In this document: one piece after another, positions 1-64,000 of the stretch
How the letters are laid out: every line of letters begins with the position of its first letter
How positions within the stretch are numbered: the first letter of the stretch is position 1
DNA from: an uncultured Gammaproteobacteria bacterium
GTDB lineage: Bacteria; Pseudomonadota; Gammaproteobacteria; CAWCPV01
Assembly: GCA_963797555.1 (NCBI GenBank)
Contig: CAWCPV010000009.1
Location: 192,001-256,000, forward strand
DNA: 64,000 nucleotides
Reading direction: 5' to 3'
Notes under the pieces: generated by a model
Databases searched by the model: none
What the model saw: the letters and a program-made list of their open reading frames with translations, nothing else
What the model was told of the DNA's origin: nothing
Position numbers and translations under genes: made by a program

Positions 1-206
1 AGGCACGCATTGGTTGGGCGAGGGATGGCGTGCCCTGGAACCGTATTAACTTCGCCAGGGCCAGCCCCCTGTGCAAAGCGAACCACGAGCAAGTGTCTCC
101 AAGTGCCCACAAGATTTCACAAGGCTGGACCTGACCCCGGTCCTCGGTCCTACAAGCGTCTTCGGGCGTCTACAAGATGGGCAGCTAGCAGCCCCGCCTT
201 ACCCGA

Positions 207-509
207 CTAGCCCCTTCGTCGCTGCCATTCTGCCGGATCGCGACTCACGTGAAGCACCGCCAGCACCACGATCACCTCGCCCTCAACGGCGAAGTAGACA
301 GCGTACGGGAAACGGTGCGCCAGCGCTCGTCGGATCCCCGACCGCAAAGGCTGGTACTTCAGTGGCCCATCGACAACTCGGTCGTACGTCGCACGCAATT
401 CGTCCAGGAACTCCCGACCGAGGCCAGCTTGCTCCTTCTCGTACCAGTCGAACACTGCCGCAACGTCCAGATCGGCTTGCGGCTGGGCAACAAGCCGATA
501 CTCGGTCAC
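207..509 (-). CDS. RelE/ParE family type II toxin
   Basis: 100-aa ORF with ParE-like pattern (WYEKEQAGLGREFLDEL...RFPYAVYF...VLAVLHVSRDP); overlaps the upstream antitoxin by 4 nt. Confidence 0.85.
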   Translation of the reverse strand: MTEYRLVAQPQADLDVAAVFDWYEKEQAGLGREFLDELRATYDRVVDGPLKYQPLRSGIRRALAHRFPYAVYFAVEGEVIVVLAVLHVSRDPAEWQRRRG

Positions 510-739
510 CGATCTTGCTTAGCGAGGCGATCCAGCGCCTCATGTGCCGGCTGTGCACGGCTTGGATCTCGGCGGTACTCAGCAAGCCGCTCTTCGGCGA
601 GTTTAAGGTGCGTCTCCGGGACCGGAATTTCGCCTGGCCTCTCGGCGATACGGTCCCAGAGTGCTTGCAGGTAGCGGATTTGCTCGGCCTTCGAAAGATC
701 GCTGAACCCCATGGGTTCCGGAAGCGTAGTAGGTTGCAT
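506..739 (-). CDS. Putative addiction module antitoxin (TIGR02574-like)
   Basis: 77 aa, LSKAEQIRYLQALWDRIAE...HLKLAEERLAEYRRDP, typical of antitoxins paired with ParE toxins. Confidence 0.75.
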   Translation of the reverse strand: MQPTTLPEPMGFSDLSKAEQIRYLQALWDRIAERPGEIPVPETHLKLAEERLAEYRRDPSRAQPAHEALDRLAKQDR

Positions 740-819
740 GCGTTACCCTCGCCATCAGGCTAACCCTAACCCATATCTCATGATTAGATAGATTAGATTG
801 CATCATCCCTCCGGGCTCC

Positions 820-910
820 GCGGTGGGGGCGCCGGTTAGCCGGCGCCCCCCGCTGTCCCCGCCGTGCAGTTTTCCGGCGCCGGGTTCCTCGGTTGCACTC
901 GTTAGCGCGG
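820..910 (-). mobile_element. Group II intron 3' end remnant (domains V-VI)
   Basis: Minus strand reads GAGGAACCCGGCGCCGGAAACTGCACGGCGGG (degenerate DV), then the GGGGGCGCCGGCTAACCGGCGCCCCC hairpin (DVI). Confidence 0.6.
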
Positions 911-1171
911 CTTCGAGTCGAAAAACGCTAGATTACAAGACCTGACCCTCACGCGTGTGCGAGCCACACCCCCGTCAGAGCCTCATGCTACCCTTCTGAC
1001 GGACTCCCGTCACCTGCATAAATCCGATGGTAGACCCGCACGCGTGTGTGCTATCATTGGGTGCCTCCGATAGGGGAGGTTCCGGGTTGATATAGACTTG
1101 CAAACTACCGTGTTTAAGGTGTATTGGCCGTTAGGCGTCATCTTGTATTTATTCTACGGGGTTACTCCGGC

Positions 1172-1483
1172 ATGACAGACATTCAACACACACACCTTGT
1201 TTATTTGCGACAGTCCGTAGAAGAACCATGCCTTTCTTTTGTTCGCTATCAATGCGCCTCGTCTCCTTCGAACTACGACAAAACAAAAACAGATATATTT
1301 CTGTTATGCACAGATGTCGATGACCAGCACCCATACTACTTAAGCGTGACTGCTCACTATAATGAGAACGCAACAAGAAAACTTAAGATTCCGCATAATC
1401 TTGTTTTGATGATAGTCGAGGACCCGCATACTCCCGGAGAGCCACGCCTTTCATTTGGATTTGTTCCGCCTTCACCGGAATAA
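1172..1483 (+). CDS. Hypothetical AT-rich protein, possibly cassette-like
   Basis: ORF 1124-1483, first ATG at 1172; much lower GC than the core genes; GTTAGGC core-like site at about 1130. Confidence 0.4.
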   Translation: MTDIQHTHLVYLRQSVEEPCLSFVRYQCASSPSNYDKTKTDIFLLCTDVDDQHPYYLSVTAHYNENATRKLKIPHNLVLMIVEDPHTPGEPRLSFGFVPPSPE

Positions 1484-1584
1484 TCATCTTCGCTGCTTCC
1501 GGGCGGTAAAGTCCACACGGAACCACGCACCCGAATACCACTACGAGTGCGCAACTATCCATACAGAGATGCCACGCGATCTCG

Positions 1585-1650
1585 GCCATGCGTCGATTCG
1601 TCCCCGGCTCCCCGCAGAACCGGACTTGGAGGGTTACACCATCCGGCTCC
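1585..1650 (-). ncRNA. Group II intron domain V and start of domain VI
   Basis: Minus strand GAGCCGGATGGTGTAACCCTCCAAGTCCGGTTC directly at the end of the RT/maturase ORF. Confidence 0.75.
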
Positions 1651-2360
1651 CAGTTTGAGCCTTCCACCAAGGGATGGGATAGAGGTCATGGAGGATGCGA
1701 GCCACCGGCAACAAAGGACGAATGACCGCGCCGAAACGTTTCCAGGTCAATGAGCGTCGTTGGCTGCGTCGGTTCAGCCATTTGAACAGCAGGCCCGTGG
1801 CGAAGTACACGTACCCCGCCACGCCCCGACTATTGCCGCTGACGCCGTAATACTGGAGGTGGCCCCGGAGATGGCGGCCGACATAAGCCACCATGGCCGC
1901 TCCGCCCTGTGCCCGCAGGCCGCGCAGTCGCTCGCTCAGTTGCTTGAGCTTCGTGCGCACCCGCTTGGCGTCGGTCCGGCGTCCGACCACGAATCGTCCG
2001 CTGCGGCTGCACCCCACATAGTGGGTGAAGCCGAGAAAGCTGAAGGTCCGCGGTCCCTGGCTATCCCGGGCTTTGCATCCCAAGGCCTGACGGCCAAACT
2101 GCAGGAGCGCCGTCTTGCTCGGTTCGACCTCCAGGTCGAACTGCGCCAACCGTTGCGTCATCTCCATTAGGAAACTCCGCGCGTCGGCTTCCTGCTCGAA
2201 ACAGGCGACGTAATCATCGGCGTAACGAATCAGGTAGGCTTTGCCCTAACAACCCCTGGCGAAGCGTTTCTCGAACCAGAGGTCGAGCACGTAGTGCAGG
2301 TAAATGGTAAATGTTACTGAGTACGGGCGACACCAGTCCCCCTTGCGGGGTCCACCTCAG
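1634..2360 (-). pseudogene. ltrA: Group II intron reverse transcriptase/maturase, 5'-truncated and broken
   Basis: TPQGGLVSPVLSNIY, AYLIRYADDY (about 2207-2240), FSFLGFTH and the maturase WLNRRSQRR motifs lie in different frames with stops. Confidence 0.85.
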
Positions 2361-2401
2361 TCTATTGTCCTTTCCAATCCCATGAAACTTCTCCTCCGCG
2401 T

Positions 2402-2650
2402 TCACTTCACCTTTTTGATGACCGGCGGCTTCCAGGTGCCGTCGAGGATGGCCTGGTCGGGCCAATAGGCGCGGAGCCAGATCGAGAAGTTCCCCACCGG
2501 CGCGGGCAGCCAGTTGGATTCCTTGTCCTTGCCCGGCGACGTGTTGCCGAGATAGATCGTCAGGCCGCCGTCGGGGTTGTACTTCAGTGTCTTGTTCTTC
2601 GTGCCGAGCGCGAAGCGCTTCAGCGCGTTCGGGTAGAAGAAGTGCGCCGG
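2402..2650 (-). pseudogene. DUF1254/DUF1214 protein C-terminal fragment
   Basis: Own translation: [31 protein letters not shown]...[20 protein letters not shown]...GTWKPP; no start codon. Confidence 0.7.
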
Positions 2651-2664
2651 GTTGGAGCGATAGT

Positions 2665-2838
2665 GGTCAGGTCTTGCAATCCAGCAGCATACAAGTAGTG
2701 GGGCCTAGTCTTGCACAGGCGTCGAGTCGCAAAACGCTAGATTACAAGACCTGACCCTCACGCGCCCTCACGCGCTAGATTACAAGACCTGACCCCACGC
2801 GTGTGTGACCCCACGCGTGTGGACCCCCACGCGTGTGC
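2665..2838. repeat. GGTCAGGTCTTG-type inverted repeat cluster
   Basis: GGTCAGGTCTTGCAATC (2665-2681) pairs with GATTACAAGACCTGACC (2740-2756); a further copy at about 2774-2796; tandem CCCCACGCGTGTG units; near-identical copy at about 915-957. Confidence 0.7.
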
Positions 2839-3331
2839 GATTCCGCGAACCAGCAGATCCAACGTAACGGTCAAGGCATAAGCACGGCCCGGCACGAGGT
2901 GACGGCGGTAGAGGACGATTCACAACCCGCGCGCCAACGACGACAGGATACACACGGTAGCCCGGATGGAACGAAGTGGAATCCGGGGAGCGGAAACCGG
3001 CGCCATTCCCAAGATGCTGTCGTCTCCCTCCCCGTCTGTTCCGCTGCAACCCTGTCCCTCAATTCTGCTGGGCTCCATCGAGGCTGCGAGTTACGGACTG
3101 CGCTCGCTTCCGCGTCATCAAGCTCGCGGATGAGGCGGTCAACGTGTTGGCCGCGAGGAGTCAAGCCTGTCCTGCGCTTGTCAAAGGGACCGGGCGCGCA
3201 TGGTGCCTCAAGGAGGCACAGGATGTTACAAGAATGGACCAGACCCTAACCCGACGAGGCATTGAAACTCGTCGGCCGGCTATGGCGGGGCGGGATTCGA
3301 CAAGAGTCCTGCCCTTGCTATAGTAGGGGCT

Positions 3332-3456
3332 ATGGCAAAGGTTCCCGGCAAACTGCAGGTGACTATCCCAAGGCGGTCGCCGAGCGGTTGGGCATTCGCC
3401 CCGGGGACAAGATGGATTGGGTGCCCGCCGGCGACGCCATCCGCGTCGTTCCCTAA
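3332..3456 (+). pseudogene. AbrB/MazE family antitoxin, frameshifted
   Basis: MAKVPGKLQVTIP continues in another frame as KAVAERLGIRPGDKMDWVPAGDAIRVVP. Confidence 0.65.
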
Positions 3457-3723
3457 GGCGCTGCGCCGGCTGCCCGCGCCGTGCAAGAACGGCTTCAGAG
3501 ATTCGACCAGGCCACCGAGCGCCAGCGTGAGCGCGAAAGGCAGGAACCCGCGGCACTCGCCGAAGCTCGCGTCTGGACCCGAGACCAGCTCTATTGAGGC
3601 TTGCCGGGCGGGGCGAGCTGCAAAAGGGCACCACAGAATTCGGTGCGCATGTGTTATAAGGTTAGACCTGACCCTGAAGCCCTTGCGGACATAGCCTAGC
3701 TGCTGACTACCTTTTGGAGTGAC

Positions 3724-4548
3724 ATGAACCTTCTCGATGAACTCGTTCGCCGCTGCAGCGATGTAATATCCCTAGCGGAAGGCGGTCAGAAGAAGGTACT
3801 TGCGGCGGTCCACCCAGAGTTCGGGCCTGTGGTCATCAAGTATGGCGAGTATCGCTACTCGTCAAGTCTAGAGCGCATCTCGCGGGAAGTCGCCCTTCTG
3901 CGAGAGATTGAGTCCCGGTACTATCCCAAGCAGTACGAGTTCCTGATCGAGCCCGTCGATCGAGTGTTTCTCGTGGTTGAAGAGCGCCTCGACGCAGTTG
4001 AACTGACGCGGGTGAAGAACCGCTTTTCCTCCGATGCCGAGATTTCGGGCCTATTGGCTCACTTGGTCTGTGCTTTGAATGTGATCTGGCAGCGCAACGT
4101 TGTTCATCGGGACATCAAGCCCGCAAACATCTTGATTACGTGCGACAACGAGCCAAGAATCATTGATCTAGGAATTGCGCGTTTCCTCGATGACACGTCT
4201 CTAACTGCAAGTATCGCCGGCCGCGGTCCTGCAACTCCGATCTATGCGGCCCCTGAACAGTTGGTCAACAGGAAGGCGATGATCAATGTGCGCACAGATT
4301 TTTTCTTGCTTGGTATTCTCGTGTTGGAGTTAATGCACGGCTTTCATCCGTTCGACCCGCAGCATGTTGGCAATCAGAATAGTCTCTTAGAAAACATCAT
4401 GCTCGGCAGTTACGTCCCAGTTGATCAAGATCGGGACGGGCGGTTAGTTGGCTTCGTAGAGCGGGTGTTGCAGACACAGCCGTTTAAGAGATTGAGGACT
4501 GTGGACGCACTGATGACTCAGCTCCGAATGGATCGTCAATCATGCTGA
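3724..4548 (+). CDS. Hanks-type Ser/Thr protein kinase, catalytic domain only
   Basis: GGQKKV loop, VVIK, HRDIKPANIL, DLG and TPIYAAPE motifs. Confidence 0.92.
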   Translation: MNLLDELVRRCSDVISLAEGGQKKVLAAVHPEFGPVVIKYGEYRYSSSLERISREVALLREIESRYYPKQYEFLIEPVDRVFLVVEERLDAVELTRVKNRFSSDAEISGLLAHLVCALNVIWQRNVVHRDIKPANILITCDNEPRIIDLGIARFLDDTSLTASIAGRGPATPIYAAPEQLVNRKAMINVRTDFFLLGILVLELMHGFHPFDPQHVGNQNSLLENIMLGSYVPVDQDRDGRLVGFVERVLQTQPFKRLRTVDALMTQLRMDRQSC

Positions 4549-5228
4549 TCTACCACCAATGTGGACATAACTTCATCTGGGATATTCAGTCGCTCCAGGC
4601 TGACTACACTGGCGATGGATTGATTATATCTCCAGTCAACGTGGAGGCGGATCGTGTACGGGATCGGGTACCGAAGGACATTCTAGCCAAGAGCTGGATG
4701 GATCCCCAATTCTATTTGTTGCACGATAGCAAGGGCAAGCTCGCCACGTATCCGTTCTTCCCCGGCAACGTTCTGGACGACTTTACGACTGCCGAGTTCG
4801 TGAGCCACGCTCCACAAGTGGCCGAAGAATGCCTGGCCTTTCAGCATGAGCTGGGACTTAGGTATTCGGTCATTCCAACCAGGTACTTCGAGGATCTGCC
4901 CGGCGATTATTTAGAACAGCTAAGTTCACTGTTCGTCGAGCCCTTTATTGAAGCCAAGCATGCACTGGGGCTGACTGAGCCCCTGCTGCTTACGGTGATC
5001 GCCAAACCGCTGCATATCTCGCCCGGGCCTATGCGGGACGAACTGCTTTCGTGGGCAACCAGCTACGAAGATGTGGCCGGGATCTACCTGCTTCTTGACA
5101 ACAACTTTTACTCCAAGCAAATAAAGGATCCCGGGTACCTTGCTGGGGCGCTGAGGTTCGTACGCGCCCTCCGGCAGAATGACTTAGAGGTGCATCTTGG
5201 GTATTGTGGGTTGGAGGGTCTACTTTTG

Positions 5229-6743
5229 GGCTCTTTCGGTAATTGTGTGGATCGTGGTGGTCGAGTAGCATCCGTTCTGAGCAATCGTCTATCACAACAT
5301 CTTGTGGTTGGGCCTGTGGGGTTGTGGGCGAGAGGCCCGCGAGTGTGGGCAACCGGGAGGTTGTCCACACGGTCCTTGGGACGCGGGCCGCTCCGCAGGA
5401 CTCGTCCACAAATCCACAGGCCATCAAGGGGGGAGCGCCATGGAGCCAACGCATCTATTCACGACGGCACTGGGCCTCACGGCGCCTTGGGAAGTCACCG
5501 GCGTACGCTTTGACCCCGAGGCTGGGCGCATCGACCTCGAGGTGGCCTTTGCCAAGGGGAGCCGCTTCGCCTGCCCGGCGTGCGGAGTGCCAGGCCAGCC
5601 GGTGCATGATACCCGCAAGCGCAGCTGGCAGCACCTGAGCTTCTTTAAGTCACGGGCAGACCTGCACGCGCATCTGCCGCGAGTGCGCTGTGAGAGCTGC
5701 GGCAAGACGACTCAGGTCGAGCCGCCGTGGGCGCGCGCACACAGTGGCTTCACCGCGCTGATGGAGGCACTGGTGGTGACGCTGTGCCAGGCGATGCCGG
5801 TGGCGACCGTCGCCCGGCACCTGGGCGTGGGCGATGAGCGCCTGTGGGGGGTGCTCGAGCACTACGTGGAGGCGGCCCGCGCCCAGGAGGACCACTCCCC
5901 GGTGCGCGCCGTGGGCCTGGACGAGACCGCCGCCCGGCGTGGGCAGCACTACATCAGCCTGTTCCATGACCTCACGGGAAAACGCCTGCTGTTCGCCTGC
6001 GAGGGCCGCGACCAGAGCACCGTGGCGGCCTTTGCCGCCGACCTCCAGGCGCACGGGGGCGACCCGCAGGCCATCGAGCAGGTGTGCATCGACCTGTCCG
6101 CCGCTTATCTCGCCGGGGTGACCAAGCATCTGCCTAAAGCCACGGTGAGCTTCGATGCCTTCCATGTCATCCAGCTCGCCAACCAGGCCGTCGATACAGT
6201 GCGCCGCGAGGAGGTCAAGACCGAGCCCGCCCTCAGGGGCACCCGCTGGACCTGGCTCAAAGACGCCCACGACTGGACCTGGGAGCAGCTCACCGACTTT
6301 CACTGGCTCTCCCGCGCCCGCCTCAAGACCGCCCGTGCCTGGCGCCTCAAGGAGGCGCTGCGCGATATCTACGCCACGGCCAGCACCCTCGAGCAGGCCG
6401 AGAGCGCCCTCGGGCGCTGGTATAGCTGGGCACGGCGTAGCCGCCTGCAGCCCATGAAACGCCTCGCCACTACCCTGAAAGAGCACTGGGACGGCGTGCT
6501 CGCCGCATTCCACTCCGGCCTCACCAACGGCCGCGCCGAGGGCATCAACTCCCTCATCCAGGCTGCCAAAGCCCGCGCCCGAGGCCACCGCACCACGCGC
6601 TCGCTCATCACCATCGCCTACCTCATCGCGGGCAACCTGGCCCACTTGCCGGCCTTGCCGTTCAACACACGATCTTGTGTCAGACCTCAGGCAGAGGCTG
6701 CCGCAGCGTAAGCATATCTACCCACACGATTCCGGTAAGAACC
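5229..6743 (+). mobile_element. ISL3 family insertion sequence, 1515 bp
   Basis: Imperfect IRs GGCTCTTTCGGTAATTGTGTGG / GGTTCTTACCGGAATCGTGTGG; 8-bp TSD TACTTTTG at 5221-5228 and 6744-6751. Confidence 0.93.
5440..6711 (+). CDS. ISL3 family transposase
   Basis: Zn-finger CPACG...PRVRCESCG, GLDET, CIDLS, FDAFHV and TNGRAEGINS motifs. Confidence 0.93.
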   Translation: MEPTHLFTTALGLTAPWEVTGVRFDPEAGRIDLEVAFAKGSRFACPACGVPGQPVHDTRKRSWQHLSFFKSRADLHAHLPRVRCESCGKTTQVEPPWARAHSGFTALMEALVVTLCQAMPVATVARHLGVGDERLWGVLEHYVEAARAQEDHSPVRAVGLDETAARRGQHYISLFHDLTGKRLLFACEGRDQSTVAAFAADLQAHGGDPQAIEQVCIDLSAAYLAGVTKHLPKATVSFDAFHVIQLANQAVDTVRREEVKTEPALRGTRWTWLKDAHDWTWEQLTDFHWLSRARLKTARAWRLKEALRDIYATASTLEQAESALGRWYSWARRSRLQPMKRLATTLKEHWDGVLAAFHSGLTNGRAEGINSLIQAAKARARGHRTTRSLITIAYLIAGNLAHLPALPFNTRSCVRPQAEAAAA

Positions 6744-7230
6744 TACTTTTGTCATTGGCGGACCCTACCTCCGTTACCGTTGGTTCTTACGAAAATCTGC
6801 GGTCATTTGGAACGCTACGTCTCGAAAGCCGTGAGCCGAGGATCCGTCGTGGACCGCGACCCAGAATCTACTCGGGTCGCCTCATACAATGGGTCGAAGA
6901 CACCTTCCTGCCTCCCCTGCGGCAGCTCATGCCGGACTGGCGGGACTACTTTGACGATTCACCATACAAAGACTACCTCCTCGATCCCCACAGCTTCCTT
7001 AGTTTTCAGCGGTCAGAGATCTACAAGCACTATTTCTTTATTTTTTCTCGGCAAATAGAGGCGCTTCCCGCTGTTCCTCAGCGTGCCGGCTACTTAAGTG
7101 GCCGGGTGACGGAGGCTCTGGAGCTGTTCGAACAGATTAGGGCAGCACGTGTGTTCCTGGACTCAGACTCCGACTACTCGCATCTACCCGGATGGTTGAA
7201 CGCCATTGCGATGTTCCAGGAGCAGCCGGA

Positions 7231-7848
7231 ATGACACAAACGGCGAGCGGCTTCCAGTCAGAGGCTGCACTGGTTCAGAAAGGTCGGCGGCTCATACGTG
7301 GCGCCCTCCGAAACGTAGATGGACAAGTCCGGACGCGCTACGAGTTACCGGCCCCGGGTGCGGTCCCAGATTTGGTGATCTTTAGCAAGAGTTCCAACGA
7401 GGTGCAGTATGTGATCACCGTTGAATTCAAGCTTAGTGACTGGCGCCGAGCTATAACTCAGGCATTCCGCCATCGCAACTTCGGAAACGAGGCTTATGTA
7501 GTACTCGATCAGGCTCGATCGGCTGCCGCCGTTCGCCACGTTGATCTCTTCGAAAGAGCAAACGTTGGTCTAGTAACGGTTGATGCGGAGAATGTGGTAA
7601 GGGTATGGCATTACCCACAGCCTGGATTGCCCTTCTCGTCACAGTTTTCCCGCGCGGTGGCACGGGCACTTCTCGGCTCGCATCGAACGGTTCCAGCCGA
7701 CCCTCCTTTCGTTCGAAGCATTCGTGGTGGGATAGCCCTTGCGGGGCTGAGGAGGACTTGGGGCTCACCGCAACACGCCCCGTCGGCGGCATCATCCCCG
7801 GTCGGGCATGGCACAGCAAAAGGGCTTACGACGCCTACTCATTCGTAA
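7231..7848 (+). CDS. PD-(D/E)XK nuclease-like protein
   Basis: E...VPDLV...VEFKLSDWRRAITQA...AYVVL...NVGLV pattern; ATGA overlap with the previous stop. Confidence 0.65.
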   Translation: MTQTASGFQSEAALVQKGRRLIRGALRNVDGQVRTRYELPAPGAVPDLVIFSKSSNEVQYVITVEFKLSDWRRAITQAFRHRNFGNEAYVVLDQARSAAAVRHVDLFERANVGLVTVDAENVVRVWHYPQPGLPFSSQFSRAVARALLGSHRTVPADPPFVRSIRGGIALAGLRRTWGSPQHAPSAASSPVGHGTAKGLTTPTHS

Positions 7849-7875
7849 CTGCGGCAGCGAAATAATTCGACCCTG

Positions 7876-7984
7876 GCCCAACGGATTGCGCTTAACCTTC
7901 CGGGTGCGGCGGCCGCAAGCAAGACGGACTACCATCTTGGCAGGAGGGGCCGCCGCACCCGGCAGCTTCAAGTGCGTATTATGC
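7876..7984 (+). repeat. Degenerate attC-like site
   Basis: GCCCAAC start, perfect 15-bp inner stem CCGGGTGCGGCGGCC/GGCCGCCGCACCCGG, ends ATTATGC (one change from GTTATGC). Confidence 0.55.
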
Positions 7985-8286
7985 GGCGACTCCCCGGCCG
8001 TGACTGTGCGTTTCGGATCGCTGCATTGATCGTGTCGAGGAAGTCGTCGTCTAGTTGGCGGATGCCGCGTATCGGCCACGGGAATGCCGTGCTGCCTTAG
8101 ATACGTTGCCAACTTGTACCTAAAAGGTCAGATTCCAGACTAGCCGCGCCTGGCGGTCCGGTCAAGGGGTCGCCGCACAACAGATCGTCCAGTAACTGGA
8201 GCCGCGTGGTTACAGGACACCGGCCGCACCACCCACGAGCCAGGCGAGCGTCCCTGTTCGGGCGCCGAAGATTCGATCGAAGCCGC

Positions 8287-9204
8287 TTACCCCTCCTGCG
8301 GAGCGTCGTAGCGCTCGTCGAACTGCTGGGCCTCGCTCTTTTCCGCCTGTCTGCGTTCGGCGAGCCGCTCCCGCGCGCGCTCCAGCCGCTTCTCCCGCGC
8401 CCCCTCGCGCAGCGGGATGGTGTGCTCTCCGAACAGCACTTGCTTGAGAAAACGGAAGGCGAAGCACAGCAATGCTTCTTCGTCCGCCAGGAGCTGCCGC
8501 TGCGTCTCCGCTTCCAGGTCGAAGACTTCCTGGAAGCCGGGGCTCTGGACGAACTCGCGGAAGCTGTCCGGGTCGTAGCTGCACATGTCGAAAAGCTGCA
8601 TGCTGCGCTCCGTCGGCTTGCCGACGGTCGGGCCGCTGGAGCGCTTTTTGATGACGATGTCGCGCCACTCGGCGTTCATCTCGTCGTACTTGTCGACGCC
8701 CTGCTCCTGGCGGTACGCCCTCACGGTCAGGCGGCGGGGCTCGAAATGGCCCAGGCAGTGGGCTTCTCTGACGAGGAAGTAGATGTCCTCGACCTGCGCG
8801 CTTTCCTTCTTGCGCACTCCCATGCTCCCCAGGGCGTAGTAACGGCAGGCGGCAGGCCGGTCCTCGTAGACGCCGCAACCTTCCTCCGTGAGGAACACAC
8901 ATTCCTGGGTGCCCGGCTTGGTGAGGAGCTTGAGACCAGGCATGCCGAGGTGGTCCATCTCGAACGGCACGCTGTACCGGGCGACGAACTCCCTGGACAG
9001 CATTCCCAAGCGCTGCTTGAGCCGCAGGATGTCGTAGGGCGTCAACTGGATGTCGATGCTCTTGCAGCACGCGTTGAAGCAGGCGATTCCCTTGTGGCAA
9101 TCGAACTGGATGGTGTCGTCCAGTCCCAACTGCACGGGCTCGATGGGGCTGCGGCTGGGAAGATCGAAGGGCTTTGCCGATAGCTCGTCCAGTGCTTCTG
9201 ACAT
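8287..9204 (-). CDS. YkgJ/FliB family cysteine-cluster protein
   Basis: CHKGIACFNACC, CVFL...CGVYEDRPAACRYY and HCLG motifs; directly downstream of aprA. Confidence 0.85.
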   Translation of the reverse strand: MSEALDELSAKPFDLPSRSPIEPVQLGLDDTIQFDCHKGIACFNACCKSIDIQLTPYDILRLKQRLGMLSREFVARYSVPFEMDHLGMPGLKLLTKPGTQECVFLTEEGCGVYEDRPAACRYYALGSMGVRKKESAQVEDIYFLVREAHCLGHFEPRRLTVRAYRQEQGVDKYDEMNAEWRDIVIKKRSSGPTVGKPTERSMQLFDMCSYDPDSFREFVQSPGFQEVFDLEAETQRQLLADEEALLCFAFRFLKQVLFGEHTIPLREGAREKRLERARERLAERRQAEKSEAQQFDERYDAPQEG

Positions 9205-9326
9205 ACGTGCTTACTCCCGGCGGACGCGCCTGGTAGGGGGGATGAGTAAAGCATACAACGAGTACTGGTGGGAGCCCAGCGTGACGGCGGAACGGCTCGC
9301 GGAGCACTGCCTGCAGAGAACAGAAG

Positions 9327-9354
9327 GGCCGGGCGCCCTCTGGGGCGCCCGGCC
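9327..9354 (-). terminator. Hairpin downstream of aprA
   Basis: 12-bp stem GGCCGGGCGCCC/GGGCGCCCGGCC followed by a pyrimidine run on the minus strand. Confidence 0.5.
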
Positions 9355-9379
9355 TGCGGTACCCGCCCGTGCGGGCGTC

Positions 9380-11356
9380 CTAGACTGCAGCAGCCGGCCG
9401 CGAGATTCCCTCGGGCTCGCCGGGGGCCGGTTTGATGAGCTGCTTGTACGCGACCTTCTTCAGGTTCCACTTGCCGGTGTTGCGGTCGTAAACGGAGTTC
9501 ACGAAACACTTCCAGTTCTGGTCGTCGATCTTCATGAAGTCCGCGCGGTAGTAGTAACCCGGATAGCGGGTCTCCTCGCGGAACTGGATGTGCTTCATGT
9601 GCGCTTCCGCGGCGATGATGCGGTGATAGTTCTCCCAAGCGCGGAGCAGCTCGTGAAGGTCCTTGGCCCGCATCTTCAGGGAGTCTTCCTTGAGCATCTG
9701 CAGCTTGCGCTCGGCCACCTCCAGCATCTTGGCGTTGGTCTGGTAGAAGGTCGAGGTGCCGCCCACATACTCGTCCATGATCTTCTGCAGGCGGAACTGC
9801 AGCATCTTGGGGGTGATGTAGTGCGGGTTGATGTCGATGGCCGTGGTGTAGTCCTTGTGCTCCAGGAAGGTGCGCACGGGACGGTAGATCTCTTCCAGCA
9901 GCTCGTCCACCGAGCGCGCCATCTCGGGCTTCCAGGTCTTGTTATCCATGACGAACTTGACCATGGCCTTGGCGGCGATGCGCCCCTCGGTATGGGACCC
10001 GGAGGAGAACTTGTGGCCGGAGGCGCCGACGCCGTCGCCCGCGGTGAACAGACCCTTCACCGTGGTCATGCGGCTGTAGCCCCAATGATAGTGATCGGGG
10101 GTGCCGGGGATGTCCGCGGGACCGGAGACCCAGATGCCGGCGCATCCCGCGTGGGAGCCGAGCAGGTAGGGCTCGGTGGGCATCAGCTCGGACATCTCCT
10201 TGTCGGGCTCGATGTTCTCGCCCGCCCACACGCCGCACTGGCCGATGGTCATGTCCAGGAAGTCTTCCCAAGCCTCGGCCTCGAGGTGCTTGATCTCCTT
10301 GGGAGTCATGGTCTCGGCCAGCTTGGCCATGGCGCTCGGGGTATCCATGAGGATGGGACCGCGGCCTTCCTTCATCTCTTTCATCATGAGATGGTTGCGC
10401 AGGCAGGTTCCCATCTTGGCGCCTTCGGCATATGCGTCGTAGCCGTGGTCCTTGAGGATGTGGGCGTTCTTGGTCTGGTAGTCCTCGCCCATGGCGTTCA
10501 TGGCCTTCGCCTTGAACAGCAGGAACCAGGCGCCCACCGGGCCGTAGCCGTCCTTGAAGCGGGCCGGCACGAAGCGGTTCTCCATCATGGTCATCTCGGC
10601 CCCGCACTCGGCCGCCATGGCGTAGGTGGAGCCCGCATTCCACACCGGATACCAGGCGCGGCCCGTGCCCTCGCCTACGGAGCGGGGACGGAACACGTTC
10701 ACGGCGCCGCCCGCGGCCAGCAGACAGGCCTTGAACTTGTAAATGAACAGCTTGTTCTCGCGGACGCTGAAGCCGGCGGCACCCGCGACGCGGCTCGGAT
10801 CGTTCTTGTCGGTCACCAGGCGCACGATGAACACGCGCTCCTCGATGTTGTCCATGCCGAGCGCCTTCTTGGCCGCCTCGGCCACGATCCACTTGTAGGA
10901 CTCGCCGTTGATCATGATCTGCCAGCGCCCGGAGCGCACCGGCTTGCCGCCCTCGGTGAGGCGCTTGCCTTCATCGCCGGGCTGCTTCCACACCGGCAGG
11001 CCCCACTCCTCGAAGTGGTGGACGGAGTCGTCCACGTGACGGCCCACGTCGTACACCAGATCCTCGCGGATGATGCCCATCAGGTCGCCACGCACGTAAC
11101 GCACGTAGTCGGCCGGGTCGTTCTCGCCCATGTAAGTGTTGATGGCCGAAAGACCCTGCGCCACAGCCCCGGACCGGTCGACGGCAGCCTTGTCCACCAG
11201 CTTAACCTTGATGTCGACACCCTGCTGCTTGGCCTTCTCGATCCAGCGCATGACCTCGAAGGCGGCGCCGCAACAGGCCATGCCGCCGCCGATGAGGAGG
11301 ATATCGACCTCTTCTTCCACAATCTGTGGGTTACCGAACCCGTATTGATCTGCCAT
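9380..11356 (-). CDS. aprA: Adenylylsulfate reductase alpha subunit
   Basis: RSGAVAQGLSAINTY, WQIMINGESYK, GHKFSSGS and EETRYPGYYYR motifs. Confidence 0.98.
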   Translation of the reverse strand: MADQYGFGNPQIVEEEVDILLIGGGMACCGAAFEVMRWIEKAKQQGVDIKVKLVDKAAVDRSGAVAQGLSAINTYMGENDPADYVRYVRGDLMGIIREDLVYDVGRHVDDSVHHFEEWGLPVWKQPGDEGKRLTEGGKPVRSGRWQIMINGESYKWIVAEAAKKALGMDNIEERVFIVRLVTDKNDPSRVAGAAGFSVRENKLFIYKFKACLLAAGGAVNVFRPRSVGEGTGRAWYPVWNAGSTYAMAAECGAEMTMMENRFVPARFKDGYGPVGAWFLLFKAKAMNAMGEDYQTKNAHILKDHGYDAYAEGAKMGTCLRNHLMMKEMKEGRGPILMDTPSAMAKLAETMTPKEIKHLEAEAWEDFLDMTIGQCGVWAGENIEPDKEMSELMPTEPYLLGSHAGCAGIWVSGPADIPGTPDHYHWGYSRMTTVKGLFTAGDGVGASGHKFSSGSHTEGRIAAKAMVKFVMDNKTWKPEMARSVDELLEEIYRPVRTFLEHKDYTTAIDINPHYITPKMLQFRLQKIMDEYVGGTSTFYQTNAKMLEVAERKLQMLKEDSLKMRAKDLHELLRAWENYHRIIAAEAHMKHIQFREETRYPGYYYRADFMKIDDQNWKCFVNSVYDRNTGKWNLKKVAYKQLIKPAPGEPEGISRPAAAV

Positions 11357-11448
11357 TGCTACTTTCCCTCTGTCTTACGAATCCAACGCGGACCCGCCTC
11401 GACGAGGTCCGTGTCCCGCATAACGGCGGTGCCGAAGCGCGCAGCCGC

Positions 11449-11913
11449 TTAGCCTGCCGCGAACTGGCTCGTGTCGCAGGTGTGGGTGCCCTTGGTGAAC
11501 AGTGAGCCGTGGTCGGTGATCTCGCCCAGGTTCGCGTCGGGCTTACCCGCATAGGGCTGGATGGAGCCTTCAGGGGTGGTGCGGATGGGGAACTTGAACC
11601 GCTTCATGTTGCCGTTGCGGAAGCGGATGGTCCACATGATGGAGTCGGACCCGCGCAGCGGCTGCACCATGGCGCCGAGCGGCACCACGTCGGCGTAGTG
11701 GCGCACCTCGATGGCGTTCTGCGGGCAGATCTTCACGCAGGAATAGCACTCCCAGCACTGCTCCGGCTCCTGGTTGAAGGCTTTCATGGCGTGGCCGGTC
11801 AGCGAGCCATCCTTGTCCAGCAGCATCAGGTCGTGGGGGCAGATGTACATGCAGGCGGTCTTGTCCTGACCCTTGCAGCCATCACACTTGTCGGTACGTA
11901 CGTAGGTGGGCAT
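11449..11913 (-). CDS. aprB: Adenylylsulfate reductase beta subunit
   Basis: CDGCKGQDKTACMYICP, CWECYSCVKICP and KRFKFPIRTT motifs. Confidence 0.98.
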   Translation of the reverse strand: MPTYVRTDKCDGCKGQDKTACMYICPHDLMLLDKDGSLTGHAMKAFNQEPEQCWECYSCVKICPQNAIEVRHYADVVPLGAMVQPLRGSDSIMWTIRFRNGNMKRFKFPIRTTPEGSIQPYAGKPDANLGEITDHGSLFTKGTHTCDTSQFAAG

Positions 11914-11985
11914 CGAACTCCTCCGCGTCAGTTGACTGCAACACCACTGGTCGGTACGACCGGCGGATCGTTAAGAACGTAACGG

Positions 11986-13204
11986 TCAGCGGGCCGAATG
12001 ACCCGTCAACTTGACCTCGACCTTCTCGTGCTCGGCGAGACTTCCGTAATACTTCCGCAGGACGGCGAGCACCTCCGCGCGGCTGAACTCGGCCGGCACT
12101 TCCCCGCCCTCGGACAGAGCCTTGCGGAGCTTGGTGCCGGACAGCAGCAGCCGGTCCTCGGCCCGATGCGGGCAGGTCTTCATGGAGGCCATGCCGCCGC
12201 ACTTGTAGCACCAGAAGGTCCAGTCGATCTTGAGCGGCTTGGTCTCCAGCGCGTCCTTGGGAATCTCGTCGAAGATATGGTGGGCGTCGAAGGGGCCGTA
12301 GTAGTCGCCCACGCCGGCGTGGTCACGGCCGACGATGAGGTGCGAGCAGCCGTAGTTCTGGCGGAACAGGGCGTGCAACAGCGCCTCGCGCGGCCCTGCG
12401 TAGCGCATGTCCAGGGGGTAGCCGGCCTGCACCACGGTGTTCTTCACGAAGTAGTTTTCCACCAGGGTGTTAATCGCCTCGGCGCGCACCTCGGCGGGAA
12501 TGTCACCCGGCTTCAGCTTGCCGAGCAGCGAGTGGATCAGCACCCCGTCGCAGATCTCCACCGCAATCTTGGCGAGATACTCATGGGAGCGGTGCATGGG
12601 GTTGCGCGTTTGGAACGCGGCGACCGTGCTCCAGCCCTTGGACTCGAACAGCGCCCGGGTCTGGGCCGGGGTCATGTAGATATCGGGGTACTTGGTGGGG
12701 AATTCCCCTTGGGACAGCACCTTGACCGGACCCGCCAGGTTCACCTCCCCCTGCTCCATCAGCATCTTCACGCCGGGGTGGCCGCCGTCCGTGGTCTTGT
12801 ACACCATGACAGCTTCGTGCTCCTTGTCGATGGTGTACTTCTCGGTGATCTTCATGGTCGCCAGGGTCTCGCCGCTCTCGCGGTCCACCAAGGCGACGTT
12901 CCGAGCCGACCTTGACCGAGTCGGCCGTGGACGGGTCCGTCGACAGGGTGATGGGGATCGGCCAGAACAGACCGTTGGCGGTGTGATAGCCGTCACACAC
13001 CCCTGCCCAGTCGGCCCGGGTCATGAACCCTTCCAACGGGGTGAAGCCGCCGATACCCATCATGATCAGGTCTCCCGTCTCGCGGGAAGAGATGTGCACC
13101 TTGGGCAGGGTGGCGGCGCGGGCTTGCTCTTGCTCCAAGCGCTCGCCGGTAAGCAGCAGCGGCTTGAGATCTCCCCCGCCGTGGGGTTTCACTAGCTTCG
13201 ACAT
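11986..13204 (-). CDS. sat: Sulfate adenylyltransferase with one apparent frameshift near 12900
   Basis: N-terminus [10 protein letters not shown]...FWPIPITL in one frame; [20 protein letters not shown] and VGRDHAGVG in another. Confidence 0.93.
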
Positions 13205-13482
13205 GAGGCTTCCTCAGAGTGACCGAATCCTGGTGGGGCGCCCCGAGGCGGGGCACGTGACGACCCGCGGTACTTAAAGATCGGGCACTATATAGCGCCG
13301 TCCAGTAGATGCCAAGCAGGTTTATCTTCTCAGCACATAAAGAAGGCTTATGGTTGGGGACCTTGCGGGCGCGCCGTGCCGACTTCAGCGGATGGCGCCG
13401 GGGCACGCTCGCTGGGCGTCGCTAAGGGACGGGCATCGCGGTCTAACGCAGCCGCCCCCCGCGCGCTAGATGCCGCCCGTCG

Positions 13483-14853
13483 CTAGCCGACCCACACCGT
13501 CTTGGCGTTCACGAACTCGCGCAGGCCGTGGTGAGACAGCTCCCGCCCGTAGCCCGATGCCTTCACGCCTCCGAAGGGCAGCCGTGGGTCGCTCTTTACC
13601 ATCGCGTTGACGAACGCGCAGCCGCACTGGAGCTGCCGGGCGACGCGCTCGCCGCGCGCGGCGTCACGTGTCCAGACGCTGCCCCCGAGTCCGTACCGGG
13701 AATCGTTGGCGAGGCGCACCGCCTCGGTCTCGTCCGCTGCGCGGATGACGCTGCCCACGGGCCCGAACAGCTCCTCCTCGTACGCAAGCATGCCCGGCCG
13801 CACCCGGTCGAGGACGGAGGGCGCGTAGTAGTAACCCGGGCGGAGCAGGGGCGCGCAGCCGGTCACCGGCACCGCCCCGCGCTCGATGCTCTGCATCACT
13901 TGTTGGTGCAGCGCGTCACGCAGGTCCGAGCGGGCCAGCGGCGCCAGCGTCGTGGAGTCGTCCATGGGGTCCCCCGCCACGAGGTTTTCGGCCTCTTCGC
14001 GAAACCGCTCCACGAACTCGTCGCCGATGGCGTCCACGACGACGAAGCGTTTCGCGGCGATACAGCTCTGCCCTGCGTTGAGGTAGCGGGCGGCCGCCGC
14101 CGTGCGGGCGGTCGCATCGAGATCGGCATCTTCCAAGACGACGAAGGGGTCCGACCCTCCCAACTCCAGCACCGTCTTCTTCAGCGCGCCTCCCGCCAGC
14201 GCTGCCACCTTGCGCCCCGCTGACTCGCTTCCGGTCAGCGTCACGGCATGCACACGCGGGTCCTCGATGAGCTGGCGCAGGTGGGCGCCCGCCGATGTGA
14301 CCAACAGCGTCTGGAATACCCCCTCCGGCATACCTGCATCCGCCATGAGTTCCTCGATGGCGAGCGCGCACTGGGGCACGTTGGAGGCGTGCTTGAGCAG
14401 GGCCGTGTTGCCGGCGGCGAGGGCGGGCGCCGCAAAGCGGAATACCTGCCAGAACGGAAAGTTCCACGGCATGATGGCCAGCACGGTACCCAGGGGCTGG
14501 TAGGCGACGTAGCTGCGGCGTGCTTCGGTCGGCACCGGCTCGTCCTCCAGCCAGTCGCGCGCCTGCTGCGCGTAGTGATCGCAAACCCAGGCGCATTTCT
14601 CCACCTCGGCGCGGGACTCCTTGAAGAGCTTGCCCATCTCCCCGGTCATGAGTGCGGCCAACTCGTCCCGGCGCCTGCGCAGCACCTCGGCGACCCGCGC
14701 CAGGTGGCTGCCGCGCTCCTCGACGGCGAGCGCTCCCCAGGCTGGGGCGGACCTGGCGGCCTGGGCGAGTGCGCGCTCGATCCGGGCATCACCCCAGGCG
14801 TCCAGCCGCCTCAGCAGGGAACCGTCCGATGGGTTGATGGATTCCAGAGCCAT
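13483..14853 (-). CDS. gabD: NAD-dependent succinate-semialdehyde dehydrogenase (ALDH family)
   Basis: MPWNFP, LELGGSDP, NAGQSCIAAKR, EELFGP and PFGGVKASGYGREL motifs. Confidence 0.88.
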   Translation of the reverse strand: MALESINPSDGSLLRRLDAWGDARIERALAQAARSAPAWGALAVEERGSHLARVAEVLRRRRDELAALMTGEMGKLFKESRAEVEKCAWVCDHYAQQARDWLEDEPVPTEARRSYVAYQPLGTVLAIMPWNFPFWQVFRFAAPALAAGNTALLKHASNVPQCALAIEELMADAGMPEGVFQTLLVTSAGAHLRQLIEDPRVHAVTLTGSESAGRKVAALAGGALKKTVLELGGSDPFVVLEDADLDATARTAAAARYLNAGQSCIAAKRFVVVDAIGDEFVERFREEAENLVAGDPMDDSTTLAPLARSDLRDALHQQVMQSIERGAVPVTGCAPLLRPGYYYAPSVLDRVRPGMLAYEEELFGPVGSVIRAADETEAVRLANDSRYGLGGSVWTRDAARGERVARQLQCGCAFVNAMVKSDPRLPFGGVKASGYGRELSHHGLREFVNAKTVWVG

Positions 14854-15188
14854 AACGCCGTCCTCCTGGGCGCGCCACGCCGTCGGGCAACGGATCGGCG
14901 TCGCGCCGCCGTTCACTCCCCGCGCGTCTAAGGTAACAGAGGGTACGGTGCTAGAATAGGCTGCATTGCTTGCCGCCCGACCGGCTCAGGGCGGCTTTCC
15001 TGCACCGTGCACCATGGAAATGTTTGCTGCGCCACGGTGAGCAAATCTGCTGCGCGTCCCGATAGCCGCGTTGCGCGGTGCCAGCTTCTCGCCTATCGAC
15101 TGGATATGTGTCGTCGCCGCGCTCCGTGCGCCTCGCCCTCGGGCCGCTCGCGACGATTTCTTCACCAGGTTCTGAGGACGAGACCCGT

Positions 15189-17195
15189 TTGATCTTCCCC
15201 CTCCGGCTGCGGGTTTTCTGTGTGCTGCTGGGCGCCCTGTACACGTCAGGAGCGGTCAAGGACGCCCAGTGGGTCCACGAGCGCGAGCTGTTCTTGGAGG
15301 CGCGCAGCGCGCTCGCCGCCGGCGACAGGGCGACCTACCTCGATCTGCTGAAGGCCGTCCGGGACTATCCCCTGGTGGGCTATCTGCGCTACGAGGACCT
15401 GGAGAATCGGCTGGCCGATGCTACCGATGAGGAGATCGAGGTGTTTCTCGAGATCTACGGGGACTCACCGATCAGCGGGCGGCTGCGCAACGATTGGCTC
15501 GCTCGGCTCGCCGCCCAGGGGCGGTGGGACAAGTACCTGGAGGTGTACCAGGGAGATCAGGGTGCGGAGCTGCAGTGCTACCGCCTCCAGGCGCTGCTGC
15601 AGACGGGCAAGCGTGCCGCTGCCCTCGACAGCGTCGATGCCCTCTGGATGAACGGTCATCCCCGGCCCAGCGCCTGTGAGCCCGTCTTCTCCGCCTGGCG
15701 TGAAGAGGGCAGGATGACGGCCGACAAGGTCTGGAGGCGTATCCGTCTGGCGGTGGGGGACGGGCAGTGGGGTCTGGTCGGCTATCTGTCCACCTTCCTC
15801 AGCCCCGAGGATCGCCGGTGGGTCGAGGTGTGGAGGCGTGTCGACCGGGACCCCGGGGACGGCCTGAAGCAGCACGAGCTGCAGGGCAGCGAGCCCTTGG
15901 GGCGCGAGATCATCGCCTACGGGCTTCATCGCCTGGCGCAGCACGACGCGGAGGGCGCGCAGGGCCGCTGGCAGGAGATCAGCGCGAGCCATCGCTTCCC
16001 GGTCTCCGAGAGCACGGCGGTGGAACGCGACATCGCCCTGCACGCGGCCTATCAGCACCACCCGCGCGCTGCGGAGTGGCTTGCGGCGGTTCGCGGCGAC
16101 GACGCCACCCTGCGCACCTGGCGCGTGCGGGCCGCGCTGCGGGGACAAGACTGGAACGAGGCACTGCGCTGGATCGCAACCCTAACGCCGGAAGAGCAGC
16201 GCCAAGAGGAGTGGCGCTACTGGAAGGGCCGAGCCCTGTCCGCCGTGGGCCGGGAAGCCGTGGCGCGCCCCGACTTGGAGCCGCTGTCCGCTACGCGCGA
16301 CTACTATGGCTTCCTCGCGGCCGACTGGCTCAAGCGGCCGTACGCGCTTCAGGACCGGCCCATTGCATACACCGAGGCCGAACTAAGGGCGGTGGAGTCC
16401 ATGCCGGGTATCACCCGTGCCCGCGAGCTGCTGACGGTCGGCATGACGGTGGATGCGCGACGCGAATGGCACGAGGCCACGCGCGACTTGGACAGCCGCC
16501 GGCTGCAATTCGCCGCGGTGCTGGCACGGCGCTGGGGCTGGCTCGACCAGGCGATCCTGACCGTGGCGCGGAGCGAGCACTTCGACGACCTGGGCCTTCG
16601 TTTCCCCGTTGCGCACCAGGAGATCGTGTTGGAGAACGCCGGCGTTCAGTCGCTGGACGCGGCGTGGGTGTACGGCATTTTGCGGCAGGAAAGCGCTTTC
16701 TGGACCGACGCCCGATCCGGTGCCGGAGCCATCGGGCTCATGCAGCTCATGCCGAGCACGGCGGCGGAGACGGCACGCAGGCTCGACGAGCGCCTCAGGG
16801 ATTCTTATGAGCTGGTGGACCCGGCGCGTAACATCCGCTTGGGCAGCGCCTACCTCAAACGCGTGCTCGATGCCTTCAACGGTCACGAGGTCCTGGCGAC
16901 CGCCGCATACAACGCCGGCCCGCGCCGGGTCAGGCGCTGGCTGCCGGACGCGCGGCCGCTGCCGGCGGACATCTGGGTCGACACCATTCCGCTCAGCGAG
17001 ACCCGGAAGTACGTCAAGCACGTCCTGGAGTACACGGCGGTCTACGGCGAGCGCCTCGGGCAGCAGCTCAAGCGGCTCGCGGATCGCATGCCGCCGGTGC
17101 CCCCGAACGCCCTGGCCTTGACCACGGACCCTCCGGTGGACAAAATTCCTTCCCCGGACGGCGTCCCGCCTCGCCGCAGGCTCAATCGACCATGA
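15189..17195 (+). CDS. slt: Soluble lytic murein transglycosylase (Slt70-like)
   Basis: RQES, GAIGLMQLMP, AAYNAGP and ETRKYV motifs; start codon uncertain. Confidence 0.92.
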   Translation: MIFPLRLRVFCVLLGALYTSGAVKDAQWVHERELFLEARSALAAGDRATYLDLLKAVRDYPLVGYLRYEDLENRLADATDEEIEVFLEIYGDSPISGRLRNDWLARLAAQGRWDKYLEVYQGDQGAELQCYRLQALLQTGKRAAALDSVDALWMNGHPRPSACEPVFSAWREEGRMTADKVWRRIRLAVGDGQWGLVGYLSTFLSPEDRRWVEVWRRVDRDPGDGLKQHELQGSEPLGREIIAYGLHRLAQHDAEGAQGRWQEISASHRFPVSESTAVERDIALHAAYQHHPRAAEWLAAVRGDDATLRTWRVRAALRGQDWNEALRWIATLTPEEQRQEEWRYWKGRALSAVGREAVARPDLEPLSATRDYYGFLAADWLKRPYALQDRPIAYTEAELRAVESMPGITRARELLTVGMTVDARREWHEATRDLDSRRLQFAAVLARRWGWLDQAILTVARSEHFDDLGLRFPVAHQEIVLENAGVQSLDAAWVYGILRQESAFWTDARSGAGAIGLMQLMPSTAAETARRLDERLRDSYELVDPARNIRLGSAYLKRVLDAFNGHEVLATAAYNAGPRRVRRWLPDARPLPADIWVDTIPLSETRKYVKHVLEYTAVYGERLGQQLKRLADRMPPVPPNALALTTDPPVDKIPSPDGVPPRRRLNRP

Positions 17196-18157
17196 ACATC
17201 CAGACCATCTGCGTGCTCGGCGGCACCGGCTTCGTCGGACGCCACCTGCTCAACCGGCTGATGGCGGACGGCTACCGTCTGCGGGCGCTCACTCGGCACC
17301 GGGAGCGTCACCGCGACCTGCTGGTCCTGCCCACCCTGGAGCTCGTAGAAGCAGACGTCCAAGACCGGGCGACGCTGGCAGCGCAGTTCGCCGGGTGCGA
17401 CGCCGTCATCAACCTCGTGGGGATACTCAACGAGCGTGGTCGGAACGGCAAGGATTTCCACCGCGTGCACGTAGAGCTGCCCCGCAGGGTGGCCGCGGCG
17501 TGCCTGGAGACCGGGGTCCCGCGCCTGCTGCACATGAGCGCGTTGCACGCGGATGCCGAAAAGGGGCCGAGCATCTACCTGCGCACCAAGGGCGAAGGAG
17601 AGGATCTGGTGCACGCGGCGGAAGGCCGGGGCCTGCAGGTGACCAGCTTCCGGCCTTCGGTGATCTTCGGCCCCGGAGACAGCTTCTTCAACCGCTTCGC
17701 GACACTGCTCAAGCTCGCCCCCGGCATCTTTCCCCTGGCGTGCCCGGACGCGCGATTCGCGCCCGTCTACGTGGGAGACCTCACCGAATGCTTCGCAGGC
17801 GCCCTCAAGGAACGCGCCACCGCCGGCCAGCGCTACGATCTCTGTGGTCCGCAGATCTACAGTCTGAAGGAGTTGGTCCAGTACACCGCCCGTGTAGCGC
17901 GGCTGCACCGCCTCGTCGTGGGTCTCGGCGACCGCATGTCCTACCTCCAGGCGCGGTTGCTACAGCACGTACCGGGCAGGCCCTTCTCCGTGGACAACTA
18001 CCTGTCGCTGCAGGTGGACAGCATCTGCGAAGGACCGTTTCCCGGGGTATTCGGCCTGTCGCCTCAGTCCATAGAAGCGGTCGTACCCGGTTATCTGGCC
18101 GGCGGCACGCAGCGTGCTCGCTACGGCCTCTACCGCCGCAAGGCGGGGCGCGACTGA
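17192..18157 (+). CDS. NDUFA9-like NAD-dependent epimerase/SDR
   Basis: GGTGFVG, INLVGIL, HMSAL, YLRTKGEGE and RPSVIFG motifs. Confidence 0.88.
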   Translation: MNIQTICVLGGTGFVGRHLLNRLMADGYRLRALTRHRERHRDLLVLPTLELVEADVQDRATLAAQFAGCDAVINLVGILNERGRNGKDFHRVHVELPRRVAAACLETGVPRLLHMSALHADAEKGPSIYLRTKGEGEDLVHAAEGRGLQVTSFRPSVIFGPGDSFFNRFATLLKLAPGIFPLACPDARFAPVYVGDLTECFAGALKERATAGQRYDLCGPQIYSLKELVQYTARVARLHRLVVGLGDRMSYLQARLLQHVPGRPFSVDNYLSLQVDSICEGPFPGVFGLSPQSIEAVVPGYLAGGTQRARYGLYRRKAGRD

Positions 18158-18361
18158 GGGACGCAGCCGCGCGCGGGTCCCCGCCCCCGAGGCGGCGTTC
18201 CGCGGGGCGCAGGAGCGGGTGGCCGCGGCCCAGGCGGAGGCCGGCTACGCCCAGGCGCATCGGTTTCGCTCTGCAAGGTGAGTTGCGTGTCCGAGGACGA
18301 GCGCGGCCGAGCCGAGGCCCGAGCCCGAGCGGCCCAGGCCCAACCTGCGCTCGGCCAAGCA

Positions 18362-18487
18362 GCAACGTCGGAGATCGGAGCACCAAGATTCTCGCTCGGA
18401 GGGGCAACGTCGAAGCTCCGAGCTTTGACACCGGAGCTCGGAGCCTCGACGCCGGAACTCGGACCTTGGAAGTCGGAGCGTTGCGCA
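18362..18487. repeat. Degenerate 21-bp tandem repeat, about 6 units
   Basis: Units such as GCAACGTCGGAGATCGGAGCA, GCAACGTCGAAGCTCCGAGCT, TTGACACCGGAGCTCGGAGCC. Confidence 0.55.
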
Positions 18488-19006
18488 CCCACGGAGGTCG
18501 CATCCGCTCCGATGAAGTACCGCCGCGCTCGATTTCGTCTCTCCGAGATCCAGCGACCGTGGCGTCCGCCTCCTTGACAGTCCCGTTAGCAGCCAGCAGA
18601 CTCGGTTCAGTTGGCAGCGCGCCCCCACCGGTTGGGCCGCAAGGGGGGCAAGCCGGCGGCATCGCGGTGTGGGATTGAAGAGGTGGCGGACAAGACCACC
18701 CGGAGAGACATGGGAGGCAGCAGCAAAGTTCCGGGTACTGTCGGCCAGCGGATCTCAGCGTACGGCGGGAGCAGGGATAGGCGGACGATGTCCGCCTATG
18801 CCCTCTGCGCAGGTTTTCCGCCTGAGCTTCTCACAGGGACCGTGCACAACGTAACCTGCTGTATACTGCGGGGAGTTGTCTCGGCCTGCGCTGTCATCAG
18901 GGCGAGGACGGGCGGAGGCGAGGGTGCGGGATAGGTGGACAATGTCCGTGTTTAAACACGGATGATGTCCGTCTACTCAGACTGTTAGGGCACCAAGGAT
19001 ACAGAC

Positions 19007-19834
19007 ATGATCGATGAATCGAATCATGACGACGAAATGGAACTACCCAAGGAAAGTAAAATCGCAAAATACTCGCGCGGAGCACTTCAAGCCGTAGGCG
19101 GTGCAGTGCCCTTCGTGGGCGGTGTATTCTCCGCAATTGCCGGGGCTTGGTCAGAAGGTGAACAAGAGAAGGTTAATCGCTTTTTTGAACACTGGGTTCG
19201 GATGCTCCAGGACGAGTTAAAAGAAAAAGAACAAACAATCATTGAAATAATGGCTCGCCTTGACCTCCAAAATGAAGCTATCGCGCAACGAGTAGAAAGC
19301 AAAGAATATCAGTCTCTTGTAAAGAAAACATTTCGCGAATGGGCAGGCGTAGAAAGCGAAGAAAAACGAGTATATATAAGAAACATACTATCAAATGCTG
19401 CAGCAACATCCCTAACCAGTGACGATGTGATACGCTTATTCATCGATTGGATAAGCAGTTATTCGGAAATGCATTTTCAAGTTATTGGAGCCATATACAA
19501 CAGTGGTGGCATAACTCGCGGTGGTATTTGGCGAAAAATTGGTAAAAGGCCTGTGCGTGAAGATTCTGCTGAAGCAGATTTATATAAGCTACTGTTTCGA
19601 GATCTGAGTACGGGTGGAATTATCAGACAGCACAGACAGGTGGACCGGTTTGGTAATTTCATCGCAAAACAACCACAGAAAAGCCCCAAGGGTAGTGGCC
19701 CAAAACCACTGGTATCGGGATTTGATAATAACGAGGGCTACGAGTTAACAGGCCTTGGACAGCAATTTGTTCACTATGCAATGAGTGAGTTGCCTCCAAA
19801 AATCGAGTTTCAACCAGAAGATGAGCAGCCCCAA
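19007..19834 (+). CDS. AT-rich hypothetical gene cassette (about 275 aa), stop codon apparently lost
   Basis: Preceded by GTTAGGG (18984-18990); ends at CCCCAAC, which would read CCC-TAA-C in an intact cassette. Confidence 0.7.
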
Positions 19835-19892
19835 CAATGGGCTCCAAGGGACGCTCCGCTTCGCTGCGCGCCCCTGAGCCCAAGCGTTCGGC
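19829..19892 (+). repeat. Integron attC site
   Basis: CCCCAAC...GCTCCAAGGG...CCCCTGAGC...GTTCGGC, a 64-bp imperfect palindrome. Confidence 0.75.
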
Positions 19893-19960
19893 GGGAATGG
19901 CTCGTCGACGTTTCGCACGGGCGTGGGGCCCTGTTTTATTCATCCAGGAGGTTCGGGACC

Positions 19961-20584
19961 ATGGGTCAAATATTGATTGCGACCTGCCTTGCGACAATCC
20001 TTTTCGTGGGCCAGCAGGCGATTGCGGCTGACCAGGCACAGAAGGCGGACGCTGCTGAGAGCAAGGCGAAGGTACTGGAACAGAACGCAGCGGCCGGGGG
20101 CAGCAAGGCACACCCTTCTAAGTCCGAGATCATCACCAAACCTGAATCGCAGGCGGTCGACCCTGTCGGCAAAGAGCCCTTGGATGAAGCAATCACCTGT
20201 CTTTCACGCACCATCTATTGGGAGACCAAGGGCGAGGATGCCGCCAGCATGGAAGCAGTCGCCAATGTTGTTATGAACCGGCTAGGACATAAGGGCTTTC
20301 CAAACACGATTTGTGAAGTTGTCAGGCAAGGCCACGAGCAGGGCGCCTGCCAGTTCTCCTGGTGGTGCGATGGCCGTTCAGATGACGCAGAGGATGAAAA
20401 ATCCTACGCGATAGCCAAGGAAATAGCTCGAAAAGCGCTCAATCGACAACTAAAAGACCGAACCGGTGGTGCAATGTATTTTCACAACAGGAAAGCAACC
20501 CCCAGTTGGTCCGCGGAATACATCAAGACAGTCGAGGTCGGCGAGTTTGTCTTCTACAAGCCTCACGGAGGCGCGGCAAAATAG
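19961..20584 (+). CDS. Cell wall hydrolase (SleB/Hydrolase_2 family), signal peptide
   Basis: AGGAGG RBS; CLSRTIYWETKGE, AVANVVMNR, FPNTICEVV, CQFSWWCDG and GAMYFH motifs. Confidence 0.88.
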   Translation: MGQILIATCLATILFVGQQAIAADQAQKADAAESKAKVLEQNAAAGGSKAHPSKSEIITKPESQAVDPVGKEPLDEAITCLSRTIYWETKGEDAASMEAVANVVMNRLGHKGFPNTICEVVRQGHEQGACQFSWWCDGRSDDAEDEKSYAIAKEIARKALNRQLKDRTGGAMYFHNRKATPSWSAEYIKTVEVGEFVFYKPHGGAAK

Positions 20585-20741
20585 GCCCAACGCATTCTGC
20601 CCGGCTTCGTCTGCATTCTATAAACCCATGGGGTCAGACCATGCTTGACGAGTTAAAGGGGCCAGGGTCGAATTACTTGCTCTTATACAAGGTCGTACGG
20701 CAAGTCTTCCGCTCAGCGCCGCTATGAGAGGAGAACCGTAA

Positions 20742-21188
20742 ATGTCTACAGGTACTGTGCGATTGCATCGTGTGCTCCGTGCGCCTCCGGAGCGTGTATA
20801 TCGGGCGTTCCTAGATGCCGACGCAATGGCAAAGTGGATACCGCCATACGGTTTCACCTGCAAGGTTCACCACATGGATGCCAAGGTCGGTGGCACTTTT
20901 AGGATGTCGTTCACGAATTTCACCACCGGGAACGGTCACTCCTTCGGTGGCGAGTATCTCGAACTTGTTCCTCACGAGCGAATTCGCTACACGGACAAAT
21001 TCGACGACCCGAACTTACCCGGGGAGATACAGGTGACGGTAGTCTTGACGAAGGTGTCCTGCGGCACTGAGATCAACATCGTGCAAGAAGGGCTGCCCGA
21101 AGTTATTCCCCTCGAGATGTGCTACCTCGGGTGGCAGGAGTCCCTTGCGCAACTCGCAACACTCGTCGAGCCCGAGATTCCAGGCTAG
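20742..21188 (+). CDS. SRPBCC/AHSA1 family protein
   Basis: LHRVLRAPPERVYRAF, VGGTFRMSF and GWQESL motifs. Confidence 0.9.
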   Translation: MSTGTVRLHRVLRAPPERVYRAFLDADAMAKWIPPYGFTCKVHHMDAKVGGTFRMSFTNFTTGNGHSFGGEYLELVPHERIRYTDKFDDPNLPGEIQVTVVLTKVSCGTEINIVQEGLPEVIPLEMCYLGWQESLAQLATLVEPEIPG

Positions 21189-21197
21189 CACCGTGAC

Positions 21198-21415
21198 GCC
21201 GAACCCCTCCATCAAACGGACCGGCTTACGGCGACACCCTTATACACAAATCAGCATCCTGCCGTCATTCCGGCATGGATTGCCGGAATCCAGGAGCCAG
21301 GAAGGCACTCCGACCACCACATCCCTGTGTTCTGGGTTCCGCCATTCCCTGGCGGAACGACGAGATGTGTATAACGGCATGGCCTACGGCCCGTCGCTTA
21401 CGTCGAACGTTGGGC
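21198..21415 (+). repeat. attC site interrupted by a MITE
   Basis: GCCGAAC-CCCTCCATCAAACGGAC...CGTCGCTTACGTCGAAC-GTTGGGC; 60 bp once the insert is removed. Confidence 0.78.
21233..21381. mobile_element. 149-bp MITE with IS50/Tn5-type 19-bp ends
   Basis: Ends GACACCCTTATACACAAAT and (rc) CATGCCGTTATACACATCT; 9-bp TSD GCTTACGGC/GCCTACGGC; internal CGTC-type palindromes. Confidence 0.8.
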
Positions 21416-21535
21416 GACAAGAGTCACCGATCAAAGCGCTCACGAATACACTCGAAAGGAGAGCTAACCGGTCATGGCGACTCTCGCCGCCCCGGACAAT
21501 GAAAGCGCGCACGCCATGACCGGTTCCCTCACCTC

Positions 21536-21650
21536 TAGCCCTCTCCCGCGCCTCACCCCCGGCCCCTCTCCACAGTCGTGGAGAGGGGTGCGATCGCTCC
21601 CTTCCCCACTTGGTGGGGAAGGGTCGGGGAAGGGGCCGGGCGAGGGGGAG
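21536..21650. repeat. CCCTCTCC/GGAGAGGG-type palindromic repeat cluster
   Basis: CCCCTCTCCAC...GTGGAGAGGGG and CCCTTCCCCAC...GTGGGGAAGGG hairpins. Confidence 0.6.
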
Positions 21651-21679
21651 TTTGTGGCGCCTTCGGCGCACTTTCACGT

Positions 21680-21960
21680 CAAAATCTCTGCGCGGGCTCT
21701 CCGCCCAGATCGAGGCGGTTGCCGCGTGGTGGGCGAAGAACCGGCCTTCTGCACCCGACGCGGTGCGTCGCTATGTCATCGAGATTCTGGCTCTGCTCTG
21801 TGTTCCGCCTGGGGCCGGCGCGACACAGTCGTGTGCGAGGGGGTGCGTCGCGGTTCTGCCGCGGATTCGGTACTACCTCTGCCATCGCGTGTCGGGCAGT
21901 GCTCCGGAAGTGATCGCCTTCCGGCACAGGAGTCGAAGTCGACAACCGTCCGGGTTCTGA
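21680..21960 (+). pseudogene. Degenerate RelE/ParE-like toxin cassette
   Basis: AQIEAVAAWWAKNRPSAP...LPRIRYYL...EVIAFRHRSR. Confidence 0.55.
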
Positions 21961-21970
21961 ATGGAGCCCC

Positions 21971-22065
21971 GCCGAACCCCGCGCTCAAGCGGACGCGGCG
22001 AGAAGCGGTGCCCCTCTCTACTGGCGTGGTGCCGGTGGGCTGCTTCGTGCGAACGCCGGTTGGGC
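21971..22065 (+). repeat. Degenerate attC-like site
   Basis: GCCGAAC-CCCGCGCTCAAGCGGACGC ... GTTGGGC directly after the toxin remnant. Confidence 0.5.
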
Positions 22066-22443
22066 CGTGAAAAACCACGTCCCGTGGCGTACCCCGGACA
22101 TTCCTTGTCGGTCCAGACGACACCCTGTACCAGTAACCTTGCACCGGGTGTCCCGATCCGACCCGAGCGATGGCAGGCGCTGCGAATCGGTCGCAAACGT
22201 GAAATGATCTGCCAGGCACGCAACGACTCGGGAGTCACATCGGATGATCAGGTACTTCTTCGCGGTGCTCACCCGCAACTGGCCGACTATGGCAGGCGCC
22301 TCGGTCGCGGCCGTCGGGTCAGAGTCTGGATCAGAGTCGATTTATTCATACGGGGCGGGTGGTAAGGCAGGATTCATCCGGCCTGGGCGGGACAAGTCCC
22401 GCCCTTCGGATTCTTTTTCACAACCTCTCAGGCGAGGGATGCG

Positions 22444-23454
22444 ATGAGCGTGACAGTCCGCGTCCGGTCCAGCGGCCACGAGCTGTCGGTCGAAGAGGGC
22501 GAGACCATCCTCGACGCCGCCCTTCGGCACGGGCTTGCCTTTCCCTACGGCTGCCGCAACGGCCAGTGCGGCTCCTGCAAGGGAAAAGTCCTCGAGGGTG
22601 CGTTCGAGTACGTGGCGGAGCCCAAGGCGCTGAGTGACATGGAGCGGTCCCGGGGCTACGCGCTGTTTTGCCGCGCGCGGCCGCTGCAGGACCTCGTGAT
22701 CGAGGTCCGCGAGATCGGCAGGGCGGGAGACATCGTGGTGCGCACCCTGCCGTGCCGCGTGATCAGGATGGAGCATCTGGCCCCCGACGTGATGGGGCTG
22801 TGGCTGAAGCTGCCGGCGACCGAGCGCCTGCAGTACCTCGCCGGCCAGTACATCGACGTGTTGCTGCGCGATGGGCGGCGGCGCAGCTACTCCATGGCCA
22901 ACGCCCCTCATCACGACGAGTTGCTGGAGCTGCACTTGCGCTACGTTCCGGGGGGTGCTTTCACCGGGCATGTGTTCCACGACATGAAGGAGAAGGCCAT
23001 CCTGCGCATCGAGGGTCCACTCGGCAGCTTCTATCTGCGAGAAGACTCGGAGCGGCCCATGATCTTCGTGGCCGGCGGTACCGGCTTCGCGCCCATCAAG
23101 GCCATGCTGGAGCACGCCTTGGCCGCCGCCATCACCCGCCCCATGCACCTCTACTGGGGGGTGCGGGCGCGCCGCGACCTCTACCTGGACACGGTGCCGG
23201 GCGCCTGGGCGGAGGAGCACAGCCACTTCACCTATTCCCCGGTGCTGTCGGAGCCGCTCCCCGAGGACCGCTGGGGAGGGCGGACGGGGTTCGTCCACGA
23301 AGCGGTGGCCGCCGACTACCCCGACCTGAGCGGCCACGAGGTCTACGTCAGCGGCCCCCCGGTGATGGTGGACGCCGCCCGCGCGGCGTTCGTGGCCCGC
23401 GGTCTGGACCTGGATCATTTCTACTCGGACGCCTTCGTCTACGCCGCGGATTAG
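22444..23454 (+). CDS. 2Fe-2S/FAD/NAD oxidoreductase (CDP-6-deoxy-delta-3,4-glucoseen reductase family)
   Basis: CRNGQCGSC, RRSYSMAN, AGGTGFAPIK and SGPPVM motifs. Confidence 0.88.
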   Translation: MSVTVRVRSSGHELSVEEGETILDAALRHGLAFPYGCRNGQCGSCKGKVLEGAFEYVAEPKALSDMERSRGYALFCRARPLQDLVIEVREIGRAGDIVVRTLPCRVIRMEHLAPDVMGLWLKLPATERLQYLAGQYIDVLLRDGRRRSYSMANAPHHDELLELHLRYVPGGAFTGHVFHDMKEKAILRIEGPLGSFYLREDSERPMIFVAGGTGFAPIKAMLEHALAAAITRPMHLYWGVRARRDLYLDTVPGAWAEEHSHFTYSPVLSEPLPEDRWGGRTGFVHEAVAADYPDLSGHEVYVSGPPVMVDAARAAFVARGLDLDHFYSDAFVYAAD

Positions 23455-23647
23455 CGCTCGACAACCGGGGCATTCCCTGGCCTCCCGCTCCAGCCCAATA
23501 CAGCTCTGGGTCGTGGCAGTACCGCACATACACCCATGCCGCGCCCTCCCTGACCATCTCCGTGTTCATGTAGGCCGCGGTAGTACACGCGGCCCAGCAT
23601 GCCGCCGGCTCGCTCGCTAGGGGGGTCCTTTACCCCCCCAGGCCCGA

Positions 23648-23671
23648 AGAAGCGGCCCTCAGGCCGCTTCT
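23648..23671. terminator. Hairpin between convergent genes
   Basis: AGAAGCGGCC-CTCA-GGCCGCTTCT. Confidence 0.45.
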
Positions 23672-23693
23672 CTGGCAACCAATCCGAGGCTAA

Positions 23694-23905
23694 CTAACCT
23701 CCCAAGCCGCATTCCAGGAGCGGCCGGGGCTTGATGTGTCGAGGCTCATAGTCCGACAAGTCCTTGTCGCCGAAGGCGAACACGTAGAACTGGTTCGGGT
23801 TGGGGACGGTCCTGCCAGTAGACCAGGTGGATCGGCAATGGTGCCGAGGGAGTCGTTGTCATTAGCCAGGTAAAGGGTGTGTTTCGTTACGCCGTCGATG
23901 ATCGC
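23694..23905 (-). pseudogene. C-terminal remnant of a phytase-like esterase family gene
   Basis: IDGVTKHTLYLANDND and NPNQFYVFAFGD in shifted frames, overlapping the 3' extension of glgP. Confidence 0.45.
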
Positions 23906-26678
23906 CTCCAACACCGTCGGCCGCGTCACCAACAAGGTCATGGAAGGTCTCGCCATCACCCGGCGCAATCCTCGGCAATCCGTCCAGGTCAATCCCGACA
24001 GGCGATACCCGCCACGTATCCTCACAGTACTCACGAATCGTGCGGTCGGATGAGAACTTTCCCGATCGCGCGCTGTTGAGGACCGACATGCGCGTCCAGC
24101 GCTCCCTGTCGCGGTAGACCAGCCCGACCCGGTCCTGACAATCACGGTAAGACGCGTAATCTGCCAGCACCAGGTAGGGATCGGCATAGAGCAGATTGTC
24201 CACGATCGGGCGAAACAGGTCCGCATCGCCGTGTGTAAAGAACCCACTGCGGATCAAGTCGAGCGATTCGCGCAACTCCGCGTTCTCGCGGTAGTGCTGC
24301 TGGGGGCGATAACCGTTCGCCTTCGCGGCTTGCACCTGCTGCGCGGTCAGGCCGAACAGGAAGAAATTCTCCGCTCCCACCTCTTCGCAGATCTCGATGT
24401 TGGCCCCGTCGAGGGTGCCGATGGTGAGAGCGCCGTTCATCGTGAACTTCATGTTGCCGGTGCCGGAGGCTTCCTTGCCGGCGGTGGAAATCTGCTCGGA
24501 CAGCTCGGCGGCCGGGTATATGCGCTGCGCCTGGCCGACGTTGAAGTTCGGCAGAAACACCACGCGCAAACGGTCGCGCACGGCGCGGTCGCGATTGACC
24601 GTCTGAGCCACGGCGTTGATGAGCTTGATGATGAGCTTGGCCATCCGATATCCCGGCGCGGCCTTGCCGGCGAAAAAGAAAGTGCGCGGCTGCACATCGA
24701 GACCGGGATCGGTCCTAAGCCGGTGGTAGAGGCTGATGACGTGCAGGATGTTGAGGTGCTGGCGCTTGTACTCGTGAATCCGCTTGATCTGCACGTCGAA
24801 CAGCGAGTCCGGATCCACGCCGATGCCAGTCTGGCGGCGCACGAACGTGGCGAAGTCATGTTTCGTCGCGCGTTTCACGCTCCGCCAGCGGGCGCGGAAC
24901 GCCGCGTCGTCGGCCAGGGGCTCGAGCGCGCGCAATCGATCGAGGTCGGTCACCCATTGTTCCCCGATCGCCTCGCGAATCAGTTTCGTCAGGCGCGGAT
25001 TGCTGAGCACCATCCAGCGGCGCGGCGTGACGCCGTTGGTCTTGTTGCTGAACTTGTGCGGCCAGAGCTCGAAAAAGTCCCTGAGCACGTCCTGCTTCAG
25101 CAACCCGGTGTGCAAGGCGGCGACGCCGTTGACGGCGTGGCTGCCCACACAGGCGAGGTGGGCCATCCGCACGTAGCCCTCGCCCTGCTCGTCTATGAGC
25201 GACAGGTTCGCAACCCGCTCGTCGTCGTTCGACAAACGTCGGCGCACCTCATCGAGGTGACGGTGGTTGATCTCGTAGATGATTTCCAGGTGACGAGGCA
25301 ACAGTGCCCCGAACAGACCGAGCGGCCAGCGCTCCAGGGCTTCGGGCAGCAGCGTGTGGTTGGTGTAGGCGAAGGTGCGCTCGGTGATGGACCACGCCTG
25401 CTCCCACGGCAGGCCGCCTTCGTCCACCAGCAGGCGCATCAGCTCGGCGACGGCGATCGCCGGGTGCGTGTCGTTGAGCTGGACCGTGAACTTCTCGTGG
25501 AAGCGCTCTAGCGGGATGCGTTGCACGCGCATGATCCGCAGCATGTCCCGCAGCGAGCACGATACGAAGAAATATTGCTGCTCCAGCCGTAACTGCTTGC
25601 CCTGCAACGGCTCGTCGTTCGGGTAGAGCACCTTGGTGAGGGTCTCGGAAGCCACCTTCTGCTCGACCGCGCGATAATAGTCCCCGCGGTTGAACTCCGC
25701 GAAGTTGAAGGACTCGGGCGCCTCGGCGCTCCACAGCCGCAACGTATTGGCCGTATTCGTGCGGTAGCCGAGGATAGACGTGTCATAGGGAATACCGAGC
25801 ACGGTTCGCTCCGGCACCCAGCGCACGTGGCTGCGCCCGTGGACGTCCGTGTAGCGCTCCGTGCGTCCGCCGAACTTCACCTCGACCGCCCATTCCGGGC
25901 GCGCGATCTCCCAGGGATTCCCGAAGCGCAGCCACTTGTCGGTCTTCTCGACCTGCCAGCCGTCCACGATCGTTTGTTCGAAAATCCCGAATTCGTAGCG
26001 GATGCCGTAGCCGAGGGTTGGCACATGAAGTGTGGCGAGCGAGTCGAGAAAGCACGCCGCCAACCGACCGAGGCCACCGTTGCCGAGGCCGGGCTCCGGC
26101 TCCTCCTGCAACAGCTCCTCCAGCACCAGTCCGAACTCGGCCATCGCCTGGCGGACAGTGTCGTGTACGCCGAGGTTGACCAGGTTATTGCCGAGGTGCG
26201 GCCCCATCAGGAACTCGGCCGACAGGTAGGCGACGGTGCGTGAGCCCTGCGCCGTGTAAGTATTGGCCGTGCTTACCCAACGTTTGAGCACCTGATCGCG
26301 CACCGTGTAGGCGAGCGCGAGATAGAAGTCGTGGCGGGTCGCGAGCGCCGGAAACTTGCCCAGAACGTGAAACAGATTGTGGAGGAAGGCGCGCTTGATC
26401 GCGTCCTTGCCGAAGCCCCAACCGGGGCTGACCTCATGGGAGGGCGAACGAGCGAAGCGCGTAGGGATTCCGCCATGCCTCGGCTCGATCCGGTCGCCGA
26501 ATGGATTGCACACACTTCCCACCGCGGGATGCGCGGCGGATGCGGCTACCCACGGCTGGTTGTCACTGTGACCCACGTCGGTTTCTCCGCATCCGCTGTG
26601 CGCGGTCCCACCGTCGGGTGCTGCCCACAGCGTTCCACCATCCGGGCGACAACGGTCGCGTCTGGTCGGCACTCCCAC
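23862..26678 (-). CDS. glgP: Glycogen/alpha-glucan phosphorylase
   Basis: GLGNGGLGRLAACF, QLNDTHP, KRIHEYKRQ, EASGTGNMK and FSSDRTI motifs; true start probably downstream of 26678. Confidence 0.95.
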   Translation of the reverse strand: MGVPTRRDRCRPDGGTLWAAPDGGTAHSGCGETDVGHSDNQPWVAASAAHPAVGSVCNPFGDRIEPRHGGIPTRFARSPSHEVSPGWGFGKDAIKRAFLHNLFHVLGKFPALATRHDFYLALAYTVRDQVLKRWVSTANTYTAQGSRTVAYLSAEFLMGPHLGNNLVNLGVHDTVRQAMAEFGLVLEELLQEEPEPGLGNGGLGRLAACFLDSLATLHVPTLGYGIRYEFGIFEQTIVDGWQVEKTDKWLRFGNPWEIARPEWAVEVKFGGRTERYTDVHGRSHVRWVPERTVLGIPYDTSILGYRTNTANTLRLWSAEAPESFNFAEFNRGDYYRAVEQKVASETLTKVLYPNDEPLQGKQLRLEQQYFFVSCSLRDMLRIMRVQRIPLERFHEKFTVQLNDTHPAIAVAELMRLLVDEGGLPWEQAWSITERTFAYTNHTLLPEALERWPLGLFGALLPRHLEIIYEINHRHLDEVRRRLSNDDERVANLSLIDEQGEGYVRMAHLACVGSHAVNGVAALHTGLLKQDVLRDFFELWPHKFSNKTNGVTPRRWMVLSNPRLTKLIREAIGEQWVTDLDRLRALEPLADDAAFRARWRSVKRATKHDFATFVRRQTGIGVDPDSLFDVQIKRIHEYKRQHLNILHVISLYHRLRTDPGLDVQPRTFFFAGKAAPGYRMAKLIIKLINAVAQTVNRDRAVRDRLRVVFLPNFNVGQAQRIYPAAELSEQISTAGKEASGTGNMKFTMNGALTIGTLDGANIEICEEVGAENFFLFGLTAQQVQAAKANGYRPQQHYRENAELRESLDLIRSGFFTHGDADLFRPIVDNLLYADPYLVLADYASYRDCQDRVGLVYRDRERWTRMSVLNSARSGKFSSDRTIREYCEDTWRVSPVGIDLDGLPRIAPGDGETFHDLVGDAADGVGGDHRRRNETHPLPG

Positions 26679-26689
26679 GCGTCGCGGCC

Positions 26690-27240
26690 TGCACCGTTCT
26701 TTCGTCCGCCCGGTAATGGTGCTTCATCATCCGCCGTCGATCACCCAATTCGTAGACCGGCGAAATACCGGTCGGGGCGTTGGGTTCCACGATCGCCTCG
26801 TCTCAAATGTCATGGAGCTGCTTCACGAACGCACGCAGACTGATCCGCCGCCCGGCGCGACGCTGCGACTGTAGGGCCTTCGGTCCAACCGTCACGGACA
26901 CGCACCAGCGTGTCGTCGAGCGATTCGCTATCCGGCGGCCGCTCGGCAGGCAGCCGCTGCTAACGCTCGTCGAAACGCGGGTGCTGCGGGGTCGTTCGCA
27001 TCGAGCGGCGGAGGCCACACCCGGTCTCCCTTCTCCACTCGTGGGCCTGATCGGCGGCCGGCACTTCGCGCTGGTCTCGGCCTTGTTGAGGCCCTGCAAG
27101 GCACGGTAGTGGCGCTCGTTCAGCCGCCAGTCCTTCACGACCGGCAACCACTGGCAGTCGATCGTGTGCTGCACGATCCAGAGCGGGCGAATCGCGCGGC
27201 GCAACAAAGGCAATGTCGAACTGAAAACCGTTGTCGCGCA
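26690..27240 (-). pseudogene. gpmA: 2,3-BPG-dependent phosphoglycerate mutase remnant
   Basis: [26 protein letters not shown] and a degenerate C-terminus NAPTGISPVYEL. Confidence 0.75.
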
Positions 27241-28020
27241 GACGCGTACGGGCGTCGCGCCTCTCCTAGCAACCCTTCGGCGAGAGATCCACATCGGTCC
27301 AGCCAGTGAACCGGTCTTCCCGGTTCGAAGTGCTCTCGCAGTGGCGTAGCAAAACGAGCTTCAACAAGGCTATCCCCGTCTATCGCCGTGCGGTCGACCC
27401 GACTGGGCCGATGCGCGTTGTGACACATGTCTGTTCGTACCGTAGGCAATAAGCAGCAAGAACTGCACCACTGCCGCCTGCCACACATAAGTGGGCGCCG
27501 CTATTCAAAATCTCTCGTCACCGGCGTTTCCGGTCGCGTTTGCTCGGCACTTTCTTGGTGCAACCAACACGCGTCGCGCTCCTCCGTCGTGCAGCCCCGG
27601 CACACGCGCTCGAATGACCCAAGTATTCCGAGAGATTCCCCGCAGCTCGTGCCAGTGGTCCCGCTCAGGCGCGAAGTGGACGTAGCGCTTCGAGCGAGCG
27701 AACGTCCCCGGTTGGACAAGGGGGCAGGCTGTGAACGGCTCAGACTCCTCGGAAATGCCCGCTCCCGGCGCCCGGACTCCCCGCCTTGACTACGGACCGG
27801 ACCTATTGGCGCGAGTGGCCACAAGCGAGGTGAGAAGCGTACAACCGGCGGGCGATCTGCGGCCCCAGGACCTCGCCTTGCGGTATCTCCGGAGGGCGCG
27901 CCCGAAGGCCCCGCGCACAGGGGGCCCGTTTCCCGGCCGCAGCCCCCCTGTTACCATACGCGGGTAGGTTCAGGGCGGTCGGAACCGCCCAGACCGCTAG
28001 GCAGGGACGAAGTCGACAAG

Positions 28021-28740
28021 ATGTCGAGCAGTTCGCGTTGGTTGTTGTTGGCGGGCCTGGCGTGCCTCGGCGGGTGCGGCGGCTCCGATGAGGTGTACAA
28101 GCGCGAGACCTTCGCGCTGGATAGCCCCTTTCAGCTACCCACCACGGTACCGGCAGGCATCGCCTGCGAGAGCGCGCGGCGGGCGCTGCTCGGCCAGGGC
28201 TACGTGATCGAGTCCGCCAATGCCGGCGCCGTCAAGGGGAAGAAGGCATTCCGCGGCTCGGGTGACGAGACCACCGTCCTCGAGATGAACATCGTGTGCA
28301 TCGACAGGGGGGCGGCGTCGACCGTCTTTGCCAATGCCATCGAGACGATCTACACGGTCAAGAAGAGTGCACAGTCTGCCAGCGTGGGCGTTCCGATATT
28401 CGGCTCCCTTTCCGTGCCCCTGAGCGGCAGCAGCGATTCCATGGTGAAAGTCGGCGACGCAACCGTCAACGACAAGGCATTTTATCAGCGCTTCTTCGCG
28501 GTCGTGGACTACTACCTCGCGCAGCTTGCGGAGACCCGAGAGCCGCCGCCGAAGTCCTCCGCGCCGCAGCCCTCGACCGAGCCGCAGGCCCCGAAGCCAT
28601 CGGTGGTGCCGCCCGCGGCCCAGCCCCCTGCGCGCCCGCAGCCTGCCACGCCAGCAGGCAAGCCCGAGCCCGTGTCCCCGCAGGCACCGGGCGGCGAACC
28701 CCCGGCGTCCGCACCGGCGCGCAAGCTCGTCCCGATCTGA
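28021..28740 (+). CDS. DUF2242-like lipoprotein with Pro-rich tail
   Basis: Lipobox LGGC; CESARRALLGQGY, SASVGV and FYQRFF motifs. Confidence 0.75.
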   Translation: MSSSSRWLLLAGLACLGGCGGSDEVYKRETFALDSPFQLPTTVPAGIACESARRALLGQGYVIESANAGAVKGKKAFRGSGDETTVLEMNIVCIDRGAASTVFANAIETIYTVKKSAQSASVGVPIFGSLSVPLSGSSDSMVKVGDATVNDKAFYQRFFAVVDYYLAQLAETREPPPKSSAPQPSTEPQAPKPSVVPPAAQPPARPQPATPAGKPEPVSPQAPGGEPPASAPARKLVPI

Positions 28741-29391
28741 AGGCGGGCGCCGCACCGCCACCGGGCCGGCACGGAGCAGCAACGGTAGCCCGGATGCAGC
28801 AGCGCGGAATCCGGGACAACGCACGACAGTCGATGAACGCCGCGACGGGGTTCGCGAGCCGCTCATCCGGTTCCCTTGGCCGTGAGCGAAACGCCACGTG
28901 CGCGTCCGCGTGAGCAACCCGTCTCTTCGACGATGATGCCGAACGGCCGGTCGCGTTGGGCCAGGGGCAATACCCGCAGCAGCCCAAGGTGCCGGACCAA
29001 CAGACCGGTGCCGCTGGATGCCTACGGCTGGATCGGCATCCCAACCGCCTATGGGCTCCTGCTCGACTCCGAGGAAGAGGGAATGACGAGGAGGGCGGCA
29101 GCCGCCGCAAGAGGCTCTGGCCCCACCTTGACCGGACGAAGTGCTGGCGCGCCTGTCGGTCTGAACGCCCGGCGTGGCGAGGAAGAGCACGTGTCGGGCC
29201 TCGCCATTCAGACCCGGACCGGCCGGTCCGGGAGCACTGGCCCCGGACGAAAGCGGCTCGAACCGAGGCGGGTTCCGCGGGTGGGCCGTTCGCGGGGCCG
29301 CAGGGCCCACAGGCGGGTGACCCCTCATGGACTTGCCCCGTCCAGTGCGCCCAGGTATGTAATACCGCATTACATCGATAGGGAGGCTGTC

Positions 29392-29631
29392 ATGGCGCTG
29401 TCGGTCAGGCTGGACCCAATTCTGGGGGCACAGATCGCTCAGGAGGCGAAACGGCTCGGCATCACCAAGTCCGAGTTCATCACGGACACGCTGGCGCGCG
29501 CGCTGGGGTTCAAGAGCCCCGCCGAACTGCTCGAGGAGGTGAGAAGCGGAACGCCGATGGGCGACCCGCACGCCTCCGAAAACGTATCGCAAAAGGTGCG
29601 GGCAAAGCTGCGTGCGAAGCGTCCTGCTTGA
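29392..29631 (+). CDS. Ribbon-helix-helix (CopG) antitoxin
   Basis: MALSVRLD...AKRLGITKSEFI; GGAGG RBS; overlaps the PIN gene. Confidence 0.8.
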   Translation: MALSVRLDPILGAQIAQEAKRLGITKSEFITDTLARALGFKSPAELLEEVRSGTPMGDPHASENVSQKVRAKLRAKRPA

Positions 29632-30031
29632 TGCCGGGGCACGGATCGCCCTGTTCGCGGTAGACGACCGACACCACACGCACTTCGACCGCCTGGTCAC
29701 CGAGCTTACAGGGGCAGGGCTGCGGCTGCTGACCACTTGGCCCTGCGTGGTCGAGGCCTGTCACCTGCTCGGTGTGCCGCCGCGCTTCGAGCTGCTGCTC
29801 TGGATAGAGCCGCGCGGTGCGCTGGTGTATACCTTCGAGCCTCATCATCTGGCCGATATGGTCCGCTGGATGCAGCGCTACACGGAGCCGGGCAAACGGG
29901 AGATGGACCTCGCCGATGCGTCGCTCTGCTGGCTGGCGGCCGAGACCGGGATTACGGACATCATGACCGTGGACGCCGCCGACTTCTCGCGCTACCGACT
30001 GCCTGATGGGCGGGCATTCGTGCTCCTGTGA
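29612..30031 (+). CDS. PIN domain (VapC-like) toxin
   Basis: LLDAG, TTWPCVVEA, MDLADASL and TVD..DF..YR motifs. Confidence 0.85.
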   Translation: MRSVLLDAGARIALFAVDDRHHTHFDRLVTELTGAGLRLLTTWPCVVEACHLLGVPPRFELLLWIEPRGALVYTFEPHHLADMVRWMQRYTEPGKREMDLADASLCWLAAETGITDIMTVDAADFSRYRLPDGRAFVLL

Positions 30032-30451
30032 GGACCGCGGGAATGAATTCCGCTGGCAGAGTGCATGGGCACGGCGGGGAGCGGGCAGGAGCCGATTCTG
30101 GAGCCGCGGGTTAGGGACACGGAGGAGACGTGGGGGGCAAGTGCCATGCTCGCTTCCCCCATTTCCACATAGCGTTCGGGGACAGTCCCCGCATGGGAGT
30201 GCAGGATGTTACAGGGATGGACCTGACCCCCAAGGCTGACCATACAGGGGCGCGCCCTACCTGGACGCTCACTGCATCGACCCTGATAATAACTTACGGT
30301 CGACAGTCTGTTTCTCAAACCGCAGTGTGTCTTCGATGCTCAGCAGGTCCTAGCTTACCGCGATGGAAACCCGACAGATTGCGGTCTGTGAAACCGATGA
30401 CTCGCTGACTACACCGACGCTGGATCTGGTGTTCTTCAAGGCTGGTTGATC

Positions 30452-33175
30452 ATGCAGTTCGTCCGCCACGGCCCCGACATCCCCGAGCGCCTGCTGCAGG
30501 CCCACGAGGACGGGCGCTTGGTGCTCTTCTGCGGCGCCGGCATCTCCTACCCGGCGGGCCTGCCCGGCTTCGACGGTCTGGTTCAGCGGCTGTTCGATGA
30601 CCTCGGCGAATCCCCCAATGCGGTACAGCAGGCGGCGATCAAGGCTCGGCAGTTCGACACCGCGATTGGCCTTTTAGAAGATAGGATCGTCGGCGGTCGC
30701 GAGACCGTGCGCCAAGTGCTAGCCGGCATCCTGACGCCGGACCTCAGTGCGCGGAATGCCACCGCAACCCACGAAGCCCTCTTGACCCTGGGCCGGGGCC
30801 GCGAGGGCCGCACCCGGCTGATCACCACCAACTTCGACCGTCTGTTCGAGGCCGTGATCGAGCGCGATGGTCTTGCGGTGCAGCGTTTTCACGCTCCGCT
30901 GCTACCGGTGCCGAAGAACCGGTGGGATGGCCTGGTCTACCTGCACGGGCTGTTGACAGCCCATCCGACCGCCAGCGAACTGGATTCGCTGGTGGTTTCC
31001 AGCGGCGACTTCGGCCTCGCCTACCTCAGCGAGCGCTGGGCAGCGCGTTTCGTCAGCGAGCTGTTTCGGAGCTACACCGTGTGCTTCGTTGGCTACAGCA
31101 TCAACGACCCGGTGCTGCGCTACATGATGGATGCGCTCGCCGCTGACCGCCTGCTGGGCGAGGCGCCGCCGGAAACGTATGCCTTCGGCAGTTGCTCCAG
31201 GGGCAAAGAGGAGGAACGCGCCAACGAGTGGCGCGCGAAGAACGTCACGCCCATCCTCTACCGCGAGCACAACAGCCACGCCTATCTGCACAAGACTTTG
31301 CACGCCTGGGCGGATACCTACCGCGATGGCGTCCGGGGCAAGGAACGCATCGTCGTCGAGTACGCCATGGCTCGGCCCCTGGCGAGCACGCAGCAGGACG
31401 ATTTCATCGGCCGCCTGCTCTGGGCGTTGAGCGACCCTCTTGGTCTGCCTGCGAAACGCTTTGCCGAGCTGGACCCCGTGCCATCACTCGATTGGCTGGA
31501 GCCTTTGAGCGAGGACCGCTACCGCCAGGCCGACCTGGCCTGTTTCGGCGTGCCGCCCAAGGCGGTACGCGCAGACGATCTCTCGTTCAGCCTTACCCGC
31601 AGGCCGTCGCCCTACGAAATGGCCCCGTGGATGGCGCTCGTTGACGCCGGGGCGCGCAGCACCCGCTGGGACGAGGTGCTGCGCCAGCTCGCGCGCTGGC
31701 TGATTCGACATCTCGATGACCCGGTTCTGCTGCTATGGCTCGCGAAGCGCGGCGGCCAGTTGCATGACGAGCTGGCTTGGTGGATCGAGCACCGCCTAGA
31801 AGAATTGGTCAAGCTCGAACGTAATGGCAATTCAGACGCGCTGAGCCGCATCCGTGCTGGCGCCCCCAATGCCATCCCGCGCCCGATGATGCGGACCCTG
31901 TGGCGGGTGCTGCTGACGGGACGAGTCAAATCGCCGGTGCGTGTCTTCGACCTTTACCGTTGGTGGGAACGCTTCGTTCGCGACGGCCTCACGGCCACCT
32001 TGCGGCTGGAACTGCGGGAAACGCTTACGCCGCGGGTATCACTGCGCGAACCCTTCCGATGGTCAGAGGAAGATGGCGACACCGGCGCACCGCAGCGAGT
32101 GAAGGACCTCGTCGACTGGGAAGTCGTACTGTCCGCGGGTCACGTACATTCCGCCCTGCGCGATTTGCCCAAAGATCAACGCTGGACCGAGGCACTGCCG
32201 GTGCTGCTGTCCGACTTCAGCGCGCTGCTGCGCGATGCACTCGACTTGATGCGGGAACTCGGTGGCGTTGACGACAGAAGCGATCTCTCCTACATGCATC
32301 GGCCTTCGATCAGCAGACACCCGCAGAACACCGACCTCCGCGACTGGACAGCGCTGATCGACCTCACCCGCGATGCCTGGCTCGCCACGGCAGCGCAATC
32401 GCCAGAGCGGGCTCGTCTCGCGGCAGAAGCCTGGTGGCAGGCGCCGTACCCGCTGTTTCGGCGTATGGCCTTCTTCGCTGCGTCCCAGGAACACATCATG
32501 CCCTCGCGCCGCGCGCTCGACTGGTTGCTGGCCGACGAGCACTGGTGGTTATGGTCGGTGGAAACCGAACGGGAGGCCATGCGTTTGCTCACCGCCCTGG
32601 CACCGAAACTGGACGAGCCCGGCCTGTCGGAACTCGAACAGGCCGTCCTCGCCGGACCGCCGCGCGCCATGTTCAAGGACGACATCGAACCTGAGCGCTG
32701 GACCTGGATCGTCGAGCGCGAGATTTGGTTGCGGCTGGCGAAGATGGCCCGATCCGGCGCGATTCTCGGCACGACCGGTAAGGAGCGGCTCGACGATCTT
32801 TCCGCTAGGTATCCGCAGTGGCAGATCGCCGCCGACGAGCGCGATGAGTTTCCGATTTGGTCGGAAGGTGGCTGGGTAGGCGACCGGGACCCTTGGCGCA
32901 CTTTCGTGCCGACGCCGCGTAGTAGACGTGGCTTGTTGAACTACCTGCTTGAGCATCCTGAACTGGAAGATTCGAAGCAGGACGACTGGGGGAAGCGGTG
33001 TCGCGACAACTTCCAGGCAACTGCCTACGCCTTGTGTCGCCTGGCAAGGCAAGGTGTCTGGCCGACCGACCGCTGCATGCCTGGTCGGAGGACAGGCTGA
33101 TCAAACGGTCGTGGCGCTATATGGCGCCCGTGCTGGCCAATGCGCCGCATGAGTTGCTGCAACCGCTCGCCGGCG
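30452..33175 (+). pseudogene. Defence-associated sirtuin (Dsr1-like SIR2), C-terminally frameshifted and truncated
   Basis: MQFVRHGPDIPERLLQAHEDG, FCGAGIS, TTNFD, YLHG and FVGYSINDP motifs; the frame shifts near 33070 and the continuation runs into a convergent gene. Confidence 0.8.
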
Positions 33176-33519
33176 GGCCAAGCGTTCGCGGTACGCCAAA
33201 CGGGCAGCCCCTCGAAGGCTGCGAATCTGCCGCCGGATCTGTCCTTCCGGCGTGCGAAACTCATCCAGCGCTGCAAACTCTCCCTTACTGGCGAAGAACA
33301 TCGCCTCGCCCTGCTTGTGCACGAGGATAGCGTCGTCTGGGCCGCCGATTGACGAGACATCCTCGACGACTCGCCGTGCCTCTGGAAACGACCGACGGGA
33401 TTGTTCGACCGCTAGCCGTGCGACGTAGTACGGATCTGTACCGCCTTCGTCCACAGTCCGGGCCACGTCAATCAGACGAACATCCGTAGCGGAGCCCACG
33501 TCTGGCATGACCCATGTCG

Positions 33520-34854
33520 TTATACACATCTCGGGCTCTGTGAGGCCCGTTGTGCGTCCATGGCGAGCACGAAGTCGCGGGTTCGCTGCAGCCCGATCCA
33601 CAGGCTTTGCGGACCCGGGAAGCCGTCGCCCTTGCGATTGAGGAAGCCGCCGAAGCTCGCCACCATACGCACCATCGCATCGAGCGAGGGGGGTGTCTCA
33701 GGCGGGGGCTGGCGCTTGGTGACGATATACACCGCGCGCCATTCCTCCTCGGCGAACACCACGTTGCAGGGCATCTGCGGGCAGTCGCGCCCGAGCAGGG
33801 TGAGGTAGAGCACCCGCCAGGCGATGATGAGGTAGAAGGCGAGCGCGGGCTCCAGGCGTTCGAGGGTCTCGAGCTGCAGCTTCTCGATGCGGCAGCCGCT
33901 TTTGAGGATCTTGAAGAACACCTCGATTTGCCACCGGCAGAGGTACCATTGGAGCTTCTCCAGGGCCTGCTCGGCGGTCTCGACGGGGAGGCTGGTGAGG
34001 AGCAGCCACTCGATGGGCTCCTCGCCCTGGGGCGGGTCCACCTCGCGGGCCAGCACGGCGCTCACCTCGATGTCCGCCAGGGTGCGGTCCGAGCGATGCG
34101 GGGCCTTGAAAGTGAGGCGTGCGACGCGCAGTTGCTGGTGGATGCGCCGCGCCGGACGCCTAGCGGTGGCGGGCAGGTCGAATTCGGCCTCGGCCAGCAC
34201 CGGCGCGCTTGCGAGCCGGGCGCGCTCGGCGCGGATGAGCCACTCGGCGCAGGGCTGCGTGGCGGCGCGTTCCGCGAGCACCTCGTAGATGTCGGCCTCG
34301 CGGTCGGCGACATAGACCAACTGGGTCTCGGGCAGGGACTCGATGAGCTCCGAGACGCGTCGATAACCCTCCAGCCAGCGCAGGCTCTCTTTTTCCTCGA
34401 TGGGCCGGCGGCCCTGCTCCTTGCCCAGACTGCCCGCCTCGCGGGTCCAGCTCCATAGATCCAATAGCCCCAAGGGCACCCGCTCGGGGGTCACGGCGAG
34501 GGTGGGGTGCAGGTACAATCCACGGCGGGTCTCGTAGTTGAGCGGGCCCAGCCCGACGATGTCGTTCTTGCCGCTATAGTCCCCTTCCGTGGTGTCTTGG
34601 ATGCACAGCACCACCGAGTATTCGCGCATACGCTGCTCGGTGCAGGCGTAATGGGGCTCGAGCACCGCCTGGGCGGTGACCTGGGGATGGTCGAACAGCC
34701 GATAAGCCGCCAAGGTCTCGGCCCAGCCGCCACAGGCGGTGGGAATGCTCTGCATGGGATGGGCTCCCAGCTTCTCCAGGGTGCGTCGCGCCCGGCGGTT
34801 GAGGCGCGCATCACCCAAGTCGATGGCGGCCAGCTCCTCGGCCAGGGCATTCAT
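33520..34854 (-). CDS. IS4 family Tn5-like transposase
   Basis: LGDARL, IQDTT, VADREAD and WYLCRWQIEVFFKILKSGC motifs. Confidence 0.93.
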   Translation of the reverse strand: MNALAEELAAIDLGDARLNRRARRTLEKLGAHPMQSIPTACGGWAETLAAYRLFDHPQVTAQAVLEPHYACTEQRMREYSVVLCIQDTTEGDYSGKNDIVGLGPLNYETRRGLYLHPTLAVTPERVPLGLLDLWSWTREAGSLGKEQGRRPIEEKESLRWLEGYRRVSELIESLPETQLVYVADREADIYEVLAERAATQPCAEWLIRAERARLASAPVLAEAEFDLPATARRPARRIHQQLRVARLTFKAPHRSDRTLADIEVSAVLAREVDPPQGEEPIEWLLLTSLPVETAEQALEKLQWYLCRWQIEVFFKILKSGCRIEKLQLETLERLEPALAFYLIIAWRVLYLTLLGRDCPQMPCNVVFAEEEWRAVYIVTKRQPPPETPPSLDAMVRMVASFGGFLNRKGDGFPGPQSLWIGLQRTRDFVLAMDAQRASQSPRCV

Positions 34855-35723
34855 GCGGCTCCCCCGAGCGCCCGGCGAAAGCGGCCATCGAGCGGATACA
34901 CATAGACATCCTTGATGGGCAGCGCCTCACGGTCGAGCTTGCCCCGCCCGGTGGTCTGCCCCAGATGATGCCAGTTGGCCGCCCGGTAGCAGGTGCCCGC
35001 GAACCGGCCGGCCTCGACAAAGGTCTCCAGCAGCACCGGGCGTACCCCGTAGCGCTCTTCGAACTCGCCCGGCACCTGCCGCGCGGCCCGCCCGAGGACC
35101 TTGGAGGCCAGGTTCGCCACCCGCACCCACGGCAGAATGAGAAACCGCGCATGGTTCAGCACCTGCCCCAGGTGCTGCGCACGGCTTGGCGCATCCCAGC
35201 CAATCCAGCGGTCGCGCACGCCCACCTTCCAGGCCGCGGCCCCGAAGCCCATGGCCCCCACCACACCCCCGTCCCAGCGAATCAGATAGCGCAGCTGGGC
35301 ACCGGGCAGCGGCCGGTAGCCCAAATAATGGTACCGGTCGATGAGCCCATTCCACAGCGCCGAGTCCGCCGGGTCAGCAACCGGCGCCAAGTGCAGACCC
35401 TGCAAATCCCGCACTGCGCCCACCACCGGTACCTCAGCGGGCCAATCTTGCGGCTCGCGCGACAGCCCCTTCCCATTGCCGTTACCGTTGCGCGGCGCCG
35501 GCAGCTCGATCCAGCCTGCCCGATGCAGCCGCAGCAGCCCGACTCGACAGCTCATCAGCTTGGGCCTACCGGCTGCATCGGTCCACCCCAGCACCCGACA
35601 CACCCGCCGCGCCACCTCGGCTCGCACTCGGGGCTCCGCCAGCCAAGCCTCCCGCCGTATGCTCTCAAGCTCCCCCGCGCTCAGCACGCGCCCACCCAAC
35701 CACCTCGGCAACCCCTTCTCCAT
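34851..35723 (-). CDS. DUF4338 (DruA-like domain) protein
   Basis: HYLGY, RDRWIGW, RFLILPWV, LLETFVE and GTCYRAANW motifs. Confidence 0.88.
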   Translation of the reverse strand: MEKGLPRWLGGRVLSAGELESIRREAWLAEPRVRAEVARRVCRVLGWTDAAGRPKLMSCRVGLLRLHRAGWIELPAPRNGNGNGKGLSREPQDWPAEVPVVGAVRDLQGLHLAPVADPADSALWNGLIDRYHYLGYRPLPGAQLRYLIRWDGGVVGAMGFGAAAWKVGVRDRWIGWDAPSRAQHLGQVLNHARFLILPWVRVANLASKVLGRAARQVPGEFEERYGVRPVLLETFVEAGRFAGTCYRAANWHHLGQTTGRGKLDREALPIKDVYVYPLDGRFRRALGGAA

Positions 35724-35886
35724 CTGCTCCCCCTCGTCACCTGGTGAACGATGGGGGCATTGAATCAGCTTCCGGGGGCTGTGTCCAGAGGGGCAGCAGC
35801 CCTAGCTACGGGGAGATGTGTATAACGCCATGGGCATGACCCCGTGTCCAGCGTGAATATTGGAGTAGCCCCGTAGCGGACGGGGC

Positions 35887-36699
35887 TCAGTCATGTTGGC
35901 CCCAAAGCTCTCTACGAGCCTCGTCGCTCGTTAGGTCCTCGAATCCGCGCACAATCCATTCGTGCGCGTGTGAAAACCAGTGCTCCATGTGATCCAGGGG
36001 CGCGTCGGCCGGCAGGCCACGAGCCGATAATTCGAGAACGAGGAACTGCTTGTCGTCTCTGACACGCCGTGCCGGGCTAAGCTTGACTGATAGCCCGCCC
36101 GGTTGCTCCTGGAACGCGAATCGGGCTTGCCAGCTCATCATGGAAGGATGCGGGAGAAAGCGGTCGCGTCGATCCTGCCACTCGATCTGGTTTATCACTC
36201 TCCCCAATTGTTCGGGGAACTTCCAACCGTTTTGCTCGAGAACGTGGTTGATATACGTGAGTTCATACTCGAGGACTTCCGTGTCTCCCAGCTCCTGCCG
36301 CGCAACGAAACTTCGGAAGTCGCGAAAAAGCCCGAAAAAAGTTCTCGACAGCATCTTATAGCGTGGGTATGAGCCGCTGTCCTTGCGATGTCGCCAATTG
36401 AAGAGAAAGCGACCGGGCTGTAGCTGAATCAGGCGATCATCCTCGCTAGCTATGAGCCAAACTCGCGGAAGTGGGATGCCGGTGGCGGCATCTACGAAGT
36501 CGGTGTCGCCGATCGGTGGTGCGTGCTCACACCGAGGGAAGGCACCCATCACCTGATGCCAGAAGGCCCCGACATGCGGAATCATCCAGTCCTTCAATGG
36601 CGCGAACTTCACGCCGAATACGACCTCGATGAGAGGCGGGCGCGCGTAATCTGCGAGATTACCCTTGTGTGCCCGGGGCTTAGCCACTGGTCTAGCCAT
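35887..36699 (-). CDS. TIGR04255 family protein
   Basis: PPLIEVVFGVKF, PRVWLI, LIQLQ..RFLFNW, YPRY and ELTYINH motifs. Confidence 0.75.
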   Translation of the reverse strand: MARPVAKPRAHKGNLADYARPPLIEVVFGVKFAPLKDWMIPHVGAFWHQVMGAFPRCEHAPPIGDTDFVDAATGIPLPRVWLIASEDDRLIQLQPGRFLFNWRHRKDSGSYPRYKMLSRTFFGLFRDFRSFVARQELGDTEVLEYELTYINHVLEQNGWKFPEQLGRVINQIEWQDRRDRFLPHPSMMSWQARFAFQEQPGGLSVKLSPARRVRDDKQFLVLELSARGLPADAPLDHMEHWFSHAHEWIVRGFEDLTSDEARRELWGQHD

Positions 36700-37233
36700 G
36701 AGAATGCCAAGAATCCAGACGCTCCGGCCACATTGGACCACGGACAGCCATTGAAGTCGACAGGAATTTCGACGGGACTGCTGCAAAAACAACTCAACTG
36801 TGAGGCGGGGACCATTCAGAGGGCGGTCGAGTGGATCGGACCCGCAGGAGAGACACCGCGTGAGCGACTGAGCGCAAACTAAACCATGCGAACCTGGGCG
36901 GCTGCGGGCGACCGCTGGGATAGCGGGAGTTTCCGGAGTTAGGACCTTGCGATCACACGTACCAGAAGCCACAGAGGATTGCTGCCGGCGCGCCCTACAT
37001 CCCTTTCCCGGACACCCCGGTCCGGGCCAGATACTGCGCGGTGCGCTCTTCCGTGCGCTCAGTCGTCAGGTACACGCCGCGCCTGCCGGTGTGAAAGGCG
37101 CGGACGGGTCAAGTCTTGCGATCGCACATACCGAAGCACTCGCCTCTTGCCTTTTCACGCCGCGGCATCTGGTGCGGGGCGACCAGCGACCGCCACGTCA
37201 ACTGCGAGCGAGCCGGCACACAGCCGCGGCGCA

Positions 37234-37470
37234 TTAGCGACCTCGGCCGGAGCGTTTGGTTAGGCCAACTGACCTCCGTGCCACCTCGATGAGCGAACGA
37301 AGGGCCTCATTGACTGCTTCTTCCGTTGGAAACGCCTCAGACACATCGGGAGTCAGCAGGACCAGATTGGTTCCTGACCGATATGCCTCCAGGTACTTGC
37401 CTCGGACACCCTCTCCAAGGTCCTCGCGCCGGTATTCATGGCGCAGCTCATCGGGCTTAGCCTTCTTCAT
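37234..37470 (-). CDS. Antitoxin partner of BrnT (BrnA-like)
   Basis: DELRHEY...GVRGKY...LTPDVSEAFPTEEAVNEALRSLI. Confidence 0.75.
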   Translation of the reverse strand: MKKAKPDELRHEYRREDLGEGVRGKYLEAYRSGTNLVLLTPDVSEAFPTEEAVNEALRSLIEVARRSVGLTKRSGRGR

Positions 37471-37729
37471 AGATTTTCCGCTCCTGCGGCGTCATGACGC
37501 GGGCACTGATGATCCTGATCCTATCGCCGTCGGCGGCGTGAGAGACCACCAATAGTCGGCTTAATCGCGATACCCCGAAGGTAATGGACCGATCCTCCGC
37601 GATTGAATGATCGGGATCGGAAAAGGTGATAGCCAGAGGATCGCCGAAAACTGTTGCGGCCTCCTCGAAAGTAACACCATGCTTCCGTTCATATACGCGG
37701 GCTTTTCTCTTGTCCCAGTCAAAGTTCAT
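37457..37729 (-). CDS. brnT: BrnT family toxin
   Basis: FDWDKRK...KHGVTFEEAATVF...IRIISAR. Confidence 0.88.
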   Translation of the reverse strand: MNFDWDKRKARVYERKHGVTFEEAATVFGDPLAITFSDPDHSIAEDRSITFGVSRLSRLLVVSHAADGDRIRIISARVMTPQERKIYEEG

Positions 37730-37817
37730 CGGGCTCCGTCCAACGACGCCAAGACACCGAGCCGCAGGCTCGGTCGGCGCCTTCCGGGTTGCCATAGGCC
37801 ATGGATCCCTGTGCGCC

Positions 37818-38928
37818 CTACATCCCTTTCCCGGACACCCCGGTCCGGGCCAGATACTGCGCGGTGCGCTCTTCCGTGCGCTCAGTCGTCAGGTACACGC
37901 CGCGCCTGCCGGTGTGCAGCAGCACGCCAGAGATGAGCCAGTTCTGGATCATGTAGTGGGGGATACCGCGGGCGGTGAGCTGGCGGGCCGTAACGGTCTG
38001 ACCGCGGGAGCGGCCTCCCCGTGGGCTTTGCTTCGCGGCCGGCGAGGCAGCGGCCGGCGTCTGGACCGTCGCCCGCGCAGACCGGCGGGCCTTGCGGCCG
38101 ACCGGTTCCGCGGGAGCCGGAGGCTTCGTGGCGGCGCGAGACTTGTCGGCCGCCAGCGACGGACCCGCAATCGGGGCGTCGTCCAGCTCGATGCCGAACA
38201 GGCTCCCGAGGTCCTGGGTCTCCAGCCGCTGCTCCGCTCTCAGGGCGGACTCGCCGTCCGCCACAGGCACGCTCCCCGCCTGGCGGATCAGCTCCTGCGG
38301 GTCCACGTGGCGCAGCAGGAACAGCAGGTCCGGCTGGCCGTCGAGGCGGCTGCCGACGCCGTAAAGCGCCGCCGCCACGTGTTTGCAGAGATACGCCCCG
38401 TCCGGACAGGTGCAGTCGAAGCGGATTCTGTTTCGGGGTCGGGAACAGGCCCGCGCCGGGGCGGGTGACCACCTCCATGACCGCCTTCGAGAGACGGCCC
38501 TGCAGCAGCTCGACCAGAGAGTCGATCTTGCCGGCGCACTCCCCGAGGACGCCCTCCCACAGCCGGGGCTCCAGCGCCTCGACCCCCATCTCCACCCGGT
38601 AGACCTCGGAGCCCGAGACCAGGGCGCTGACCTTGCCCTGCGCAATCTGCAGGTCGATGACGGCGCCGCTTCGCACGTAGGTGCGCCCGCGCGGCAGGCG
38701 GTTCTCGAAGTCGCTGTAAATTTCGAGGTTCTGGCACCAGGCCTTGCCCCAGAAGCTGCGGGCGATGGTCCGGCCCTCGATCGCGACCGGCTGACAGGCG
38801 CGGCCCTGCTTTCTGAGCGCCGCGACCTTGCGTTCGGCCTGATGGCGCCTCGCCGCGACCGGGACGTAGGGCGCCCAGCCGCTGTATCCATAGTCGTTGC
38901 GATAACGGCTCCCGCGCCGTCTGCTCAA
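37818..38928 (-). CDS. SWIM zinc finger protein, frameshift near 38430
   Basis: WGKAWCQNLE and RLPRGRTYVR in one frame; CTCPD...CKHVAAALY in another. Confidence 0.82.
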
Positions 38929-38947
38929 GTTTCCACCTCCCGTTCTC

Positions 38948-41650
38948 TCACGTCTCTTCGACGGCGCTGCGAATGTCGAGCGATACCAGCCGCAGCAGAT
39001 CTTCGTTGCTCATCTCGGTCAGCAGGACCTCGCCCCCGCCCTCTACGACTTGCCGGGAGAGATCCAGCTTGGACTCGATCAGGGCGTCGATGCGCTCTTC
39101 CACCGTACCACGGCACACGAACCTGTGCACCAGCACGTTCTTGTGCTGGCCGATGCGGTAGGCGCGGTCGGTCGCCTGGTTCTCCACCGCCGGGTTCCAC
39201 CAGCGGTCGAAGTGGATGACGTGGGAGGCCGCGGTGAGGTTGAGCCCGGTACCGCCCGCCTTGAGCGACAGCACGAAGAAGGGCGGTCCGTGGTCGCGCT
39301 GGAACTGCTCGACCAAGGACTTGCGGGCCTTCACGGGGGTGGCGCCGTGCAGCACGAGGCCAGGCCGGCCGAACACGCTTCCCAGGAAATCGGCCAGCGG
39401 CGCGGTCAGCTCCTGGAACTGGGTGAACACCAGCACCTTCTCCTGGCGCTCCGCCATCTCCTCGGCGAGGCTCGCGCAGGCGCAGGAACTTGCCGCTGTC
39501 CTCGGGCGCATAGGCGCCGTCGCCCAGCCACTGCGAGGGATGGTTGCAGATCTGCTTGAGCCGCATGAGGAAGGCGAGCACCGTCCCGCGCCGCTCAATG
39601 CCGTCCAGGCTTTCGATACGCCGGGCCAGGTCCTGCACCGACTCCTGATACTGCGCCGCCTGGACGCGGCTGAGCGCGCAGTACGCCTTCAGCTCGGTCT
39701 TGTCCGGCAGGTCCGCGATGATGCGCCGGTCGCTCTTCAGGCGCCGCAGGATGTAGGGCCGCACCAGGTTGCGCAGCGGGGTGTAGCCTGCATGCTCGTC
39801 CTGCGCGAGCCGCCGGGTGAAGCGGCTGAAGGCCGGGGCGGAACCGAGCAGGCCCGGACAGATGAAGTCGAACAGCGACCACAGGTCGCCGAGCCGGTTC
39901 TCCACCGGCGTGCCGGTGAGCGCCAGGCGCGCCCGGCTCTTCAAGGCCTTGACCGCGCGGGTCTGACGTGCCCCCGGGTTCTTGATCGCTTGGGCCTCGT
40001 CCAGCACCGCCAGCGACCAGCGCGCCTCGGCCATCCAGGGGAGCCGCGCGGCCGTCCCGTAGCTCGTGATCACGATGTCCACGCCGGCGAGCCGCTCGGG
40101 TGCGAGGGCCGCCAGCTCCTTGGCGGGCAGCGCCGAGGGATGGGCGACGAGCGTGCGCAGACCCGGCGCGAAGCGCGCGATCTCGCTCTCCCAGTTGGCG
40201 AGCAGGGACGCCGGCACCACCAGGAGGTGAGGACCGGCATCGCCCTCCCGCTTGAGCACCAGCAGCAGGGCGATCACCTGCAGCGTCTTACCGAGGCCCA
40301 TGTCGTCCGCGAGGCACCCGCCGAGCCCCAGGCGGTTCAGCCACCACAGCCAGCGCACCCCGTCCTGCTGGTAGGGGCGCAGGCGCGCCTGGAGGTCCGC
40401 TCCGGGGTCGGCGGCAGCCGGCGCACCGCGCAGGCCCTCCAGCACCCCGCTCAGCCACTCGCCAGGGACCGCCGCGGACCACTCGGCCGCCGCCTCCGGG
40501 AGCGCCGTCACGTCGTCGTTCTCGATGGCGGCCCCCGCGAGCAGCCGCATCCCCTCCAGGAAGGAGACACCGTCCCCGGCGGCACGCTGGACCTTCTTCC
40601 AGTGCTCCAGCACGGCGCCCAGTTTCTCCCGGTCCACCTCGACCCAGCGGCCCTTGAGCCGCACCAGGCCGTCTCCGGCGGCGAGCACCTGCTGCCACTC
40701 CGCCTCCGAGAGAGTCTCGCCGTCCAGCGCCAGCTCGACCCGGAAGTCCATGAGCGCATGCAGCCCGAGCCCCGCGGCCTGGTTGCCCAGGCTGATACGG
40801 ACTTGGGGCCGCGGGGGCTGGCGCGGCTTCCACCAGTCCGGGATGCGCACCACGATGCCGCTCGCCTCAAACGCCGGGACGTCCTTGAGGAACCGGTAGG
40901 CTTCGTGGGCAGTCCAGGCGAGCGGGTGGAAGATGGCGCCGGAGTCGACCAGGGCTTTCAGCCAGAGGGTCTGCCCGGCGGCCCGATTCACCGGCATCAG
41001 CAGCGAGAGCAGGGTACTGCGGTCGCCCGCGCCGGAATAGTCCTTGAGCGCCCGGCCGAGGGGCAAGTGCTGCACGCGCGCCTGCTGTGAGACGCGAGCG
41101 GCATAGGTGGCGAGGAAGGCGAAGGGAGCGCGCTCGTTGCCCTTGTTCTCGGCCAGGTGGAAGCAGACTCGGCCCACCAGGTTCCAGCTCGGGTGCTTGC
41201 CCTGGAGCCAGGCATGAACGCTCCCGCCCGCCTCGCGGATCTCTTCCCGCGCAGCCGCCTGCAGCTCGCCCCACCAGGCCTCGATGAGGGCGGCGTCGAC
41301 GTACTCGGCCCCGGTGAGGGGCGGCACCGCTGCGGCGAGCCGTTCCAGTTCCGTGAGCGGGACAGGAACCTCGGCCGTCGCCCACTGGCCCTCCAGATCC
41401 GGAATGGCGCAGAGCCGCGCCATGAAAAGCTGCGCCAGCTCCCGCCCGAAGGCGAGCGACGGCGGCAGGGCGCTGCCCGGCTCGACCGCGCCCAGGTGCA
41501 GCAGGCCATGGGCGCCGCCGCGCTCGAAGGCCCGGCGGGTGCGAGCGGCCACTGCCGGTGCGGGCAGGTCGGCATCACCCGCGACCGTCTCCAGATATGC
41601 CCGCCCTGCGGGGGATACCGCGAGCGCCAGGGCCGCGCAGGCAGCCTCGG
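38948..41650 (-). CDS. SNF2 family helicase, frameshift near 39475
   Basis: LADDMGLGKT, DEAQAIKN and TGTPVEN motifs; C-terminal SLKAGGTGLNLT and QATDRAYRIGQ in a second frame; start uncertain. Confidence 0.88.
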
Positions 41651-41877
41651 GCGTTGTCGGCTGTGGAATCAGCTCAGGCGGCGCCTCGCCCACGCACGAA
41701 CCTGCCGAATAGCAACCCCCAGCACGAGGCCGATCGCGGCGCGCGGCGTCGTCTGCTCGGAGAATGCGGCCACGGCGACGGGCGTCCTGAAAGGCCGGCT
41801 TCCGAGTGACGTCCAAGTACACCGGCGCCTTAGGCAGAAGCTCGATGATGACAAGGTCGTGTGCCTACCCGCCCAAG

Positions 41878-42151
41878 TCAGCGGACGCTGAACCGCGGGA
41901 TGGACTGATCTGGATTCTGGCTCGGGGCTGCACGCCACGCGGGTGACGTGGGCCAGCGGCGGCCCCTGGCGCAGCCACTCCCGCAGCGCTGCCAACTGGC
42001 GTTCCGTGCCGCAGGCCAGGACTTCCACCTGGCTGCCCGGGACGTTGCGCACCCAGCCGGTGATGCCCAGACGCTCCGCTTCCTCCCGTGCGGAGGCGCG
42101 GAAGAACACCCCCTGCACCCGACCCGACACCACGCAACGTATACAGGGCAT
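41878..42151 (-). CDS. acyP: Acylphosphatase, apparent frameshift near the C-terminus
   Basis: VSGRVQGVFFR, GWVRN and LRQGPP motifs; the expected FSVR-stop end lies in another frame. Confidence 0.8.
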
Positions 42152-42335
42152 TAGGGCGATTCCGGCACCGCGAGCCATCGAGGCGGGAGGATGTCTGCGC
42201 GGAGATCGAACATCACCTCCGGCGCGTCAAAGGGCACTGGATCCGATCTCGGGGTTGGCTCCGACCCGCCGCATCCGCTTCATCGTCCGGGGTGGCGAAT
42301 ATTCGCATGAGCGGCGTTCCGCGAGCGACGCGTGC

Positions 42336-42854
42336 TCACTGACCTGTGGTCTTGGGCTCGGCTGCCGGGGCGGGCTTGGCTGCCTGGCTCGCGGATTCCT
42401 GAAGGAAATCCTCCACGGAACCGCTGTCGATGGGTCCCAGATTACGCGCTGCGACTTTGCCGTGCGGGTCCACCAGATAGCTGGTGGGCAGGACCGTAAT
42501 GGCGCCGAACGCAGTCGGCCCCGAGGGAGACTCGCGCAGCACCGGGTAGTGAATCCCGAGGGTCTCTACCCAGTAACGCAGCTTGTGCGTGCTGATGTCC
42601 TCGTAGTCGACCCCTATGACGACGGCGTCCTTGTCCTTGTGGCGCTTGTGGAACTCGACGAGCTCGGGGATCTCCTTCAGGCAGGGGGGGCACCAGGTCG
42701 CCCAGTAGTTAACCAACACCCATTTGCCGCGGTAATCGGAGAGGTGGTGTTCGACGCCGGCGAGATCGGGTAGTGTAAAATCCGCCTGTTGGGCGAGAAC
42801 CGGCGGCGCGAGCCACATTGAGACCAGCGGCAACCAAAGGCAATACTTCAGCAT
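42336..42854 (-). CDS. TlpA family disulfide reductase
   Basis: Signal peptide; NYWATWCPPC and LPTSYL motifs. Confidence 0.9.
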   Translation of the reverse strand: MLKYCLWLPLVSMWLAPPVLAQQADFTLPDLAGVEHHLSDYRGKWVLVNYWATWCPPCLKEIPELVEFHKRHKDKDAVVIGVDYEDISTHKLRYWVETLGIHYPVLRESPSGPTAFGAITVLPTSYLVDPHGKVAARNLGPIDSGSVEDFLQESASQAAKPAPAAEPKTTGQ

Positions 42855-42940
42855 GGGTCCTCCGTCGATACGCGGTCCGGCGTCTAAGCTGCCACCCTCC
42901 CCGACCGCGATCAAGTAGTCGCACGGCGGAACCCCCAGCC

Positions 42941-44339
42941 ATGCCATCGGGTCTGCACCGCACAGAGAGAGACAGCCTCGGAGAATATAAGGTTCCGGGG
43001 GATGCCTGGTACGGCATCCAGACCGCGCGGGCCGTGGACAACTTTCGCATCAGTGGCCGCTGTCCCGACCGCGACTTCGTGCACGCGCAGGTCAGCATCA
43101 AGCGCTGCGCCGCGGTGGTCAACCGCAACGCCGGGTGGCTGGAGCCGCGCCTGGCCGAGGCGATCGTGGGCGCCTGCGACCGCATCCTGGGAGGCGAGCT
43201 GCTGGACCAGTTCGTCGTGGACCGTTTTCAAGCGGGCGCGGGCACCAGCCACAACATGAACGCCAACGAGGTCCTCGCCAATCTGGCCAACGTGGCCTTG
43301 GGCGGGGAGCGGGGCACCTATCGGCCGGTGCACCCGAACGACCACGTGAACCTGTCTCAGAGCACCAACGACACCATCCCCACCGCTATCCGACTGGCGG
43401 CTCTGACCAAGCTGCCGTCGCTCACCGCAGCAGTGCAGAGCATGGCCGATGAGTTGCAGCGCCTCGGCGCGCAGGCACGGGACACCGTCAAGAGCGGCCG
43501 CACCCATCTCCAGGACGCCGTCCCCACGACCGTTGGAAGGGAGGCTCGGGGCCTATGCTTGGACGCTGAGGCGCTGCCTGAGACGCCTGGAGGCCACCAA
43601 AGAGCCGCTGTGCGAGATCGGTCTGGGCGGGACCGCGGCAGGCACAGGCCTCAACAGCCCTCCCGGATACCCCGAGAAGGTGGCCGCCGAGCTGGCGCGC
43701 CTCACCGGTCAACCCATCCGAGCGGCGGACGACCTGGCAGCCCAGATGCAATCGATGCTCGACCTCCAGGGGCTGTCCTCGGCGCTCAGGGAGCTGGCCC
43801 TTGAGCTGACCCGCATCAGCAACGACATTCGCCTATTGGCTTCGGGCCCGCGCACCGGGCTCGGGGAGATCCTGCTGCCGGCTGTCCAGCCCGGCTCCAG
43901 CATCATGCCCGGAAAGGTCAACCCGGTGATGTTCGAGGCACTCAACATGGTCTGCTACCAGGTGCTGGGGCAGGACGCCGCCATCGCCGCGATGACCGCC
44001 GCCGGACAGCTCGAGCTGAACGTCATGATGCCTGCCCTGGGATCTGCCTTGTTCGACGCTATGGACTGGCTGACCCATGCCGTGCATGGCGCGACCGAAC
44101 GTAACCTGCGCGGACTCCGCGTGGACGAGACGCGCTGCAGCTATTTCCTGCACGCCAGCGTCGGGCTCGCGACGTTGCTCAACACCCGCATCGGCTATGG
44201 CGAGGCGGCGGAGGTCGCCAAGGAATCGGAGCGCACGGGCCGCCCGGTGCGCAACGTCGTGGCCGAGCGTGGACTGATGACTGCCGAGGAGTTCGATGCT
44301 CTGGTGCTGAAGGCCGCGCGGGACGGACGGCTAGACTGA
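42941..44339 (+). CDS. Aspartate ammonia-lyase / class II fumarase, frameshift near 43545
   Basis: GAGTSHNMNANE, SGRTHLQDA and GSSIMPGKVNP motifs split over two frames. Confidence 0.88.
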
Positions 44340-44383
44340 AAGAGGGCCGCGCCGGGCGGTCGCGTCCACTCGGGGCTAGTGGC

Positions 44384-45871
44384 GTGGCAGCGCTTGTCGG
44401 GTGCTTGATCGCCCTCGCACTGGTCACAGTGGTGGGCTGTGCGCGGCAGGACGCATCTTCACTGCGTTTCGGCCTCGCGACGGCGCCCGCGACCCTGGAC
44501 CCGAGATTCGCCACCGACGCCAGCTCCGAGCGGATCAACCGCCTCATCTACCGCCGCCTGGTAGACTTCGACGAGCACTCCCGGCCCGTCGCCTCTCTGG
44601 CTCGTTGGCTGCAGATCGACCCGACCCGTTACCGCGTGGTCCTCGGGCAGGCGGGGCGGCGGTTCCACGACGGAGAGCGCCTCACCGCCCGCGACGTCAA
44701 AGCCACCTATGACTCTGTGCTGAGCCCGACCAGCGCCTCTCCGCATCGCGCCCCACTCGCCGGGGTCGAACGGGTGGAGGTCGTGGACGCGGACACCGTG
44801 GATTTCTATCTGCGGCGGCCCGATCCGCTGTTCCCCGGACGTTTGGACCTCGGCATCCTTCCCGCTCGATTGGTCGCGGCGGGACATCCATTCCGGACCG
44901 ATCCCGTCGGCAGCGGGCCTTGCGCATTCCTCGACTGGCCTGACGAGAACCGCCTGCGCCTGAGGCGCCTGGACGACGGACAGACCATCGAGTTCCTGCG
45001 CGTTCCCGACCCGACGATGCGGGTACTGAAGCTGCTGCGCGGTGAAATCGACATGCTGCAGAACGATCTGCCGCCCGAGCTGGTCGGCTATCTGGCGAAA
45101 CGCAGCGAGGTGCGGGTGGTCACGGGGCCCGGGATCAACTTCAGCTACCTCGGCTTCAACCTGCGCGACCCCGTTACCGGGCGCCTTGCGGTCCGCCAGG
45201 CCATCGCCTATGCCGTCGACCGCGGCTCCGTCATCCGCCACGTGCTGGGGGGGGCCGCCCGCCCAGCCAGCGCCCTGCTGCCCCCGGAACACTGGGCCGG
45301 CGACCCGGGCCTGCCGGCGTATCGCTACGATCCGGGGCGAGCACGGGCGCTGCTGCACCGGGCGGGATTCGACGCGGCGCATCGGCCCCGCATCGTCTAT
45401 CGGACCTCCACCGACCCGCTCCGGGTGCGCGTGGCCACCGTGCTCCAGTCCCAGCTCGCCGACGTCGGCATCGACGTGGAGCTGCGCACCTACGACTGGG
45501 GCACCCTATACGCCGACATCAAGGCGGGCAGGTTCCAGATGTACAGCCTGAGCTGGGTCGGGGTGCACTCTCCGGACATCTTCCGCTACATCTTCCACAG
45601 CCAGTCCGTGCCCCCGCTGGGTGCCAACCGGGGCCGCTACGCCAGCACAGCAACCGACCGCCTCATCGAGCAGGCGGAGGCCGCCACGGACCCCGTCCTG
45701 CGGGCGAGCCTTTACCGGCGTTTGCAGCGGGTCCTCTGGGAGGAGCTGCCATACGTGCCGTTGTGGTATGAAGACCAGGTGTTCGTCGCGCGGCGGGACA
45801 TCCAGGGCTACCGGCTGTCCCCGGACGGCGATTACGACGGACTGCTGGCCGCGCACCGCACCTTGCCTTAA
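44384..45871 (+). CDS. Peptide ABC transporter substrate-binding lipoprotein (family 5)
   Basis: Lipobox VVGC; LDPRF, FHDG..LTARDV and VRQAIAYAVDR motifs. Confidence 0.9.
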   Translation: MAALVGCLIALALVTVVGCARQDASSLRFGLATAPATLDPRFATDASSERINRLIYRRLVDFDEHSRPVASLARWLQIDPTRYRVVLGQAGRRFHDGERLTARDVKATYDSVLSPTSASPHRAPLAGVERVEVVDADTVDFYLRRPDPLFPGRLDLGILPARLVAAGHPFRTDPVGSGPCAFLDWPDENRLRLRRLDDGQTIEFLRVPDPTMRVLKLLRGEIDMLQNDLPPELVGYLAKRSEVRVVTGPGINFSYLGFNLRDPVTGRLAVRQAIAYAVDRGSVIRHVLGGAARPASALLPPEHWAGDPGLPAYRYDPGRARALLHRAGFDAAHRPRIVYRTSTDPLRVRVATVLQSQLADVGIDVELRTYDWGTLYADIKAGRFQMYSLSWVGVHSPDIFRYIFHSQSVPPLGANRGRYASTATDRLIEQAEAATDPVLRASLYRRLQRVLWEELPYVPLWYEDQVFVARRDIQGYRLSPDGDYDGLLAAHRTLP

Positions 45872-45908
45872 CATCGTGGTCCGCGTGAGCAGCGGAGCCG
45901 GCCAGCGC

Positions 45909-46397
45909 ATGGGGGAGGAGCGGGTCATCGAGGTGAGCGTACCCGAGCAGCGGCTGTGGCTGCTCGAAGGGGAACACCGCCTGCTGGAGGCGCCGGTGTC
46001 CACCGCGCGCAACGGCGTCGGGGAGGCGTACGGCAGCGAGCGCACGCCGCGCGGCTGGCACGTGGTGCGCGCCAAGATCGGCGCCGGGTGTCCCGTGGGC
46101 TCTGTGTTCGTCGGCCGCCGCCCCACCGGCGAGCATTACTCGGCGGAACTGCGCGCCCGCTATCCCCAGCGCGACTGGATTCTGACCCGGATCCTCTGGC
46201 TGGGCGGACTGGAGAAGGGAAAGAACCGTCTTGGGCCCGTGGACACGCTGCGCCGCTTCATTTACATCCACGGCTGCCCCGACGAGGACCCGATGGGCGT
46301 GCCCAGCTCCCACGGCTGCATCAAGATGCGCAACGAGGGGATTATCCGCCTGTTCGAGCTGACCGAGCGGGGCACGCGCGTGCTCATCGAGGCTTGA
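45909..46397 (+). CDS. L,D-transpeptidase (YkuD family)
   Basis: TPRG, IYIHG and SHGCIKM motifs. Confidence 0.9.
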   Translation: MGEERVIEVSVPEQRLWLLEGEHRLLEAPVSTARNGVGEAYGSERTPRGWHVVRAKIGAGCPVGSVFVGRRPTGEHYSAELRARYPQRDWILTRILWLGGLEKGKNRLGPVDTLRRFIYIHGCPDEDPMGVPSSHGCIKMRNEGIIRLFELTERGTRVLIEA

Positions 46398-46400
46398 GTC

Positions 46401-47330
46401 ATGGGCCGCTTCGTATTGTCGCGCCTCGGGAGCGCGGCGCTGGTCGTCGCCGGCGTCGTGTGCCTGGTGTTTTTCGTTCTCCGCCTCGTGCCAGGCGATC
46501 CCGTGGGCGTCATGTTGGGGGAGTCAGCGCAGGCCGCCGACCGTCTGGCGCTGGAGCACGCCCTCGGGCTGGATCGCCCTCTGCTGAGCCAATTGGGCAC
46601 CTATGTTCAGCGCTTGGCCCGCCTCGACCTGGGGGTGTCGATACAGTCCGGCCGGCCGATCCTGGACATCCTGGCAGAGCGCGTACCCGCCACGGCCGAG
46701 CTGGCCCTGGCTGGCCTGTGCGCGGCGGCGGCGTTGGCGTTCCCGCTGGGGGCGCTGGCCGCCCTGCGCCGCGGGACGGCCTGGGACATGGCTGCCATGA
46801 GCTTCTCCCTGCTCGGGATCTCGATGCCCAACTTCTGGCTCGGACCGGTGCTGGTGCTCGTGTTCTCCCTCGGTCTGGGTTGGCTGCCGGTAAGCGGCCG
46901 CGCGGGCGCCGGCTCGCTGGTGCTGCCGGCGCTCACGCTGGGGACCGGCGTGGCCGCGCTGCTGGCCCGTATGGTCCGGGCAGCGCTGCTGGAGGTGCTC
47001 GGCGAGGACTACGTGCGCACCGCACACGCCAAGGGCCTGCCGCCGCGGCAGGTGCTCCTCCACCATGCGCTGCGCAACGCCTGGCTGCCCATCGTCACCG
47101 TGCTCGGGATGCAATTGGGTGCGCTCCTGGGCGGCGCGGTGATCACCGAGGTGGTCTTCGCCTGGCCGGGGGTGGGTCAGCTCATGGTGGAGGCCATCCA
47201 GCGCCGCGACTACCCGGTCGTGCAGGCGTGCGTGCTGCTCATCAGCGTCACCTATGTGCTGGTGAACACCGGAACCGACCTCCTCTACGGCTGGCTCGAT
47301 CCCCGCGTGCGCCTGCCGAGCGCGACCTGA
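46401..47330 (+). CDS. Peptide ABC transporter permease (DppB/OppB)
   Basis: PGDPV, DYVRTAHAKGL, HALRNA and RRDYPVVQ motifs. Confidence 0.92.
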   Translation: MGRFVLSRLGSAALVVAGVVCLVFFVLRLVPGDPVGVMLGESAQAADRLALEHALGLDRPLLSQLGTYVQRLARLDLGVSIQSGRPILDILAERVPATAELALAGLCAAAALAFPLGALAALRRGTAWDMAAMSFSLLGISMPNFWLGPVLVLVFSLGLGWLPVSGRAGAGSLVLPALTLGTGVAALLARMVRAALLEVLGEDYVRTAHAKGLPPRQVLLHHALRNAWLPIVTVLGMQLGALLGGAVITEVVFAWPGVGQLMVEAIQRRDYPVVQACVLLISVTYVLVNTGTDLLYGWLDPRVRLPSAT

Positions 47331-48124
47331 TGCGTGTGTGGCTGCCCGCAACGGTGCTATTCGTGTGGGGACTGATGGCCGCCGCGGGTCCCGCGCTGCC
47401 GTTGTCTCCGGACCGCATCGACCTGGCAAAGACGCTGTCCCCTCCGGACTGCGCCGGCTGGCTCGGCTACGACGACCTGGGGCGGCCGGTCCTCGATCGC
47501 CTGGTGATCGGGGCGCACACGTCGTGCCTGGTCGCCTTGGGGGTCGTGACCCTCAGCCTGACCGTCGGTGCCCTGTTAGGAAGCGTCTGCGCCTACGCCG
47601 GCGGTATCTGGGACCACGTGCTCGCGCGGATGGTGGAGGTCTTCCTCGCCTTTCCGGGGATTCTCCTGGCCATCGCGCTGGCGGGGCTGCTCGGACCGGG
47701 AATCGACAACGTGGTGATCGCCCTGGCGAGCGTCGGCTGGGTGGGCTTCGCGCGCCTCAGCCGCGCCCAAGTCCTGAGCGTCAAGCACCGTGAGCACGTC
47801 CAGGCGGCCGTGGCCCTGGGCACACCCCGGCTGCGCGTCGTGCTGCGTCATCTGCTGCCTTTCGTCAGCGCACCCCTCATCGTGGAGGCGACCTTCGGCA
47901 TCGCCAGCGTAGTGAGCGCCGAGGCCGGCCTGTCTTTCCTGGGGCTGGGGGTGCAGCCGCCCGAAGCCTCCTGGGGCAGTATGATACGAGACGGCGCGCA
48001 CTACATGTTGGTGGCGCCCCATGTGGTGCTGGCCTCCGGCGGCACACTCATGTTAGTGGTGCTGTCCGCGAACCTGCTGGGCGACCGCCTCCGGGATTGG
48101 ATGGATGTGAGACAAGAGGGTTGA
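47330..48124 (+). CDS. Peptide ABC transporter permease (DppC/OppC)
   Basis: LGYDDLGR, EAGLSFLGLG and NLLGDRLRD motifs. Confidence 0.92.
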   Translation: MRVWLPATVLFVWGLMAAAGPALPLSPDRIDLAKTLSPPDCAGWLGYDDLGRPVLDRLVIGAHTSCLVALGVVTLSLTVGALLGSVCAYAGGIWDHVLARMVEVFLAFPGILLAIALAGLLGPGIDNVVIALASVGWVGFARLSRAQVLSVKHREHVQAAVALGTPRLRVVLRHLLPFVSAPLIVEATFGIASVVSAEAGLSFLGLGVQPPEASWGSMIRDGAHYMLVAPHVVLASGGTLMLVVLSANLLGDRLRDWMDVRQEG

Positions 48125-48131
48125 GCGGACC

Positions 48132-49187
48132 ATGTCCCTGGGACCGGTGATGATCGACCTTGCAGGGCCCTCGCTGACCGCGGAAGAGCGCGAGCTGCTG
48201 TGCCACCCGCTGGTGGGCGGGGTGATCCTGTTCAGCCGCAACTACGAATCGCCCGAACAGTTGCTGGTTCTGACCGCAGACATCCACGGCCTGCGGGAGC
48301 CGCACCTGCTGGTCGCCGTCGACCAGGAAGGCGGGCGGGTGCAGCGGTTCCGCGAGGGCTTCACCCGTCTCCCGTCTCCAGCCGTGTTCGGGAGGATCTA
48401 CGAGCACGACCCCAAGCACGCCCACCACTTGGCGGCAACCTGCGGCTGGCTGATGGCCGCTGAACTGCGGGCAGTGGGGGTCGATTTCAGCTTTGCGCCG
48501 GTGCTCGACCTGGACCGCGGCCTCAACCAGGTCATCGGCGACCGCGCCTTTCACCGCCAGCCCGACGTGGCGGCGGATCTCGGCCGCGCCTATCTGGCCG
48601 GAATGCATCGAGCGGGCATGGCGGGTGTGGGCAAACACTTCCCGGGGCACGGAGGAGTCAGCGCGGACTCGCACGTCGCTGTGCCGGTCGACGAGCGCCG
48701 CTTCGCCGATATTTACATGGAGGACATCCTGCCCTTCGAGCGTCTCATCGACGATGGGCTCGCCGCTATCATGCCCGCTCACGTCATTTACCCCCGGCTC
48801 GCACCGGAGCCCGCCGGATTCTCGTTCTTTTGGCTGCGCCGGGTGCTGCGCGACCGCCTGGGTTTCCAGGGGGCGATCTTCAGCGACGACCTCGCCATGG
48901 AAGGTGCCAGCGTGGCCGGGGACCTGCCGGACAGGGCCCGCGCCGCCTTGGCAGCGGGCTGCGACATGGTGCTGCTCTGCCATCGGCGCGAAGCCGTGGC
49001 GGGAATCGTCGACGCCCTCGCCCGCTGGAACGACCCTGCCGCCCAGGTGCGCCTCGCCCGCATGCACGGACGGCTTGCGACGCCGCGGGACGCATTGCTC
49101 GGGAGCCCGGAGTGGCACGACGCTGTCCAGGATCTCGTCGCCGCGGAAGATCAAACCAGCCTGGATCTGGACTTCGGGAACGGCTGA
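48132..49187 (+). CDS. nagZ: Beta-N-acetylhexosaminidase (GH3)
   Basis: DQEGGRVQR, KHFPGHG...DSH and FSDDL motifs. Confidence 0.95.
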   Translation: MSLGPVMIDLAGPSLTAEERELLCHPLVGGVILFSRNYESPEQLLVLTADIHGLREPHLLVAVDQEGGRVQRFREGFTRLPSPAVFGRIYEHDPKHAHHLAATCGWLMAAELRAVGVDFSFAPVLDLDRGLNQVIGDRAFHRQPDVAADLGRAYLAGMHRAGMAGVGKHFPGHGGVSADSHVAVPVDERRFADIYMEDILPFERLIDDGLAAIMPAHVIYPRLAPEPAGFSFFWLRRVLRDRLGFQGAIFSDDLAMEGASVAGDLPDRARAALAAGCDMVLLCHRREAVAGIVDALARWNDPAAQVRLARMHGRLATPRDALLGSPEWHDAVQDLVAAEDQTSLDLDFGNG

Positions 49188-49215
49188 CAATCGCTCCGCT
49201 CATGCGGCAGCCCCC

Positions 49216-49246
49216 GTAGGATGCGGTGAACGCAGGGAACCGCATC
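49216..49246 (+). repeat. GTAG-type REP
   Basis: GTAG followed by a GATGCGGT...ACCGCATC hairpin, just upstream of the RAYT. Confidence 0.75.
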
Positions 49247-49281
49247 GGTCGCGAAAGGAGCCGGACGAGACAAGGTGACCG

Positions 49282-49458
49282 ATGACCGAATACCGCCGTG
49301 CCGGGCTGCCGGGAGCCACGTGGTTCTTCACGGTGAATCTGGCCGAGAGACACGGGAATCGGCTCTTGGTCGAGCGGATCGATGTGTTGCGGACTGTGTT
49401 CTGCAGCGGCACGACACCCCTTCCACCTGGAAGCGGTCGTGATCCTGCCGGACCAAAA
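49282..49458 (+). pseudogene. REP-associated tyrosine transposase (RAYT) N-terminal fragment
   Basis: MTEYRRA..PGATWFFTVNL then RHPFHLEAVVILPD, cut where the HuH motif should start. Confidence 0.82.
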
Positions 49459-52400
49459 GGTCTATCCCCGCGTGCGCGGGGGAATCCTGGACTGGGGCCG
49501 GCTGGCAATGGAGGACGCGGGTCTATCCCCGCGTGCGCGGGGGAATCGGGGTGGCCCGGTCCAGGAAGGAACTGAACTAGGTCTATCCCCGCGTGCGCGG
49601 GGGAATCCCGCGCTCCGCCCGCTCCAGTGCATCCGCCAGCGGTCTATCCCCGCGTGCGCGGGGGAATCGGGATTTGGGAGCCCTGCCAGTCCAACTTGTC
49701 GGGTCTATCCCCGCGTGCGCGGGGGAATCGACCGAAACACGCCGTATCGTCCGGGGGATCTGGGTCTATCCCCGCGTGCGCGGGGGAATCGGTCGAGGTG
49801 GCGTACGGTGGCAATCTGGCGGAGGTCTATCCCCGCGTGCGCGGGGGAATCGGACAGTCCCATGGCGGCTCAGCCTCCAGTGATGGTCTATCCCCGCGTG
49901 CGCGGGGGAATCCGCTCCAGGTAGTGCGAGATATAGTCCTGCCCGGGTCTATCCCCGCGTGCGCGGGGGAATCCTCAGCCACGATCAATTCCGCGACCTC
50001 ATCCAGGGTCTATCCCCGCGTGCGCGGGGGAATCCACTTCATGCGCCTTCCCTGGACGGATGCGTCGGGTCTATCCCCGCGTGCGCGGGGGAATCTGGGG
50101 CAAGGCCGACGCCAACTACTTCGCCGAGGGTCTATCCCCGCGTGCGCGGGGGAATCGGGTCGACGGCTCTCTCGTGGCGAGCGGAAACAGGTCTATCCCC
50201 GCGTGCGCGGGGGAATCCACTCCGGTCGGTCGCGCGCGCGTGCTGGAGCAGGTCTATCCCCGCGTGCGCGGGGGAATCCATATGACTCCGGCTGATGTCG
50301 CCACTGACCGAGGTCTATCCCCGCGTGCGCGGGGGAATCCGCCTCCGCCTCCACCGCCACCTCCGCCCGTCAGGTCTATCCCCGCGTGCGCGGGGGAATC
50401 GGACCAGACCTATAGCGATGACGAACTGCACCAGGTCTATCCCCGCGTGCGCGGGGGAATCTGCGGCGCAGGAATATGTCGACGGCACCGATTAGGTCTA
50501 TCCCCGCGTGCGCGGGGGAATCCCCGGTCAATCCGATGGTCTTCGCCGGCCTCGGGGTCTATCCCCGCGTGCGCGGGGGAATCTGCCTCCTCCGGGATAC
50601 GGGCCAGGGCACTGCAGGTCTATCCCCGCGTGCGCGGGGGAATCCAATTCGAGGCGCTAGGAATCGGTTTCGAGGCGGGTCTATCCCCGCGTGCGCGGGG
50701 GAATCCCCGGAGCGCCCACTGCAAAATCAGCTCACCCAGGTCTATCCCCGCGTGCGCGGGGGAATCTGAAGACTGGGCGCGTACCTGGGGGGTGCTCGAG
50801 GTCTATCCCCGCGTGCGCGGGGGAATCATGAACCTACAATACGCAGACGGGCTTTGATGAGGTCTATCCCCGCGTGCGCGGGGGAATCCCTATAAAGGGT
50901 GGTACCCTCTCGCGGCGCTTAGGTCTATCCCCGCGTGCGCGGGGGAATCGGCATTCCCAGATCGCGGCCGAGCGGCAAGAAAGGTCTATCCCCGCGTGCG
51001 CGGGGGAATCGCGATGTGGGCTGACATGATCGCCGCCCCCCCAGGTCTATCCCCGCGTGCGCGGGGGAATCACAGCTCGCGGACCTGCTGACGGACTACC
51101 TTGGGGTCTATCCCCGCGTGCGCGGGGGAATCGGGCGCATGCCAGTGTGCATCATCGGCCACCACGGTCTATCCCCGCGTGCGCGGGGGAATCAAAAGAA
51201 CTGTCGTGTTTGTGAGGGCAGCGAGGGGTCTATCCCCGCGTGCGCGGGGGAATCGGGCTGATAGTGAACCCGACATTTGCAGAATTGGGTCTATCCCCGC
51301 GTGCGCGGGGGAATCCCTCTAAGGGGTGGTACCCTATCGCGGCGCTTAGGTCTATCCCCGCGTGCGCGGGGGAATCCCGGCGCTCATCACTCAATCCGCC
51401 ACCTACCGAGGTCTATCCCCGCGTGCGCGGGGGAATCCGGGGCATCGCTCAGCATCGGAAAGATGGTGAGGGTCTATCCCCGCGTGCGCGGGGGAATCGC
51501 GCTTACGCCCTCGGCCAGGTGCACGAGCAGGGGTCTATCCCCGCGTGCGCGGGGGAATCGATATAGTCAGCATGGACGGAAGTATACGACAGGGTCTATC
51601 CCCGCGTGCGCGGGGGAATCGCGAAAAGGTCGAGCGCAATGGGAGATCAACATGGGTCTATCCCCGCGTGCGCGGGGGAATCAGCGTAGACTGGCGCCAT
51701 GGCCGGCAGCCGCCGGGTCTATCCCCGCGTGCGCGGGGGAATCCAACAGAAGCACGTCGCGGTACAGCAGCAGCAGGGTCTATCCCCGCGTGCGCGGGGG
51801 AATCACCAGTCCCAGCGCCGTCGCTCCGGGAGTGAGGGGTCTATCCCCGCGTGCGCGGGGGAATCCCAGAGGTCCCACCGCGCAGGGCGACAACCAAGGG
51901 TCTATCCCCGCGTGCGCGGGGGAATCGCCGTGAATCCTGCTGTGGTGGGAACTGTGACAGGTCTATCCCCGCGTGCGCGGGGGAATCTCATCCGCATACT
52001 CAGTCGGTGCCGCGGGATGAGGTCTATCCCCGCGTGCGCGGGGGAATCCGGTGGCGAGTGCTCCGCTGGTCACGCTATAGAGGTCTATCCCCGCGTGCGC
52101 GGGGGAATCGCGATCACGTCCGAATCCGCCTGCCCGTCGGCGGGTCTATCCCCGCGTGCGCGGGGGAATCCCGGATTGGAGATTGTCATGACTACGCGAC
52201 TAAGGTCTATCCCCGCGTGCGCGGGGGAATCCCGCTACGTGGTAGCGATCGGCTACCGGAGCAAGGTCTATCCCCGCGTGCGCGGGGGAATCCGAGACTA
52301 TCCCAACCTACACACCGTTCGGTTAGGTCTATCCCCGCGTGCGCGGGGGAATCATTGATCATGCCAAGCCTGTCGTCTGCGATCCAGGTCTATCCCCGCG

Positions 52401-52782
52401 TGCGCGGGGGAATCCCAGAGGTCCCACCGCGCAGGGCGACAACCAGGGGTCTATCCCCGCGTGCGCGGGGGAATCGGCGATCTGTAGAGCCCTGCCAGTC
52501 GAGCTTATCGGGTCTATCCCCGCGTGCGCGGGGGAATCCGAATCTGCTGACGGTCGGGCCAATCTCAACAGGGTCTATCCCCGCGTGCGCGGGGGAATCC
52601 GGAAGCGCCCGGCGGCAAAGCTGGTACGCAAAGGTCTATCCCCGCGTGCGCGGGGGAATCAATATGCGCACCGCACTGACGATATCCGCTGAGGGTCTAT
52701 CCCCGCGTGCGCGGGGGAATCTCGCTCAACAGGTCCTTGCCGTCCACGTAGACAGGTCTATCCCCGCGTGCGCGGGGGAATC
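49459..52782 (-). CRISPR. Type I-E CRISPR array, 55 repeats and 54 spacers
   Basis: Invariant 28-bp repeat GGTCTATCCCCGCGTGCGCGGGGGAATC on +, period mostly 61 bp; crRNA sense inferred as the minus strand. Confidence 0.99.
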
Positions 52783-52832
52783 CCTTGTGATCAAGCCGTT
52801 GAAAAATACCACATTGTTAAAGAACAGTCGAT
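52783..52832 (-). promoter_or_regulatory. CRISPR leader with IHF-like site
   Basis: AT-rich segment between cas2 and the first repeat; GATCAAGCCGTTG (52789-52801) resembles WATCAANNNNTTR. Confidence 0.6.
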
Positions 52833-53129
52833 TCAAGCCGGTCTTCGGCTGAGGACCATACCGTCTAGTTCCACGAGTTCAACCGGCGGCACGCCCAACA
52901 CTCGCACGGTCTGCCCGCCGGGTATTTGGGGATCGGCCCATGCCATCACCACGGAAGCCTCATGCTCTGCAAGGAACCAGTCCCCTAGGACCTCCCAGAT
53001 CCGCTCGCGCACCGCCGGTGAGATGCGGGGCGCGCTGTATACCCCTGGTCCCAGCTCCAGCATGGACGAGGCCAGGAATCCGCGCACCCGGTCACTCACG
53101 TTTCGTGTCACCACTACCGTCATCGACAC
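52833..53129 (-). CDS. cas2: Type I-E Cas2
   Basis: TVVVTRNV..RVRGFL...ELGPGVY...VELDGM. Confidence 0.93.
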   Translation of the reverse strand: MSMTVVVTRNVSDRVRGFLASSMLELGPGVYSAPRISPAVRERIWEVLGDWFLAEHEASVVMAWADPQIPGGQTVRVLGVPPVELVELDGMVLSRRPA

Positions 53130-53991
53130 CGAGTAGGTCCTTAATGCGATCGATCATCTTCGGGATGAGTTGCTGCTTATGAAAGATTCGGCCGGCTTCC
53201 TTGCGTAGCTCTCGCTCCAGGTGCAGGCTGGGCTCACTTATCGCTCGTTTGGCGACGCGGAAGGCGAGTGGCAAGGTGATCTCGGCGCGGTAGAGATCGG
53301 CGATGTCAAGCGTGAATGCGTTGCTGGAGTCCTCATGGATGAAGCCCAGCGGCGGTAGCGCCCCCACAGCCGCCACCGCAACGTCGGCGGCGGCTTCGAC
53401 GAAGGTCGAGGCATGGTTGATCGCTTGGTTGGGGATGTCGGCTGCGGTCGGACTCTGGCGGTCGTAATGCCGGCCTTCCCACTTCACCCCGAACTGGTCC
53501 GCCACCAGCCGGTAGGTCTCCTTGATGCGCGCCCCTTCGATTCCACGCAGCACACTGATGTCCTTGTGCGGTAGCAGCCGGCCGAAGCGCCAGGCGTATA
53601 TGCGCCGGGCGGCATCCAGGCGGGCTGTCTCATCGGCCCACAGCCGCGCATGCTCGCGCGCGACCTCGGATCGGCCCTGACCCATAGGCGGGGCGGAGTA
53701 GAACTTGACGCCGTCCTCGCCTACTGCTGCGAGCAGGGTACCGTGGCGGGCAAGCAGGCGCAGCACGTCGTGGCTGACTGTCGAGCCGGGTCCCAACAGG
53801 ATAATGGAAACACTCTGATAGGGAATGGCGTAGTCCCCGGCCTTGAGATGCTCGGACTCGGCGGCACAGAAATGCAGGGTTCCGTCCTGCACATATAGAT
53901 TGCCGCGCGCTAGCCACAGCAGGCCGTGGCGGTCCGCGTGGGGGATGCGAGCTTCGGCCAGTCCCAGGCGACCGGACAGGAAGCTGCTCAT
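53092..53991 (-). CDS. cas1: Type I-E Cas1
   Basis: LLGPGSTVSH, LRGIEGAR, LGFIH and DIADLY motifs. Confidence 0.95.
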   Translation of the reverse strand: MSSFLSGRLGLAEARIPHADRHGLLWLARGNLYVQDGTLHFCAAESEHLKAGDYAIPYQSVSIILLGPGSTVSHDVLRLLARHGTLLAAVGEDGVKFYSAPPMGQGRSEVAREHARLWADETARLDAARRIYAWRFGRLLPHKDISVLRGIEGARIKETYRLVADQFGVKWEGRHYDRQSPTAADIPNQAINHASTFVEAAADVAVAAVGALPPLGFIHEDSSNAFTLDIADLYRAEITLPLAFRVAKRAISEPSLHLERELRKEAGRIFHKQQLIPKMIDRIKDLLGVDDGSGDTKRE

Positions 53992-54737
53992 CCGACCGGC
54001 CGAAGCAGCAGCATGCCGTAGCCGAAGGAGCGGTGACGGCCGAGCCCGCGCGCCAAGCAAGCACCGAATGCAGGACCGTCCCGCACTTCCAGTACCCCGG
54101 CGATCAATGCCTGTGGACGCGTAATGCGGGAGACGGCACGGCGCACGGCGGTCTCGGTGCGCTGGGTGCGGCGCAGCATCTTGACCAGCCTAAAGCCGCT
54201 GAGATGGGCGGACTCCAGCCGCGCCGCCGCTCCCAATTGTTGGGACAACCAGCCGGCATAGACCGCCGCGCGTTCCAGCGCCTTCGCCTCAGCGCCCCCG
54301 TGTTCAATCTTCCGCAGGAATGCATCCTTCTCGCGGTCTTCCTGGCGGGTGACCGGGCAGGCGAGCACTTCGAATCCCAGGCGCCGGCCCGAACGCCACA
54401 GGCCGGGCATGGCCTTGGCGCGGGCGAGGTCGGCGAGGTCGCATACACCCAGGGTGCGCGGATCGGCGAAGCTGGCGGCATGCTCCTGCAGGGCGGCCGG
54501 GGAGTGAGAGGTATAGCTCAGCAACCGCAGGCCCCCGGCCCGATCCCGTCCCAATCCAACAGGGTCGAGCAGCCGGAACGGTTTGGGCGCGAGCGCGCCG
54601 AACACCGTCGCAAGCCACGCATGGGCGGCGTATCCCAGATCCTCGTCGCGCGCCTGGTTGAGACCACGTTCCTGGGCGAAGCGGATGAGCTCCGCAGCGC
54701 GCAGTCGCAGCTCGATCATATGCAGCGCCTGGCTCAT
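53988..54737 (-). CDS. cas6e: Cas6e/Cse3
   Basis: C-terminal GLGRHRSFGYGML glycine loop; operon position. Confidence 0.92.
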   Translation of the reverse strand: MSQALHMIELRLRAAELIRFAQERGLNQARDEDLGYAAHAWLATVFGALAPKPFRLLDPVGLGRDRAGGLRLLSYTSHSPAALQEHAASFADPRTLGVCDLADLARAKAMPGLWRSGRRLGFEVLACPVTRQEDREKDAFLRKIEHGGAEAKALERAAVYAGWLSQQLGAAARLESAHLSGFRLVKMLRRTQRTETAVRRAVSRITRPQALIAGVLEVRDGPAFGACLARGLGRHRSFGYGMLLLRPVG

Positions 54738-55456
54738 GTCTGGGCCTCCAGCAGACCCTCGATGCGGATGCGCCGGCCGCCGTGGATCTGATTGCGCCAG
54801 TCGCGCCTGTCGTATACCGGAACTCGCCGTGCCTGAGTGCCGAGACCCAGGCGCTCAGGCCAGCAGGCAGACATGGGCCGAGTGCCATCGGTGCCGGGCC
54901 GCCGGGCGCGCGGTGCGCCCTTCAATGCCTGTAGCACATCCTCCGCCTCCAGCAGGTCCAGCACCAGGGGCGCGGCAGGCAGACAGCTCTTGCGTCCCAG
55001 GAACAGCGGCCGGGCGGGCTCACGCAGAGCCTGTGCGAGCTGCGCCGTGGCGGGAACAGCGCTCCCGGTCAGGGCCATGGCCAGGGTCATCACCCCGTTG
55101 GCGAGGTAGTGGCGGTAGCGCTGGTGGGTGCCGAGCCGCGCAGCATCACCGCCCTCGCGCCATTCCGGCCGGCCGCGGGTGGTCCAGCCGGGCTCGCACA
55201 TCTTGGGTTGGCCCAGGTCAACGGTGTGGTAATCGACGATGGCTTCGGGCTCGATGTCCCAGCGCGCGGCATACTCGATGCGCTCCTGCAGCGCCGTCAG
55301 GGCCTCGGCATCGCCGTGGCGGTAGCCGAGCGCGTTACCGAGCAGCCCGGCGAGCCACGATAGACCTGGAAAGCGGTCGGTGACGTTGTGATGATCGACG
55401 ATCACCCCGCCGAAGCTCATCAGCGGGGCGTCAAGCCGCAGTCTAAGCACGTCCAT
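54734..55456 (-). CDS. cas5e: Cas5e/CasD
   Basis: LRLDAPLMSFG, GLLGNALG and LFLGRKSC motifs. Confidence 0.93.
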   Translation of the reverse strand: MDVLRLRLDAPLMSFGGVIVDHHNVTDRFPGLSWLAGLLGNALGYRHGDAEALTALQERIEYAARWDIEPEAIVDYHTVDLGQPKMCEPGWTTRGRPEWREGGDAARLGTHQRYRHYLANGVMTLAMALTGSAVPATAQLAQALREPARPLFLGRKSCLPAAPLVLDLLEAEDVLQALKGAPRARRPGTDGTRPMSACWPERLGLGTQARRVPVYDRRDWRNQIHGGRRIRIEGLLEAQT

Positions 55457-56606
55457 CGCTGGACTCTCCGAACACGGCCGCGAGCGCCCGCTTGGTCGCC
55501 TCGTCCAGGCTCGCAGCGGCGTCGCCCTTCAAGCCGTCCAGCGCCTTGACCGAGGCGACGGCGCGGTGCTCGGCGGTGCGGCCGTACATTCCATCAATCG
55601 CGGCGAGATGGCCGCTCAGTGCGTTCACCGCCCCTTGCATGACATCGCCTTGAGCGGGCAAAGCCTTGAGGTAGGCGTTGGCGAGGCTGCGCGGCTGCTG
55701 CTTGCCGGCCTCCAGCAAGACGAAGTCGGCGTAAGCATAAGGCGCGGTGGAGCCGAGCTTGGCCCCGGGCGAGACGGTGGCGATGGTGCGCACCAGGCTG
55801 CACAGCACATCGCGGGCTTCGTGCAGGTCCTGCTTGGCCCATGCCTTCGGATTGCAGCCGGTAAGATTGGAGATCAAGAGTGGTACATCCACCGCCACAT
55901 AGCCGTAGTACACTCCTGCGCCCAGCTCCATGTCGCCGGCATGGGCGGCACCCGTCTCTTCGTCCCGGTTGAGGTCATCGACCACGGTGAAGTAATCCAT
56001 CTCGGTGTGCAGGGCGTGCACCGTGAAGGCATGGGCGACGTGCACGCTGGCATCGGAGCGCGCGAGGATGTCGGAGGTGACGAAACGGCCGAACAAGGCG
56101 CCTTCGAGGCCCGCATAGAGATTGCCGTGACCGGCAGCGCGCAGCATGGCCTTGAAGTTGGCCTTGTCGGTCTTGAGCCGCTCCAGCAGCAGCTTCTCGG
56201 CCTCGGTACCGGCCGCGGCGCACTCCTGAAGCAGCGCGACCAGGTAATCCGCCTCGGGCCGGCCGAACAGCACCGGCTGCTTGAGGGCAAGCGGGCTCTT
56301 GTCGTCCTGGCCGCCGTCGATGAGCTTGCCGATCATGGTTGCCACCAGCTTGCGCGCCAGGGCCTCGTCCATGCCCTGCTTGATGAGCCGCGGCAGGACC
56401 TCGCGGGCGAAAAACTGGCGCGAGCGTATCCCGTCGGGGAGCTTCATGGTCTGTTGCAGGGTCTCGCGCCAGTGGCGCTTCAGGCACTGCGAGGACACCC
56501 GCAGGCGGGTGGCATCGCCGAAGGGGATGCGCTTGGCGAGTCCGGCATCGTCGCGGTTCAGCAGGCTCGCCGGGTAGGAGGTCAGGGTATGGATCTGTAG
56601 GAACAT
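55443..56606 (-). CDS. cas7e: Cas7/CasC
   Basis: LNRDDAG, RVSSQCLKR, ALFGR and DYFTVVDD motifs. Confidence 0.95.
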   Translation of the reverse strand: MFLQIHTLTSYPASLLNRDDAGLAKRIPFGDATRLRVSSQCLKRHWRETLQQTMKLPDGIRSRQFFAREVLPRLIKQGMDEALARKLVATMIGKLIDGGQDDKSPLALKQPVLFGRPEADYLVALLQECAAAGTEAEKLLLERLKTDKANFKAMLRAAGHGNLYAGLEGALFGRFVTSDILARSDASVHVAHAFTVHALHTEMDYFTVVDDLNRDEETGAAHAGDMELGAGVYYGYVAVDVPLLISNLTGCNPKAWAKQDLHEARDVLCSLVRTIATVSPGAKLGSTAPYAYADFVLLEAGKQQPRSLANAYLKALPAQGDVMQGAVNALSGHLAAIDGMYGRTAEHRAVASVKALDGLKGDAAASLDEATKRALAAVFGESSDGRA

Positions 56607-56609
56607 GGC

Positions 56610-57125
56610 TCAATCCTTCGGCTGATGGCGGTAGTAGTCACGGGCCAAGCGTAGATGCACGTCCTCGCGCTTGGCGGGGTCCTCGGTGAGCAGCAGGCGG
56701 GCGAAGTCGGCCCAGTTGACCGCCTCGCCCTTGGCTGCCAGAAAGCGTGCGGCGCGCAAGACCAAGGTTTGGAGGACCTCGCCCTCGGCGTCGAGCAGCC
56801 GCTGCAGGCGCGCCTCCGAATAGCGCACCTCGGCTAGCGCCTGACCGACCGGACGATCGGGACGGTGAGGGCTCGGGCACATCAGCGCGATACCGGCGCA
56901 GATCGTCATCCAGACCCCCTTCCTGGCCGGCCAGCCGTCCTCCAGATGCCGGAACGCGAAGCGGTAGAAGGCGAGCGGGGGCTCAACCCCTGGGGTAAGC
57001 CGTTTGAGCGCAGCCCGGTCGCCCGTGGGGAAATCTTCGCTCGCGATGATCGCGGCCAGACGGCCGATAGTCCTGGGCAGCGGCTCGCGCTCGGTAGCGG
57101 GTACTTCAGCCGGTGCTGTGCTCAT
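56610..57125 (-). CDS. casB: Cse2/CasB (Cas11)
   Basis: GDRAALKR, SEARLQRLL, NWADFA and ARDYY motifs. Confidence 0.9.
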   Translation of the reverse strand: MSTAPAEVPATEREPLPRTIGRLAAIIASEDFPTGDRAALKRLTPGVEPPLAFYRFAFRHLEDGWPARKGVWMTICAGIALMCPSPHRPDRPVGQALAEVRYSEARLQRLLDAEGEVLQTLVLRAARFLAAKGEAVNWADFARLLLTEDPAKREDVHLRLARDYYRHQPKD

Positions 57126-58677
57126 GGGGCGCCTCCTTCAGCATGGGAAAGACAGTGAACAGGCAGCCGTGAAACAGGCCCTCGGCCTGAACCCGCGCCC
57201 GGTAGTGGCGACCGCTGCGCTCCGGGGAGCGGGCCACAGCCTCCTGCAAGGCCGTCCACGCCATACCGCGTAACGCGTCCAACCACTCCCGACGCGCCGT
57301 GTTGGGATCGGGATGCTCGACGCTGCGCCACAACCAGGGGAAGAAACCGCGGTTCCAGGCTTCGGCAAAGCGCTTGGCGGCCCGCTCCACCCAGGCGCCC
57401 ACCTCGCGCTTGTCGAAGTTGATGGACTCCGGGCCGCCCTCCAGCAAGGAGAATAGGGCAGGCTTCAACACCTTTTGCAGTATCAGGCCGGCGTCCTGGA
57501 TGCCGGTCTTGCTGAGTGCCGCCAGGCGGTCGCGCTCGGGACCGCGGCGGAACAGGCGCGGGGCGACCTGGGACGGGATGGGCAGGGCAACGGAGTGGAA
57601 GCCGTCGGTGGTCCCCTGGCCGCGCACCAAGACGGAAGCGCAGAAGGTGCAGGGCTCGGCCTCACGGCCCGCATCCGGCTGTTGCATCGCGGCGGGCTGG
57701 AAACCCTCCTCAAAAATTAGGTTGCGCAACAGCTCAGGAGTCAGACCTGCCGATGATACTGTCAATGCTGAGCTGCCCTTTTTCCGATCATTCATATTGA
57801 TGGGAATCCACGGGTCCCCAAGAATCCCGTTCTGGTCCTTCGCGTTAATGCGGGGCGCTTTTTCCGTTGATGTGCGGGCCACGATTCGCCCGTCTTGCAT
57901 CACACAGCGTACAGCGCGGCATATTTCGAGAAAAAAGGGGTCGAGCACGTCAAGCGATAAGCTTTTCTGCCGATCCCAGGCCGAGAGCCATGTCAACACA
58001 ACGCCGTCCGGCCGATACGGCCATGGACGAACAAGCAACCCAGAGCGGATACCGAGCAGTTTGCGGGTATCGCGGAGCCAGCGTTCCCCTGGCCGACTCC
58101 CGTATATCAGGCTCACACAGGGCCGGCTGCCGAGGCCACTATTCATTCTGGCAATACCCTGATGCTTGAGGATATAGCCAGCCATTGTCTGCAGGCTGAT
58201 GAGCGCATAGATCCATTCGTCCGGTCTAGCATCAATGGCCCTTGCAGCTTTTATGTCGTGGCTCCGTCCGGTCAGCAGCAGGTCCAAGGCGTCAGGCGTG
58301 AGCTTCACTATAGAGAACTCGCTCTCGAACGAGCCTGGCCGCAGCAGCGGCGCCTGCATGAATGCAGGCTGCGTCACGTCCTCCACCACCAACGTCCAAG
58401 CGCAATCGTCCGCGCGCCCGGTAAGCCGCCGAATTCCGTTGCGCCAAAATTCTTCGTCCTGAATCGGCTCGCTGCATCCCTCGCGCGCCAGCACCGCCCC
58501 GGCCAGGTAACAGAGGAAGATGTGGAAGGCATCCTCCTGGTGGCGCTGCAGCCCAGCTAGGGATTCCACCCGATCGGTTCCCAGGGCGGTCAGTAGTTGC
58601 GGCAGGCTCATGCGCTCCAGGCCGTCGCGGGTCTGGACGCGGAATACGGGGTCACACAGCAGATTCATCGCATTCAT
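57106..58677 (-). CDS. casA: Cse1/CasA (Cas8e)
   Basis: NLLCDP, PAFMQ, GDPW and RGQGTTDGFH motifs; lies between cas3 and casB. Confidence 0.88.
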   Translation of the reverse strand: MNAMNLLCDPVFRVQTRDGLERMSLPQLLTALGTDRVESLAGLQRHQEDAFHIFLCYLAGAVLAREGCSEPIQDEEFWRNGIRRLTGRADDCAWTLVVEDVTQPAFMQAPLLRPGSFESEFSIVKLTPDALDLLLTGRSHDIKAARAIDARPDEWIYALISLQTMAGYILKHQGIARMNSGLGSRPCVSLIYGSRPGERWLRDTRKLLGIRSGLLVRPWPYRPDGVVLTWLSAWDRQKSLSLDVLDPFFLEICRAVRCVMQDGRIVARTSTEKAPRINAKDQNGILGDPWIPINMNDRKKGSSALTVSSAGLTPELLRNLIFEEGFQPAAMQQPDAGREAEPCTFCASVLVRGQGTTDGFHSVALPIPSQVAPRLFRRGPERDRLAALSKTGIQDAGLILQKVLKPALFSLLEGGPESINFDKREVGAWVERAAKRFAEAWNRGFFPWLWRSVEHPDPNTARREWLDALRGMAWTALQEAVARSPERSGRHYRARVQAEGLFHGCLFTVFPMLKEAPHEHSTG

Positions 58678-61321
58678 CGAGTCGCTCCAGGCCGAGCCGG
58701 GAATAACCATAGAGGAAGGGGCCGAAGCGGAAGCGGATAGCTTGTGGTCCACGGTCGATTACGGTGGCCGCATCTCCAGCGTCGTCCTCGGGCGCAAGAA
58801 AGCCCGGGATTACCAGTTCCTCCAGCGACTGACCGAAGGGGCTGTGCACCGCCTCGGACAGGCGTATCCGGCGGTCACCGAGACCCAGGCGGGTACGAGC
58901 CTCGGCGCTGAGTTCTTTGAAGTCGAAGCTGCCGAAGGACTTGGCATAGTGCTCGGCGAGCGCGGCATACTGGGCGCGAACCTCCTGCGCCAAGTGCTCC
59001 CCCGAAACCTTTTGGCCATGCCGCTGCCAGCGCTCGCCATTCAACATCGCCAGCCGCTCGGGGTGCGTGGCGCCTTCGACCAGACGGCGGTTGTCGCGCG
59101 GGATGAGGACATCCGGCGCTGCAGCGAACAGCTCGGCGGTGAGCCGCAGCACGCGCAGGTCGGTATAGACCCGGCCGAGTCCGGCGATGCCCCGGACCGC
59201 ACCATCGGCGCGCAACAGGGACTCCAGCGTGGGATCGGGGTGAGTGAGCAGCACGCAGCGCGCGAGCGCGTAGCCCCATGGGCGCACCCGTGGGTGGCGG
59301 TGCAGGCGCCCGATGCGCTGCAGCAGCATGTCCACCGGGCAAAGGTCGGTGATGAGCAGATCGGCGTCGATGTCCAGGCTCTGCTCCAGGGTCTGGGTGC
59401 CTATCAACAGCACCGGCCCCGGCTCAGAGCCCTTGCCGAAGCGGGCGCTGACTGCGGCATCGAGCAACTCCCGGTCCACCGGGGCATAGCGGCCGTGGTG
59501 CGGGGTGGCGATGCCCGCGCAGCGGAACAGCGCGGCCGCGGGAATTTCCGGTGCGGCCTCGGCAGCGCGCTGCAAGGCGATGGCCCGGCCGACGGTGTTC
59601 AGCACCACCAGCACCCGTGTACCGGCTTGCAAGGCCGCTGCGATCTCGGGCAGCAGGCGCTCGGGCCGTAGTAGTTCGGGGCGCGGCTCGACCCGCACCG
59701 CCTTCTGCCCGACGGTCTCTGTGCAGGTGGCGCTATCTCCCGGAGCGGCCGTATCGGGCTCAGCGGCCTGCGGCACGCCGCTGCGATCGGTCCAGGCTGG
59801 ATAGGGTGCGGCGCAGGCGGCGGCGAGGTCCGGCACCTGCGCGTGCTCTGATGCGGCGGCGAGCAGTTCGGCCCGGGCGACCGCTCCCAGGGTCGCCGAC
59901 AGCAGCAGGGCGTGCCCGCCCAAGCTCAAATGATGGTCCAGCAGGTGCTTGAGCAGCCGGCGCATATAGGGGTCGCTGGCGTGGACCTCGTCCACTATCA
60001 GCAAGTGGCGGTCAAGGCAGACCGAACGCAGGTGAGCGTGGGGCGTCTGCAGCGCGCTGAGCAGCGCTTGATCGATGGTGCCGACCGCGACCGTGGCAGC
60101 CAGAAAGCGCTTCGGCCGTTCCGCCGCCCAGGCGCGCTCGCGCCGACGCTGGGCCTCGGCGTCATCCCAGCGCACCGTGGCATCGGGGAGCACGATGCGG
60201 GCATCCACGCCATCCACGCGGGCATAGCCGGGCGCGGCCAGCAGCACCATGGGACGCGCGGCCGGATCGGGGAAGGCGCCCTCGACATAGCTCAGCACCC
60301 GCCCATACAGCTCTCGCGCCGCGACCCGTGTCGGCAGCGCGAAGTACAGCCCGTCCACCGCACCGGCCGCGAACAGGGTGAAGAACCGCGCCAGTGCCGC
60401 CTCGGTCTTGCCTGATCCAGTCTCAGCCTCGGCGATGAGGAGACGATGGGCGTCCGCAGACCCGGCCGGCAGCTCGGCCAGGATGCGCTGCAGGGGCCGT
60501 GGTCCAAAGCCGAACAGGGCACTGAAATTGGGCGCGCGATAGGCGAGATCCGCCTGAAAGGCCCGCACGTCCAGTCCCACCGTTTTCAGCATCTCGACTG
60601 CTGCCCGATCGGCGAAGGCGGCGCGATCCTCTGCACCCACGCTGTAGGGAAAGAAGCCCTCGTGCGAGCCAAGCCAGTCGGCCAGCATTACCAGCCCGGC
60701 GTAACGGTGCTGCAGGGCGGGCATGATGGGAATGGGTGCCTCGCCGGGCTCGAAGGCGCGCGGGAAGGCACGGCGCGCGGCACCGAGCAGCTCACCGATG
60801 CAGCGGATCGGATCGCGCCGGCCGTCGGGGCGCCACCAGCGGGTCTTGGCGAGATGATAACTGCCGGTCTTGATGCTGTCGTCGAACCGGATCGGAGAGC
60901 CGTGATGGGAGAGCGCGGCGATGAGGAAGTATCCAAATCCATCCGGGACCGCGAACCAGCCGCAGAGAGTATCCACGTCAAGCGCGTCGCAAAGCTGGCG
61001 CTTCAGATCCTCCTCAAAGAACAGCGCGGCCGTCTCCTGGATGTGGCCCGCCTTGGGGGCATCCGGGCGTAGGACCTTATCTTGGAACCCCAGGTTGGCC
61101 TTCCCGAGGTCATGGAGAAGGGCGATAACCGCCAGTCGGTCGATCTGCACGTCGCTCAGTCGCGCACCCGCCGCTGCATCCAAGCGTCGGCGGATGAGCG
61201 GAAGGTGGCAGAGAGCACGAAAGCTGAAGGCTACATCCAGGCAATGACTGGCCAACGGGAGCCATGACAGAATCTCCCCGGTTTCCCGGTTCATCTTGAC
61301 TTTGCCCCAGACCCCGAGCAC
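58652..61321 (-). CDS. cas3: Cas3 HD nuclease-helicase
   Basis: HCLDV, LHDLGK, ADWLGS, ETGSGKTE, DEVH, SAT and QRIGRLHR motifs. Confidence 0.96.
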   Translation of the reverse strand: MLGVWGKVKMNRETGEILSWLPLASHCLDVAFSFRALCHLPLIRRRLDAAAGARLSDVQIDRLAVIALLHDLGKANLGFQDKVLRPDAPKAGHIQETAALFFEEDLKRQLCDALDVDTLCGWFAVPDGFGYFLIAALSHHGSPIRFDDSIKTGSYHLAKTRWWRPDGRRDPIRCIGELLGAARRAFPRAFEPGEAPIPIMPALQHRYAGLVMLADWLGSHEGFFPYSVGAEDRAAFADRAAVEMLKTVGLDVRAFQADLAYRAPNFSALFGFGPRPLQRILAELPAGSADAHRLLIAEAETGSGKTEAALARFFTLFAAGAVDGLYFALPTRVAARELYGRVLSYVEGAFPDPAARPMVLLAAPGYARVDGVDARIVLPDATVRWDDAEAQRRRERAWAAERPKRFLAATVAVGTIDQALLSALQTPHAHLRSVCLDRHLLIVDEVHASDPYMRRLLKHLLDHHLSLGGHALLLSATLGAVARAELLAAASEHAQVPDLAAACAAPYPAWTDRSGVPQAAEPDTAAPGDSATCTETVGQKAVRVEPRPELLRPERLLPEIAAALQAGTRVLVVLNTVGRAIALQRAAEAAPEIPAAALFRCAGIATPHHGRYAPVDRELLDAAVSARFGKGSEPGPVLLIGTQTLEQSLDIDADLLITDLCPVDMLLQRIGRLHRHPRVRPWGYALARCVLLTHPDPTLESLLRADGAVRGIAGLGRVYTDLRVLRLTAELFAAAPDVLIPRDNRRLVEGATHPERLAMLNGERWQRHGQKVSGEHLAQEVRAQYAALAEHYAKSFGSFDFKELSAEARTRLGLGDRRIRLSEAVHSPFGQSLEELVIPGFLAPEDDAGDAATVIDRGPQAIRFRFGPFLYGYSRLGLERLDECDESAV

Positions 61322-61410
61322 TTATCGTCCCCCCCCGTTGAAGCTCAGTGCCCACCGCTGGTGGGCGTGTGCGAGCCGCAATGTTGCAATCGTTCACTCG
61401 TTTTTATTGA

Positions 61411-61454
61411 TGGACCGCGCTGAAATCGAACCAGCGACACGCGGATCTCAGGTC
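61411..61454 (-). other. Degenerate tRNA 3'-half (tRNA-Phe-like), probable att remnant
   Basis: Minus strand ...ATCCGCGTGTCGCTGGTTCGATTTCAGCGCGGTCCA gives a T-arm and a CCA-like end, with no 5' half. Confidence 0.5.
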
Positions 61455-62044
61455 AGCGCGTGTGTTCTTTCACGTGTGCGTGCTCAATGGCGAGCAAGTC
61501 AATCCGGTCGCGCCATACCACTCTGCGGAGGCCGGTGGTACCCCTCACGACGTTGCCACGGCATTTGCGCCGGGGGTTTGCTTTCTGCTCACGGGTCTAC
61601 CATAGGTCTACCGTGGCAAGAGACTTTTCCGTTAAAAGCTATTAAGTCTTTGATTTTTTGGTCAGGGACTCACTCACATTGTTCGCCGCAAGGCTTGTGA
61701 TTGCTACATGTAGGCTGTGCTGTTTTAAGCAGATACCGTCATAAGTACCGTCATGCCACTGCGGTTGCTGCCCGTTCGGCGGTTCATCTTAGCGCTCGGG
61801 TCTCAGCCTTTTTCCCGGCTTCCGGCTTTGGGGGACAAGCGCCGCGATCAGGACCTTTGACGGTCGTGCCGCGCCGCCGCGCCAGCTCATAGGCCGCGGT
61901 GGCTACTGCATGAGGTCCGCACTCCCGTAGATTTGACGACATTGCTTGCCGGAGAACACCTTGCTGGTGCGCCTCCCAATTTCGGAGCGGCTCCCCGCAG
62001 CCGGGTCGGACTGTCCCCCAAGATTGTGCGAAGGCCGCATGCCA

Positions 62045-62599
62045 TTACGGTTGCCCGCGCGGCACCTCCGGGTTCCGGTCACCTGGCGCGACCCCTTGAA
62101 TGATCCACTGGCCGGTGACCTGCACCGGGCCGCCGTCCGCGCCCGTGCGCTCCTGGCGCTCCACGAACATCCGCAAGTGCTTCCCGAGCAGCTCCAGGTT
62201 ACGCGGCTTGTCCCAGAGGCGGACCTTTTTCAGCGTGGTCTGCTGGCCGTCCTGGTTTTGGCTGGTCGTGACCTCGAAGGATGCCACCGCGGCCGCGACT
62301 TCATCCGGCCATGCATCGGGAGTCAACAGGTTGCCACCCTCATCAAACAGGCGCCTGGCATCGAAGAAACTGATGCGGGCCAGATCCAGGAGCACGCGAT
62401 CCTGCGTCACCTCTGTGCGCTCGGAGCGACGTTTCACCGCCTCGGCGATCGCCGCCTGTACGTCAACATATGTCAACAGCCGATTTGCAAGGCTTCGGGC
62501 CGTATGGGGGCTATACCCAGCGCGCACGGCAGCGGCAGCCCCGTTGAGATCGACGAGATACTCCTCGACGAACCGCGCCTGTTTTGGGGTAAGTGCCAT
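62045..62599 (-). CDS. Phage terminase small subunit
   Basis: LTPKQARFVEEYLVDLNGAAAAVRAGYS...ELLGKHL..F...TGADGGPV. Confidence 0.9.
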   Translation of the reverse strand: MALTPKQARFVEEYLVDLNGAAAAVRAGYSPHTARSLANRLLTYVDVQAAIAEAVKRRSERTEVTQDRVLLDLARISFFDARRLFDEGGNLLTPDAWPDEVAAAVASFEVTTSQNQDGQQTTLKKVRLWDKPRNLELLGKHLRMFVERQERTGADGGPVQVTGQWIIQGVAPGDRNPEVPRGQP

Positions 62600-63230
62600 A
62601 GCCTCAGTTTATCCTATCGGCGTGCATCTGCAACCACCGAAGCGCGGGCTCAGGGGCTGGGTGAGACGGGCGGACGCCTCTGCAAGCTCCGCTGCGTTCA
62701 GCCTGTCACCTCACGTCGAATTTGCATGTTGGCCGAGCCGTGGTTTCTCACATTCGATGCCGAAGTGGAGTTTCGGATTGCCATGACGCCCGAAGACCTC
62801 GCGCGCGCCAACCCGGATGCGTTGGGAAAGAAGTGGGCTTAGTCAATCCAAGTTGCCGCACCGGGGGCCTCCGCTCTCGCGGAACTCGTAGGAGACACCC
62901 CGACTGCGGTGCCCCTTGCGGAGCGGGGGCTTGACCCACCCGCGGTCTGGTCAAACGTTCGCCGAGGTCGGTGTCTTCGAGATCACACCGGGTCAACTCA
63001 CAAAGTGGGGGCCGCAAATGGGGTGAGCGCGCGGTCCTAGCCCGTCCCCTCCCGCGGAGGCGCCCTTCACCCTTGCCCACCGCAACACCAGCTGCCCGCG
63101 CAGGCCGTAAACCGGACACTCAGTCTGGGCGCACCGGCGGGTGTCGTCGATGGTCCGGCCGTTGCAGACCGCAAGGCGAACAATAAACGGGAAAATTTCC
63201 TATTGCTTTCCCCGGACAGTGGCTGTACAT

Positions 63231-63500
63231 CTATCGGACAGCTCGGGTGCAGGGGAGCGCGCCGCTGGATGGTGCCGCCGGGTCCCCGCACCGCGGACCT
63301 GACCCGGTTGGGACATAGACGAGGGAGGTTGACGGCTTGAAAGGCTTGACTGCCGGACCCGCGCCCTTGAAGAGGCTGTCTGCCCAGATATTGAGTGCGA
63401 GCCCGACGACGACGAGTGCTGCGCGAGCCGGGCGCCACGGGAATACGACAAGTTGCGCCACCGGCAAGATCAAGTGACAGCCGACCATCGGTGCGAATCC
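63231..63500 (-). pseudogene. Isoprenylcysteine carboxyl methyltransferase/PEMT-like membrane protein remnant
   Basis: HLILPVAQL...GLALNIWADSLFK.AG..VKPFKPSTSLV, then the frame degenerates. Confidence 0.5.
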
Positions 63501-64000
63501 CGGTGACGAGAAAGAGGGGCGGCAGCGGCCCTTGGCGCGATGAAGCGCTAGTGTCACTGACCAGAGCAGCACCCGTCCTACTGGCTACGGGGTCTGTGGG
63601 GATTGCATGCGGGCCGCGCGGTATTTTTGGCCGCTGTGAGTCGGCCTGGTAGCGTGGATGTCTGTCGCAGGGAACCGCTCCCCCAGTGTTGTCGCGGTGT
63701 GACTTCCGCTGAGCGGTCTATAGCAGAAGTGGTCCCGCTACTAGACTCCGAGAAGGGATTCAAGGGAGGCACGGCTACGGCGCCGAAGGCATAAGAAGCC
63801 ACGGGGCATAACGGATGGCGCAAGGGATCAACGTTGCTGGGTCGGGGGTCCTAGACAGCCGGCGAACAGGCACCCTTGACCGCTCTCGGCCGCACGAGCG
63901 CTCAAGAAGCGCAGACCCGCCGCCACGCGCCGAAGACATCCAGGCACGTGGCTGGCGAGCGTCGCCCCAGTGAAATCGACATGCTGACCAGCTCGGACAA

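Follow-up and report, generated by a model that had tools for sequence, protein, structure and literature searches.

The locus analysed here raises the question of whether a protein kinase gene, a nuclease gene and the broken gene between them form a defence system of their own, and what the product of the broken gene might contribute. It lies in a 64,000-nucleotide stretch of DNA from an uncultured Gammaproteobacteria bacterium, referred to below as the window.

An insertion sequence breaks the middle gene of the operon

The genes of the operon, the insertion sequence and the hairpin described in this section are on the forward strand. Gene K (3724–4548; 274 aa, apparently intact) gives a Pfam Pkinase match at 2.8e-29. 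Gene M follows in two pieces, the 5′ one with codons 1–229 (4542–5228, family-model positions 1–228) and the 3′ one with codons 230–389 and the stop (6752–7234, family-model positions 225–388), and gene N (7231–7848; 205 aa, apparently intact) encodes a PD-(D/E)XK, that is, restriction-endonuclease-fold, nuclease. The first-pass annotation had described an operon of three genes with overlapping stops and starts, and we found three co-directional genes that overlap in this way: the kinase stop (4546–4548) and the ATG of M at 4542 make a 7-nt overlap, and the stop of M shares the ATGA at 7231–7234 with the ATG of the nuclease. The lower GC it had remarked on is likewise real, the operon without the insertion sequence having 54.7% against 65.0% for the window (about 10 points lower), and a GC as low as this occurs in just 4% of the window's 1-kb windows.

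Gene M is broken by an ISL3-family insertion sequence of 1515 bp (5229–6743) whose transposase (5440–6711) matches DDE_Tnp_ISL3 at 4.4e-71, as well as HTH_Tnp_ISL3 and Zn_ribbon_ISL3, in Pfam. The exact 8-mer TACTTTTG is present at both insertion ends as a target-site duplication (left copy 5221–5228, right copy 6744–6751), and the terminal inverted repeats are imperfect, with 16 of 22 positions agreeing by manual count. The proposal that a single 389-aa frame is restored by removing the element and one copy of TACTTTTG holds: joining 4542–5228 to 6752–7234 gives 1170 nt, i.e. 389 codons plus a single terminal stop, whereas the three alternative joins are all out of frame, with four stops apiece. 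The same genome contains 45 matches to the element, 15 of them full-length at 98–100% identity, this copy included. One of the many active ISL3 copies has killed the cassette copy of this genome.

As for the surroundings, a ParE/antitoxin pair precedes the cassette in this window, window positions 1–12000 contain no tRNA gene, and a promoter and terminator scan of the locus returned nothing above chance. A survey of sequencing runs yielded one DNA run with a 0.09 share of words and listed no RNA run. The region 3′ of the operon, where an attC-like site had been suggested, carries a hairpin (7900–7962) with a 15-bp G+C-rich stem, a 33-nt loop and no T tract, a DNA fold energy of −39.2 kcal/mol (z −2.98) and no call from the terminator scan. 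The attC assignment is not supported as stated: the hairpin occurs once in the genome, outside any array, and has no Rfam match.

A conserved and horizontally mobile cassette

The trio is a conserved cassette. When co-occurrence was checked in 67 related loci, K, M and N were all present, adjacent and in K-M-N order in 59; in seven others the contig ends within the locus, and the remaining one is a truncated remnant. By record titles the loci span more than 10 phyla, with two archaeal lineages and, on the bacterial side, Bacteroidota, Chloroflexota, Acidobacteriota, Ignavibacteria, Chlorobi, Verrucomicrobiota, Spirochaetes, Bacillota and Desulfobacterota. Over 26 loci, K, M and N vary together in their pairwise identities (r of 0.90, 0.79 and 0.80; p 0.001 in each Mantel test). 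M is single-copy in this genome and was not found in the 40 same-class relatives searched, and a tyrosine integrase flanks five of the loci. The cassette is horizontally mobile and patchy in distribution. Complex prediction for the three proteins of locus L002, with alignments and with M as partner, scored 0.74, 0.78 and 0.74, 0.00 and 0.00 when M was replaced, and 0.72 with the kinase replaced; the score is not pair-specific, may come from a kept chain and carries no weight for or against binding.

The window is not the only locus with a broken M. In locus L004, M is split by a 5.2-kb element with three tyrosine recombinases. Both loci retain an intact N and, as far as K is visible, an intact K. 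These M-null alleles mean that M is dispensable for viability. Furthermore, alleles with M destroyed persist alongside intact K and N, which makes a simple antidote role for M improbable. The argument presupposes expression of K and draws on no more than two insertions, in the gene that offers the largest target; as regards N it is weak, given that polar effects of the insertions on N are possible. Frameshifts were also seen in L006, L049 and L055, and these may be assembly errors.

The middle protein is a TGT-like barrel outside the described families

M has 174 homologues of about 389 aa (range 386–397), the closest 79% identical, and the family comprises 892 representative clusters (50% identity) at E ≤ 1e-3, or 571 at E ≤ 1e-10. 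From its strand and helix pattern the first-pass annotation had guessed a TIM barrel recalling TGT or DpdA, and the fold search agrees: the close homologue P0001 has a TGT-like fold, with a (beta/alpha)8 barrel, a C-terminal hairpin and a helical extension, nearer to TGTs than to other barrels. In sequence and profile comparisons, no significant resemblance of M to TGT was seen. The TGT model PF01702 matched 0 of 30 M members at E ≤ 10 and 0 of 60 at E ≤ 1, hhalign of M against 25 Tgt sequences gave a probability of 0.2, and a PDB profile search with M returned 0 matches. There is no model for M in Pfam (searched with the two fragments and with 30 + 60 full-length members), NCBIfam, PADLOC 2.0.0 or PHROGs; tblastn against 50,697 phage records gave just two chance matches (E 6); and no common Pfam family appeared among the three matches listed in the protein atlas or in the set label of the 30 nearest. 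No fused form was found among proteins of 726–2070 aa, which is weak evidence. M is a stand-alone protein of about 389 aa that has the TGT/DpdA/Cap10-superfamily fold and is outside every described sequence family.

What chemistry the barrel might perform is a separate matter. TGT and DpdA hold a structural zinc in a Cys3-His cluster and catalyse with paired aspartates, one the nucleophile and the other the general acid. In M the zinc cluster is absent, with no invariant or near-invariant cysteine in alignments of 60 or 27 members, and the only invariant histidines are H5 and H374. Among its acidic residues D54 alone is near-invariant across the wide family, E243 being invariant in the narrower set only. 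With no significant TGT sequence or profile similarity, no conserved Cys/His cluster and a single near-invariant acidic residue, base-exchange chemistry of M is no more than putative.

Kinase and nuclease

K is a minimal Hanks-type Ser/Thr kinase that, judged from its motifs, is predicted to be catalytically competent. It carries HRD, DLG and APE motifs and has the full Hanks-type set of a Pkinase domain, VAIK Lys, alpha-C Glu, HRD...N, DxG and APE. Across 27 cassette kinases there is little or no variation at the GGQ loop, R51, R54, E55, H128-R129-D130, K132, N135, D148, G150 and P177-E178, and little at K39. The best PADLOC matches of K are generic kinase models (mad6 at 8.9e-29, PD-T4-6 at 7.4e-27), and its scores fall below the NCBIfam curated cut-offs for MAD6 (73.4 bits vs 460) and PglW (20.9 vs 990), and below the Stk1/PknB equivalog cut-off (69.8 vs 450). 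For N, the guess of a PD...EFK nuclease was correct: it has the restriction-endonuclease fold with the E...(P)D...(D/E)xK residues, and, like M, it lacks a model in PADLOC 2.0.0, Pfam, NCBIfam and PHROGs.

Genomic neighbourhood and association with defence

To see what accompanies the cassette, 442 flanking ORFs were clustered by all-against-all BLAST and the representatives were annotated with Pfam and PADLOC. The commonest neighbours are an HsdS-like gene directly downstream (13 loci), HsdR directly upstream (12) and HsdM further downstream (8). Type I restriction-modification (R-M) genes thus adjoin the cassette in 15 of the 67 loci, typically with the cassette between hsdR and hsdS; 52 loci have no R-M neighbour, and those of Flavobacterium sit among housekeeping genes (a beta-lactamase-family gene, SufS, SufD). 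In all four divergent loci (L064–L067), a PP2C phosphatase gene that matches the PADLOC candidate model PDC-M21C at 1.3e-15 lies beside the nuclease on the opposite strand. Genes resembling queC/D/E, folE, dpdB or dpdC were not recurrent near the cassette in the 67 loci.

What argues for the defence role that the first-pass annotation had proposed is association, namely the nesting in type I R-M operons, the integrases, the patchy distribution and the low GC. Its remark that the trio matches no named system also stands, with regard to PADLOC, Pfam, NCBIfam, PHROGs and the literature: we found no published description of a named system with these three families, and PADLOC has no model for M or N.

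Proposed function and alternatives

That the mobile K-M-N cassette, inactivated by an IS in the window, is an undescribed anti-mobile-element (anti-phage) module has in our estimate a probability of roughly 55%. We infer the defence role, the division of labour among the partners and the substrate, the case for defence being, for all members, one of guilt by association. In such a module, M would be the hub that engages a nucleobase-bearing target, which could be a base in invading DNA, a base in tRNA or a base-derived ligand, and would be needed to switch the system on. N would then be the executioner that cuts nucleic acid, K might gate the system by phosphorylation or serve as a second effector, and in one divergent branch the PP2C phosphatase could act as a reset. 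A more specific version is phosphorylation-gated base-excision restriction, whereby M would take out or swap a base of phage DNA or of a host tRNA and pass the damaged nucleic acid to N, with K (plus PP2C in one branch) as the switch; we offer it tentatively and think it unlikely to be right in this form. As an example, M might excise bases of the 7-deazaguanine type, with which phages evade the type I R-M system around the cassette.

A rather doubtful alternative is a toxin-regulator (abortive-infection) system of the 'TIM-B' type known from gop-beta-cII of phage P4, in which the kinase would be a toxin constitutively restrained by the barrel. The barrel might exert this restraint by way of a small-molecule product or by modifying a base covalently, with the nuclease as second effector and infection lifting the brake. 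Kinases such as HipA, Stk2 and PD-T4-6 do serve as toxins or abortive effectors. The architecture also agrees with the one set out in the main text of a preprint of October 2026, where an effector gene is followed by a same-direction TGT-like TIM barrel and then by a restriction-endonuclease-fold gene, and where a regulatory role is predicted for the P4 beta family; the same main text, however, does not have a kinase among the TIM-B effectors (10.64898/2026.10.19.760177). In P4 the order is gop (247–648, +), beta (651–1718, +) and cII (1746–2540, −), and the nuclease of L064, L066 and L067 is similarly convergent and overlaps the end of M. For the barrel, sequence comparison speaks against this kinship. 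The 'beta-family' lead of the first-pass annotation, taken as P4 beta, led to no significant match: PF14350, which matches P4 beta at 4.3e-56, matched 0 of 30 and 0 of 60 members of the M family and nothing in this genome, and in hhalign comparisons with a PF14350 alignment of 10 members A1 and A5 reached probabilities of 0.1 and 0.2, so that M is not detectably TIM-B. For the nuclease, hhalign of A2 against six cII-like proteins placed D...ExK...Q in register, though at a probability of 0.2 (E 0.33). The M-null, K-intact alleles in two lineages would be unexpected under a constitutive antidote.

Two further readings appear to us very improbable. One is Dpd-like restriction-modification, in which M would put a modified base (e.g. 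7-deazaguanine) into host DNA, N would cut unmodified DNA and K would regulate. No DpdB-like ATPase, DpdC or preQ0-synthesis gene is recurrent beside the cassette, M shows neither a zinc site nor a PF01702 signal, abortive or type IV genes are the more typical occupants of an operon that already modifies DNA, as type I R-M does, and loss of the modifier with the nuclease intact, as in the window and L004, should kill unless N is silenced. The other, to which we give an equally slim chance, is a non-immune accessory module with a regulatory, nucleic-acid-repair or tRNA-modification role that travels on mobile DNA. Modification of tRNA is the classical role of TGT-fold enzymes, a defence neighbour is missing at many loci, and M and N match no defence model. 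The patchy trans-domain distribution, the low GC, the absence of M from the 40 relatives, the repeated nesting between hsdR and hsdS, the repeated decay of the cassette and the constant presence of a nuclease with a complete catalytic triad are nevertheless difficult to reconcile with such a role.

If the cassette is an immune system, it would link protein phosphorylation with nucleobase chemistry in defence and could reveal a new nucleic-acid-modifying or base-excising activity, and it could be put to the test in cultivable bacteria (Flavobacterium, Parabacteroides, Bacteroides). The practical consequence for this genome is more modest, its copy being dead.

Comparison with known systems

The kinases Stk2, PD-T4-6, PglW (BREX type 2/Pgl) and MAD6 (MADS) are, like K, of Hanks type with a full catalytic core. 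The cassette kinase differs from them in being a bare domain of about 270 aa, and other Pgl, BREX or MADS components were not recurrent among the genes flanking the 67 loci. A defence gene within a type I R-M operon has a precedent in PrrC of EcoprrI, and the cassette resembles it in lying next to hsd genes at 15 of 67 loci, typically between hsdR and hsdS. The proteins are unrelated, and nothing points to a guarding of the R-M enzyme by the cassette.

Two immune roles of TGT-fold enzymes have lately come to light: the writing of deazaguanine into DNA by DpdA, and its attachment to a CBASS enzyme by Cap10. Compared with the tRNA-guanine transglycosylases (TGTs) of bacteria and archaea, the DNA preQ0 insertase DpdA and Cap10 of type IV CBASS, M has 8–12% identity, no PF01702 match and no zinc-binding cluster; and instead of linked QueC/preQ0 genes, DpdB/C or a CD-NTase, its partners are a kinase and a nuclease.

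In layout the cassette parallels TIM-B as presented in the preprint's main text. Both have the three-part arrangement (K-M-N in 59 of 67 cassette loci), both are small mobile systems that occur in conflict contexts, and the convergent last gene of P4 recurs in L064, L066 and L067. The barrels, however, belong to different sequence families (profile-profile probability ≤ 0.2), the cassette effector is a Hanks kinase, which that main text does not list for TIM-B, and the cassette nuclease is mostly co-directional and without the long C-terminal extension. The M-null alleles with K intact also argue against a pure antidote role. The cassette adds a third, large, Pfam-less TGT-fold family.

Organization of the cassette and the split of its middle gene

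The cassette consists of three co-directional genes, K, M and N, which encode a Hanks-type kinase (274 aa, window positions 3724–4548, Pfam Pkinase 2.8e-29), a TGT-fold TIM-barrel protein (4542–7234) and a PD-(D/E)XK nuclease (205 aa, 7231–7848), respectively. The overlapping stop and start codons described in the first-pass annotation are present. Thus, the stop of K (4546–4548) overlaps the ATG of M at 4542, and the stop of M and the ATG of N share the ATGA at 7231–7234. K-M-N is an operon with translational coupling. In the window, M is split by a 1515-bp ISL3 element (5229–6743; transposase at 5440–6711, DDE_Tnp_ISL3 4.4e-71), which is flanked by an 8-bp duplication, TACTTTTG, found by script at 5221–5228 and 6744–6751. 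It had been proposed that removing the element and one duplication copy would restore a single gene. Indeed, joining 4542–5228 to 6752–7234 by script yields one open frame of 389 codons, while all three alternative joins are out of frame. The two pieces occur once genome-wide, solely in this arrangement.

The insertion looks recent, as the duplications are intact. Searching the 5.3-Mb assembly with the element gives 45 matches, of which 15, the window copy included, are full-length at 98–100% identity, and an older set in the same genome lies at 86–92% identity. These matches point to an ongoing IS expansion that inactivates genes, and the window copy of the cassette is itself inactivated. The lower GC content claimed for the operon is borne out by the numbers: without the IS it stands at 54.7% vs 65.0% for the window, a value equally low in just 4% of 1-kb windows. 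The reported attC-like site did not hold up; the region after N contains only a single hairpin (7900–7962), which is unique in the genome and has no Rfam match.

Upstream of the window cassette are overlapping genes for a ParE toxin (ParE_toxin 4.2e-09) and its antitoxin (Unstab_antitox 7.2e-11) at 207–739 on the minus strand, and a MazE-like fragment at 3262–3456. Between them, 1563–2167 (minus strand) shows weak similarity to Rfam group II intron domains (25.3 bits vs a gathering score of 40, E 0.12). The adjacent 177-aa ORF resembles, by eye, the C-terminal portion of an intron-encoded reverse transcriptase/maturase, with no significant Pfam match; this is possibly an intron remnant. Downstream, genes at 9380–12996 (minus strand) resemble by eye aprA and aprB (adenylylsulfate reductase alpha/beta) and sat (sulfate adenylyltransferase), which would imply a host active in sulfur cycling.

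K-M-N is inherited as a unit

A pattern scan with one genome per species gave 67 related loci, in which ORFs were called and searched with the window kinase and profiles of M and N. The three genes are adjacent in the order K-M-N in 59 loci; seven are interrupted by a contig end and one (L063) is a truncated remnant. Co-occurrence of the trio, on which the proposed system depended, is thus widespread: carriers come from over ten phyla, Aenigmatarchaeota and Methanocellaceae included. Cultivable species among them are Flavobacterium potami, F. fluviatile, Parabacteroides gordonii (DSM 23371) and Bacteroides timonensis. A search of 40 relatives from the same class as the window's genome did not find M. 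N lies on the same strand as the rest except in a divergent branch of four loci (L064–L067), where M is ~22–25% identical and N is convergent with M, overlapping its end, and carries a winged-helix-like insert. In this branch a PP2C phosphatase gene comes before N (e.g. L067 7786–8445, minus strand) and matches PDC-M21C (1.3e-15), a candidate model in PADLOC; the branch's M and N match nothing, and no paper on PDC-M21 came up in a literature search.

Among 26 loci, pairwise identity in K, M or N tracks that in the other two (r 0.79–0.90, Mantel p 0.001). Since related carriers share ancestry, this shows joint inheritance and transfer, not binding between the proteins.

To characterize the surroundings, 442 flanking ORFs were clustered by all-against-all BLAST, and family identities were confirmed on representatives with Pfam and PADLOC. 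The three commonest neighbour families are an HsdS-like gene starting ~10 nt after N (13 loci; Methylase_S, PADLOC Specificity_I), HsdR ending ~15 nt before K (12 loci; ResIII, EcoEI_R_C, HSDR_N, PADLOC REase_I) and HsdM further downstream (8 loci; N6_Mtase, HsdM_N). Type I R-M genes adjoin the cassette in 15/67 loci, typically with the cassette between hsdR and hsdS (L015, L025, L029, L031–L033, L040, L042, L047 and others). With gaps of ~10–20 nt, these nested cassettes are spaced as though on one transcript with the hsd genes. A tyrosine integrase flanks five loci (Pfam checked on L043). The three genes are transferred jointly, and the cassette is associated with R-M operons and integrases. 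Other loci, such as those in Flavobacterium, are surrounded by housekeeping genes; there the cassette looks like an inserted islet, a setting that gives no functional hint.

The cassette also decays repeatedly. In L004, a Vicinamibacterales chromosome, M is split by a 5.2-kb element (767–6000) with three consecutive tyrosine recombinases, resembling a ‘recombinase in trio’, and an IS66 transposase fragment, whereas N and the visible part of K are intact. Two independent mobile-element insertions, in the window and in L004, have thus destroyed M and left the upstream kinase untouched. All three genes are damaged in L006, and M carries a frameshift in L049 and L055, which may be assembly error. 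Recurrent decay of this kind is consistent with a costly accessory system.

The three proteins

K comprises just a kinase domain. Across 27 aligned cassette kinases, the GGQ loop, alpha-C Glu, HRD-x-K-x-x-N, DxG and PE do not vary, and the VAIK Lys hardly does; by these motifs K is probably an active enzyme. Its matches to the PADLOC defence kinases mad6 (8.9e-29) and PD-T4-6 (7.4e-27) are generic and far under the NCBIfam cut-offs. N carries the full catalytic triad.

M has 174 homologues in a word-based search, nearly all of 386–397 aa and the best 79% identical, and an exhaustive profile search extends the family to 892 representative clusters at E <= 1e-3. Pfam matched neither the two fragments nor any of 30 full-length members or of 60 members, and M had no match in NCBIfam, PADLOC, PHROGs or PDB sequences. 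Because the window M is broken, P0001, a close homologue, was folded in its place with a 30-sequence alignment (pLDDT 86.1, pTM 0.88). The first-pass annotation had suggested a TIM-barrel-like enzyme loosely reminiscent of TGT/DpdA-like proteins. This stands at the level of fold in the P0001 model but not in sequence: hhalign against 25 Tgt proteins gave a probability of 0.2, a conserved Cys/His cluster is absent from the family alignments, and, in the wide family, D54 is the only acidic residue that is nearly invariant. The conserved residues (H5-Q6-G8, D54-P-Q56, P112-T-R114, K192-Q193, G220-Y221 and G240 to R246) sit at the C-terminal ends of the barrel strands, where they are predicted to line the pocket. 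A canonical housekeeping Tgt, separate from M, is encoded on contig C7 of genome G000 (553979–555034, PF01702 2.2e-159).

How the cassette may work

The reading we favour, at a probability of roughly 0.55, is that M would engage a nucleobase-bearing target and be needed to activate the system, N would execute, and K, together with PP2C in one branch, would gate the system or add a second blow. A bolder version, in which M, under kinase control, would remove or exchange bases of phage DNA or of a tRNA, is speculative and we consider it improbable.

M could instead be a brake of the TIM-B kind, a constitutive antidote of a toxic kinase. Alleles with M destroyed and the kinase untouched should then not survive; the two insertions described here are such alleles and argue against this role, which we regard as unlikely. 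A self-modifying R-M system resembling Dpd is quite improbable; M shares the DpdA fold, but none of the Dpd partners recurs among the clustered flanking genes. About equally remote is a non-immune role. The precedent of Cap10 shows that the substrates of TGT-fold proteins can include proteins in addition to nucleic acids (10.1101/2025.04.06.647259).

Comparison with known systems

No description of a trio of kinase, TGT-like protein and nuclease was found in searches of a full-text collection with few subscription journals. The closest known parallel is an October 2026 preprint (10.64898/2026.10.19.760177), which groups the beta protein of phage P4 (PF14350, ‘TIM-B’) with the deazaguanine transglycosylase fold. 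In the systems it describes, the TIM-B gene follows an effector gene that varies from system to system, and a REase-fold gene is linked, convergent in P4. The effectors named in the main text are Gop, PAACC, HigB, REase, Pol-beta, GNAT, sirtuin, RES, caspase and 2TM-B, and a kinase is absent from them.

We compared the cassette with phage P4 and nine PF14350 proteins. PF14350 matches P4 beta at 4.3e-56 and none of the cassette proteins, and its profile-profile comparison with M gives a probability of 0.1–0.2. The catalytic motifs of cII-like nucleases align in register with those of N, in an alignment that lacks significance. The cassette is therefore like TIM-B systems in layout, but by PF14350 and profile-profile comparison it falls outside the family. 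The three-gene finding is real, and its initial interpretation as a candidate undescribed defence system was largely right. The cassette appears to be an undescribed variant within an emerging class of TGT-fold-centred conflict systems.
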